NCBI GenBank assembly: GCA_002726235.1
Contig: PBSN01000003.1
Location: forward strand, 1 to 47,869
Reading direction: 5' to 3'
Length of the DNA: 47,869 bases
From: Nitrospiraceae bacterium
Lineage (GTDB): Bacteria > Nitrospirota > Nitrospiria > Nitrospirales > UBA2166
The translations under genes were made by a program, and so were the position numbers. The notes below the pieces were generated by a model. The model made no database searches, had not been told where the DNA came from, and saw nothing but the letters and a program-made list of their open reading frames with translations. This document shows positions 1 to 47,869 of the stretch, in pieces. Positions within the stretch are counted from its first letter, which is position 1. Each line of letters opens with the position of its first letter.

Positions 1-1
1 C

Positions 2-1009
2 ATGCACAAGCAGACCGCGGAAGCCTGGAAAGGCGGGAAGATGTATCTCATCTACCTGGTCGGAGCGTCGAAAAGCTTCTTCCTCGCTGCCATGATTCTG
101 ACCTACATGCTCACCGGAACACTGGATTTTTCCCGAGGCGGGATGTTCGGAGGGATCGACGCATCAACGATGCTCACTGCCATCTATGTACTCTACATCG
201 CGGGGTTAGCCAAAGCTGCGATTATGCCCTTTCACAGTTGGTTGCCGGCAGCGATGGTTGCGCCCACCCCGGTGAGCGCACTCTTGCATGCTGTTGCCGT
301 CGTCAAGGTGGGGGTCTTCTCCATATTGCGCATCATCCTCGATGTTTTTGGAGTTGACCTTATGCAGCAATTGTATCTCGGGATTGGGACGGCCATTGTT
401 GCATCGGTAACGCTTGTGTGGGCATCGACCTATGCCTTGGCCCAGGATAATCTCAAAATCCGACTTGCGTATTCCACCGTCAGTCAGCTCTCGTACGTGA
501 TCTTAGGCGCAGCGCTCCTCACACCTGCGGCCATGGCCGGCGGGATAATTCATGTGGCCAACCATGCTTTCTCGAAAATCACCCTTTTCTTCTGTGCTGG
601 GGCAATCTACGTGGCCGCGCATAAAACATTGGTGAGTGAACTCAGTGGCTTGGCTAAAAAAATGCCTTATACCATGGCGGCCTTTACCATCGGCTCGCTC
701 AGTATGATTGGCGTACCGCTTTTCGCCGGGTTTGTGACGAAGTGGAATATCGCGCTGGGGGCCATTGAGGCTCAGCAACTTATTTTTGTCGGTGTTCTGC
801 TCCTCAGTACCGTGTTGAACGCGAGTTATTTTCTTCCCATTGTGTACAAGGCGTACTTTGAAACGGCTCCAGCCACAAAAGACGATGAGCATATCCAAGA
901 AGCATCTCCAGCAATAGTTGTTCCGATTGCGATCACCGCGGCAGGTACTATCGCGTTCGGCATCTACCCGGACTATTTCATGCAATTGATCGCACTCACA
1001 CTGGGATAG
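2..1009 (+). CDS. MrpD/NuoL-M-N family proton-conducting antiporter-like subunit (5'-partial)
   Basis: Hydrophobic ORF running off the left edge; family motifs KAAIMPFHSWLPAAMVAPTPVSALLHAVAVVKVG, RLAYSTVSQLSY, HAFSKITLFFCAG. Confidence 0.88.
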   Translation: MHKQTAEAWKGGKMYLIYLVGASKSFFLAAMILTYMLTGTLDFSRGGMFGGIDASTMLTAIYVLYIAGLAKAAIMPFHSWLPAAMVAPTPVSALLHAVAVVKVGVFSILRIILDVFGVDLMQQLYLGIGTAIVASVTLVWASTYALAQDNLKIRLAYSTVSQLSYVILGAALLTPAAMAGGIIHVANHAFSKITLFFCAGAIYVAAHKTLVSELSGLAKKMPYTMAAFTIGSLSMIGVPLFAGFVTKWNIALGAIEAQQLIFVGVLLLSTVLNASYFLPIVYKAYFETAPATKDDEHIQEASPAIVVPIAITAAGTIAFGIYPDYFMQLIALTLG

Positions 1010-1017
1010 GGCAAGGG

Positions 1018-1263
1018 ATGAAAATCAGCTTTCAGTGGATTGAGAAACTAGGAATGTTATCGCGAATGTGGAAGATCTTCGCTGGAATCTCCGTGTTCCT
1101 GGTTGCCATTGATTTTGTTATTCCGCATGAGCATACCCATCTCATTTTCGAGACGATTCCTGGATTTAGCGCAGTGTACGGGTTTGTGGCCTGTACCGCG
1201 CTGGTAGTGTTTGCAAAGGTCCTTCGGAAAATATGCAAGCGAGACATGAAGTATTATGACTAG
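1018..1263 (+). CDS. Small two-TM membrane protein of Mrp-like antiporter clusters
   Basis: 81 aa, two hydrophobic segments, HxH..FE.IPGF.AVYGF and C-terminal KR..YYD; sits between and overlaps the MrpD-like genes. Confidence 0.75.
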   Translation: MKISFQWIEKLGMLSRMWKIFAGISVFLVAIDFVIPHEHTHLIFETIPGFSAVYGFVACTALVVFAKVLRKICKRDMKYYD

Positions 1264-3016
1264 CGGTGTTCCTCCAGTTTTGATCTTCCTGCTTGGAGCG
1301 ATCCTGATTCCCGCTCTCAAGGGACGCGCCAAAGTTGGACTGCTTCTGGGCACCCCGATCATCGCGTTTTTCAATCTCCTGGTGCTGCCAGATGGCGCTT
1401 CGTGGACTTATAGCTTTCTCGGCACACAGCTCATCTTCGCCCAAGTTGACAAGCTGAGTCTCTGTTTTGGCTACATCTTTTGCATTGCAGCGTTTGCCGG
1501 CATGCTCTTTGGTTTGCAAGAGCGTGATGATCGGCAGTACGTGACGATGTTTGTGTATGCGGGCAGCTCGATTGGCGCCGTGTTCGCGGGCGACTATCTT
1601 ACCCTCTTCTTGTTCTGGGAACTGATGACCTTTGCTGCCGCCGTGTTGATTTGGGCTGGCAACACCGAAGCTGCGGGGAAAGCGGGGATGCACTATCTGC
1701 TTGTCCATGTGTTCGGTGGATTTTGTCTCTTGGCAGGCATCGTCATCCAAACCTCCCAGACAGGTTCAACTGAATTTGGGTATCTCGGCCTCGATGGCCT
1801 TGGCTCTGCACTGATTTTTCTGGCCTTCATCATTAATGCAGCGATTCCCCCTTTGCATGCCTGGCTTACCGATTCCTATCCGGAGTCGACCATCACCGGC
1901 ACCGTGTTTTTGACCGCCTATACTACCAAAACTGCGGTCTACGTCCTGGCCCGGGCCTTTCCCGGTGAAGAAATATTGATTTACCTCGGCGCATTTATGA
2001 CAGTGTATCCCATTTTTTATGCGGTGATTGAAAATGACGCTAGGCGTGTGCTGGCCTATAGCATGGTGAATCAGGTCGGATTCATGATCACTGGCATTGG
2101 CATTGGCACTGCGCTCGCCTTGAATGGCGCCGTCTCCCATGCGTTCAATGACATTCTGTTTAAGTCTTTGCTCATGATGTCGGTGGGAGCCGTGATGTAC
2201 GTAACCGGAAAAAGTCTCTGCACCGATCTCGGTGGGCTGTACAAGACCATGCCGCTCACGACGGTTTTCTGTATCGTCGGCGCTGCATCAATTTCTGCCT
2301 TTCCACTCTTTAGCGGCTTTGTCAGTAAATCCATGGTGATTTCTGCCGCCGCAGAAGGCGGCATGTCGGTCGTCTGGTTCATGCTGCTCTTTGCCTCTGC
2401 CGGAGTCTTCCACCATGCGGGCATCAAGATCCCGTATTTTGTCTTCTTTGCGCATGATTCCGGCATCCGCGCTAAAGAACCCCCATTGAATATGTTATTG
2501 GCCATGGGATTTGTTGCGTTCTTGTGTATCCTCATTGGAACGGCTCCGGGGCTGCTGTACAGCATTCTGCCGTTTCCGGTGGAATACCATCCGTATACGG
2601 CCTTCCACGTGGTCAGTCAGTTGCAACTCCTGTTTTTCTCTGCCCTCGCGTTCATCTATCTGATTGTGAATGGTCACTATCCCCCGGAAAAGGTCGGGCT
2701 CAATCTTGATACGGACTGGGTCTATCGCAAAGCTGCAAAATTGTATAGCTGGATAGCTGACACACCCGTCGTCGCTACGGAAAATATGATCAGTGAAGCG
2801 TATCGCACGATACTCATCACACAAAACACTAGATTTGCACAGTTGTGTTTGGCGTTTGACATTCAGGTCATTGATCGGGCGGTGAATGGTGTGGCGAGCA
2901 TGATTGTCAAATGGAGCAAGACTATGAGGGTTATCCAAACCGGCCAACTGCAACATTACGCCATGATAATTGTACTGGGCACATTTATCATCATGAGTGG
3001 GTACATTTTCTTCTAA
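1256..3016 (+). CDS. MrpD-type Na+/H+ antiporter subunit with NuoL-like C-terminal lateral helix
   Basis: 586 aa; PPLHAWLTDSYPE, TTKTAVYVL, RRVLAYSMVNQVG; C-terminus FDIQVIDRAVNG...RVIQTGQLQHY plus a final TM helix resembles the NuoL tail. Confidence 0.85.
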   Translation: MTSGVPPVLIFLLGAILIPALKGRAKVGLLLGTPIIAFFNLLVLPDGASWTYSFLGTQLIFAQVDKLSLCFGYIFCIAAFAGMLFGLQERDDRQYVTMFVYAGSSIGAVFAGDYLTLFLFWELMTFAAAVLIWAGNTEAAGKAGMHYLLVHVFGGFCLLAGIVIQTSQTGSTEFGYLGLDGLGSALIFLAFIINAAIPPLHAWLTDSYPESTITGTVFLTAYTTKTAVYVLARAFPGEEILIYLGAFMTVYPIFYAVIENDARRVLAYSMVNQVGFMITGIGIGTALALNGAVSHAFNDILFKSLLMMSVGAVMYVTGKSLCTDLGGLYKTMPLTTVFCIVGAASISAFPLFSGFVSKSMVISAAAEGGMSVVWFMLLFASAGVFHHAGIKIPYFVFFAHDSGIRAKEPPLNMLLAMGFVAFLCILIGTAPGLLYSILPFPVEYHPYTAFHVVSQLQLLFFSALAFIYLIVNGHYPPEKVGLNLDTDWVYRKAAKLYSWIADTPVVATENMISEAYRTILITQNTRFAQLCLAFDIQVIDRAVNGVASMIVKWSKTMRVIQTGQLQHYAMIIVLGTFIIMSGYIFF

Positions 3017-4521
3017 TGGAATATACGGGGAATCTTCTTAGCTGGATTATTTTTCTTCCGCTCGTAGGGGCAGTGCTTGTCGCACTTCTTCGCGATGAGA
3101 GATGGATTCGTCTTGTTGCATTGGGAATCACTGTTGCGGATTTCATTGTATCTCTTCCGCTCTGGACACGATTTGATACCACCACACACGCGATGCAATT
3201 TGTGGAACGGGTTCCATGGATTAACGCATTTAACATCAACTATGCCGTGGGAGTAGATGGAATCAGCGTTCTTCTGATACTCCTCACCACCCTTGTAACC
3301 CCAATGTGCATTCTTTGTTCATGGCGAGTCATTCAAAGTCGTGTCAAAGAGTACATGATTGTCATCTTGGTTCTTGAGACTGCGATGATTGGTGTGTTCT
3401 GTGCCCTCGACTTTGTCCTCTTCTACGTCTTCTGGGAAACCATGTTGATTCCGATGTACCTGATCATCGGAGTATGGGGAGGTCATCGACGTATTTATGC
3501 TGCCTTCAAATTTTTTCTGTACACCCTCGCTGGCAGCCTGCTTCTGTTGGTGGCAATTCTCGTACTGTACTTTCTTGGCGGACAGACTTTCGATATTCAG
3601 ACATTGATGAAGCCGACATACTCGTCTACCGCCCAATTCTGGGTATTCTTGGCATTCTTCGTGGCATTTGCGATCAAGGTTCCCATGTTTCCGTTTCATA
3701 CGTGGTTGCCCGATGCCCACGTGGAGGCGCCGACGGCTGGAAGCGTCATCCTCGCCAGTGTTCTGCTCAAAATGGGAACCTATGGATTCTTGCGTTTCTG
3801 CCTCCCGATGGTTCCAGAGGCGACAATCATGTTCTCGCCCATGGTCATTGGCCTCTCGCTTGTCGCCATTCTGTATGGTTCATATATGGCTCTCGCACAA
3901 ACTGACCTGAAAAAGCTGGTTGCTTATTCCAGCGTCGGGCATATGGGCTTCATTACGCTGGGAATCTTTGTCTTCAATGCCCATGGAATCCAAGGCGCTA
4001 TCCTGCAGATGATCAACCATGGCATTACCACCGCTGCCCTGTTTCTTTGCGTTGGAATGATATATGACCGCACACATAGCCGTCTGATTTCTGTCAATAG
4101 CGGGGTTGGGCAACAGATGCCCATCTATGTGACCATGCTGGCCATTTTCTCGTTCTCGTCATTTGGAATTCCNGGCACTAACGGATTTATCGGCGAACTG
4201 CTTATTCTCGTCGGGGCTGTTGAATACAATATCATCATTGCCGCGATCGCACTTCCAGGCGTGCTCTTAGCCGCAGCCTACATGCTCTGGATGCTACAGC
4301 GCATCGTGTGGGGCGAACATACCAGAGAAAACAAACTCCCGCTGGCAGATCTAAATATGTGCGAACTTTCGACTCTCATGCCTCTACTTATTCTGGTGTT
4401 TTGGATCGGGTTTTATCCTAAACCATTCTTAGGATTCATGGAGGTCAGCGTTGATCATCTTGTGACGCAGGTCCAAACTGCCCAACCAATGAAACTCTCA
4501 CAGGTGTTTGGCGGATCATGA
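3016..4521 (+). CDS. nuoM: NADH-quinone oxidoreductase subunit M
   Basis: ATG at 3016 overlaps the upstream TAA; GVDGISV, FYVFWE, AIKVPMFPFHTWLPDAHVEAPTAGSVILA, LKMGTYG, YDRTHSR. Confidence 0.95.
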   Translation: MEYTGNLLSWIIFLPLVGAVLVALLRDERWIRLVALGITVADFIVSLPLWTRFDTTTHAMQFVERVPWINAFNINYAVGVDGISVLLILLTTLVTPMCILCSWRVIQSRVKEYMIVILVLETAMIGVFCALDFVLFYVFWETMLIPMYLIIGVWGGHRRIYAAFKFFLYTLAGSLLLLVAILVLYFLGGQTFDIQTLMKPTYSSTAQFWVFLAFFVAFAIKVPMFPFHTWLPDAHVEAPTAGSVILASVLLKMGTYGFLRFCLPMVPEATIMFSPMVIGLSLVAILYGSYMALAQTDLKKLVAYSSVGHMGFITLGIFVFNAHGIQGAILQMINHGITTAALFLCVGMIYDRTHSRLISVNSGVGQQMPIYVTMLAIFSFSSFGIXGTNGFIGELLILVGAVEYNIIIAAIALPGVLLAAAYMLWMLQRIVWGEHTRENKLPLADLNMCELSTLMPLLILVFWIGFYPKPFLGFMEVSVDHLVTQVQTAQPMKLSQVFGGS

Positions 4522-5990
4522 CCCCAACCCTTGCTGATGTCGGTGGTATTTTGCCCGAGCTTATTGTGGCATGCTTCGCCTGCATCGTTCTGCTCATCGA
4601 AGCCTTCATGTCGAAATCATCAAAGGGAGACACCTTCCCTGTCACAGCTCTCATCGGTGTGGCTATCGCCGCGTCTCTTACCATCCACTCGATGTGGGAC
4701 GACAAAACGGTGATGGGTGGAACCTTCTTGGTTGATCCGTACAGCAACTTTTTTAAGCTATTGTTGTACAGCGCATCAGCCCTAACCATCTTACTCTCGA
4801 TAAACCATTTGAAACAGGAACGGATCAATGTTGGTGAGTATTACGCGTTTTTGCTCTTTGCCTTGTGCGGAATGATGGTCATGGTTTCTGCCGGAGACCT
4901 GTTGCTGGTGTTCTTGGGTCTCGAATTGACCGCGCTTTCGATCTACATTCTGGCGGGATTCAAACGATTCCAGCAAAAATCCATGGAGGCTGCGGCAAAA
5001 TACTTCGTTCTCGGATCCTTTTCGTCCGGAATCTTGTTGTTCGGTATTTCACTCCTTTATGGCTTGGCTGGCACTACCAACCTTGCAGGAATAGGCCAAC
5101 ACTTAATGTCGATGGGATCTGGGATAGACCCTGCTTGGATTCTCGCACTTATCCTGCTCGTCGTGGGATTCGGATTTAAAGTATCAGCCGTTCCTTTTCA
5201 CATGTGGACACCGGATGTCTACGAAGGTGCGCCGACACCCGTCACAGCATTTCTGTCAGTCGCATCGAAAGCGGCTAGTTTTGCCATTTTCCTCAGAGTC
5301 TTCACAGAGGCGTTCGGCGGAATTCACGAGCATTGGCGTATTCTGCTTATCTTTCTAGCTGTCGCCACCATCTTCTTTGGCAACATCGTTGCCCTCCTTC
5401 AGACCAACATCAAGCGCATGTTGGCCTATTCCAGTATCGCCCATGCCGGTTATGTGCTTATTGGCATTGTTGTGGGAAGCCACATGGGCAGTTTTAGCTT
5501 AATGCTATATCTGCTGATCTACGTGTTTATGAATATGGGGGCTTTCGGAGTTGTCATGCAATTCAGAAAAAGTGGTGTGGAATGTGACGAGATCGAAGAC
5601 TTTGCAGGGTTGGCCAAACGCAATCGTTTGGTTGCGTTCATCATGCTCATCTTTATGTTCGCACTGGCGGGNATTCCACCGACGGCAGGATTTGTTGGGA
5701 AGTTTTATGTCTTTATGGGAGCCGTTCAAGCCGATCTCGCTTGGCTAGCCGTACTTGGCGTGATCGGATCTGCAATCTCGGCGTATTTTTACCTGAAAGT
5801 CGTTATGGTGATGTACATGAAAGAGCCTGATGGAAATGTCACACTAACGATCTCACGACCTGCGATTCTTGCGCTCACGGTTGCTACCGTCGCAGTGATC
5901 CTATTAGGTGTCTACCCTGCTCCAGTCATCGATTTTACCAATCAGGCTGTTCTGAGCATCTCCCCACCTGTCATCGTCGTGTCACCGTAA
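4518..5990 (+). CDS. nuoN: NADH-quinone oxidoreductase subunit N
   Basis: EAAAKYFVLGSFSS, FKVSAVPFHMWTPDVYEGAPTPV, QTNIKRMLAYSSIAHAGY, PPTAGFVGKF; ATGA overlap with nuoM. Confidence 0.95.
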   Translation: MTPTLADVGGILPELIVACFACIVLLIEAFMSKSSKGDTFPVTALIGVAIAASLTIHSMWDDKTVMGGTFLVDPYSNFFKLLLYSASALTILLSINHLKQERINVGEYYAFLLFALCGMMVMVSAGDLLLVFLGLELTALSIYILAGFKRFQQKSMEAAAKYFVLGSFSSGILLFGISLLYGLAGTTNLAGIGQHLMSMGSGIDPAWILALILLVVGFGFKVSAVPFHMWTPDVYEGAPTPVTAFLSVASKAASFAIFLRVFTEAFGGIHEHWRILLIFLAVATIFFGNIVALLQTNIKRMLAYSSIAHAGYVLIGIVVGSHMGSFSLMLYLLIYVFMNMGAFGVVMQFRKSGVECDEIEDFAGLAKRNRLVAFIMLIFMFALAXIPPTAGFVGKFYVFMGAVQADLAWLAVLGVIGSAISAYFYLKVVMVMYMKEPDGNVTLTISRPAILALTVATVAVILLGVYPAPVIDFTNQAVLSISPPVIVVSP

Positions 5991-6103
5991 CTACTCTGTT
6001 TTTCGATTGGATGTTGATGATGAAATGATGCTGTGGAGCACTGCACTTGATGCATTGCAGTGTAAGGTTTTCAGCGAAACTCGCCCTCACATTAAGAGTC
6101 TGC

Positions 6104-6376
6104 TCATCCGAGCCGTTTTCGGATTGCCCGTGGATATTCAGGAAAGTAGTGCTCGATGATGGGTAGATCAAACTTGGCTAAGATCGACTCTTTCTGTTCG
6201 CGTTCAAGCAGAAATTCAAATGACAGCTCAATCAGGCGCTCGGCTGATACATCGCCACCATAGCGATGGCTATCCTCATCCAAGGCTGTCACGTTGTGAA
6301 CAGTGGTACTGTCTCCTTCAACGACAGTAACGCAAAACTCATTTTCATCAATACGGGTCACCGTAATCTTTGCCAT
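6104..6376 (-). CDS. Small conserved hypothetical protein
   Basis: 90 aa with natural composition; C-terminal SFEFLLEREQKESILAKFDL.IIEHYFPEY resembles a widespread uncharacterised small protein family. Confidence 0.7.
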   Translation of the reverse strand: MAKITVTRIDENEFCVTVVEGDSTTVHNVTALDEDSHRYGGDVSAERLIELSFEFLLEREQKESILAKFDLPIIEHYFPEYPRAIRKRLG

Positions 6377-6420
6377 GGCGTGACTAATGTTCTTTCGAAT
6401 TCTTGTGAATTAACCCAGTG

Positions 6421-8019
6421 TCATCCCATATCAAGCAACGTATGATCGGGATTATGCTTTCGGGCGTAGTTTTTCGACCAGGGGGAACGGAACAGTACGA
6501 CTGGGCGTCCACGGCCATCTTTGACGATCACCTCATCACTGGGAATCTTGAAAGTCTCAACGGGTCCCTCCAACCACGCGCTGGCTTCATAGCTCATAAT
6601 GTCTAGAAGTACGTCAACCCGATATTCACTTTTCAATCGAAATTCCAAGACATCGAACTGCAGGCGGCCGACCGCGCCGATGAAGAAGTCCAGATCATCC
6701 AAAGTCCGCAAGATTTGGATTGTGCCCTCCAGAATCAGTTGGTTCAGGCCCTTATCAAATGATTTTCTCATCGTGGTATCGGCTGGCCGTACATGTGCAA
6801 ACACCTCAGGCTGAAACTGCGGTAATGGTTTGTAATTGAAACCATCGGTCAGCGAAATCGTATCCCCAATTTGGAAGACTCCAGGGTTGATAATGCCGAT
6901 GATGTCGCCGGGATAGGCCACATCAAGCGTGTTACGATCTTTGGCAACCATACTGTGAGGCCTCGAGAGCCGGACCTTCCCCTTGCCTTGATGATGTTTC
7001 ACGACCATATCCCTATCAAAGCGGCCGGAACATACGCGTAAGAATGCGGTACTGTCGCGATGTCGCGGATTCATGTTCGCCTGCAATTTAAAAACATACG
7101 CGCTAAATGGGGTTTCTGCTGGATCGAGAAACACTTCTTGGCCGTCTGGCGTATCGGCAAGTCGTCCTTGGGCAGCTGGTGCCAACTTTACAAAAGCATC
7201 AAAAAACGCTTCTACGCCAAAATTGGTGAGTGCTGATCCAAAAAACACTGGCGTGACCTCGCCATTCTGGAAGGCATCGAGCGAGAAGGGGTTTCCCGCC
7301 ACTTCGAGTAACTCTAAATCGTGTTTCAGCTGATTCCACACATAAGGTGAAAGTCGTCCTTTTACTGATGGATCGTCCAACGGCAGTTCCATCAGGTCAG
7401 GTCTGCTCGCGCCTGCAGAGGCTGTTTTGGTAAATAATAATAATTGGCGGTGTTCGCGATTGACCACTCCCCGAAACTCGCTGCCTGAACCCACCGGCCA
7501 GTCCACCGCTGAGGCGTGAATGCCCAGCACCTCTTCGACTTCGGTCATCAAGTCGAGGGGTGGGCGCCCTTCGAGATCCATCTTGTTGATGAAGGTGAGG
7601 ACCGGAATTTTTCTCAGCCGACACACTTCAAATAACTTACGCGTCTGGGTCTCCACACCTTTGGCAGCGTCAATGACCATGATGGCGCTGTCAGCTGCCG
7701 TCAAGGTACGGTAGGTATCCTCGCAAAAGTCTTGATGGCCTGGCGTATCAAGCACGTTAATAATGATGTCTTTGTAGGGGAATTGCATTGCTGACGAGGT
7801 GATGGAGATCCCACGTTCCTGCTCCATGGCCATCCAGTCGGATGTCGCGAGTTTTCGACTCTTTCGTGCGCCAACCATTCCCGCTGTTCGGACCATGCCC
7901 GAGTACAAGAGGAGTTTTTCCGTGAGGGTCGTCTTTCCAGCGTCGGGGTGGCTAATGATGGCAAACGTCCGGCGCTTTTTTGCAGCTACGTAAACTTCTT
8001 GTGTTAGTTGAGGTGTCAT
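6421..8019 (-). CDS. prfC: Peptide chain release factor 3
   Basis: RRTFAIISHPDAGKTTLTEKLL, SDWMAMEQERGISITSS, DTPGHQDF, QANMNPRHRD, GAVGRLQFDVL. Confidence 0.97.
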   Translation of the reverse strand: MTPQLTQEVYVAAKKRRTFAIISHPDAGKTTLTEKLLLYSGMVRTAGMVGARKSRKLATSDWMAMEQERGISITSSAMQFPYKDIIINVLDTPGHQDFCEDTYRTLTAADSAIMVIDAAKGVETQTRKLFEVCRLRKIPVLTFINKMDLEGRPPLDLMTEVEEVLGIHASAVDWPVGSGSEFRGVVNREHRQLLLFTKTASAGASRPDLMELPLDDPSVKGRLSPYVWNQLKHDLELLEVAGNPFSLDAFQNGEVTPVFFGSALTNFGVEAFFDAFVKLAPAAQGRLADTPDGQEVFLDPAETPFSAYVFKLQANMNPRHRDSTAFLRVCSGRFDRDMVVKHHQGKGKVRLSRPHSMVAKDRNTLDVAYPGDIIGIINPGVFQIGDTISLTDGFNYKPLPQFQPEVFAHVRPADTTMRKSFDKGLNQLILEGTIQILRTLDDLDFFIGAVGRLQFDVLEFRLKSEYRVDVLLDIMSYEASAWLEGPVETFKIPSDEVIVKDGRGRPVVLFRSPWSKNYARKHNPDHTLLDMG

Positions 8020-8165
8020 TATCTGTCGCTCTGGGCAATGAAGTATAGCAAATAAGGTTCTCGGCTTGTGTGCTTGATAAGCACCTTTTGGTTCACTTGC
8101 ACTACGTTTACGTATCGCTTATGACAAATGATCGCGGGTAGTCATTGAGGATTGAGCTGATTTTG

Positions 8166-8193
8166 TTGACAGCGATCTCGTGTCGCGTAAAAT
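8166..8193 (+). promoter_or_regulatory. Putative sigma-70 promoter of egtD
   Basis: TTGACA (8166-8171), 16-bp spacer, TAAAAT (8188-8193), about 80 bp before the egtD start. Confidence 0.55.
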
Positions 8194-8274
8194 ACCTCTT
8201 CTAAAATTTGTGCTGAGTTTTTTGTTATCCATTCTGACCTGTGATCGCCTTTATCCTGTAACCTGTGGAGACCT

Positions 8275-9261
8275 ATGGGTATGACTGTTGATTCTGACGA
8301 GATTGTTATTGATGTTCATCTGACGACGCAAGATCCTGCAGTCGTTCGAGAGGAAATCCGAAACGGGCTTCTTTCATCCCCGCGCGTCTTGCCAACGAAA
8401 TATCTATATGATGATCGGGGGACAGAGTTATTCGAACAGATCTGTAAACTTCCCGAATACTATCAAACCAGAACCGAATTCCAGATTTTGGCGACGTATG
8501 CCGACCGAATCGTTGCGTGTTCGAACGCCAACGAACTGGTCGAACTTGGATCTGGTGCCGCGACGAAAACCCGCGTGTTGCTTGATGCCATGGATCGTGC
8601 TGATCAGCTCAATTACTACGTTCCATTCGACGTGAGTGAGGGGATCGTTCGACGCGTCTCGCAAGAACTTTCAGAAGAATACACTGATCTCCATATTCAT
8701 GGCGTTGTCGGGGACTTTCTCGCGCATCTGGAACATATTCCGGATGGAGGCAAGCGATTAGTTGTCTTCCTGGGAGGGACGATAGGCAACTTGGATGACG
8801 TTGTAGGGCCCGCATTTCTTTCCTCAGTCAATGAAGAAATGGCATCGGGCGATTACTTCTTATTGAGCGTTCAGTTCGTCACCGAAGTCAATCGTCTGGA
8901 AGCTGCATACAATGACTCCAAGGGTGTCACAGCGGAATTTAACAAGAACATGATCTCGGTGATGCAAAAACTTGTAAGGGCAGATTTTGATCCCGATGCC
9001 TTTGATCACGTCGCGCGATATAACCACGCTGACTCTCGAATTGAGATTTTCCTTCGTTCTAATAAACGTCAGACGGTCATGTTCCAAGATCTTGACCTCA
9101 AGCTTGCCCTCGAGGAGGGAGAAGAGATCCGCACAGAGATCAGCACGAAATATGATCGCAAACGCGTGGAACATCTTTTGGCAAATGCGAAATTCGAACT
9201 TGTGGAGTGGTATGCAGATTCTGAAGAACTGCTTGGTCTTGCCCTCGCGAAGAAACCCTAA
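8275..9261 (+). CDS. egtD: L-histidine N-alpha-methyltransferase (hercynine synthesis)
   Basis: LPTKYLYDDRGTELFEQICKLPEYYQTRTE, LVELGSG, FLGGTIGN, AAYNDSKGVTAEFNKN, EIRTEISTK. Confidence 0.92.
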   Translation: MGMTVDSDEIVIDVHLTTQDPAVVREEIRNGLLSSPRVLPTKYLYDDRGTELFEQICKLPEYYQTRTEFQILATYADRIVACSNANELVELGSGAATKTRVLLDAMDRADQLNYYVPFDVSEGIVRRVSQELSEEYTDLHIHGVVGDFLAHLEHIPDGGKRLVVFLGGTIGNLDDVVGPAFLSSVNEEMASGDYFLLSVQFVTEVNRLEAAYNDSKGVTAEFNKNMISVMQKLVRADFDPDAFDHVARYNHADSRIEIFLRSNKRQTVMFQDLDLKLALEEGEEIRTEISTKYDRKRVEHLLANAKFELVEWYADSEELLGLALAKKP

Positions 9262-9286
9262 CCAGCAGCTTGAAAACGTTCTTTCT

Positions 9287-9320
9287 AAAAGGGAGAGGGT
9301 CTGTGACCCTCTCCCTTTTT
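9287..9320. terminator. Bidirectional intrinsic terminator
   Basis: Perfect 15-bp stem AAAAGGGAGAGGGTC / GACCCTCTCCCTTTT with TGT loop, A-run and T-run at the ends, between convergent genes. Confidence 0.9.
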
Positions 9321-9451
9321 CTGTTTAGAGTCAGGTAGTTTTCACACGCTCAATGTTGGCGCACAGTGCGAAGAGCAATGTGTTTGTGCGCAACACCACT
9401 CCAACTTTGGCATGAGGCAAAGGGGGGCATACCTTATTAGTTGCTACTTCG

Positions 9452-10243
9452 CTAACTTTTCGAGACGGGCTGTGTGATTTGAATGAAGTGCCTCATCTTC
9501 ACGAGTTTAGTGATCATCTGTGCCATCATCGCCTCTTGTACTGCCGTTGGGAGCTTGAGGGGCCAGATCAATTTTCGAAAGGTGGGAGCGATGTCTTTAT
9601 TCGCAATGCTCCGAATCACGCGGTAGTAGGGTGGTGGATCTGGCATTTTTTGTCCCAAGAGCCACAGTTGGTCCGTGCTCCATTGGAGCTTTGTAACGAG
9701 ATCGACACAGGTTTCAATGAGGACAGGCCTCAGGTGAGGCTGTACGGACTCTCGGTGAATGGCTCTGAGATTGCGAAGCAAGGCTTTACTCAGATTTTTT
9801 GAAAACGTGAGGTATAACTGCTCTGCTCGCTCGGAAGAACCGACAATTATCCAGCCCGGCACCTGAGGTCTGGTGCCGGGCTTCCCAATCTCTGTGGTAA
9901 TCAGTTCGTGCTGATTGCTGTAGAATGTATAGACACCAGATCTCTCAAGCCGAAAGCGAACTGTGTGCTCAGTAAAGGCCGGAATATGCTTTGTAATGCC
10001 GAGCTTTTCAACGACAAAGCCAAAATCTTCGTTGCTTGTGTTATTGATTCTGACTGTCACCACGGAACCCGTACCGAACTTTGCACTATCGACTATCAGC
10101 ATTGAGGGTTTCCATGTCGCGGCTCCCATATCGGTGAACGCTGTCTCAACGACGTATTCTTGAGCGTTGCCCAGTGCTATTCCTCCGAGAGTTATGGCGA
10201 GTACAATTCCAAGTGTGATCGTCAGAAGACGCGTGGTTCTCAT
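9452..10243 (-). CDS. Secreted protein with N-terminal cupredoxin (nitrosocyanin-like) fold lacking the Cys ligand, plus a helical C-terminal domain
   Basis: Signal peptide; GGAGG RBS; beta pattern WKPSMLIV...VTVRINN...GFVVEKLGI...TVRF...SGVYTFYSNQH...VPGWIIV. Confidence 0.6.
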   Translation of the reverse strand: MRTTRLLTITLGIVLAITLGGIALGNAQEYVVETAFTDMGAATWKPSMLIVDSAKFGTGSVVTVRINNTSNEDFGFVVEKLGITKHIPAFTEHTVRFRLERSGVYTFYSNQHELITTEIGKPGTRPQVPGWIIVGSSERAEQLYLTFSKNLSKALLRNLRAIHRESVQPHLRPVLIETCVDLVTKLQWSTDQLWLLGQKMPDPPPYYRVIRSIANKDIAPTFRKLIWPLKLPTAVQEAMMAQMITKLVKMRHFIQITQPVSKS

Positions 10244-10296
10244 GTCAGCCTCCTCTCATAATTTTCATCGCATATTGCGTTGTGCTACCGTCGATA

Positions 10297-10312
10297 CGCA
10301 AGGCCGGCACCA
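10297..10312 (-). promoter_or_regulatory. Possible sigma-54 promoter of the cupredoxin-like gene
   Basis: Minus strand TGGTGCCGGCCTTGCG has GG-N10-GC spacing and TTGC, 54 bp before the ATG; the -24 element is weaker than in the other sites. Confidence 0.4.
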
Positions 10313-10580
10313 CGTGACGTGAGCATGAATTCTTGGCAGAACCCCCTCCCACTCTGTTTCGTTCGTATGCCGAACTAGAGGTTCATCCGCGCACTGGCAA
10401 CTCTTGGCCTATTTGACTCATGTTATTCTCGCTATTGCAATGGATCGACAGGTTCAAATGCGGGCTATACGTACTGGTTCGCGTGTACTTCAGCAGGCTA
10501 TGTACGAAGCTACGTGGATGGTCATATAATTTGGGTGAGAGAGTTATTTCATCCTGACATTCTACTAGGAAGAACATGGA

Positions 10581-11367
10581 ATGAACTACCTGCCAGAACT
10601 CCTAATCCAATTCTGGGTTGATTATTATACGCTCAAACCAGACGTTCGAGAGACCTACGGCCTCCTTCGTCATGAGGGCCGTCATGAGGGCGAAGACGTC
10701 CTGCATGACCCTATTGCGACTTGGATATTTGATGATCCTAAGGTTAATGTCGCTCAACTTGCGAAATCATTTGTTGCTTGCGGGTATATGGCATGCGACC
10801 ATTGCGCTTTTCCTGAGAAGAGGTTAGGGGCCTGGCAGTTCAAACACATGGATGGAAGCCTTCCTAAGGTGTTTATCAGCGAACTCCACGTGTCTTTGTT
10901 CTCTCCAGAATTCCAAGTTGTGGGGCAAGAATTAATCTGACAGGCTGTAAGGGTTTCAGCGAGTGCTGGGCCTTCTCGGTGTGCGAGTAGCCACGGAGAG
11001 TTTCGTCTGAGCAGTATGAGAGGTTGCGATTCGAGGGCAAATATGGGGCTAGAATGTTCGCATCTAGTTTTCAAGCCAATCACTTTACCGTCGACGCGAA
11101 TGCATTGAATGTGTTGAAGGGGTGCCGAGGTCTTGAATCGCTGAACGAGATGCCAAAGGCCCATGGTTTCCGACTGAATGCGCAAGGTGGAGAAATCAAA
11201 GGGTCTCCAGCCATATCCCTGTTGAGTTTACCGATGGCATCTATACGATTCCATGGTGCTACTATGAATTTGCAAAGCGATATCCCATGCCGATTGGTGA
11301 GATATACCGCGGGTCTATCACGTCGGCCTCAGATAAAATATTTGAAAATTCCTACAGGGAACAGTGA
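10581..11367 (+). pseudogene. DUF1338 (2-oxoadipate dioxygenase/decarboxylase-like) pseudogene
   Basis: Family motifs are spread over three frames: PKVFISEL (stop at 10938-10940), ANHFTV...GGEIKGSP, and YYEFAKRYP...SASDKIFE (stop at 11365-11367). Confidence 0.85.
10668..10691 (+). repeat. 12-bp tandem duplication CGTCATGAGGGC x2
   Basis: Exact repeat giving RHEG-RHEG inside the DUF1338 pseudogene. Confidence 0.9.
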
Positions 11368-11376
11368 AGAGTTAAG

Positions 11377-12609
11377 ATGAGGGATTTCAAGCCGTATCTG
11401 GATTGGATCGACCAGCGGCACGATACTATGTGTCAATTGGTCATTGAGTGGGCAAATATCAACTCTCACAGTTACAACCTTGCTGGACTCAGTGATTTTC
11501 TAACGTGCCTCCGAACAGCATTCAGTGCATTGGAAGGCGAGATGGAAGACATTGCCCTCGATCCTCATCAGGTGATCAATGCGCGAGGAGAACCCGAAGA
11601 AATATCATTGGGAAGAATGCTCTTCGTTCGGAAACGGCCCTCTGCTCCAATTCAAGTTTTGTTGGGGATTCATCTCGATACGGTGTATCCCGCAGATCAT
11701 CCGTTCCAAAGGGTTATACGTATTGATGATCGGCGGCTACAAGGGCCGGGAGTTGCGGATGCCAAGGGTGGACTGGTTATCCTTCTTACGGCTCTCAATG
11801 CGTTCGAGCGAAGTCCATTGGCAAAGAACATTGGATGGGAGGTATTTCTCAATCCCGATGAAGAGATTGGCTCTCCTGGATCGGCCCCGGTGTTAACCCA
11901 ACGTGCCAAACGGTATCATCTTGGCCTGTTGTTCGAATCAGGGTTGATGAACGGAAACCTGGTCAGTGAACGACAGGGCACCGGAGACTATACGGTCGTT
12001 GTCCGAGGACGTTCGGCACATGTGGGACGTGATCCCTATCGTGGGCGGAATGCGGCGCATGCACTCGCTCGTTTCATCATAGGAGCGAACGCTCTGCAGG
12101 ATGAGCGCAACGATATCATTGTCAATGTGGCGCAACTGTCGAGCAATGGCGCCGTCAATGTTGTGCCTGATTTTGCCGTTGGACGGATTGGCGTACGGAT
12201 TGCTCGTAGGGATGACCAACAGACCGTTCAACAACACCTTGAGCAGCTCATCGCGAAACTTGAAATCACTGAAGGCGTTTCTGCAACGTTGCATGGAGGC
12301 ATCCGGAAACCTCCAAAAGTTCTCGACACCATAACAACAAATCTTCTCGAAAATTTCAGAATCTGCGGGGCCTCGCTGGGGTTGGCGCTGGAGTGGCACC
12401 CGACGGCAGGGGCGTCTGATGGGAACATCTTGGCCGCGGCTGGCTTGCCGACGGTGGATTCGCTCGGAGCAAGGGGAGGTGACACTCATAGCCCTAGAGA
12501 ATTCCTCGAGGTCGACAGCTTGACCGAAAGAGCCAAGCTCGTCGCTCTTTTTCTCATGAAACTCGCCGCAGGAGAGCTGGTATTTTCACCGACGCAATCG
12601 TATCGGTGA
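11377..12609 (+). CDS. M20 family metallo-hydrolase (probable succinylglutamate desuccinylase substitute)
   Basis: M20 metal motifs HLDTV, GVADAKGG, PDEEIGS, SDGN, HSPRE; first intact gene of the ast cluster. Confidence 0.85.
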   Translation: MRDFKPYLDWIDQRHDTMCQLVIEWANINSHSYNLAGLSDFLTCLRTAFSALEGEMEDIALDPHQVINARGEPEEISLGRMLFVRKRPSAPIQVLLGIHLDTVYPADHPFQRVIRIDDRRLQGPGVADAKGGLVILLTALNAFERSPLAKNIGWEVFLNPDEEIGSPGSAPVLTQRAKRYHLGLLFESGLMNGNLVSERQGTGDYTVVVRGRSAHVGRDPYRGRNAAHALARFIIGANALQDERNDIIVNVAQLSSNGAVNVVPDFAVGRIGVRIARRDDQQTVQQHLEQLIAKLEITEGVSATLHGGIRKPPKVLDTITTNLLENFRICGASLGLALEWHPTAGASDGNILAAAGLPTVDSLGARGGDTHSPREFLEVDSLTERAKLVALFLMKLAAGELVFSPTQSYR

Positions 12610-12627
12610 CGTGAACTCACGACTCCC

Positions 12628-14043
12628 ATGGATGGTCAACTGAACAGTCAATGTGTTGCAGATCAATTCCATCAGGATCCGCGTGTCATCCAAGCCAAGC
12701 GGTTGATCCTTGATGCCCTCTCGACTCACCAGCACAAACTTGACGGGCCGCGTCCATCGAACTCCTCTCTTGATACTTCCTACATGGCGTTGCTTGGAGA
12801 GGCGGGAAAGTTACGTGGACGACCTCTCATGCTCCCGTACATCGGGACGGGTATTGGAAGAGGGGCCTTGGTTGAGTTGGGTGATGGAAGTGTCAAGTAT
12901 GACTTCATCAGTGGCATTGGTGTCCATGTGCTTGGGCACAGCCACCCCGCCATTGTTATGGCCGCGATTGATGCGGCCCTCAGTGACACTATCATGCAAG
13001 GCAATCTCCAACAGAATTCCGAATCAGTCGAACTTGCGCGTGAATTGTGTGAAGTTGGGAATCGGAATGATGGCCATTTTACGCATTGTTTTTTGGCTAC
13101 AAGTGGGGCGATGGCGAATGAAAATGCACTCAAGCTCGTATTTCAACAGAAAGCCCCGGCCAATCGCATTCTTGCTTTTCGAGGAGGGTTTGCTGGGCGC
13201 ACGCTAGCACTTTCCCACATCACCGACCGACCGGAGTATCGACAAGGGTTACCAGAGACCGTAGCTGTGGATTATGTGCCGTTTTTCGATTCTGAGTGTC
13301 CAATAAAAAGCACGAGTGAGGCCTCACAGCAACTTCGCTATCATCTTCAGAAATACCCTGGCGAGCATGCGGTGATGATTTTTGAATTAATTCAGGGTGA
13401 AGGAGGAGTGTATCCAGGAAATCGAGAGTTTTTCATTGCTCTGATGGATATTCTTCGTGAGCATCATGTTCCCATTATGATCGATGAGATTCAGACCTTC
13501 GGCCGAACCACCGAGCCGTTCGCGTTCCAACACTTCGGTCTCGACGAGTATGTGGATGTGGTGACGGTTGGGAAGCTTCTTCAGGTGTGCGCAACGCTCT
13601 TCTCAGAACCACTCAACCCTTCCGGCCCATTGCTGAGCCAGACGTTTACTGGGAGTACGTCAGCGATTTTTGCTGCCCGAGCTATTCTTCGAGAACTTCT
13701 GAGCGGGGATTACTTTGGAGAAGCGGGAAAGATATTAAAGTTTGGAAATTACTTCATCTCTAGGCTCACGGCCATTCAGCAACGTCATCCTGAGGCAATT
13801 GATGGGCCTTTTGGTTTCGGCGGAATGATCGCGTTCACTCCGTTTGGAGGGAATCCGCAAAAAGCTGCACAACTCGTCAGAGCGCTGTTTGAGGCTGGAG
13901 TACTGTGTTTTACGGGGGGGAATCAACCTGCACGCATACGGTTTCTCGTTCCGTATGGCGCGGTCCGTTACGAGGATATCGATGCCGTCACAGTGATAGT
14001 GGAACAGACCATCAGCCGGATAGTAAGTCTTCGAGGTGGATGA
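12628..14043 (+). CDS. Class III PLP aminotransferase (probable succinylornithine aminotransferase, AstC role)
   Basis: DFISGIGVHVLGHSHP, SGAMANENALK, ELIQGEGG, DEIQTFGRT, VGK (PLP lysine), SQTF; coupled to astA. Confidence 0.85.
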   Translation: MDGQLNSQCVADQFHQDPRVIQAKRLILDALSTHQHKLDGPRPSNSSLDTSYMALLGEAGKLRGRPLMLPYIGTGIGRGALVELGDGSVKYDFISGIGVHVLGHSHPAIVMAAIDAALSDTIMQGNLQQNSESVELARELCEVGNRNDGHFTHCFLATSGAMANENALKLVFQQKAPANRILAFRGGFAGRTLALSHITDRPEYRQGLPETVAVDYVPFFDSECPIKSTSEASQQLRYHLQKYPGEHAVMIFELIQGEGGVYPGNREFFIALMDILREHHVPIMIDEIQTFGRTTEPFAFQHFGLDEYVDVVTVGKLLQVCATLFSEPLNPSGPLLSQTFTGSTSAIFAARAILRELLSGDYFGEAGKILKFGNYFISRLTAIQQRHPEAIDGPFGFGGMIAFTPFGGNPQKAAQLVRALFEAGVLCFTGGNQPARIRFLVPYGAVRYEDIDAVTVIVEQTISRIVSLRGG

Positions 14044-15104
14044 TGATTTTCATTCGGCCTGCGACGCCTGAGGATTTGGATCAACTGGTTCAACTCGCAT
14101 CGATGACGGGGTTTGGTCTCAGCACACTTCCCCCGGATAAAGAGTACCTGGAAAAACGCCTTCACGAGGTCAATCAAAGTTTCGCTGAACTCATGAGTGG
14201 AGGGAAGGGGCAAACATTCCTGTTTGTGATGATCGAGGGAGAACAAGTCATTGGGACGTGTGGCATTGTGACAGGCGCTGGGGGGGCAATGCCGTTTTAC
14301 GCATATCGGATTGATACTATGCACGTTGAATCCACGGTGCTCAAAATCTGTAAGGCGATTAGGGTGCTCAATCTTGTCGATCACTACGAGAAATGCTGCG
14401 AGATAGGTAGCCTATTTTTGAGGCCGGACCACGCGGGAAAAGGATTACGTGGTCTTGGCCGGCTTCTGAGTTCATCCCGATTCCTCTTCATGGCTGAGCA
14501 CCTAGAGGCATTTGAGTCAGTGGTTATTGCCGAAATGCGTGGCGTTGTCGATGAGTGCGGGCAGTCCGCTTTTTGGGAATCTCTGGGACGCCATTTTTTT
14601 GACGTTGATTTTCCAAAAGCAGATTATTTGAGCATGAAGAACAAGACATTTGTATCCGAATTGATGCCACGTCATCCAATCTACCTCCCGTTACTTCCAG
14701 CGGAAGCACAAACTGTGATTGGACACGTTCATGAGAAAACGGTTCCGGCTCTGAGCCTTTTGCAATCGGAAGGGTTTGAGCCCACCAATATGGTGGATAT
14801 CTTTGAGGCTGGCCCCATCGTTCGTTGCGCGAAGGAGGAGGTTTTCACCGTAAGAGAATCGAGACGATCGACGATCGCAAAGGTGACGTCGGGTGAACCT
14901 GCGAACACACGTTGCCTCCTCAGTAATACCCAGCGAGAATTTCGTGCTTGTTTAGGTTCCATCGAGGAGGTCATTAACGGTGAAGTCCGAATAAGCCATC
15001 AGGTGGCATCTGCACTAAGGGTAAAAAAAGGGGATTGGATACGACATGCTCCCATTCCTTCTTCAAAACGACACATGCTTCATTCATCAACGGGAGTGAA
15101 GTGA
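14040..15104 (+). CDS. astA: Arginine N-succinyltransferase
   Basis: Start at 14040 or 14043; EIGSLFL, RLLSSSRFLF, VIAEMRGV, FWESLGRHFF, ELMPRHPIY, VDIFEAGP. Confidence 0.95.
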   Translation: MMIFIRPATPEDLDQLVQLASMTGFGLSTLPPDKEYLEKRLHEVNQSFAELMSGGKGQTFLFVMIEGEQVIGTCGIVTGAGGAMPFYAYRIDTMHVESTVLKICKAIRVLNLVDHYEKCCEIGSLFLRPDHAGKGLRGLGRLLSSSRFLFMAEHLEAFESVVIAEMRGVVDECGQSAFWESLGRHFFDVDFPKADYLSMKNKTFVSELMPRHPIYLPLLPAEAQTVIGHVHEKTVPALSLLQSEGFEPTNMVDIFEAGPIVRCAKEEVFTVRESRRSTIAKVTSGEPANTRCLLSNTQREFRACLGSIEEVINGEVRISHQVASALRVKKGDWIRHAPIPSSKRHMLHSSTGVK

Positions 15105-16570
15105 TGTCACATCTGTGCCATGTCATCGCGAACCACTGGGTTGCAGGGATTGGAAAAGAGTTTCTCTCGGTGAACCCTGCTTCGGGTGAAAAGATGTGGG
15201 AGGGAACAGCTGCAACGAAGGTCGAAGTTGAGCAGGCAGTGCAGGCAGCTCGAAAGGCAACGGTTTCGTGGGCCGCGATCAAGGTTCACGAACGGATGGC
15301 ATATCTTGAGACGTTCCGCGACAAACTGTCTGAACGAAAGGAACACTTCGTTCACGTTATATCACAGGACACTGGCAAGCCATTATGGGAATCTCGAACA
15401 GAAGTCGAAGCAATGGTGACAAAGATTGCACTATCAATACAGGCCTATGAGGAGTTCAGTCTTTCTTCTCGAAACGATTCTGCACAAGCGCGAGCATCGG
15501 TTCGACGAAAACCTCACGGAGTCGTCGCAGTACTCGGCCCATTCAACCTCCCTGGCCACCTTCCAAATGCTCATATGGTGCCCGCCTTGATTGCCGGTAA
15601 TACCGTTGTTTTCAAACCGAGCGAGTTGACGCCAGCAGTGGGGCGAGAGTTGGCAAAGCTGTGGCTCACCGCCGATCTTCCGGCAGGAGTTTTCAACATG
15701 GTTCAGGGGGGTGCCGAAACGGGCCGCTACCTGATCGAGCATCTCGGTATCAATGGAGTGTTCTTCACAGGAGGATATGACGCAGGAAGGTCCATCCATC
15801 TTGCACTTGCAGGTTCTCCAGAGAAGATTGTTGCCTTGGAGATGGGTGGGAACAATCCACTTGCTATTGCGAATGTGGATGATGTCGATGCTGCTGCCTA
15901 TTGGACAATTCAGTCGGCCTTTATCACATCAGGACAGCGTTGCACCTGTGCACGTCGCCTCATCGTCCTTGAGAACGAGAAAAGTGATCGATTTCTTGAC
16001 TGTCTCATTGGCATGATGAAAGGGATACGTATCGGTCCCTACACCACTGATCCGGAACCATTTATGGGACCGGTGATCTCCACGTGTGCAGCGGACAGAC
16101 TGCTGGGTGCACAGGANAGCTTATGCAAGCAAGGTGGGGTCTGTCTTGTCGAGATGAACCGTATGGATGGTGGCGCAATGCTGGTGCCCGGTCTGATCGA
16201 CATGACGTATGCGAAGCAACGATCGGATGATGAGTTATTTGGACCCCTCTTGCAGGTAGTTCGCGTACAGACATTTGAGCAACTTATCGCGGAGGCAAAT
16301 GAGACAGCTTACGGGTTGGCGGCAGGGATCTTCTCCGACGAACCAGCAATGTATGAGAAGTTCTATTGTGGCGTGCGTACTGGCATCGTGAATTGGAACT
16401 ATCCATTAACCGGCGCCAGTGGACGGATGCCCTTCGGAGGGATTGGGCGAAGTGGAAATTATCGACCGAGCGGGTACTATGCTGCCCAATACTGTTCCTA
16501 TCCTATCGCTTCTCTTGAACAACACCGGCTGGCGATGCCGAAAAACTTAACCCCTGGAATCTCATTGTGA
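15104..16570 (+). CDS. astD: Succinylglutamate-semialdehyde dehydrogenase
   Basis: ALDH with the AstD signature GPFNLPGHLPNAH, ALEMGGNNPL, SGQRCTCARR, GNYRPSGYYAAQYCSYP. Confidence 0.95.
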   Translation: MSHLCHVIANHWVAGIGKEFLSVNPASGEKMWEGTAATKVEVEQAVQAARKATVSWAAIKVHERMAYLETFRDKLSERKEHFVHVISQDTGKPLWESRTEVEAMVTKIALSIQAYEEFSLSSRNDSAQARASVRRKPHGVVAVLGPFNLPGHLPNAHMVPALIAGNTVVFKPSELTPAVGRELAKLWLTADLPAGVFNMVQGGAETGRYLIEHLGINGVFFTGGYDAGRSIHLALAGSPEKIVALEMGGNNPLAIANVDDVDAAAYWTIQSAFITSGQRCTCARRLIVLENEKSDRFLDCLIGMMKGIRIGPYTTDPEPFMGPVISTCAADRLLGAQXSLCKQGGVCLVEMNRMDGGAMLVPGLIDMTYAKQRSDDELFGPLLQVVRVQTFEQLIAEANETAYGLAAGIFSDEPAMYEKFYCGVRTGIVNWNYPLTGASGRMPFGGIGRSGNYRPSGYYAAQYCSYPIASLEQHRLAMPKNLTPGISL

Positions 16571-17916
16571 ATATAGCCGCGTGGGAGGTGAATTTTGACG
16601 GGCTTTCCGGGCCGACTCATTCCTACGGAGGCCTTTCGTATGGGAATATTGCATCCATGAAGAATCGACTCAGCGCCTCAAATCCCAAAGCGGCCGCTCT
16701 TCAGGGTTTAAAAAAAATGAAGCTACTCCATGATTTCGGTATTAAGCAGGGCATTCTGCCTCCGCATGAACGGCCTGATTTTAACATGCTAAGACGGTTA
16801 GGATTTGCTGGCACCGAGGCGGAAATATTGGAGAAATCCAGCCGAGCAGATATGCAACTTCTTCTCGCATGTTTTAGTTCATCGGGGATGTGGGCTGCCA
16901 ATGCAGCCACGGTGTCACCGAGTTCGGACACTCGTGATGGACGGGTCCATTTCACCCCTGCAAACCTGGTCAGTGAGTTTCACCGGTCCATTGAAGCGCC
17001 CTTCACTGGACGTGTGTTAAGGAGGATTTTCCACGACGACAGACATTTTTCTCACCACGCGCCAATTCCAGGGAGCCTTTGTTTTTCGGACGAAGGTAGC
17101 GCAAACCATCTGCGCCTTTGTCGATTGTACAATGAACCAGGGCTTGAGATATTCGTCTATGGCCGTGAAGCCTTAAGTTTGGGAGATAGATATCCGACCG
17201 CGTATCCAGCTCGTCAGACAAGAGAAGCATCAATGGCCGTAAAACGCCTGCACGAATTGCGTGATGATGCCACCCTTGTCACTCAACAGAATCCTGTGGC
17301 GATCGACCAAGGGGTCTTTCATAATGATGTCATTTGCGTTGGGGATCGGAATTTGCTGTGGTATCACGCGGATGCGTTTTTAGATGGCCCAGGCACAATT
17401 TCTAGTATCCGGAGGATATGTGCTGAACACTACGACATCGAGCTGAATGCTATTAAAATTACAGACCGACAACTGCCGATCGATCAAGCCGTCCAATCCT
17501 ATATCTTTAACAGCCAACTGGTGACGCTACCTGATCAGTCGCAATATCTCATCGCGCCCTCTCGGTGTTGCGAGATTGCCTCAGCTCGGGCATGTATTAA
17601 TGCGCTTGTGGATGATAGTGGAATTCAGCATGTGTGCTATGTTGATCTCGAACAGAGCATGCTCAATGGCGGTGGGCCTGCCTGCCTACGGCTTCGCGTT
17701 GTCCTGACGGATGAGGAACTGGCTCATGTGCATGAGAATGTGATACTGACCGAATTGCGCTATGAGTGTTTGGTGGGTTGGGTCAGCCGGAATTTTCGTG
17801 ATCGTCTCCACATTGACGACCTTGCAGACCCACTTTTTTTGACGGAATGCCAGAAAACATTGGATGAACTAACTGCGATTTTGGACCTTGGTTCACTATA
17901 CGAGTTTCAACGGTAA
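16567..17916 (+). CDS. astB: N-succinylarginine dihydrolase
   Basis: EVNFDGLSGPTHSYGGLSYGN, SGMWAANAATVSPS, GVFHNDVI, SMLNGGGPACLRLRV. Confidence 0.97.
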   Translation: MNIAAWEVNFDGLSGPTHSYGGLSYGNIASMKNRLSASNPKAAALQGLKKMKLLHDFGIKQGILPPHERPDFNMLRRLGFAGTEAEILEKSSRADMQLLLACFSSSGMWAANAATVSPSSDTRDGRVHFTPANLVSEFHRSIEAPFTGRVLRRIFHDDRHFSHHAPIPGSLCFSDEGSANHLRLCRLYNEPGLEIFVYGREALSLGDRYPTAYPARQTREASMAVKRLHELRDDATLVTQQNPVAIDQGVFHNDVICVGDRNLLWYHADAFLDGPGTISSIRRICAEHYDIELNAIKITDRQLPIDQAVQSYIFNSQLVTLPDQSQYLIAPSRCCEIASARACINALVDDSGIQHVCYVDLEQSMLNGGGPACLRLRVVLTDEELAHVHENVILTELRYECLVGWVSRNFRDRLHIDDLADPLFLTECQKTLDELTAILDLGSLYEFQR

Positions 17917-17984
17917 AGGGTGGCACAGGAATGAGTGATGAATATTCATTACGCAATGTCACTGGCGTGTGAGTTGCTACAACC

Positions 17985-19883
17985 ATGAACGAACTGGAAT
18001 TGCTTCGCGCGGTCCTTAATTCANCCACAGACGCTATTTGCCTTGTTGGGCATGATCGAAAATTGAAGGTGAGCAATCCTGCCTACGACAAGATTCTCGT
18101 GCATGTGGGTGTTCTGGATGAAGAAGATTGGGAGGCCAGCACGTGCTTCCTCACCGATGACGTCATACGAAAAGTCTCGACAGATTACGAAGATACCAAA
18201 CAGGTTGCAGACCGAATGATCCAATGGTTGGACTCTCAGGAATGCCACTGGGACACGGTTNGCCAGTCTGATGGACGCGTCTTTCAGCGACGGTGTATTC
18301 CTATTCCCAACCATGGCCATTTGTTCATCACCCAAGATATTACTTCTCATGTTCAGGAAAAGGCACGATATCAGACGTTACTACAAATCAACAACGCCCT
18401 AGTCTTGAAACTTGACAAAGATGCCTTGTTTCACGCAGTGGCTGAGGAAATACATCGTGTTGCGGCATTCGATCAGGCCGGCATCACGGTCTATGACCCC
18501 GTAGCAGACAAGTTTTTTATCTATGTTCTCGAGGCAACCACCTCCAAGCGCCATCTGAAACGCGGGATGGAGATTCCTCATGTCGGTAGTGCCATGGGCT
18601 GGGCGATGGATCATCGAACTCCCTGCGTTCGATCCGATCTGTCAGCCGTGAGAGACTTTTTTGAGGATGATTTGTTTTATCGCGAAGGTCTACAATCGGC
18701 CGTGAGCATTCCCATGCAATTCGACGAAACCGTTCTGGGGACGTTTACTGTTGCAAGCCGAGAGCCGAGACATTTTTCGGACACTCACATCAAGTTCCTT
18801 ACTGATATGGCTGTACAGATGGCCATCGCCTTTCGAAATGTGAATTGTGTTCAGGATGTTGAGCACACGAAGGTCCAGCTACATAACCAGACGATATATC
18901 TGAAGCAGGAGGTTGAGGAGAAAGGGCATTTTTCTGCAATTGTTGGTGATAGTCAAGCTTTGAAACCCATGCTCTCCAATATAGAGACCGTTGCACCGAC
19001 AGATTCGACGGTGCTGATTCTGGGGGAGACTGGAACAGGGAAGGAACTCGTTGCGCGGGCGATTCATGCAGAGAGTGCGCGCAAGGCCGGTCCTATGGTC
19101 ACGGTCAACTGCGGGGCGGTGCCAGCGGGGTTGCTTGAAAGTGAGATGTTTGGACACGAGCGTGGTTCGTTCACCGGTGCTTTATCAAGGAAAATCGGCC
19201 GTTTCGAAGTAGCTCAAGGTGGGACTATCTTTCTGGATGAGGTCAGCGAGCTTCCGCTTGAGCTTCAGGCCAAGTTGCTCAGGATCGTGGAGGAGCAAAC
19301 CTTTGAGCGTCTTGGTAGTACTGAAACCCACCGTCTGAATGTTCGTATTATTGCGGCAACCAATTGCGATCTTGGTGCGGCGGTCACGGCTAAGACGTTT
19401 CGTGAAGATCTCTTTTACCGTATCAATGTTTTTCCTGTTCACGTACCTTCACTCAGGGAACGGAAGGACGACATTCCATTACTCACCCGTTACTTCGTCA
19501 CGAGATTTATGAGGAAGATGAATAAACGCATTGATGAGGTCGATCCCAAGGCGATGGAACAGTTGTCTCAGTACCATTGGCCTGGCAATGTTCGAGAATT
19601 GCTTCATGTTCTGGAGCGGGCTGTGATTCTCTGCAACGGACCCACCCTTGTGTTGCCGGATGATTTCACAGGGATGCCGATGTTAGAAGATAAAGGGCTA
19701 CGGCCTCACGCTCTGTTAACGTTGGAACAGATGGAACGGGAATACATTGTTGAAACTCTAGAGAAAACCTTCTGGGCGATTGGGGGAGCTAAAGGTGCGG
19801 CGAAAATTCTTGGTCTCCATCCCAATACCCTCCGAAGTCGGATGGAGAAACTCGGAATAAGAAAGACTACCCACTCCTCCTAA
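17985..19883 (+). CDS. Sigma-54 enhancer-binding activator, FhlA-like (PAS-like, GAF, AAA+, HTH)
   Basis: GETGTGKELVARAIH, ESEMFGHERGSFTGA, FLDEVSEL, WPGNVREL; FhlA-type HTH GGAKGAAKILGLHPNTLRSRMEKLGI. Confidence 0.93.
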   Translation: MNELELLRAVLNSXTDAICLVGHDRKLKVSNPAYDKILVHVGVLDEEDWEASTCFLTDDVIRKVSTDYEDTKQVADRMIQWLDSQECHWDTVXQSDGRVFQRRCIPIPNHGHLFITQDITSHVQEKARYQTLLQINNALVLKLDKDALFHAVAEEIHRVAAFDQAGITVYDPVADKFFIYVLEATTSKRHLKRGMEIPHVGSAMGWAMDHRTPCVRSDLSAVRDFFEDDLFYREGLQSAVSIPMQFDETVLGTFTVASREPRHFSDTHIKFLTDMAVQMAIAFRNVNCVQDVEHTKVQLHNQTIYLKQEVEEKGHFSAIVGDSQALKPMLSNIETVAPTDSTVLILGETGTGKELVARAIHAESARKAGPMVTVNCGAVPAGLLESEMFGHERGSFTGALSRKIGRFEVAQGGTIFLDEVSELPLELQAKLLRIVEEQTFERLGSTETHRLNVRIIAATNCDLGAAVTAKTFREDLFYRINVFPVHVPSLRERKDDIPLLTRYFVTRFMRKMNKRIDEVDPKAMEQLSQYHWPGNVRELLHVLERAVILCNGPTLVLPDDFTGMPMLEDKGLRPHALLTLEQMEREYIVETLEKTFWAIGGAKGAAKILGLHPNTLRSRMEKLGIRKTTHSS

Positions 19884-19944
19884 CGACACCATTTCGCGGT
19901 CCTCCGTAGCTTCTTTGGATGACTGTAGTATAGCTAAATCATCC

Positions 19945-20134
19945 TTAAACTGGCCTCTCCGGTTTATTGTCCGCGGTATACACCTCGGCACAACGATCAC
20001 AGAGTCCATCTGATGGAAAGCAGGAAGGAAATTCCGCATGGATCTCCCCCTGTACGGCCTCTGGCAACGAGCTGGACTCAACTCACACATGTGACGGGAA
20101 CTCACACACGGCCACATGAGACAGCGCTGCGCCC
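19945..20134 (-). pseudogene. 3' remnant of a gene encoding a CxxC...CxxC (Zn-finger-like) C-terminus
   Basis: Minus strand reads SC/AVCEFPSHV*VESSSLPEAVQGEIHAEFPSCFPSDGLCDRCAEVY...*, with one frameshift and a TGA at 20083-20085 where Trp (TGG) would fit. Confidence 0.5.
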
Positions 20135-20236
20135 TCTGTTTTCCAATACTCGAGTCAGACACAAGTAGTAATACATGTGAAGGAGGTCAGCCCTCCCAAT
20201 GTCGTTGTCAATTAGGGCGCTATCCTTGTTTTTCAC
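20102..20236 (-). pseudogene. Alternative or truncated 2-oxoacid dehydrogenase E1-alpha N-terminus (44 aa)
   Basis: GAGGAGAGG RBS then GTG at 20236; [34 protein letters not shown] aligns with E1-alpha [22 protein letters not shown]. Confidence 0.8.
20135..20192. repeat. Left arm of 58-bp inverted repeat (partner 20933-20990)
   Basis: 20141-20188 is the exact reverse complement of 20937-20984 (48 bp); 56 of 58 match when extended. Confidence 0.95.
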
Positions 20237-20298
20237 ATCGCACACCTCTCCTCAAAGCAATACAATCCGAATAATCCCACCCACTTCTCTCTATGTGA

Positions 20299-20328
20299 AC
20301 GACATATCGGCATTGGCACGATATGTCG
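20299..20328. promoter_or_regulatory. Putative upstream activator sequence, tandem ACGA-N4-TCG
   Basis: CGACATATCG-N9-CGATATGTCG (also a perfect 10-bp inverted repeat), about 80 bp upstream of a -24/-12 promoter. Confidence 0.7.
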
Positions 20329-20406
20329 AAACTCGTATCGCTCAGCTGGAATAGCGCGTTTCCCAAAATTGCGCGGAAAACAGCTCATTTCTTGTGTGTA
20401 GGATGC

Positions 20407-20422
20407 TGGTATCGGCATTGCT
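20407..20422 (+). promoter_or_regulatory. Sigma-54 -24/-12 promoter of the STAS-BCKDH-icm operon
   Basis: TGGTATCGGCATTGCT (GG-N10-GC, TTGCT). Confidence 0.75.
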
Positions 20423-20504
20423 TTTCCTCTCCATGATGTGAGAAGCGGGTAGCTTCTGTATCTGAGAAAGAGCGTCTCCGTACGCGTTGTAGGCGGCGGG
20501 TAGC

Positions 20505-20792
20505 ATGTTGCGAGTTACAGCGAAAGGTAAAACAAAAAATGCTAACACTGTCCGCCTTGTTCTGGAGGGACAGCTTCGAGGGGACTGGTGTGCCATGCTT
20601 GAGCAGGTATGCCACGAGTTTCTCGGACAAGGTGTGGTAGTGACCATGGATATGTCTGGCGTGAGCTATGTCGATGACCGTGGCGTGAGATTGCTCAAAG
20701 AGCAACTAGCTAGTCGCACCACTATTATCGGGTGCAACATGTTTGTCCAGGCGCTCATTGAGCGTAAACCTGTTGTGGAACAGGAATATTAA
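20505..20792 (+). CDS. Stand-alone STAS-like domain protein
   Basis: 95 aa; LVLEGQLRG.W...L...VTMDMSGVSYVDDRGVRLL matches the STAS DLSxVxFxD pattern. Confidence 0.75.
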   Translation: MLRVTAKGKTKNANTVRLVLEGQLRGDWCAMLEQVCHEFLGQGVVVTMDMSGVSYVDDRGVRLLKEQLASRTTIIGCNMFVQALIERKPVVEQEY

Positions 20793-20840
20793 AAATTAAG
20801 AATCGGAAGAAGGTTAGTTTTGGTATGCGGAGGGGAAATC

Positions 20841-21899
20841 ATGGACAATTCGAAAGGATCAATCACGTTACCTCTAGCCACAGGAGAGGGCTCAGACGTT
20901 GGCGAAGCTCCTGTTGCTTGCCAGATCGGACAGGCGGACCTCCTTCACATGTATTACTACTTGTGTCTGACTCGAGTATTGGAAGACAGAATCACAACTC
21001 TGTATCGGCAAGGGGTAATTTTGGGTGGGGTGTATACGAGCAATGGCATGGAAGCGATTAGCGTTGGATATGCCTCTGCTCTGGAACGAGACGATGTCAT
21101 TGCCCCATACCATCGAGATATGGGTGCATTCCTAGTTCGTGGAATCACGCCATATGATGTAGTGACTCAATATTTAGGCAGACGGACAAGTCCCACCAAA
21201 GGCAAGGATGGCAATGTCCACATCGGAGATCTAAAACGAGGCATTGTCGCGTTTGTCAGTCACCTTGCGGATAATCTTCCAGTTGCCACTGGTGTAGCAC
21301 TCGCCTTCAAAATTCGTGAAGAGCCTCGTGTCGTTGCGACCAACACGGGGGATGGTGGAACGAGTCGGGGCGATTTCCATGAAGCTATGAATTTTGCCGC
21401 AGTACGCAAACTTCCCGTGGTCTTTTTCTGCAACAACAATCAATTTGCCTACTCAACTCCGTTGCAATGGCAGATGGCAATTCCCAACGTGGCGGATCGA
21501 GCGAAAGCATATGGGATGCCCAGTGAGATTGTGGATGGGAATAATGTGGCCACTGTATACCTAGCTGCTAAGCGGGCAGTTCACCGTGCTCGGAGCGGAG
21601 ATGGCCCGACCTTTATTGAGTGTAAGACGATGCGCATGCATGGGCACTCCGAGCACGACTCGGCCAAGTACGTTCCGAAGGAATTATTGGAGGAGTGGAA
21701 GAAGAAGGACCCGATCTTGAAGGCAGAGCAATTACTCCTGCAATGTGGCTATGCCGATGAAGCGTCGTTCTGCGATGTTAGGGAAAGGATCAGGGCAGAG
21801 GTCGAGGCTGCAGTAGAGTACGCCAAACAAAGCCCCCTCCCTGATGGAGCGGACGTGCACGAAGGTGTTTTTGCGAATGAGGGTGAGGTGCAACCATGA
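20841..21899 (+). CDS. TPP-dependent 2-oxoacid (probably branched-chain) dehydrogenase E1 alpha
   Basis: ATG at 20841 after [22 protein letters not shown]...[10 protein letters not shown] motif, RMHGHSEHD. Confidence 0.92.
20933..20990. repeat. Right arm of 58-bp inverted repeat, inside the E1-alpha coding sequence
   Basis: Reverse complement of 20135-20192 with 2 mismatches. Confidence 0.95.
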
Positions 21900-22900
21900 C
21901 GATCGCTACGATCCAACCTAGTGTGCAACACGACGTGACCTATCTGGAGGCGATTTCCCAAGCCCTTGACGATGAAATGGCGCGTGATAAACGGGTTTTC
22001 CTTATGGGTGAGGACATTGGCCGTTATGGGGGAGCCTTCGGGATCACCGAGGGGCTCCAAGAAAAGTATGGCGAGTGGNGGGTTCTAGATACACCACTCT
22101 CTGAATCCGGGTTTGTCGGAGCTGGTATAGGTGCGGCAATGATGGGGATGCGACCTGTGGTTGAGATGCAGTTCGCTGACTTTATTTCGTGCGCCTTCGA
22201 CCAGATCACGGAAGTGGCGGCAAAAAATCATTACCGATGGGGAGCAGCAGTACCGCTAGTGATCCGGGCGCCTTTTGGAGGCGGAGTGCACGGTGGNCCG
22301 TTCCATTCCGAGTGCCCTGAAGCTTGGTTCTTTCATTCCCCAGGCCTCAAGATCGTGGCCCCTTCAACTCCCTACGATGCAAAAGGCTTATTAAAAGCGG
22401 CTATTCGTGATCCTAACCCTGTCATTTATTTCGAACACAAGTTTCTCTACCGGCGTATCAAAGCGGAAGTGCCGAAGGGAGAGTATCTCGTCCCCATTGG
22501 TCAAGCCAATTGCAAGCGAACGGGGAATGATATTTCGGTGATCACCTATGGCGCAATGGTACACGAGGCCTTGAAGGCTGCCGTGCTCTTGGCTGAAGAA
22601 GGGATTGATCTTGAAGTCATCGATCTCCGGACGTTGATCCCACTGGACAAAGAGACAATTTTTCAGTCGGTACGTAAAACCAGCAAGGCGATCATGCTCC
22701 ATGAAGACAACCGGACTGGCGGGATTGGCGCTGAGATTTCCGCACAGTTGGCTGAGGAATGTTTCGACTGTCTGGACGGGCCCATTATGCGACTTGCCGC
22801 ACCAGATACCCCTGTTCCCTTCAGCGCGCCGTTGGAAGAGTATTTTCTTCCCAGTGCAACTGACGTTGTCGATGCAGCTCGGAAGTTGGCGGCATATTGA
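21896..22900 (+). CDS. 2-oxoacid dehydrogenase E1 beta
   Basis: [44 protein letters not shown]. Confidence 0.95.
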
Positions 22901-22933
22901 TTGAAAGAGTGGATGATGGGTAAGGAGGAAGTC

Positions 22934-24109
22934 TTGGCTATAGACATCATCATGCCTCATCTTGGGGAAAGCGTCGCTGAGGGCACAATCATCGCATGGT
23001 TGATTCCTCAAGGTGCCCGTGTTGGAAAAGACCAGATGCTTCTGGAGGTTGAAACCGACAAAGTGGCGTTAGAGATTCCCTCACCCGAGAGTGGAGTCGT
23101 GGACGAGATTTTCGTTCAGGAAGGACAGACCGTGCCGGTAGGCACTCTGCTGGCTCGATTAGGGGCTGAGGAGGCATCGACTGAAGTCGTGAATCGTGCG
23201 GGCGGAATGATTGTTCGTCCTACGACTCCCCCGGAAAGTGCTTTGGATCGCTATTCACCAGCCGTGCGGCAATTCGCAAGAAAACATGAGGTCAACCTCT
23301 CGCTAGTGAAAGGAACCGGCGTTGGGGGCCGGATAACCAAGAAAAATGTCATGGGGTTCATAGCCAAACGCCAAAAGGAGGAATCAATTAGCACAGCAGG
23401 TCATCAAGAGGCATCTCCAATGATTCCAATTCGGACTTTGCCAATCGACGATAAAGTTCTTCCTTTGACGACCATGCGACAAACCATTGCTGAGCGGATG
23501 GTCAGAAGTCGGCAGACGTCGGCCCACGTCGTTACCTTTTTCGAGGTGGACTTCTCGGAAATCACCAAAGTGCGTGTAACCCATGAACTGACCTACCTCC
23601 CCTTTGTCATCACAGCTGTGACGCGCTCCCTAAGAGATGTCCCAATGTGCAATGCATCGTGGGGAGAGTCAGGCATCATCATGAAACAAGCGATTCATAT
23701 TGGAATTGCCGTCGCTCTGGACGAGGGTTTGTTAGTGCCTGTCATCAGGAACGCAGATCAAAAAGGTCTCAAATTGCTTGCGAATGAAATTGCCGATCTG
23801 GCCGAGCGCGCCAGAACCAAACAGTTGTATCCAGAAGAAGTTCAAGGTGGAACGTTTTCAATTACTAACCACGGAGGATTCGGGAGTCTGTTCAGCACGC
23901 CGATCATCAATCAGCCCCAAACCGCCATTCTGGGGGTAGGGGCGGTGCAGAAGCGCACGGCTGTGATCGATGATGCTATTGCCATCCGGCCGATATGTTA
24001 CTTGAGCTTTTCATTCGATCATCGAGTCATTGACGGTGCAACGGCAGATCAGTTCATGTCCAGGGTGAAAACCAATCTCGAGCACAGTGATTGGGAAACG
24101 TTGCTATGA
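22934..24109 (+). CDS. Dihydrolipoamide acyltransferase E2
   Basis: Probable TTG start after AAGGAGG; lipoyl ETDKV, E3-binding GTGVGGRITK, catalytic DHRVIDG. Confidence 0.93.
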   Translation: MAIDIIMPHLGESVAEGTIIAWLIPQGARVGKDQMLLEVETDKVALEIPSPESGVVDEIFVQEGQTVPVGTLLARLGAEEASTEVVNRAGGMIVRPTTPPESALDRYSPAVRQFARKHEVNLSLVKGTGVGGRITKKNVMGFIAKRQKEESISTAGHQEASPMIPIRTLPIDDKVLPLTTMRQTIAERMVRSRQTSAHVVTFFEVDFSEITKVRVTHELTYLPFVITAVTRSLRDVPMCNASWGESGIIMKQAIHIGIAVALDEGLLVPVIRNADQKGLKLLANEIADLAERARTKQLYPEEVQGGTFSITNHGGFGSLFSTPIINQPQTAILGVGAVQKRTAVIDDAIAIRPICYLSFSFDHRVIDGATADQFMSRVKTNLEHSDWETLL

Positions 24110-25293
24110 CCAGCAAGCGCGACGCCGTGATTGTGAGTGCAGCACGGACGCCGATTGGAAGTTTCAATGGCATCCTCAGCCAGACTTCTGCGACAACGCT
24201 TGGAAGTGCCGCGATTGCGGAGGCATTGAGACGCATTGACCTTCCTGGCAATCGCGTCGATGACGTGTACATGGGTTGCGTCCTTACCGCTGGTCTTGGA
24301 CAGGCTCCCGCTAGGCAAGCGGCCATCGGTGCTCAGATTCCGCACTCTGTGGGTGCGACGACGGTCAATAAAGTCTGTGGATCAAGCCTTATGACCGTCA
24401 TCATGGCTGTGCAGGCGATTGCGATTGGTCATGCAAACATCGTCGTTGCCGGTGGGATGGAAAGTATGACCCGTGCTCCCTATCTTCTCGAACGAGCCAG
24501 GCAGGGATATCGCCTTGGCCATGCCGAGCTCATAGACAGTTTGGTTAGGGACGGACTGTGGGATGTTTACAACGATTTTCATATGGGAAGCGCCGGAGAG
24601 CTTTGCGTGACCAAATACGGCCTGACGCGAACAGAACTCGATAACTTCGCCATCGAAAGTTATCGACGCGCGAATACTGCAATCTCATCAGGGGAGTTCA
24701 AAAATGAGGTCGTTGCAGTCGAGGTGTCACAGCGCAAAGGAGGGCCTCTCATGGTGAGGGAAGATGAGGAACCTACGCGCGTGGACCCTGTTAAGCTCCG
24801 TGCCCTCCCCCCCATCTTCAAAGAAGACGGTCTGCTCACGGTAGGCAATTCGCCGTCCTGCAACGATGGAGCTGCAGCATTGGTCATCATGGCATCAGAT
24901 CAGGCGGAATTGTTGGGATTGGTACCGATGGCTAGAGTTGTTGGGTATGCCGGGGCTGCATTGGCCCCGGAATGGTTTACGATTGCACCGGTGGAGGCAA
25001 TCCAGAGAGTGTTGAAAAAAACCGGTCTCTCTGTGCCAGACATCGATCTATTCGAAATCAACGAGGCATTCGCCGCAGTGCCTTTGGCTGTGAATCGCGA
25101 GCTTGGACTTGATCATGCGAAGGTCAACGTGAACGGTGGTGCCGTGGCACTTGGCCATCCAATTGGCGCGACAGGCGCGCGCATTCTCACAACACTTCTG
25201 CATGCTATGGAATCGCGGGGAGATCGTCGAGGAATCGCGAGTCTCTGTATCGGTGGAGGTGAGGCATTGGCGGTGGTCGTCGAACGTGTGTAG
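24106..25293 (+). CDS. Acetyl-CoA C-acetyltransferase (thiolase)
   Basis: NKVCGS catalytic Cys, [22 protein letters not shown]. Confidence 0.95.
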
Positions 25294-25325
25294 GACCTTA
25301 CGCTTTCACGTCAGTGGTACGAGTG

Positions 25326-26225
25326 ATGACAATTGATGACATTCAATGCATTGGAGTTGTTGGCACGGGCCAAATGGGTTGTGGAATTGCTAATGTTGTC
25401 GCCATGAGCGGGTGGGATGTTCTCCTGCTGGACGTCAGTTCTGCCATCGTGAAGGTAGCATTGGAAAGAATTAAGGCGGACCTTGAACGTGCTGTTACGA
25501 AAGGCATCCTCCATCCTGGCCACGTTGCGCCTTGCGTCGCCCGTCTTCACCCAATTGGGCGCATTGAAGAACTTGCGGAGGCCCAATTTGTAATTGAGGC
25601 AACTCCAGAAGATTCCGAACTCAAAACAGACCTCTTTCGGCAAATGGGTGTGTGTTGCAAACCGGAAACCATTTTGGCAAGTAACACCTCCTCCATCTCA
25701 ATCACCTTGTTGGGGAAAGCAGCGGAGCGGCCTGATTGCGTCGTTGGCATTCACTTCATGAACCCAGCTCCAGTGATGCGGCTTGTCGAGATTGTACGGG
25801 GGCTAGAGACCTCACAGGAGACGGTTGCAAGGGCAACGGGGCTTGTGATGCGAATGGGGAAAACTCCTGTGATCTGTATCGACACACCTGGATTCATTGT
25901 TAACCGGCTCTTGATCCCCATGATCAATGAGGCCATTTGTCTCCTACAGGAGCGACAAGGGGAGTCGGATAGCGAGAGAACGCCGGAGGCTATTGATTTA
26001 GCCATGACTGCTGGCGCGAACCACCCGCAGGGCCCCCTTGCTCTTGCTGACAGGATTGGCCTCGACACTGTCCTTGCAATCTGCGAGGTTCTTCATCATG
26101 ACTTGGGTGATTCCAAATTCAGTCCTAATCCGTTGCTCCGAAAATATGTAGAAGCTGGGTGGTTGGGGCGTAAAAGCGGTCGAGGGTTTTATGTGTATCC
26201 CCCGCGATTAGCCATCGGAATTTAG
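25326..26225 (+). CDS. hbd: 3-hydroxybutyryl-CoA dehydrogenase
   Basis: GTGQMGCGIA, ASNTSSISIT, GIHFMNP, PGFIVNR, LGRKSGRGFY. Confidence 0.9.
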   Translation: MTIDDIQCIGVVGTGQMGCGIANVVAMSGWDVLLLDVSSAIVKVALERIKADLERAVTKGILHPGHVAPCVARLHPIGRIEELAEAQFVIEATPEDSELKTDLFRQMGVCCKPETILASNTSSISITLLGKAAERPDCVVGIHFMNPAPVMRLVEIVRGLETSQETVARATGLVMRMGKTPVICIDTPGFIVNRLLIPMINEAICLLQERQGESDSERTPEAIDLAMTAGANHPQGPLALADRIGLDTVLAICEVLHHDLGDSKFSPNPLLRKYVEAGWLGRKSGRGFYVYPPRLAIGI

Positions 26226-26270
26226 CTAGTCGTAGAAACTCTAGAGCTGATTGTTCAAAGGGTTTATGCA

Positions 26271-27422
26271 GTGGATTTCGAGCTGACCAAAGAACAGAAG
26301 ACCCTTCACGACATGATCCGCGATTTTGTTGCGAAGGAGATCGCTCCACACGCTCAGACTTTTGATGAACAAGGTGCGATATCAAAGGATCTGTTGGAGA
26401 AGATGGCAAAACTTGGCCTGATGGGAATCTGCGTCCCTTCAGAGTATGGCGGGGCAGGGATGGATTATCTGGCCTACGTCATCGTCTTAGAAGAAGTTTG
26501 CAAAGCCTCCGCGAGTGTAGGTTTGGCCATGACCGTGAACAATACGCTCTACGGCGATCCTCTCATGCGTTTTGGATCTCATGAACAAAAGCTTCGGTGG
26601 CTGGCCCCAGCCGCCAAGGGAGAGCGTTTGGGATGCTATGCCCTCACTGAGTCAGGTTCCGGATCGGATGCGATGGCGTTGGGTACCTCAGCGATTCAGG
26701 GTGACGATGGATTTGTTCTCAATGGGACGAAGCTGTTTATTACAAACGGTGAGATTTCCTCACAGGCAATCGTTTTCGCCACTATGGACAAGAGCAAGAG
26801 CCACAAAGGGATTACGGCCTTCCTTGTGGACAAGGCTACTCCAGGCTTCTCGGTAGGAAAGAAGGAACGAAAGATGGGACTGCTCGCCTCTGATACCTGT
26901 GAGCTGATTCTGGAGAATGTATCTGTTCATTCAGAGCAGGTTTTGGGCAATGTAGGCGAGGGCTACAGGGTCGCATTCTCGACGTTGGATGCGGGGCGAA
27001 TTGGGATTGCAGCGCAGGCGTTGGGCATCGCCCAAGCTTGTCTCGATGCCGCGATCCCCTACGCCAAGCGGCGCTATCAATTTGGTAAGCCAATCGCAGA
27101 ATTTCAAGCGATCCAGTGGAAATTGGCTGACATGGCTACGGAGATCGAAGCGGCACGCCTGCTTACCTATCGAGCCGCAGTGGTCAAAACAACCGGCCAG
27201 CAACGCTTCACTCGTGAGGCCTCAATGGCCAAGCTCTACGCCTCCGAGATGGTCAATCGGGTGGCTTCACACGCGATTCAGGTTTTCGGGGGGGCTGGCT
27301 ATATGAAGGACCATCCTGTCGAGCGATACTTCAGAGATGCCAGAGCCATCCCACTCTATGAAGGGACGTCTGAGATACAGCGCCTCGTCATCGCGCGAGA
27401 CCTTCTGAGAGAGGTGAAGTAA
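26271..27422 (+). CDS. Short/branched-chain acyl-CoA dehydrogenase
   Basis: YALTESGSGSDA, GTKLFITNG, RYQFGKPIAEFQ, LYEGTSEIQRLVIAR. Confidence 0.93.
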   Translation: MDFELTKEQKTLHDMIRDFVAKEIAPHAQTFDEQGAISKDLLEKMAKLGLMGICVPSEYGGAGMDYLAYVIVLEEVCKASASVGLAMTVNNTLYGDPLMRFGSHEQKLRWLAPAAKGERLGCYALTESGSGSDAMALGTSAIQGDDGFVLNGTKLFITNGEISSQAIVFATMDKSKSHKGITAFLVDKATPGFSVGKKERKMGLLASDTCELILENVSVHSEQVLGNVGEGYRVAFSTLDAGRIGIAAQALGIAQACLDAAIPYAKRRYQFGKPIAEFQAIQWKLADMATEIEAARLLTYRAAVVKTTGQQRFTREASMAKLYASEMVNRVASHAIQVFGGAGYMKDHPVERYFRDARAIPLYEGTSEIQRLVIARDLLREVK

Positions 27423-29017
27423 TGCAAGAGTGCCCTTCGAGAGTTACATCTCTATCTGGGTTGGAAATTGATCAAGTGTATTCAACCGATGTCCTCAAGG
27501 GCTGGGCCGCCGACACAGACCTCGGAAACCCAGGCGCATTTCCGTATACCCGTGGGCTCTATTCGGCTATGTATCGGCGTCGACTGTGGACAATGCGCCA
27601 ATTCGCCGGATTCGGTACGGCTAACGATACCAACCGCCGAATGAAGTATCTCCTCAAACACGGCCAAACCGGTCTCAGTGTCGCCTTTGACATGCCCACA
27701 CTCATGGGCTTGGATGCAGATGATTCCCTCGCACGCGGTGAAGTAGGACGCTGTGGTGTGACAATCTCATCTTTGAGCGACATGGAATCTCTTTTTGAGA
27801 ACATCCCGTTGGACAAAATCACCACGTCGATGACCATCAATGGGCCTGCCGCCATCATATTTGCCATGTACCTCGCAGTGGCGGAGCGACGCGGAATTCC
27901 GTTTGAGCGACTTGGGGGCACACTTCAGAACGATATTCTCAAAGAATATATTGCTCAGAAAGAGTGGCTGTTCGCACCAGAACCGCACATTCGGTTAATC
28001 ACCAATACGATTGCCTATTGTGCTCAACATGTTTGGAAGTGGCATCCGGTCAGTATCAGTGGTTACCACATTCGCGAGGCCGGATCGACAGCAGTTCAGG
28101 AATTGGCGTTTACTCTCTACAACGGGCTCACATATGTGGATGCTACGGTCAATGCCGGCCTTGCCGTGGATGCTTTCGCTCCTCAGCTTTCATTTTTCTT
28201 CAACGTTCACAACGATTTTTTTGAAGAAATAGCGAAGTTCAGAGCAGCTCGTCGATTGTGGGCACGTGAGATAGAGCGACGCTACCATCCGAAGGATCCG
28301 CGCTCTCTCCAGCTCCGTTGCCACGCCCAGACTGCCGGGTGTTCCCTTACGGCGCAACAGCCGATGAACAACGTGGTGAGGGTCAGCCTCCAAGCGCTCG
28401 CCGCGGTGTTGAGTGGGACCCAATCTCTCCACACGAATTCTCTGGATGAGACGCTAGCGTTGCCGACCGAAGGAGCAGTGAAGTTGGCACTTCGGACGCA
28501 GCAGATTATTGCCAATGAGAGTCATGTCATCAACACCGTGGACCCTCTCGGCGGCTCCTACTATATCGAATCGTTAACCAATCGCATGGAAGCAGGGGCC
28601 CGTGAGTACTTCAAGAAGATTGATGACATTGGTGGGATGGTAAAGGCCATCGAACGCGGCTTTCCACAACGGGAAATTTTCGAGGCCTCACATCGATATC
28701 AACAGGAAGTGGAGCAGAACGAACGAAGCATTGTCGGGGTCAACGCATTCGTTGACGATGTGCCATGCTCGGTCCCGACCCTCAAGATTCACCCTGAGGT
28801 GGAATTGGAACAGGTGACGCGTCTTTCTGAGTTGCGAAAAAGCCGAGACGCCGTGCGAGTTGCTGACACCCTGCGGAAGTTGCACAAAGCTGCGATCACG
28901 TCTGAGAATCTGATGCCCTATCTCATCGACGCGGTCAAATCCTATGCGACTCTGGGCGAGATCTGCGGAAGGCTCAAGGAGGTGTTCGGGACGTATTCCG
29001 AACCGATTGTACTGTGA
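27422..29017 (+). CDS. icmA: Acyl-CoA mutase large subunit, isobutyryl-CoA mutase type
   Basis: WTMRQFAGFG (Phe, where MCM has Tyr), QNDILKEYIAQKEW, SISGYHIREAG; no B12-binding domain. Confidence 0.85.
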   Translation: MQECPSRVTSLSGLEIDQVYSTDVLKGWAADTDLGNPGAFPYTRGLYSAMYRRRLWTMRQFAGFGTANDTNRRMKYLLKHGQTGLSVAFDMPTLMGLDADDSLARGEVGRCGVTISSLSDMESLFENIPLDKITTSMTINGPAAIIFAMYLAVAERRGIPFERLGGTLQNDILKEYIAQKEWLFAPEPHIRLITNTIAYCAQHVWKWHPVSISGYHIREAGSTAVQELAFTLYNGLTYVDATVNAGLAVDAFAPQLSFFFNVHNDFFEEIAKFRAARRLWAREIERRYHPKDPRSLQLRCHAQTAGCSLTAQQPMNNVVRVSLQALAAVLSGTQSLHTNSLDETLALPTEGAVKLALRTQQIIANESHVINTVDPLGGSYYIESLTNRMEAGAREYFKKIDDIGGMVKAIERGFPQREIFEASHRYQQEVEQNERSIVGVNAFVDDVPCSVPTLKIHPEVELEQVTRLSELRKSRDAVRVADTLRKLHKAAITSENLMPYLIDAVKSYATLGEICGRLKEVFGTYSEPIVL

Positions 29018-29856
29018 GACTTGGTGCATTTGACATTCATCCGGTCACGGATGGTCGATTTCGCCTCGATGGCGGAGCCATGTTCGGGACCGTGCCACGG
29101 GTGTTGTGGGAGCAATTCTGTCCAGCCGATGACCGGCACCGCATTCAGTTAAGTGTGACGCCTTTGCTCATCAAAGCCAATGGGAAAAACATTCTCGTGG
29201 ATACTGGCTTGGGGGATAAAGACGATGCGAAATTTCAAGAAATGTTTGCGGTGGATCGGGTTCCTCCTCTCTATGAATCGTTGAGCCGATTGGATCTTAC
29301 TCCCGAGGACATTGACATTGTCATTAATACGCATTTGCATTTCGATCATGCCGGAGGAAACACTGTAGAGGGCCAGAATTCTGGCATCGTTTCTGCCTTC
29401 CCGAAGGCTACCTATTGTGTCCAACGTGGAGAGTATGACGATGCGATTCAGGCCAACGAACGGACCAGGGCGAGCTACCGGCAGCAGAACTTTGTTCCGG
29501 TTACCCAAATGAATCAATGGGCATTGCTGGACGGCAATACCGAATTGTTACCAGGGATCTCGGTTGTTGTGACTCAGGGACACACCACTCATCACCAGAG
29601 TGTGAAGATTGAGTCGGAAGGACGCATCGCCTTTTACCTTGGAGATCTAATTCCGACCGTCTCTCATCTGCCGCTTTCGCACATTATGGGCTATGACCTC
29701 TTTCCTTTGCAGACATTAGAGACTAAGCGATGGGTTCTTGATCGCGCGTTTGAGGAAACTTGGCTCATGGTTTTCGATCACGATCCGCATGTCCAAATAG
29801 GCTATGTGCGTAAAGATGGCGATGGGAAACTTAGGTTCGAAGAGGCAAAGGAATGA
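29014..29856 (+). CDS. MBL-fold metallo-hydrolase (YtnP-like)
   Basis: [28 protein letters not shown]. Confidence 0.9.
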
Positions 29857-30254
29857 CCGTGGCAACGCTACCTCTTCGCGTATTGCTTGGAAAGGTTGGT
29901 CTGGACGGGCATGACCGAGGGATCAAGTTGGTCGTCCGGGCACTCCGCGATGCCGGCATGGAAATTATTTATTGTGGTCTGCACCAGACTCCGGAAGAGG
30001 TTGTGGCGACGGCCATTCAGGAAGACGTGCAGGTAATCGGCCTGAGCCTGTTGTCTGGTGCCCATCACTACCTTTTGCCACGCGTGCTGGCCCTCTTGAA
30101 AGAACAGGGCGCGGACGACATTGCGGTCATCGCAGGAGGCATCATTCCAGATGAGGATATCCCGATGCTCAAGAACGCCGGCATACGCATGATCTTCCAA
30201 CCTGGGACACCTATGAGTGAGATCGTCGATTCGGTGAAAGGGCTCAAGGAATGA
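29853..30254 (+). CDS. icmB: Cobalamin-binding small subunit of acyl-CoA mutase
   Basis: [10 protein letters not shown] (DxHxxG), [14 protein letters not shown]. Confidence 0.88.
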
Positions 30255-31534
30255 GACCGGTCTACATGATCAGTGGCGGAATCACCAAGTTTGCCAAGGC
30301 ACATATCAACAAAGACTTTCGATTGATGGTCAAAGAGGCGTATGACTATGCCTTGCGTGATGTGCCGCGATTCTCAAAAGATATGATTGATGGGGCCGTT
30401 GGGTCCTATTTCTCTGACCACTTCACGAGGCAATTGAAAGCTGCCAGCATGGTGCAGGATTACCTTGGACTCTGTCCCAAGCCATCGAAGAGAGTCGAGG
30501 GAGGAGGCGCCACGGGGGGACTTTGTTTTCAGTCGGCTTGGGAGGCGATTGCGTCTGGGCGGATGAACTGCTGTTTGGCCTTTGGGTTCGAAACCATGTC
30601 GAGGGTCAATACCTGGAAGGGAAACGAATTCATCGCGCTGGCATCGGATACAAACTTTGATTTTCCTGTGGGGGGGTTTTACTCGGGCTATTACGCGATG
30701 ATGGTCCAGCGTCATATGTACGAATTTGGGACAACCGTTGAACAGTTGGCGATGGTGTCGGTTAAGAATCATGTCAATGCGCTATGCAATCCTTATGCCC
30801 AGAAGGCCAAGCGGCTCTCGGTAAAGCAAGTAAGGGAGTCACCGATGGTCGCCACGCCGCTGACAATGGAGGACATCTGCACGATGTCGGATGGGGCGGC
30901 GACGTGCATCCTGGCTTCTGAGGAGCTTGCAGCAAAGGTGTGCGATCGTCCCGTAAGGATTGCCGGGGTAGGATCTGGCTCGGATACGATGCGGATGGCT
31001 GATCGTCCTCATGACAAAGTGATGCTCCTGCCGCATGAGCAAGAATCGGATTATCTTCACCTTCGGTATCCTGGAGTCCATTCCTTTCGGGGAGGTCGGA
31101 TGGCCGGAAAGCTTGCCTATGAGATGGCAGGTATTAGGAATCCACTCGAGGAACTGAGTTTTGTCGAACTTCACGATGCCTACACCTCGTCGGAGATTCA
31201 GACCTATGAGGATCTCGGATTATGCAAATATGGAGAAGGCGGGCGCTTTGTGGAGAGTGGTGCGCCATTCATGGCAGATGTGAACTACGGACTCGATATA
31301 CCAAAGGCAGGACGTCTGCCGGTCAATCCTTCGGGAGGGCTGTTGGCTTGTGGGCACCCGGTGGGCGCGACAGGGCTGATGCAAGCTGTGTTTGCCTTCT
31401 GGCAACTGCAGGGAACAACTAGCAAACACCTTGGAGACGACACGTTGCAGGTGCAACAGGCCAAACGCGGATTGATTCATAGCCATGCGGGTACTGGAAC
31501 ATATATCACCGTTTCCATTTTGGAGGCCACATGA
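30251..31534 (+). CDS. SCP2-type thiolase-like protein lacking the N-terminal catalytic Cys
   Basis: [10 protein letters not shown] at the usual CxS site; [23 protein letters not shown]. Confidence 0.85.
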
Positions 31535-32010
31535 AGAGAGGCATTCATATGCACGCACAGGGATCCGTTCTCTTGGGTGTCGATCCATTGGTCTTGCTCG
31601 ATCATTACGAGATCGACTATCACCACAGCTATGCCCAAGACTCGCCATTCTTTGTTGGTCTGAGCAAAAAGAAACTCCTCGGCTCGTGCTGTACGGAATG
31701 TGGATACATCTACGCGACCCCTCGGTCTCATTGTATGGAGTGTGGAGCTGCAACAGATTGGTGCGAACTACCATTAACAGGCCGAGTTCACACGTTCACC
31801 ACCTGTTATTTTGGAGGTGAAGTCTTTCTTGACGAAACCCCGTTTACATTAATCCTTGTGGAGTTCGACGGCGTTGATTCGTTGTTTCTGGCTAGACTGA
31901 AAGGCATGGAACCGTCGACTGTCCACATCGGTTTGCCGGTAGTTGCTCGTTTTGCCAAGACTCCATCGTTTAAGGTGACCGATGTGTGGTTCGAGCACAC
32001 CCACAGGTAA
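31531..32010 (+). CDS. DUF35 Zn-ribbon/OB-fold protein
   Basis: CTECG...PRSHCMECG zinc ribbon followed by OB-fold; overlaps the thiolase-like gene. Confidence 0.9.
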   Translation: MKRGIHMHAQGSVLLGVDPLVLLDHYEIDYHHSYAQDSPFFVGLSKKKLLGSCCTECGYIYATPRSHCMECGAATDWCELPLTGRVHTFTTCYFGGEVFLDETPFTLILVEFDGVDSLFLARLKGMEPSTVHIGLPVVARFAKTPSFKVTDVWFEHTHR

Positions 32011-32746
32011 AGAACCATTAACCCCAGACGTATTAGCCGAACGGGTTAAAAATGGGGACATCCGAGCCATCGCTTGTGTGATCACGGCGCTCGAAAGGCA
32101 CGAGCCTCTTGGAAGTATGACCTTGGGACTCCTTGATACAAACACGCGATGCTCATCGGTGATTGGGGTGACGGGCTACCCGGGTGCAGGAAAGAGTACA
32201 TTAATTGATCAACTTGCGAAGGCGTACAGGCGGCAGGGGGAAAAGGTTGGGATTATTGCGGTAGATGCGACGAGCCCGTTGACAGGAGGAGCCCTTCTCG
32301 GCGACCGCATTCGTATGCAGCAACACACGCAAGATCTCGGGGTCTTCATCCGAAGTATGGCCACGCGTGGTCAACACGGAGGTCTTGCACCCTCAACATA
32401 CAAGGCAGTGCGGGTGTTAGAAGCAGCTGGCTATGGGGTGATTTTTGTTGAGACCGTGGGCGTGGGGCAAGATGAAGGGGACATCACTCATGTCGTCCAG
32501 ACCGTCGTGGTTGTTGTGGCTCCAGGGTTGGGGGACGAAGTACAGGCGATGAAGGCTGGTTTGTTTGAAATCGCACACATCGTTGTTGTGAACAAAGGTG
32601 ATCGTGAGGGGGCAGATACGACCGTGCGAGAACTGCAACAATGGCTTCCTCAAGTTCTCCGCGCAGTGGCCTTAAAAAGCGGCGGTATTTCCGAACTTGT
32701 TGAAGCGATCGAGAGTCATCAACGACAGGGCATGGTGCCTCCATGA
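31982..32746 (+). CDS. meaB: MeaB/ArgK G-protein chaperone of acyl-CoA mutase (short form, start uncertain)
   Basis: GYPGAGKST, GGALLGDRIRM, FIRSMATRG, ETVGVGQ, NKGD. Confidence 0.9.
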   Translation: MCGSSTPTGKEPLTPDVLAERVKNGDIRAIACVITALERHEPLGSMTLGLLDTNTRCSSVIGVTGYPGAGKSTLIDQLAKAYRRQGEKVGIIAVDATSPLTGGALLGDRIRMQQHTQDLGVFIRSMATRGQHGGLAPSTYKAVRVLEAAGYGVIFVETVGVGQDEGDITHVVQTVVVVVAPGLGDEVQAMKAGLFEIAHIVVVNKGDREGADTTVRELQQWLPQVLRAVALKSGGISELVEAIESHQRQGMVPP

Positions 32747-33897
32747 ATTTTGATCTGACAGAAGAGCATCGGCTTATCCGAGAAACAGTTCGCAGGTTTG
32801 CCGAGCAGGAAATCACCCCTGTCGCGGCAGAACATGATCGTGCCAGCCGATTCCCCGATGAACTTGTTCACCGTATGGCAACGTTAGGGTTGTTGGGTGG
32901 ACCAATACCGAAAGAATATGGAGGCTCAGGCCTTGATTTCGTCAGCCATGCTATTCTCACAGAAGAAGTGGGAAAGGCCGATTCCTCACTTCGAACTACT
33001 ATATCGGTACAAGTCTCATTAGTGGAACTGAGTATTTTGCATTGGGGCACGGAAGAACAAAAAAAGCGCTATCTTCCCAAACTCTGTACTGGCCATCTCT
33101 TGGGATGCTTCGGGCTGACCGAGCCAAACGCCGGCAGCGATCCTGCCAGCATGGAGACAACCGCGACTCGCTACGAGAAGCAGTGGGTGCTGAATGGCAG
33201 CAAGATCTGGATCTCAAACGCCACCGTCGCCGATGTGGCCCTTGTCTTCGCACAAACTGATAAAACCAAGGGGCACAATGGGATAGCAGCCTTTCTTATC
33301 GACAAGGGGACATCAGGATTCTCAACCCGCCCGATTACTGGAAAGCTGGGGCTTCGTTCGTCTGATACAGGAGAGTTACTGTTTGAAAATTGTATCGTTT
33401 CAGATAGTTCCCTGCTTGCATCAGCGGGGCAGGGGTTCAAAGTGGCCATGTCGGCATTGGATAATGGACGGTATAGCGTCGCCGCTGGGAGCGTTGGAAT
33501 CATTCAAGGCTGTCTCGATGCCTGCAAACAGTATGTGACGACTAGGCAGCAGTTTGGCAAACCGATAGGACGTTTTCAACTTATCCAAGACATGATTGCC
33601 CGCATGGCGGTTGATCTTGATGCGGCCAGATTGCTTGTGTATCGTGCTGGCCACCTGAAGAATCTAGGCCTGGTGACAACGATTGAGACGTCAATGGCGA
33701 AGTATTTCGCCTCTGAGGCAGCTGTCCGTGCGGCTAGTGATGCCGTTCAAATATTTGGTGCGTACGGCTACTCGGAAGAATCCATAGTGGCACGCTACTA
33801 CCGGGATGCCAAAGTCGCGACAATTTATGAAGGTACGTCACAAATTCAAAAACTGCTGATCGGGTCCCATGTGCTGGGGATGAAAGCGTTTGTGTAG
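32743..33897 (+). CDS. Acyl-CoA dehydrogenase
   Basis: FGLTEPNAGSD, GSKIWISNA, RQQFGKPIG, IYEGTSQIQ. Confidence 0.93.
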   Translation: MNFDLTEEHRLIRETVRRFAEQEITPVAAEHDRASRFPDELVHRMATLGLLGGPIPKEYGGSGLDFVSHAILTEEVGKADSSLRTTISVQVSLVELSILHWGTEEQKKRYLPKLCTGHLLGCFGLTEPNAGSDPASMETTATRYEKQWVLNGSKIWISNATVADVALVFAQTDKTKGHNGIAAFLIDKGTSGFSTRPITGKLGLRSSDTGELLFENCIVSDSSLLASAGQGFKVAMSALDNGRYSVAAGSVGIIQGCLDACKQYVTTRQQFGKPIGRFQLIQDMIARMAVDLDAARLLVYRAGHLKNLGLVTTIETSMAKYFASEAAVRAASDAVQIFGAYGYSEESIVARYYRDAKVATIYEGTSQIQKLLIGSHVLGMKAFV

Positions 33898-34026
33898 GCA
33901 ACGTAACAACGGGTCATCACTCCTTGGATCAGCTTGGTGGAGGAAACTTCCTGAGTTCTCGGGTTAAGAAAACAAGAGCTCTCTTGAGCAGTCGGATGCT
34001 CGATGGCCTGCAAACTGTGCAATTTC

Positions 34027-35110
34027 TCATTTTTCCAGCACCTCATCATATTTGCTCTCTTCCAGTTGAGCGAGGTAGTCCACAATTCTGAACAGTGTTT
34101 TAGCATTGAGCGTCGTACCGAAGTCATCGGGCATCAAGTCCGCGTCAAAACCTGGAACCACATAGAGGTTGGGATCAATGATAGATTCTAGGATGTATTC
34201 GCGAACCGAGGGGGCTACCCCGTGATACCCAGAATCTTTGATCCGTTTTGGCGCATTTGTTTTCAGATACAACTCTGGGCCAAGATCACCAGACTTGGCT
34301 CCTCGAATTCCTGGGATGGAATGGCAGACCGTACACTGAGCCTTCTCGAAAATTTCTGGGAGCGATTCGTTGCCTGTCGTCAGAAGTCCACTGGTGCTGT
34401 CACCACCATGACCCGCATCTACTGTTGATGATACACAAAAGCGGCCGCGGCATTGGGAGATCCTTGCGGCCGCCTCTGCGAAGTCTAGAGCGATCCACGC
34501 ATGGAGGGTTGCCTGATCGACATGCCCTTGTTTGCCATTACTGATCACCTCTTTTACGTGTATCATTGCCTCTTTGATATACGAGGCCGCTTCCTTTTCA
34601 AAAAAAATTGAGTTTCTGCAATGCATCAAGTTCGTGTTTCAGGTTCTCCAGTGCTGTACTCGTGCGCCTATCGGATTCCACAGCATGACTTTCTCCCCAA
34701 TGGCGCATGACACACTCGGCATAAGGGATTGCCTGACTTATATGATCAAGCAACCCGCCCAACCCAACCGCTGTTTTCGGGGTTGAGCTTACCTCCCATT
34801 TCTTCGTGCCGATATCGTTTGTATCGGAATTGCCATTTTGCGACCCACTTGAATTCGTCTCCAGGTTACGGAGCAAAACTTTGGCTAGAGAATCCGCATT
34901 CGAAAGGTTGTGCCGTGTCCATTGATAGAGAATCTTGTCCATGGCTTCATCAACGGATGCAGAGGTTTCTATTGCGCTAGAGCTATGGTGCTGCCTTTCA
35001 ATTCCTTCAGGAATCACCAGCACCTCATGAGCGATCACTACATTGCTCAGAGCGACTAATGCAAAGAGTACAAATCCAATCAGTATTGAAGGCCCTTCTA
35101 TCTTTATCAC
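34027..35110 (-). pseudogene. Exported SmbP-like/monoheme cytochrome c fusion split by one frameshift in a T8 tract
   Basis: GGAGG then GTG at 35110 and a signal peptide; ORFs 34598-35110 and 34027-34629 join as ..KLNFF-EKEA.. if one T is removed from T8 (plus-strand A8 at 34600-34607); CTVCH heme motif and a distal Met in DADLMP. Confidence 0.72.
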
Positions 35111-35268
35111 TAATCCTCCCCTCTAATTGCCTTCAATAGGGCCGGCCATGCGATTTGTTCCATGGGATTATGTCTTCACCAGTCCTGATGACTTTGCTTG
35201 GTTTTGATCGTGTACATCCCACCATCACAGCGTTGGGAAAGCTGGGCCATCCATGAACTTTAAGTTTT

Positions 35269-36267
35269 CTAGGCGCATTTTTTCCGAAGTTTCTTCACTT
35301 CTTCGGTCAGTACCGGCAAAATATCGAAGAGGTTCCCGACTATCCCATAAGTAGCCAACTTGAAAATTGGAGCGGCGGGATTGGAATTAATCGCAACAAT
35401 GACTCGCGCCGAAGACATTCCCGCTTGGTGCTGGATCGCTCCTGAAATTCCACACGCGACATAGCACTGAGGCGAGACGGTCTTGCCGGTCAGTCCAACC
35501 TGATAGCTATGTGGTTTCCACCCAGCATCCACAGCCGCGCGTGATGCGCCAACGGCACCGCCGAGTGCGTTGGCGAGCTCTTCAACTAATTTGAAATTTT
35601 CCGGTCCTTTCAGTCCACGCCCGCCTGAAACGATGATCGGTGCCTCAGTCAACTCGCGCTTTCCACCGACTGTTTGCTGAACCTCGCGGACTTTTGCGAC
35701 GGACCGGGTTCTGGTCGTAGGAAGTGCGAGGTATTCGATTGGGATGCTCGTATTCGGTTTTAGTTCCAACGCAGGAAACACGTTTTGGCGGATGGTCACA
35801 ACCTGCAAGGCCAGGCTGACCGGTTTAACTATGGCCATCAGCTTGCCTCCATACATAGGTCTGGTTGCCACAAGTGAACAATCTTCTTCCATTTTCAATG
35901 AGACGCAATCCTGTACCAGTGCCGTCTTTAGTTTGGCGGCAAGCCTCGGTGCAATGTCTTTTCCCATTGCAGTAGCACCCATGCAAATGGCAACCGGCTG
36001 AAGGCGTGCAGCGAGATCCGACAAGATGGTGGCATACAACTCGGCGGAGTAATGAGCCAGTGAAGCGTTCTCAGCTACGTACACGCGTGAGGCCCCATAA
36101 GCCGAGAGGTCATTCGCTGAGGAAGCCACATCCGAACCAATGATGCACGCACATATGGCCACTCCAGAAGATGTCCCCAAGCGATGTGCTTCCCCCAGCG
36201 CCTCAAGCCCGACGTTCTTAAGTTGACCGTCACGTTGTTCGCAGAACACGAGAATCGAGTTTGGCAT
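35269..36267 (-). CDS. etfA: Electron transfer flavoprotein alpha
   Basis: VSGGRG, GASRAAVDAGW, QVGLTGKTV, GISGAIQHQAGM. Confidence 0.96.
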   Translation of the reverse strand: MPNSILVFCEQRDGQLKNVGLEALGEAHRLGTSSGVAICACIIGSDVASSANDLSAYGASRVYVAENASLAHYSAELYATILSDLAARLQPVAICMGATAMGKDIAPRLAAKLKTALVQDCVSLKMEEDCSLVATRPMYGGKLMAIVKPVSLALQVVTIRQNVFPALELKPNTSIPIEYLALPTTRTRSVAKVREVQQTVGGKRELTEAPIIVSGGRGLKGPENFKLVEELANALGGAVGASRAAVDAGWKPHSYQVGLTGKTVSPQCYVACGISGAIQHQAGMSSARVIVAINSNPAAPIFKLATYGIVGNLFDILPVLTEEVKKLRKKCA

Positions 36268-36293
36268 ACGATGTGAGTCCTTGGGAGGCTCTT

Positions 36294-37097
36294 TCAGATT
36301 AATTTTTCTTCCTCATGCAGAATCCGAACGAGTTCTTTGACGGCAGTAGAGGTGTCACCATCAAGGATACGACCCGTCAGTCGTGTTGGTGGTGGCTCTA
36401 CACGGAGGGTTTTGAGTTTTGCTCCGGACGCGCCAAGCCTTCCTGGATCTATGCCGATATCCTCACAGGTCCAGGTGTTGAGTGGTTTTTGTTTGGCCTT
36501 CATAATTCCGGGGAGAGAGGGGTATCGAGGTTCGTTCAGCCCTTTCTGGCAGGTGATCACAACGGGAAACGACGCTTCTACCACTTCGATGCCATCCTCG
36601 ACTTGTCGATGAGCAACCACTGCTCGTGATACTGGGTGAACTTCGAGCTTGTTCACAACGGCAACATGTGGAATGCCAAGAAGTTCTGCAACTTGGATTC
36701 CTACGGTACCACCATCGTCGTCTACTGCTTGCTTGCCGAAAAGTAAAAGGTCAAAAGGCAACCGTTGTATGGCAGAGGTTAATGCCGTTGCTGTCGTAAA
36801 ACTGTCGCCTCCGTGAAAGGCCGGACCGTCCAACAGGATGGCTTTGTCAGCGCCCATCGCTAGGCAGGTTCGCAGGGCTTCTTCAGGTTTCTGGGACTCA
36901 TGTTGGCGCATGGACAACACTGTGACTTCACCTGCTCCTAGGCGTTCCTTGATTTGCAGTGCCTCTTCGACAGCAAATTCGTCATAAGGGTTTACGATAA
37001 AACTCAGGTTTGACCGGTCTATATCATTTCCATCAGCTACAATCGTCAGCTTTGATTCAGTAGCTGGGACTTGTTTCATGCATACGATGATGTTCAT
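36294..37097 (-). CDS. etfB: Electron transfer flavoprotein beta
   Basis: CMKQVP, NPYDEFAVEEAL, GKQAVDDD, NEPRYPSL. Confidence 0.96.
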   Translation of the reverse strand: MNIIVCMKQVPATESKLTIVADGNDIDRSNLSFIVNPYDEFAVEEALQIKERLGAGEVTVLSMRQHESQKPEEALRTCLAMGADKAILLDGPAFHGGDSFTTATALTSAIQRLPFDLLLFGKQAVDDDGGTVGIQVAELLGIPHVAVVNKLEVHPVSRAVVAHRQVEDGIEVVEASFPVVITCQKGLNEPRYPSLPGIMKAKQKPLNTWTCEDIGIDPGRLGASGAKLKTLRVEPPPTRLTGRILDGDTSTAVKELVRILHEEEKLI

Positions 37098-37114
37098 AAG
37101 TAGTTACGTTGGAT

Positions 37115-38230
37115 CTAGAATGCTGACCACCGCCTGTGACGCATGGCAGCACGCACCCGTTGCTCCGCGAGCTTCAGCGCGGCCTCCCGGGGTGTGCAGT
37201 GGTCCGCTCGCGAGTCCTCTAACACTCGCCGAGTGTTGTGTCGGACCTTTTCTTTCACAGTCTGCATTGCAACAATCTCACTCGCACCCTGCCATTCCAT
37301 CGCCGCACAGATTACCCCGCCAGCATTCGCGATGAAATCAGGAAGACAGATGATCCCTTTGTTGTTGAGGAATCGTTCGGCTTCGTCCGTCACAGCGATA
37401 TTTGCTCCTGGCGAAATGAGGCGCGTTTTCAGACGTTCTACATTCCCTTTATGCACAACATCCGGGCGGGCCGCTGGAATCCAGATCTCACATTCGATAT
37501 CGATCAATGCATCTTGGTTTTGCTTCTCTCCATCTTCATACTCGATGACGCTTTTGCCACTTTTTACCAGTCCTATCAATGCGTCAATGTCGATACCTTT
37601 GGGATTTGCGATCGACCCTCTTGAATCCGCGACGCCCACCAAGTTGGCTCCCTGTTCTCCAAGAAACTTCGCCGCGTGCATTCCTACTGCGCCAAATCCT
37701 TGAATCACCATCCGAGTACCCTTGATTCCCAAATTGCAGAACTCAAGTGCGACCTCGGTTGCATGTCTCACACCCCAACCGGTAGCACCGATTTCATCCA
37801 AAGGAATCCCACCGAGTTCGCGAGGCAAACCGGTTGCCCGACCAATTTCGTCATGGATCCACGCCATGCATTCCTCGTCGGTGCCCATGTCAGGTCCAAA
37901 GATATACTCGACGGTGTCTCGCAGCGCGCAGGCAAAGGCGCGAATTCGGCGTTCTTTGTCTTGTTTTGGCATGGCAGGGTCCCCGTGAAACACGCTTTTT
38001 CCACCACCGTGAGGGAGCCCGGCCGCGGCATTTTTGAAGGTCATCGTGCGCGCAAGTCGGAAGCATTCTTCGGTGCTGACATCTTCTGCCATACGCATGC
38101 CGCCGATCGATGGGCCGATGGCGATGTTGTCGATGACAACGATGCCCTGTAGCCCCACGGATGGCTCATGCACATGGATAATCTTCAGCGGTCCCAGATC
38201 ATCAGCATAGTTGAGCATGTTATCTATCAT
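37115..38230 (-). CDS. Glu/Leu/Phe/Val dehydrogenase, probably specific for branched-chain amino acids
   Basis: GPSIGGMRM, MTFKNA, GGGKS, GPDMGT, QGFGAVG, PDFIANAGGV. Confidence 0.9.
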   Translation of the reverse strand: MIDNMLNYADDLGPLKIIHVHEPSVGLQGIVVIDNIAIGPSIGGMRMAEDVSTEECFRLARTMTFKNAAAGLPHGGGKSVFHGDPAMPKQDKERRIRAFACALRDTVEYIFGPDMGTDEECMAWIHDEIGRATGLPRELGGIPLDEIGATGWGVRHATEVALEFCNLGIKGTRMVIQGFGAVGMHAAKFLGEQGANLVGVADSRGSIANPKGIDIDALIGLVKSGKSVIEYEDGEKQNQDALIDIECEIWIPAARPDVVHKGNVERLKTRLISPGANIAVTDEAERFLNNKGIICLPDFIANAGGVICAAMEWQGASEIVAMQTVKEKVRHNTRRVLEDSRADHCTPREAALKLAEQRVRAAMRHRRWSAF

Positions 38231-38353
38231 CCCTATGCCTCCTGTTATCTCTCCGCTCTCCTACACTTCCCGAAATCGTGAGGTGAAATACCGTAGCGTG
38301 GACGCTGTCTCGACTATTTCTAGTGGGCGCAGTTTCTCTTTTCATGAAAGACC

Positions 38354-40063
38354 TTAAAGACCCTGGTAGCGGGGCCCTCCCTCCGCAGGTGCGCGCCAAA
38401 TGATGTTTTGGACGCCATCGCCCTCACTCACGTCGATTGGATCCTTGATGACACAGGTTTTGCAATGCACGCAGTTCGAAAAATTGACGCGAATGTGGAG
38501 GTCATCCCCTTGGCCGATGAGTTCATACACCTTGGCTGGGCAGAAATACGTGCATGGCGCGTCACCGTATCGAGGGATGCAATCGGTGAGGCAACGGGAA
38601 GGGTCGACGATCCGGATATGTGAAGGTTGGTCCTCACGGTGTTCAGTGCCAGAATGAAACACATCCGTCAGTTTGTCGGCGAGGACCCCAGCATCATATT
38701 GGGCTGGTTCATGAGTCCTTTGCTTGGCTATGGCATTTTCATGATGCTGAAGATATGTGAAGTCTTCGCGCATACGGCCGGGTCGGGTTGGGCCAAGACC
38801 GGTCCACATCGTCAACCCGCCGAGTGCTAAACCAGGGTAGAAACCCAAGGCAAACATTCTTCGGAAGTTGCGGACATGATGCAGATCCCGTATGACGTAG
38901 GTTCCTTCTAGGCGCGACTCATATGAGGACAAGGCGGAAGCAGACACATTGCCCGAGTGCAGTGCATCGACAATTGTCTCAGCTGCCACCATCCCACTCT
39001 TCATGGCATAGTGAATCCCTTTGAGATATGGGACATTGAGAAACCCTGCCGAGTCGCCAATAAGCAATGCGCCGTCTGTGTACAAGCGTGGAATGGCAAA
39101 AACCCCTCCTTCAGGGAGCGTTTTCGCTCCATAGGCGACGACTACCCCTCCCGCAATGAACTGTTGAATCAGGGGATGTTTTTTGAGTTGTTGGAGCTGC
39201 GCGTGCGGATCCATTCGAGGATCGTCCCAATCCAACCCACACACTATACCAACCGCATACAGATGATCGTCGATGCCATAACAAAATCCCCCACCGAACA
39301 CGCGTGATCCAAGCGGATACCCAAGGGTGTGAATGGCCAAGCCAGGGGACCCTGGATTTCTGACGCGGATCATTTCCTTTACTCCTAGCGCATAGGATTG
39401 TGGAGTTTTTCCTTTTCGCAAGTTGAATTTATGGATTACATCCTCAGCCAAAGTTCCACGCGGTCCTTCTCCGAATACCGTAATTTTCGCCTGGATTCGT
39501 GTTCCAGGTTCATAGTTCGCCTTCCTGCCACCATCGGAATCCAGCCCCTTTTCTCCGGTCAGAACCCCACACACGTAGTCGTTGTCGTACAAGACCTTAG
39601 TCCCACACGTTTCGTTGAATAGATGGACTCCGGCATCCTCAACCTGCTGTGCGAGCCACAGGTTGAGTTTTTGAAGGGATCCAACGTAACAGCCCGTACT
39701 TCGGTAGGCGGGTGGAATCACCCAAGGCGGAATCTGGTAGGCGTGTTCAGTCGTCAGATAGTGCACTTCGTGTGCAGTAGCTGTAACTGGAAATGGAAAT
39801 TCTTGTTTCGCATAATCAGGCATCAGTTCCTCAAGTGCTCGCGGATCGAAGAGGGCCCCGGAGATTGCGTGGGCGCCAACATCCCGTCCTTTCTCAATAA
39901 TCGCAATCTGAGGCTCTAACTTCCGGTCTCGAAGGGCACCCGCGGCTATCCGTTCGTTAGAGCGTGCTACGAGCTTAGTAAGATGCAATGCGCCAGCTAG
40001 GCTAGCTGGGCCTCCTCCAACGAAAAGCACATCGACATCGAGTGAGTTGAAATTTTCACTCAT
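38354..40063 (-). CDS. ETF:quinone oxidoreductase
   Basis: ATG at 40063 after AAGGAG; FAD motif VGGGPA, GDSAGF, KGIHYAMKSG; C-terminal 4Fe-4S CPAKVY...NCVHCKTC. Confidence 0.93.
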   Translation of the reverse strand: MSENFNSLDVDVLFVGGGPASLAGALHLTKLVARSNERIAAGALRDRKLEPQIAIIEKGRDVGAHAISGALFDPRALEELMPDYAKQEFPFPVTATAHEVHYLTTEHAYQIPPWVIPPAYRSTGCYVGSLQKLNLWLAQQVEDAGVHLFNETCGTKVLYDNDYVCGVLTGEKGLDSDGGRKANYEPGTRIQAKITVFGEGPRGTLAEDVIHKFNLRKGKTPQSYALGVKEMIRVRNPGSPGLAIHTLGYPLGSRVFGGGFCYGIDDHLYAVGIVCGLDWDDPRMDPHAQLQQLKKHPLIQQFIAGGVVVAYGAKTLPEGGVFAIPRLYTDGALLIGDSAGFLNVPYLKGIHYAMKSGMVAAETIVDALHSGNVSASALSSYESRLEGTYVIRDLHHVRNFRRMFALGFYPGLALGGLTMWTGLGPTRPGRMREDFTYLQHHENAIAKQRTHEPAQYDAGVLADKLTDVFHSGTEHREDQPSHIRIVDPSRCLTDCIPRYGDAPCTYFCPAKVYELIGQGDDLHIRVNFSNCVHCKTCVIKDPIDVSEGDGVQNIIWRAPAEGGPRYQGL

Positions 40064-40093
40064 GGCTTTCTCCTTCAACACTGTAGGTAGCGG

Positions 40094-40109
40094 AGCAATT
40101 TGTGTACCA
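40094..40109 (-). promoter_or_regulatory. Sigma-54 promoter of the ETF-QO operon
   Basis: Minus strand TGGTACACAAATTGCT. Confidence 0.78.
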
Positions 40110-40303
40110 TCAGAGACTTACAAAGCGAGCCAGTGCGAAAGGGACTGAGGCAAGCCGACCAAGTCCGGCAACGCTATGTGTGGGGAAGTGCCACAGAAGA
40201 GAAACAAGCCGACATCGGCATTGTTGCGCTCAGCAATATTTCATCATTCAGTAGCGCAATCAATACAATCGGTACAATTCAAGACTGTACTTGGCTAGCT
40301 AGT

Positions 40304-40334
40304 ACGAACGGTCGTAAAAACGACGATATCTCGT
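40304..40334. promoter_or_regulatory. Putative upstream activator sequence, tandem ACGA-N4-TCGT
   Basis: CGAACGGTCG-N9-CGATATCTCG, same geometry as 20300-20328. Confidence 0.68.
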
Positions 40335-40405
40335 GCGTCAGTGCAGGAAGACTCCTGTCGTCAGCATCCAGCCAGCGATTGGCAGCATCTCTCGAAAAGC
40401 GACAA

Positions 40406-40421
40406 TGGTACGAACTTTGCT
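40406..40421 (+). promoter_or_regulatory. Sigma-54 promoter of the prpD operon
   Basis: TGGTACGAACTTTGCT. Confidence 0.8.
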
Positions 40422-40478
40422 TTCCAGTAACTAACGGGTACGGCAATCTCCCACTCGATAGGGACAAAAGGACAACCA

Positions 40479-41885
40479 GTGCTTGCAGATCGGCTTGCTG
40501 GATACTCCAACTCACTTTCCTATATGCGCCTTGCTCCCGAGGTTGTGCATGAAGTCAAACGCCGCGTTCTCGATAGTCTCGGCTGTGCCATAGGAGCTTG
40601 GAATGCCGCACCCTGCCGCATTGCTCGGCGTCTAGCTCAATCCGCCAAGGTTAAAAACGGGGCCACCATCATGGGCACCAGTCATAAGACCCTTCCAGAT
40701 CTTGCAACCTTCGCGAACGGAGCACTGATTCGGTATCTGGACTTTAACGACACCTATCTTTCGAAAGAACCTGCGCATCCATCAGACAATCTCGCCGCGA
40801 TCCTGGCGATTGGAGAGACCGTTGGGGCTTGCGGCAAACAAGTGATTGAAGCGACCGTCCTAGCCTACGAGATCCAATGTCGGCTCTGTGACGTGGCGGC
40901 GCTCCGACCACGCGGATGGGACCATGTTACCTACGGCCCGTTCTCATCAGCACTAGCTGTTGCCAAACTCTTGGGACTCTCCAAAGCCCGAACGGTTCAG
41001 GCAGTGAATCTCGCTGGTGTGGCCAACATCGCTCTTCGGCAAACGCGAGTGGGCGATCTCTCTATGTGGAAAGCCTGCGCCTTTTCAAATGCAGGACGGA
41101 ATGGGGTATTTGCGGCGTTGCTCGCTCAGTATGGGATGATCGGACCATCGCCCATATTCGAAGGCGCAAAAGGTTTTATCCAGCTTGTGTCTGGGCCATT
41201 GGATTTGCCCAAACTTGGAGGCGAATCCACAAACAAGAGCCGCCTCCGTCAGCGGATGATCCCGTTCAAAATATTGGACACGTATATCAAGCCGCGACCG
41301 GTGGAATATCACGCTCAGACAGCGATTGAGGCGACTCTCAAGATTAGAGATGAGGTGCTCAAAACCGAAGGCCCTCGCGGCCTTGTTGAAATTGCGGAGG
41401 TGGAAATTGGCAGTTATGGCATCGCGATTGAAATCATTGGCCGTGATCCCGAGAAGTGGCACCCTGAAACCCGAGAGACGGCGGATCATAGTTTTCCCTA
41501 TTGTGTGGCTATTGCTTTGCTTGATGGAGCTGTGACATTGCGATCATTTGAGTCAAAACGACTTCGAGACCCCCACGTTAAGGAGTTGATACACAAGACC
41601 CATGTCGTCGAAGTGGATGACTTCACGGACCGATATCCACAATCAATGCCGACGAGGGTCACTGTTCGGACCTCCAGTGGGATGGAATACGTGAAGCAGG
41701 TTGATTGCCCATTAGGCCATCCCAAATCACCAATGGCGGACTATCAGCTGGAAGATAAATTTCTTCGGCTCGCCGCTCGAAAGCTTGGTTCAGTACAGGC
41801 AGGCAAGGTCATTGATTTTGTCTGGAAGTTTGAGACGATAAACGATGTGGGTGCGTTGATGCCACTCCTGAGGGTCGAGAAATGA
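40479..41885 (+). CDS. prpD: MmgE/PrpD family 2-methylcitrate dehydratase
   Basis: IRYLDFNDT, HPSDN, GWDHV, SMWKACA, RETADHS, GHP; coupled to prpB. Confidence 0.88.
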   Translation: MLADRLAGYSNSLSYMRLAPEVVHEVKRRVLDSLGCAIGAWNAAPCRIARRLAQSAKVKNGATIMGTSHKTLPDLATFANGALIRYLDFNDTYLSKEPAHPSDNLAAILAIGETVGACGKQVIEATVLAYEIQCRLCDVAALRPRGWDHVTYGPFSSALAVAKLLGLSKARTVQAVNLAGVANIALRQTRVGDLSMWKACAFSNAGRNGVFAALLAQYGMIGPSPIFEGAKGFIQLVSGPLDLPKLGGESTNKSRLRQRMIPFKILDTYIKPRPVEYHAQTAIEATLKIRDEVLKTEGPRGLVEIAEVEIGSYGIAIEIIGRDPEKWHPETRETADHSFPYCVAIALLDGAVTLRSFESKRLRDPHVKELIHKTHVVEVDDFTDRYPQSMPTRVTVRTSSGMEYVKQVDCPLGHPKSPMADYQLEDKFLRLAARKLGSVQAGKVIDFVWKFETINDVGALMPLLRVEK

Positions 41886-42790
41886 GCGCGGGAAAGCGCT
41901 TGCGCGAATTGATCGAACGGCAAACTGTTGTACTTCCAGGTGCATTCAATGCACTCACGGCCCTACAGATACAGCGGGCTGGGTTCGAAGCTGCCTATGT
42001 CTCCGGAGCTGGGGTCGCTGCGAGTCGTGGCCTTCCTGATATCGGCCTCGTGTCGATGACTGAAGCGGTATCAGATAGCGCCATCATCGCAAACGCGGTC
42101 ACCCTTCCGATGCTGGCTGATGCCGATACGGGGTATGGGGAGTTGCTTGCTGTCATGCGCACAGTGCGAGAGTTCGAGCATGCCGGGCTTGCTGGAATTC
42201 ACATCGAGGATCAAGAAAGCCCGAAGCGGTGCGGCCATTTGCCTGGGAAACGCCTTTTGTCCTCAACCGCCATGGCTCGGAAAATTGGAGCTGCAGTCGA
42301 GGCGAGACAGGATGCAGATTTTCTCATCGTAGCCCGAAGCGATGCACGAGCCATCGAAGGGCTTGACGCGACCGTTATGAGAGCCTTGGCCTATATCGAG
42401 GCGGGGGCTGATGCGGTGTTTCCTGAGGCTTTGGAATCTGCAGAAGAGTTTGGGGCCTTCGCTACAGCGCTTTCTCCACATGGCGGTAACGTGCCGCTGG
42501 TAGCCAACATGACGGAATTCGGAAAAACACCCTATTTGACCGTAAAGGAATTTGCAGCGTTGGGATACAGGATTGTTTTATTCCCACTCACCGCGCTACG
42601 AGTCACTCTGCATGCCGTTGAGATGCTACTCAATGAATTGAAATGCCGAGGGACGCAACGTGGTGAGCTGAGCCAGATGCAAACGAGGGAGCAACTCTAC
42701 GAGTTGCTCCGTTATGCGGATTATGAGCAGCGTGATGAGGATCTATATGAGCGGTATGGGCGAGAATCCGAAGGGCCCGTTACGAACTAA
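41882..42790 (+). CDS. prpB: 2-methylisocitrate lyase
   Basis: DADTGYG, IEDQESPKRCGH, ANMTEFGKTP, MQTREQLYELL. Confidence 0.92.
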   Translation: MSAGKRLRELIERQTVVLPGAFNALTALQIQRAGFEAAYVSGAGVAASRGLPDIGLVSMTEAVSDSAIIANAVTLPMLADADTGYGELLAVMRTVREFEHAGLAGIHIEDQESPKRCGHLPGKRLLSSTAMARKIGAAVEARQDADFLIVARSDARAIEGLDATVMRALAYIEAGADAVFPEALESAEEFGAFATALSPHGGNVPLVANMTEFGKTPYLTVKEFAALGYRIVLFPLTALRVTLHAVEMLLNELKCRGTQRGELSQMQTREQLYELLRYADYEQRDEDLYERYGRESEGPVTN

Positions 42791-42906
42791 GAGGCCCAAT
42801 TAGGCCGAAAGTGATTATGGAATGAGCTCAGGCCATGAGCGAGGCGTACGCATGGCGGGAACATGAAAGTACTGAGTGACGCTAAGAGCTAGGAAGGTTT
42901 TTTGAT

Positions 42907-44652
42907 GTGAGTCCTAGGATTAATCATCTCAATGACACGCATGACATGATCCAGCGTGCACATCTAATGGGTGGTTCCCCTTTCATCCTGCCGTGGATAT
43001 CGTTTGCCGATTTCTTTTATTCGCGAGTTCGTGACCCTCACCTCGCCACTCGAACAGTCTTAACTTACTACGACGATAAGCGCAGGGCATGTCGTCGCTA
43101 TCGCTACACAGAGTTTGGTCTGCTTGTCCAGTGTGCAGCGACCGTCATGCATTGCCGGTTTGGTCTCCGGCGGGGTGATCGCATCGCAACGGTCCTCTTC
43201 AATCATGATCAGACGGTCTTGGTGTATTTCGCAGCGTGGGTGCTTGGTGTGGTTGTTGTGCCAATCAACGTGGATGAGCCGCCCGACAAGAAACAGTATA
43301 TCTTGGAACATTCCGAGGCTCTTGTTGTGTTCTGTTGGCAAGACTTCCTCGATGAAATAAAAAGCATTCAGAGTCACTTGCATGGCCTTCGTGACGTTGT
43401 GGTTGTCGGAGAGGATCGTAGGTGCGGGCGACTATTTATTGATGAAGTTGCTGCCGTAGAGTCAAGCCAGCGTTTCCTGGACGATGACATCCCAGACGGC
43501 GATCTAAACGATGATGCTCTTATCGTATACACCTCTGGGACAACCGGGCCTCCAAAAGGTGTGATCCTCTCGGCACTGAATCTCCTTATCGATGCGGATG
43601 GGATTGCCAATTGGCACAATTTTAGCGTTGCCGATCGCCTGATGTGCGTGTTGCCGATTCACCACGTGAATGGGATCGTGGTGACCCTCGTCACTCCCTT
43701 CTACTGCAAAGGGGAAGTTGTTCTCAATCGCAGTTTCACAACAGAGATGTTTTGGCGAAGAATACAGCAGGAACAAGTGACATGTGTGAGCGTGGTCCCA
43801 ACCTTACTAGAGTTTCTGCTGGAGGAAAACGAAGACATCACGTCGTACAGACTGAAGAGATGTAGAGGAATGATCTGCGGCGCTGGACCCCTCCTCAAGG
43901 AGACCGCGGTTCGATTTGATGATCGGTTTGGATTTCTTATTCGGCATGGCTATGGGTTGTCAGAAACCACCTGTTACTCATGTTTTCTCCCAAGCGACCT
44001 CGGGCCGGATCATCATCGTCGCTGGTTGACAGCCTATGAGTTCCCTTCTATTGGTATTCCAATTCGTCACAATGAAATGACGATCATGGATGATCAGGGT
44101 GTTGAGGTGTCCGAGAAAGCACACGGAGAGATCTGTATCCGTGGACGGACGGTGTGCTCGGGGTATTTTAAGCGGCCAGAGGCGAATGAGACGGCGTTCA
44201 GGGATGGTTGGTTTCGCTCTGGTGATGAGGGATTTTTCATCCGAGATGATCAGGACCGTCCATTCTTTTTTATCTCTGGAAGGTTAAAAGAATTGATTAT
44301 CAGAGGTGGGGTAAACATTTCTCCATTAGAGATCGACGATGTCCTCAAGACCCATCCATCTGTCAAGTTTGCCATGGCCGTCCCGTTTGAGAACCGGTTC
44401 TATGGTGAAGAGATCGCAGCATATATCGTTCCTCGTGGAGGGACTGAGCCACCCACTGAATCCGATCTCATGAATTTCTGCGAGAGGCATCTTCCTTTTG
44501 CAAAACGCCCGAAGGCCATTGTTTTTGGACACGATGTGCCGTACACGGCAACTGGAAAGCCCAAGCGGTTGGAGTTGAAGGCTAAGCTAGCTCATGCCCT
44601 GATCCGTTATAGAGACACGCAATTTCGGGACATCCATAAATCATATCGTTGA
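42907..44652 (+). CDS. AMP-forming acyl-CoA synthetase
   Basis: YTSGTTGPPKG, GYGLSET, GWFRSGD, GRLKELIIRGG, TATGK. Confidence 0.9.
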   Translation: MSPRINHLNDTHDMIQRAHLMGGSPFILPWISFADFFYSRVRDPHLATRTVLTYYDDKRRACRRYRYTEFGLLVQCAATVMHCRFGLRRGDRIATVLFNHDQTVLVYFAAWVLGVVVVPINVDEPPDKKQYILEHSEALVVFCWQDFLDEIKSIQSHLHGLRDVVVVGEDRRCGRLFIDEVAAVESSQRFLDDDIPDGDLNDDALIVYTSGTTGPPKGVILSALNLLIDADGIANWHNFSVADRLMCVLPIHHVNGIVVTLVTPFYCKGEVVLNRSFTTEMFWRRIQQEQVTCVSVVPTLLEFLLEENEDITSYRLKRCRGMICGAGPLLKETAVRFDDRFGFLIRHGYGLSETTCYSCFLPSDLGPDHHRRWLTAYEFPSIGIPIRHNEMTIMDDQGVEVSEKAHGEICIRGRTVCSGYFKRPEANETAFRDGWFRSGDEGFFIRDDQDRPFFFISGRLKELIIRGGVNISPLEIDDVLKTHPSVKFAMAVPFENRFYGEEIAAYIVPRGGTEPPTESDLMNFCERHLPFAKRPKAIVFGHDVPYTATGKPKRLELKAKLAHALIRYRDTQFRDIHKSYR

Positions 44653-44661
44653 ACTCGGCCA

Positions 44662-45789
44662 ATGCATATCAAATTTATCCGCTGTGTTGCCTGTGATCGT
44701 GAGTATCCATGTGAGAATCTTATCTATCGATGTCGGTGCGGCGAAAGTCTGGAGATTGTTTACGACTATGACGAAATTCGAGGGAAGCTGGACTGGAAAA
44801 CGCTACGCCAGCGGCCGTTTCGACATTGGAGGTACCGGGAATTTCTCCCAGTCCTCTCAGATAACCACATCATCTCCATGAATGAGGGAGGTACCCCGTT
44901 GCTGCTGTCTCGCAATCTGAGCCGGCGCTTCAATGTGCCAGGGTTGTATTTTAAGTACGAAGGGCTGAATCCTACTGGTTCTTTCAAGGATCGTGGGACT
45001 ACCGTTGAAATCTCGAAAGCGGTTGAGCATGGGAGCAGCGATGTGGTGGTCGCGTCGACTGGTAACATGGGTGCGTCGATTGCAGCATACACCGCTCTGG
45101 CAATGGTGAAAGCAAAAATTTACGTCCCAAGGAGACTTACCGCAAGTGCGAAGATACGACAGATGAAAGGCTATGGGGCAACAGTCAGCTTAGTCAATGG
45201 GGACTATACTCAAGCGATGAAACAGGCAGTTTCAGATTTTGAACGCAAGGGGTTGCACCTTCTTGGAGATTATCCTTATCGCGGGGAAGGTGAAAAAACG
45301 GTAGGCTATGAGATTGTGGATCAGTGTGACGGGAGAGTGTCTCACATCATTGCCCCTATCGGCAATGGCACTTTACTCGCCGGCATCTGGAAGGGTATCA
45401 AGGACTTGGAAAAGGGGGGGCTTATTACTGAAAGGCCTCGACTAGTCGGAGTCCAGGCTTCCGGTTGTCAGCCGGTAGCACGTGCTTTTCTGAGTGACCG
45501 TGAGACTATTATGCCCGTAGTTCCGAGGACCAAGGCGAGTGCAATTGCATGTGGAAACCCTCTCGACGGCCGCAAAGCATTAAAGGCAATACGCGAATCT
45601 GACGGGATGATCCAAGTCGTGAGTGATGCGGAATTGGTAAAGGCTAGGAAATTATTAGCTCAGGAAGAAGGCATCTATGCGGAGTTAGCTGGTGCTGCCC
45701 CGCTTGCTGGACTGCTCAAACTTCTATCAACCTTGAACGCGGGTGCTTGTGTCGTGTTGGTGATCAGTGGAACTGGCCTGAAAGATTGA
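44662..45789 (+). CDS. thrC: Threonine synthase-like PLP enzyme
   Basis: N-terminal CxxC...CxC, EGGTPL, NPTGSFKDRG, ASTGNMGAS, PIGNG, SGTGLKD. Confidence 0.75.
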   Translation: MHIKFIRCVACDREYPCENLIYRCRCGESLEIVYDYDEIRGKLDWKTLRQRPFRHWRYREFLPVLSDNHIISMNEGGTPLLLSRNLSRRFNVPGLYFKYEGLNPTGSFKDRGTTVEISKAVEHGSSDVVVASTGNMGASIAAYTALAMVKAKIYVPRRLTASAKIRQMKGYGATVSLVNGDYTQAMKQAVSDFERKGLHLLGDYPYRGEGEKTVGYEIVDQCDGRVSHIIAPIGNGTLLAGIWKGIKDLEKGGLITERPRLVGVQASGCQPVARAFLSDRETIMPVVPRTKASAIACGNPLDGRKALKAIRESDGMIQVVSDAELVKARKLLAQEEGIYAELAGAAPLAGLLKLLSTLNAGACVVLVISGTGLKD

Positions 45790-45936
45790 GGAAGGAGACA
45801 GTGGTGATTTCTGGCATCCTCGCAAACACAGGATGTGCGATTATCCTATCAGTTGGATTGGGTCACGATGTTCAGTAATGTTATGTGGATCAACGTCATG
45901 CTAGCGCTTAGTCAGCGATGCTTGCGATAGGATGGC

Positions 45937-45970
45937 AGACCACCGCATTCGACCACTCTGCCACCTCCCC
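45937..45970 (-). other. 5' half of a tRNA-Ser-like gene (non-functional fragment, probable att scar)
   Basis: GGGGAGG-TG-GCAG-AGTGGTCGA-ATGC-G-GTGGT-CT gives the acceptor 5' strand, D arm and anticodon 5' strand up to U33; no 3' half follows. Confidence 0.65.
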
Positions 45971-46218
45971 AATACTTTGATTTATAATGGCTCTAATCGA
46001 TTTTAGGGATAGGCGGTTCCCAATACTTACTATAGCTCTATCCAATATATTGTTGATTTACAAAGGTTCTTATGTCACGTCAGGAGTATTTACAGACCGT
46101 CGGGTTTGCTGTCTCGCAGTGACTGCCGTAGCGAGGAATGTCGGTACCATTTTTGTCAGAGATCTCCTCAGCCACTTCAAAATCGTCGTTGAGTAGAAGA
46201 TTGGGATCGATTGATATC

Positions 46219-47367
46219 TCATAGCTGTGCCTGTGAATGGCGTACACTCATAGGAAGATAAGGACGGGCTCGTTCACCTTCATAGATTTGATCTGGGCGA
46301 AACAGCCGGTTATCTTGGAATTGTTCAAAGCAATGCGCAAGCCAGCCAGCGACACGCGCTATGGCGAAGACCGGGGTGAAACAATCAGGCGCAATGCCCA
46401 TAGCACGATATACCAAGCCTGAATATAAATCTAAATTGGCAGACACGCCTTTATGGCTGATCAATTGATCCATGACCCGTTCTACTTCTTGTGCGATCTC
46501 GAACAAGTGAGATTGACCAGTGTGTTCGCATACCTGTTTTGCGTGTCGTTGTAAGATCATTGCACGTGTATCTTTCACCTTATAAATGCGATGTCCGAAT
46601 CCCATAATCCGCTTTTTGGCCGCAAGCTTTTGCTCGATATATGACTGTACCCTGTCTACTGATTCGATCTCTTCCAACATTTTGATGGCCTGCTCATTTG
46701 CGCCCCCATGCAACGAGCCTTTCAGCGTCCCAATGGCTGAAGAAATTACGGAATAAGCATCTGAGAGGGTTGAGGCCGTCACGAGGCCACTAAAGGTTGA
46801 TGCGTTCATGGTGTGTTCCGCGTGGAGGATCAGCGACACATCCAAGATCCGAGCCAGTGATGGATCTGGAACGGTCCCAAACAGCATGTAGAAGAAATTC
46901 TCTGCGTGTGTCAAGTCATCGCGTGGCTGGATTTGTTCGTTGCCGTGCCGAAGCCTCGCATAGGTGGCTACGATTGTTGGAAGCTTGGCAATTAAGCGGA
47001 CAGCTGCCCAGTAGTTGGCCTCTGCATCCTGTACATTTGGCTGTGGATAAAACATCCCAAGAGCGGCCACTGTGGCTTGTAGGGCATCCATTGGATGACC
47101 ATATTCGGGGAGGCATTTGATCAGATCGGTGATCCGATACTTAATCCTGCGGTGATGCGACAAATCGCTATTGAAGGCATCCAGTTCCTTCTGACTGGGA
47201 AGTCGGTTATAGAGTAAGAGGTATGTGGTCTCAGGGAAGGTACTATGTTCTGCTAGTTCCTCAATGCAAATCCCTCGATATTCGAGAATGCCCTTTTGAC
47301 CGTCGACAAAGCTGATTTTCGACCGTGCAGCTGGAACTCCGGCTAATCCTGGGAAAAAGTCATGCAT
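46219..47367 (-). CDS. Citrate synthase (or 2-methylcitrate synthase)
   Basis: PGLAGVP, HAEHTMNASTF, LHGGAN, MGFGHR, NLDLYSG, RLFRP. Confidence 0.92.
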   Translation of the reverse strand: MHDFFPGLAGVPAARSKISFVDGQKGILEYRGICIEELAEHSTFPETTYLLLYNRLPSQKELDAFNSDLSHHRRIKYRITDLIKCLPEYGHPMDALQATVAALGMFYPQPNVQDAEANYWAAVRLIAKLPTIVATYARLRHGNEQIQPRDDLTHAENFFYMLFGTVPDPSLARILDVSLILHAEHTMNASTFSGLVTASTLSDAYSVISSAIGTLKGSLHGGANEQAIKMLEEIESVDRVQSYIEQKLAAKKRIMGFGHRIYKVKDTRAMILQRHAKQVCEHTGQSHLFEIAQEVERVMDQLISHKGVSANLDLYSGLVYRAMGIAPDCFTPVFAIARVAGWLAHCFEQFQDNRLFRPDQIYEGERARPYLPMSVRHSQAQL

Positions 47368-47488
47368 GGCAGTACCGCTCTGCCTCCCTATGGCATGGTG
47401 CACTTTATGTGGTGCGCATCTTAGGCGAACATGCTGCTTTTACTCATCAACAGCGTCCTTAACCCTTCACTCCGTAAATAGATTGGGA

Positions 47489-47504
47489 AGCAATCGCCGT
47501 ACCA
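47489..47504 (-). promoter_or_regulatory. Sigma-54 promoter of citrate synthase
   Basis: Minus strand TGGTACGGCGATTGCT. Confidence 0.78.
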
Positions 47505-47555
47505 GTAACAATCGCATCTTAATGAGCGTTTTTCCTCTGTGATCGAATCGATGGC

Positions 47556-47586
47556 ACGACCAATCAAACGAATGACGATATTTCGT
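47556..47586. promoter_or_regulatory. Putative upstream activator sequence, tandem ACGA-N4-TCG
   Basis: CGACCAATCA-N9-CGATATTTCG (one mismatch in the first unit), lying between two divergent -24/-12 promoters. Confidence 0.6.
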
Positions 47587-47694
47587 GTGTGATATCGAGC
47601 AATGTTTTGGAGGGGAAAGGAAAGATGGGTGGAGCGCATGCCCTCCTGGCACTGCGCATACTCTCGCACCATAATTTTTTCTTGCCAGGAGATG

Positions 47695-47710
47695 TGGCAC
47701 GAAGCTTGCG
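47695..47710 (+). promoter_or_regulatory. Sigma-54 promoter of the rightward partial gene
   Basis: TGGCACGAAGCTTGCG, full TGGCACG-N4-TTGC consensus. Confidence 0.8.
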
Positions 47711-47759
47711 TTTCAAGAGAGGAGAGCAGGTTGCGTTAATTGCATGAGGGAGGTCATTG

Positions 47760-47869
47760 ATGATGTCCCGAAGGAATTTCCATAGTGCTATGAAAGGAAT
47801 ATGTGGAGGGGTGTTTGCCATCATCGCTCTCATCGCGTTCGTCGATAGCGCGTATGGTGGGGGAGGGTT
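47760..47869 (+). CDS. Exported protein, 3'-partial, possible Tat signal
   Basis: GGGAGG RBS; MMSRRNFHSAMKGICGGVFAIIALIAFVDSAYGGGG runs off the window; not in the ORF track. Confidence 0.65.
   Translation, partial: MMSRRNFHSAMKGICGGVFAIIALIAFVDSAYGGGG

Follow-up and report, generated by a model that had tools for sequence, protein, structure and literature searches.

Head-to-head copies of an E1-alpha gene start before a marine Nitrospirales catabolic operon: possible trace of a past promoter inversion

An inverted repeat at the head of a 13-kb catabolic operon in a marine Nitrospirales bacterium raises the question of whether the DNA between its arms can turn round, has turned round in the past, or has always lain as it lies now. 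One arm is found within the gene for the E1-alpha subunit of a branched-chain 2-oxoacid dehydrogenase and the other within a short reading frame on the opposite strand (Table 1). The window, meaning the whole stretch of DNA analysed, comprises 47,869 nt and belongs to a metagenome-assembled draft genome of 27 contigs with a completeness of 90.65%. E1-alpha matches PF00676 with 252.1 bits (cut-off, 22) and is followed by a transketolase-type E1-beta and a 2-oxoacid_dh E2, which places it within this family of dehydrogenases; the operon also holds genes for a thiolase, hydroxyacyl-CoA and acyl-CoA dehydrogenases, and a mutase.

Table 1. Features at the head of the operon, with positions in the window (a point in the strand column marks features assigned to neither strand)
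Feature	Positions	Strand	Description
Sigma-54 enhancer-binding activator gene	17985-19883	+	632 aa; PAS, GAF, AAA+ sigma-54 interaction domain, Fis-type HTH
Putative orphan E1-alpha gene start	20102-20236	-	44-codon ORF from GTG 20236; 47 codons from GTG 20245 (20102-20245)
Left arm of inverted repeat	20135-20192 (core 20141-20188)	.	Minus strand encodes the right arm's 19 residues except for one D-to-N change
Ribosome-binding-type 8-mer AGGAGAGG	20245-20252	-	8 nt ahead of GTG 20236
Sigma-70-like promoter candidate	20271-20299	-	TTCACA, 17 nt, GATTAT, TG before -10; points at orphan start; 9/12 matches
Perfect 10-nt palindrome CGACATATCG N9 CGATATGTCG	20300-20328	.	9-nt spacer; 79 nt upstream of the -24 element
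Sigma-54-type -24/-12 promoter (predicted)	20407-20422	+	TGGTAT N5 TTGCT
Small STAS-like gene	20505-20792	+	95 aa; first gene of predicted sigma-54 transcript; STAS_2 22.1 bits, below the 29.2 cut-off
E1-alpha of branched-chain 2-oxoacid dehydrogenase	20841-21899	+	352 aa; E1_dh 7.3e-75; 31-residue N-terminus before the arm
Putative fossil gene start within E1-alpha	20882-20900	+	AGGAGAGG, 8 nt, then GTT where relatives have the start codon
Right arm of inverted repeat	20933-20990 (core 20937-20984)	.	E1-alpha codons 31-50; conservation with relatives starts here

The sequence-only reading of this DNA had described a repeat with an exact 48-nt core and 56 of 58 matching positions, and this description is confirmed. 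The two 58-nt arms are 97% complementary (56/58) and lie 740 nt apart, and the core is also seen independently in the k=31 contigs of runs X1 and X2. These contigs end exactly 30 nt inside each core (20170, 20159, 20966, and 20955), and a separate 48-nt contig equal to 20937-20984 shows a raised depth of 11, compared to 5 to 10.3, in X1 and of 29.4, compared to 13 to 16.2, in X2. The suspicion that the locus might be an assembly or amplification chimera, which had been tied to a lack of reads joining the left arm to both flanks, falls away: all four arm-flank junctions are recovered in X1 and X2, which come from two studies, with 0 or 1 differing letters, and three of the four are recovered in X5. 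With regard to strain covariation, X1, X2, and X5 each differ from the window at one place only, none of them within the arms. The repeat has just these two copies in its own genome and is the sole inverted pair within 5 kb across the 1.87-Mb assembly, which holds 22 inverted pairs in total.

Between the left and right copies, 55 of 57 nt and 18 of 19 third codon positions are identical, compared to 30 to 42 of 57 nt (median, 37) and 3 to 12 of 19 third positions (median, 7) between the right copy and 113 distinct homologous sequences of relatives. Within the 58-nt arm, having both mismatches close to the ends is not unusual (∼0.08). The codons just inside the repeat that the sequence-only reading called mostly synonymous number four and lie partly within the arm; the 12 nt outside the arm are identical at 6 positions. 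Over the 11 N-terminal codons, the copies share 3 of 11 residues and 14 of 33 nt, with a median of 5 of 11 residues for relatives among themselves, and nucleotide homology in the wider flanks is at chance level (local alignment of 138-nt flanks, with the observed scores attained by 831 and 1,491 of 2,000 shuffles). Judged by these comparisons, the flanks appear to be old or different, differing as much as those of different genera. Since the arms are alike beyond coding constraint and the flanks are as unlike as those between genera, the arms have recombined recently.

The left copy had been read as a minus-strand ORF of 44 codons with its own ribosome site, encoding a short E1-alpha N-terminus. 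The ORF is present, and its N-terminus matches the family profile with a score attained by a fraction of 9.05e-5 of 66,284 null 11-mers (positions 2 to 8 alone, 8.6e-3). It is built of 15 N-terminal residues, followed by the arm and then by 10 unrelated codons and a stop codon. With a ribosome site, a GTG codon, and a typical N-terminus, the orphan copy reads as a canonical, family-typical gene start. The sigma-70-like site upstream of it would face E1-alpha once the segment was flipped; it is kept as a candidate, because the region has 2 such sites, no more than chance would give (1.4 expected).

The right copy appears more decayed, with GTT in place of the start, an N-terminal stretch that is 9 nt shorter, and a weaker fit to the family profile (4.57e-3; positions 2 to 8, about 0.04). 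The 8-mer AGGAGAGG stands in register in both copies, which 653 of 20,000 shuffles also attain (p about 0.03), and the right flank, too, may descend from an old gene start, although the indication is weak. The resident E1-alpha seems to have lost the old start and to be translated from an upstream ATG, with an addition of 16 residues. The median length of E1-alpha in the family is 333 aa, with 49 of 77 complete ORFs at 333 aa and 18 of 77 at 332 aa. DNA matches of relatives to E1-alpha begin at 20934-20937, and a search of 5.8 billion proteins with residues 1 to 60 finds the enzyme's own cluster only. One public gene call (P0007, 316 aa) begins E1-alpha at an internal Met, a start that cuts away residues conserved in all relatives.

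The activator site, sigma-54 promoter, and STAS gene that the sequence-only reading had placed in the 740-nt segment are all located there. The activator gene ahead of it shows Pfam matches to Sigma54_activat (5.1e-69), GAF (3.8e-11), HTH_8 (1.3e-7), and PAS_7 (7.8e-6), and the palindrome is likely the activator (enhancer) site. The predicted sigma-54 promoter combines canonically spaced GG and GC elements at -24/-12 with this upstream palindrome and an adjacent activator gene of predicted function with a sigma-54 interaction domain; the -24/-12 pattern has 4 matches in the window compared to 0.18 expected, a number reached in 0 of 100 shuffles. An RNA contig of X16 covers 20502-20742 of the STAS-like gene. 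The identical STAS protein is found on 24 contigs, and its relatives P0002 to P0005, with 66 to 77% identity, lie on contigs of 576 to 1,590 nt.

Comparison with the relatives covered here finds no second case of this arrangement. In the four same-genus genomes (G001 to G004), E1-alpha (best, 31%), the activator (best, 48%, in the AAA part only), and the STAS-like protein are all without an ortholog. The 5' end of E1-alpha is duplicated in inverted form in 0 of 97 and 0 of 80 foreign loci, and a STAS or activator gene within 3 to 4 kb upstream is present in 0 of 160 E1-alpha loci. Inverted repeats at L011, L035, L074, L077, L087, L090, L105, L165, L177, and L189 were rejected, as they lie elsewhere in those loci; the pair of L011 is a GC-rich palindromic intergenic element. 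A search of 19884-20940 for remnants of the genes that lie upstream in relatives yields nothing credible (84 queries; best tblastx E-value, 0.003).

A computed crossover between the arms bears out the geometry proposed earlier: the short N-terminus joins E1-alpha in frame, while promoter (sigma-54) and STAS gene both end up pointing away. The product is an E1-alpha of 336 aa with an unchanged tail, and the other product shrinks to a 60-aa fragment. The explanation preferred here, at somewhat less than even confidence, is that homologous recombination once inverted the segment and so captured the sigma-54 promoter, and that the locus is now fixed or flips only rarely. The locus would then consist of two head-to-head copies of the E1-alpha 5' end, with ribosome site, start, N-terminus, and first conserved helix, whose 58-nt conserved part would have been kept alike through homologous (RecA-type) recombination. 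In the fairly recent past, a crossover between the arms would have turned the 740-nt segment round, placing the enhancer site, the sigma-54 promoter, and the STAS gene before the catabolic operon and leaving the old start stranded, facing backwards. The present orientation would by now be fixed or overwhelmingly dominant. The arms would still be a substrate for rare homologous flips, but a dedicated invertase is lacking and nothing points to frequent, programmed switching.

Among the alternatives listed in the sequence-only reading, a scar homogenised by past inversion comes closest to this explanation; the homogenisation of the arms stands, whereas the inversion itself, as opposed to gene conversion alone, and its direction are what we infer. 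Gene conversion without any crossover would likewise homogenise the arms, and the sigma-70-like promoter that an operon would have needed before the flip has 9 of 12 matches in a region where such matches are at chance level; both points count against an inversion. The intact ribosome site, start, and ORF of the orphan copy could equally reflect ongoing selection, either for the second state of a switch or for a small gene. Concerted evolution (gene conversion) of short inverted repeats and evolutionary inversions flanked by inverted duplications (Ranz et al. 2007; PMC1885836) also show near-identical inverted copies with unlike flanks and a segment bounded by a duplicated breakpoint piece. 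The staggered-break model was made for Drosophila chromosomes, and a single event of this kind does not explain everything at this locus, because both copies, to judge by their flanks, may be old gene starts.

The orientation of the segment can be followed in several data sets. The contig ends overlap by 99 nt; the assembler word therefore exceeded the arms in length, and both are spanned by the contig. This contig, assembled at about k=99, shows one orientation, with the reservation that assemblies report the majority only. Both isomers contain exactly the same 31-mers, and the k=31 contigs of X1, X2, and X5 are therefore blind to orientation; that they all break 30 nt inside the cores, as any k=31 graph must, with no joints or loose ends reported, has no bearing on flipping. 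In X16, one RNA contig extends from 20846 to beyond 21200 and crosses the right arm without a break, matching the reference form; the X16 RNA contigs are without strand information, and 19762-20501, including the left arm, lies outside their cover, a gap that carries no weight as evidence. Searches with the small ORF find no fused, that is flipped, form in public gene calls. The sequence-only reading had proposed an alignment with relatives to see which N-terminus is attached to E1-alpha. The same-genus genomes, having no ortholog, give no answer, and within the 90% cluster of E1-alpha, which has 6 distinct members on at least 19 contigs, none carries the short N-terminus. Both full-length (352-aa) forms carry the long N-terminus, one on 13 contigs and a one-residue variant on 1, although these contigs may not be independent samples.

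The earlier observation that the window holds no recombinase gene agrees with the profile searches, which find no match to tyrosine, serine, or IS110-type recombinases on this contig. Across the genome, at its 90.65% completeness, PF00239 (serine) and PF01548 (IS110-type) are without a match, and the three matches to PF00589 (tyrosine recombinases) all lie on other contigs. RecA is present in the genome.

A working two-state switch, with reversible flips at a meaningful rate via RecA or a distant tyrosine recombinase, is an unlikely explanation. In one state, sigma-54 and the activator would control the operon, with coexpression of the STAS-like protein and a long-N E1-alpha; in the other, a sigma-70-type promoter would drive a canonical 336-aa E1-alpha, with the STAS gene transcribed away from the operon. 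Flipping keeps the reading frame and gives a product of family length, the orphan start is intact and family-typical with a sigma-70-like site just upstream of its ribosome site, and the arms were homogenised recently. These points uphold the geometry, the short start, and the recombined arms behind the shufflon-like or phase switch suggested by the sequence-only reading; the switching itself has against it the lack of a flipped form in any public gene call, the single-orientation assembly, the RNA contig in reference form only, the contig without a recombinase match, and the genome without a serine invertase match. There is also no invertase regulon, because the repeat is the only one of its kind in the genome. 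The target is a catabolic enzyme, unlike the usual targets of gene-altering inversions, and phase variation, to our knowledge, does not usually affect catabolic operons in free-living marine genomes of 1.9 Mb, which counts against a switch. The fuller proposal, a recombinase-free or distantly served two-state DNA switch heading the branched-chain catabolic operon of a streamlined marine Nitrospirales bacterium, in which selection for both states would keep the two starts and the perfect core, is likewise unlikely and, if anything, a little more so.

The switch gains from comparison with gene-altering inversions and partial intergenic invertons, for which Milman et al. (2023; PMC9881135) and the preprint of Chanin et al. 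(PMC10028968) describe one repeat in a coding sequence and its partner in a short, silent, opposite copy, with a flip that swaps gene ends in frame. The attributes given by Milman et al. as enriched in confirmed cases are a repeat of at least 44 bp, a distance between coding sequences of at most 2,588 bp, and a high asymmetry of their lengths, and some invertible regions are stated there to have no nearby recombinase gene (PMC9881135). The present locus has each of these attributes, with a 48-nt exact core in a 58-nt arm, ∼600 nt between the starts, and one short and one long coding sequence of 44 to 47 and 352 codons. Of the features by which invertons are recognised, it shows a repeat pair with one arm in a coding sequence and an in-frame alternative product, and it lacks a nearby recombinase. 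In contrast, the inversions of those accounts are defined by observed variants, usually with a recombinase gene nearby, while no variant is found here and the contig is without a recombinase match. Those inversions also mostly swap specificity domains under a fixed promoter, whereas here the 5' end of the gene and the promoter would be exchanged.

Invertible promoters offer a further comparison, fimS being one such switch. The sap locus of Campylobacter fetus reportedly inverts via the conserved 5' regions of opposed homologous genes and thereby moves a single promoter, in a RecA-dependent manner without an invertase. Both partners are said to be full-length surface-protein genes with repeats of hundreds of bases, and variants reportedly arise both in culture and during infection. 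The present locus pairs a 44-codon stub with E1-alpha, its arms measure 58 nt, and no variant is found. The H1/H2 invertible promoter of Salmonella flagella, as outlined in PMC10028968, likewise lies on a repeat-flanked segment, and its direction decides which genes are transcribed. Its short sites serve a dedicated recombinase, in contrast to the 58-nt coding-sequence arms without an invertase described here, and the "off" state of the present locus would leave a possible second promoter facing the operon.

A dead-end inverted partial duplication that never inverted, in which gene conversion refreshed the 58-nt part and the resident N-terminus changed in place, is distinctly unlikely. The single orientation agrees with it, and the AGGAGAGG motif followed by 8 nt and GTT in register in the right copy, together with the weak profile fit, is as expected of a gene that was always in place. 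However, a dead copy old enough to differ from the live one at 19 of 33 N-terminal nt should not outdo the live gene in preserving a family-typical N-terminus, a ribosome site, a start, and an open frame. It also counts against this explanation that conversion and crossover arise from the same recombination intermediates.

Less probable still is an antisense element, in which the activator transcript or a separate RNA running through 20135-20192 (+) would pair over 58 nt with E1-alpha codons 31 to 50 and so couple the RNA levels of activator and operon. Complementarity at 56 of 58 positions would permit this, and the stretch from the activator stop codon (19883) to the left arm is free of terminator-like sites, the only one of the region being at 20402-20419. 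An antisense role leaves unaccounted for why the opposite strand has kept a ribosome site, a start, and an N-terminus intact. Rfam yields no match, and the intergenic RNA shows no unusual degree of structure (z = -1.1), with 12 of 100 shuffles folding equally well or better. Selection for pairing can hardly explain a perfect 48-nt core, because single mismatches would cost little.

It is highly improbable that the ORF of 44 to 47 codons is a small gene in its own right, whose peptide would copy the first helix of E1-alpha and influence how the dehydrogenase is assembled or regulated. The ORF does have a ribosome site, a start, an open frame, and a promoter-like site upstream, but the peptide belongs to no Pfam family, and the translation of 20102-20245 is absent from a 15-billion-protein collection in an exact-sequence look-up, in which the GTG start may read as V. 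A search of 1.84 billion representatives finds no true relative; its lone match, P0012, was rejected as a repetitive 696-aa protein matching by low complexity. A chimera, for which the draft state of the metagenome-assembled genome in 27 contigs would speak, is barely credible in view of the junctions found in independent runs, the arms mismatching at 2 of 58 places, the unique flanks, and the recurrence of the identical STAS and E1-alpha proteins on 24 and 13 contigs.

If the two-state switch were real, a subpopulation could use branched-chain substrates without the signal of the activator. If the segment is still flipping, the range of gene-altering inversions would grow beyond surface and defence genes in host-associated bacteria and take in the central catabolism of a marine, free-living relative of nitrite oxidisers, without a dedicated invertase. 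If the past inversion preferred here is true, the locus would be a clean natural case of regulatory rewiring by one homologous flip. The promoter class of the operon would have changed from a sigma-70 type to sigma-54 with an activator, its first enzyme would have gained an N-terminal extension, and the old start would remain as a datable fossil.

The inverted repeat at the head of the catabolic operon has 58-nt arms that are complementary at 56 of 58 positions, include an exact core of 48 nt and enclose a spacer of 740 nt. This repeat, described from the sequence alone, reappears in independent k=31 contigs of the public sequencing runs X1 and X2, which belong to two studies. Here, the flank contigs end exactly 30 nt inside each core, and the core itself forms a contig of its own, 48 nt long, with raised depth (11 versus 5-10.3 in X1 and 29.4 versus 13-16.2 in X2). 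The organism's own genome, a draft of 1.87 Mb in 27 contigs with 90.65% completeness, in which the window is the entire contig C3, holds these two copies only, and its self-comparison across the whole genome gives no second inverted pair up to 5 kb apart. The spacer contains the elements attributed to it by the sequence-only reading: a palindrome as candidate activator site, a sigma-54-type promoter match and a STAS-like gene.

Features around and between the arms of the inverted repeat
Feature	Positions	Strand	Remark
Aldehyde dehydrogenase and succinylarginine dihydrolase (AstB) genes	15035-17916		immediately upstream of activator
Sigma-54 activator gene, PAS-GAF-AAA+, 632 aa	17985-19883		upstream of repeat
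Left arm (exact core)	20135-20192 (20141-20188)
12-nt imperfect inverted repeat (83%)	20227-20238 / 20293-20304		brackets orphan ribosome site and sigma-70-like site
Perfect 10-nt palindrome	20300-20328		between arms
Sigma-54-type -24/-12 site	20407-20422	+	between arms; motif count
STAS-like gene, 95 aa	20505-20792		between arms; Pfam score under cut-off
E1-alpha	20841-21899	+	head of operon
Right arm (exact core)	20933-20990 (20937-20984)
Methylmalonyl-CoA-mutase-type large subunit (531 aa), separate B12-binding subunit (133 aa), MeaB-type GTPase, metallo-beta-lactamase-fold gene	27422-32746		operon
Sigma-54-type -24/-12 match	40094-40109	-
Sigma-54-type -24/-12 match	40406-40421	+
Sigma-54-type -24/-12 match	47489-47504	-

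The window has four matches to the sigma-54-type pattern, with 0.18 expected, so several sigma-54 transcription units may lie on the contig; two of the matches, near 40.1-40.4 kb, face each other's flanks. E1-alpha is followed by genes for E1-beta, E2, thiolase, hydroxyacyl-CoA and acyl-CoA dehydrogenases and a B12 mutase set, the layout of which suggests an acyl-CoA mutase step within branched-chain catabolism. With the aldehyde dehydrogenase and AstB genes beside the activator, an arginine-catabolic gene set abuts this operon.

The two copies of the E1-alpha gene start differ in quality. In relatives, the start Met lies 12 residues ahead of the conserved stretch encoded by the arms, and complete ORFs from that Met have a median length of 333 aa (49 of 77 with 333 aa and 18 with 332 aa, three outliers of 62, 101 and 314 aa being kept in the count). 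A position profile was built from 34 distinct N-termini of relatives with Met at exactly this distance, a pattern that excludes the shorter anammox-type starts. The left copy scores 8.42 and the right copy -2.52, values reached by fractions of 9.05e-5 and 4.57e-3, respectively, of 66,284 11-mers from the six frames of the window (8.6e-3 and 4.2e-2 for positions 2-8 alone). The left copy carries AGGAGAGG, 8 nt and GTG (20252-20234, minus strand), and the right copy carries AGGAGAGG again, 8 nt and then GTT (20882-20900); an in-register shared 8-mer arises in 653 of 20,000 shuffles. Since GTT is not a start codon, the resident gene must begin at ATG 20841, which is preceded by a GGAGGGG site. 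The public gene call P0007 begins E1-alpha at an internal Met (316 aa) and loses residues that every relative conserves; upstream of this Met, ATG 20841 and TTG 20820 are the only canonical starts in frame. Flipping the spacer computationally gives an E1-alpha of 336 aa with an identical tail and leaves the long N-terminus as a 60-aa fragment. Both the minus-strand N-terminus with its own ribosome site and GTG and its in-frame fusion on flipping, as proposed earlier, are thereby borne out. The better profile fit, the start codons and the flip product mark the left orphan as the canonical gene start and the start in current use as the apparently more decayed copy.

The arms are considerably more alike than their coding function demands. 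Over 19 shared codons, the left and right copies are identical at 55 of 57 nt and 18 of 19 third positions, compared to 30-42 of 57 nt (median, 37) and 3-12 of 19 third positions (median, 7) between the right copy and 113 distinct homologous sequences of relatives. Coding constraint is thus no explanation, and the arms were recently copied or converted inside this genome. The 11 codons ahead of the arms have 3 of 11 residues and 14 of 33 nt in common, with a median of 5 of 11 residues among relatives (56 distinct peptides), and nucleotide alignment of the wider flanks of the two copies is no better than chance. Old flanks versus young arms imply recombination between the arms, one sequence being compatible with conversion only or with a crossover too.

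The preferred reading, held tentatively at a little short of even confidence, is that the gene start exists in two copies, both old, whose conserved part would have been held alike by homologous recombination. A crossover within the arms would then have inverted the 740-nt segment fairly recently, placing the sigma-54 promoter and the STAS gene ahead of the operon and orphaning the canonical start, with the present orientation fixed or nearly fixed. A past inversion would account for an orphan preserved better than the start in use, for the young arms and for the single orientation seen. It leaves the origin of the first duplication unexplained and requires a promoter for the earlier state, for which the sole candidate is a sigma-70-like site (20299-20271, 9/12) of a kind found at chance level in the region.

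A working two-state switch, as the sequence-only reading proposed, is unlikely; the proposal is partly supported, in that its geometry of repeat, spacing and in-frame exchange is correct, and the single orientation and the lack of a recombinase match on the contig speak against its operation. The genome's three tyrosine-recombinase matches all lie outside C3, in agreement with the absence of a recombinase gene noted before, and neither serine-recombinase nor IS110/Piv-type matches occur in the 90.65% complete genome. RecA is encoded, and in the sap system of Campylobacter fetus RecA reportedly flips a promoter between the conserved 5' regions of opposed genes.

As for orientation, contig ends of the assembly overlap by exactly 99 nt, so the assembler's last word was probably ∼99 nt, which exceeds the arm length, and the contig passes through both; assemblies report the majority orientation only. 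Many such overlaps are exact (100% identity; e.g., C3:47771-47869 with contig C17:1-99), so that contigs could be linked, and the match C3:2710-2808 with C17:38902-38804 hints at a repeat or unresolved branch inside C3. The short N-terminus is absent from all six distinct members of the E1-alpha 90% cluster, namely, the 352-aa long-N form (13 contigs, which like the others may stem from related samples), its one-residue variant (1 contig), a 316-aa call from an internal Met (2 contigs) and three fragments. The small ORF as a query for longer proteins returns this cluster only and no fused form. RNA run X16 yields a 1119-nt contig that extends unbroken from 20846 past the right arm to beyond 21200, which places the long-N form in RNA, and a second contig that covers STAS (20502-20742). 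Contigs at k=31 are blind to orientation because both isomers have identical 31-mers.

A duplication without any inversion, with conversion only, would likewise make the arms alike and is judged quite improbable beside the better-preserved orphan. An antisense role for the plus strand of the left arm, favored by a stretch from the activator stop codon to this arm that contains no terminator-like site, is very unlikely given an Rfam search without a match and a fold that is not unusual. The small ORF, highly improbable as a small peptide gene, has one match among 1.84 billion representatives, the spurious protein P0012 (696 aa predicted, ∼11 tandem units of 50-60 residues), rejected as a relative because the match is due to repetition and a shared CLTRVLE-like word. 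An artefactual repeat is hardly credible, since all four arm-flank junctions recur in X1 and X2 (0 or 1 letters different) and three in run X5, which answers the chimera test suggested earlier in the negative.

The locus resembles the "gene-altering programmed inversions" and "partial intergenic invertons" (PMC9881135, PMC10028968) in its repeat length and spacing, its asymmetry and its in-frame exchange. Unlike these, it has no nearby recombinase and no observed variants and is therefore classed as a candidate gene-altering inversion rather than a member.

By record titles, the closest E1-alpha loci belong to Nitrospirales and Nitrospira genomes, followed by anammox planctomycetes; the window occurs in runs of marine, seawater or hydrothermal-vent metagenomes. 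Matches to the STAS-like family occur in 150 of 401 genomes from the order, with 25-42% identity, a tally that includes two genomes flagged as unpublished (G280 and G394), and close relatives (66-77% identity) are found on unbinned short contigs only. Repeats seen at foreign loci include GC-rich palindromic elements of ∼40 nt in both gaps flanking the gene upstream of E1-alpha (L011:590-640 and 1405-1460, genome G031), which look like REP-type repeats without relation to the present one, and a 40-nt inverted repeat (97.5%) on the 3086-nt metagenome contig L077 (1-40/1098-1137, contig start and just past E1-alpha), probably a fold-back assembly artefact. Nitrospira-type relatives have glyoxalase-type, homogentisate-dioxygenase-like, fumarylacetoacetase and unassigned 293-aa genes before E1-alpha. 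The genus's other four genomes all lack the E1-alpha ortholog, activator and STAS. Among 160 E1-alpha loci, neither STAS nor the activator lies in the 3-4 kb upstream, and an inverted copy of the E1-alpha 5' end is absent from all 177 foreign loci. This distribution indicates that the regulatory module and the repeat are particular to this species.
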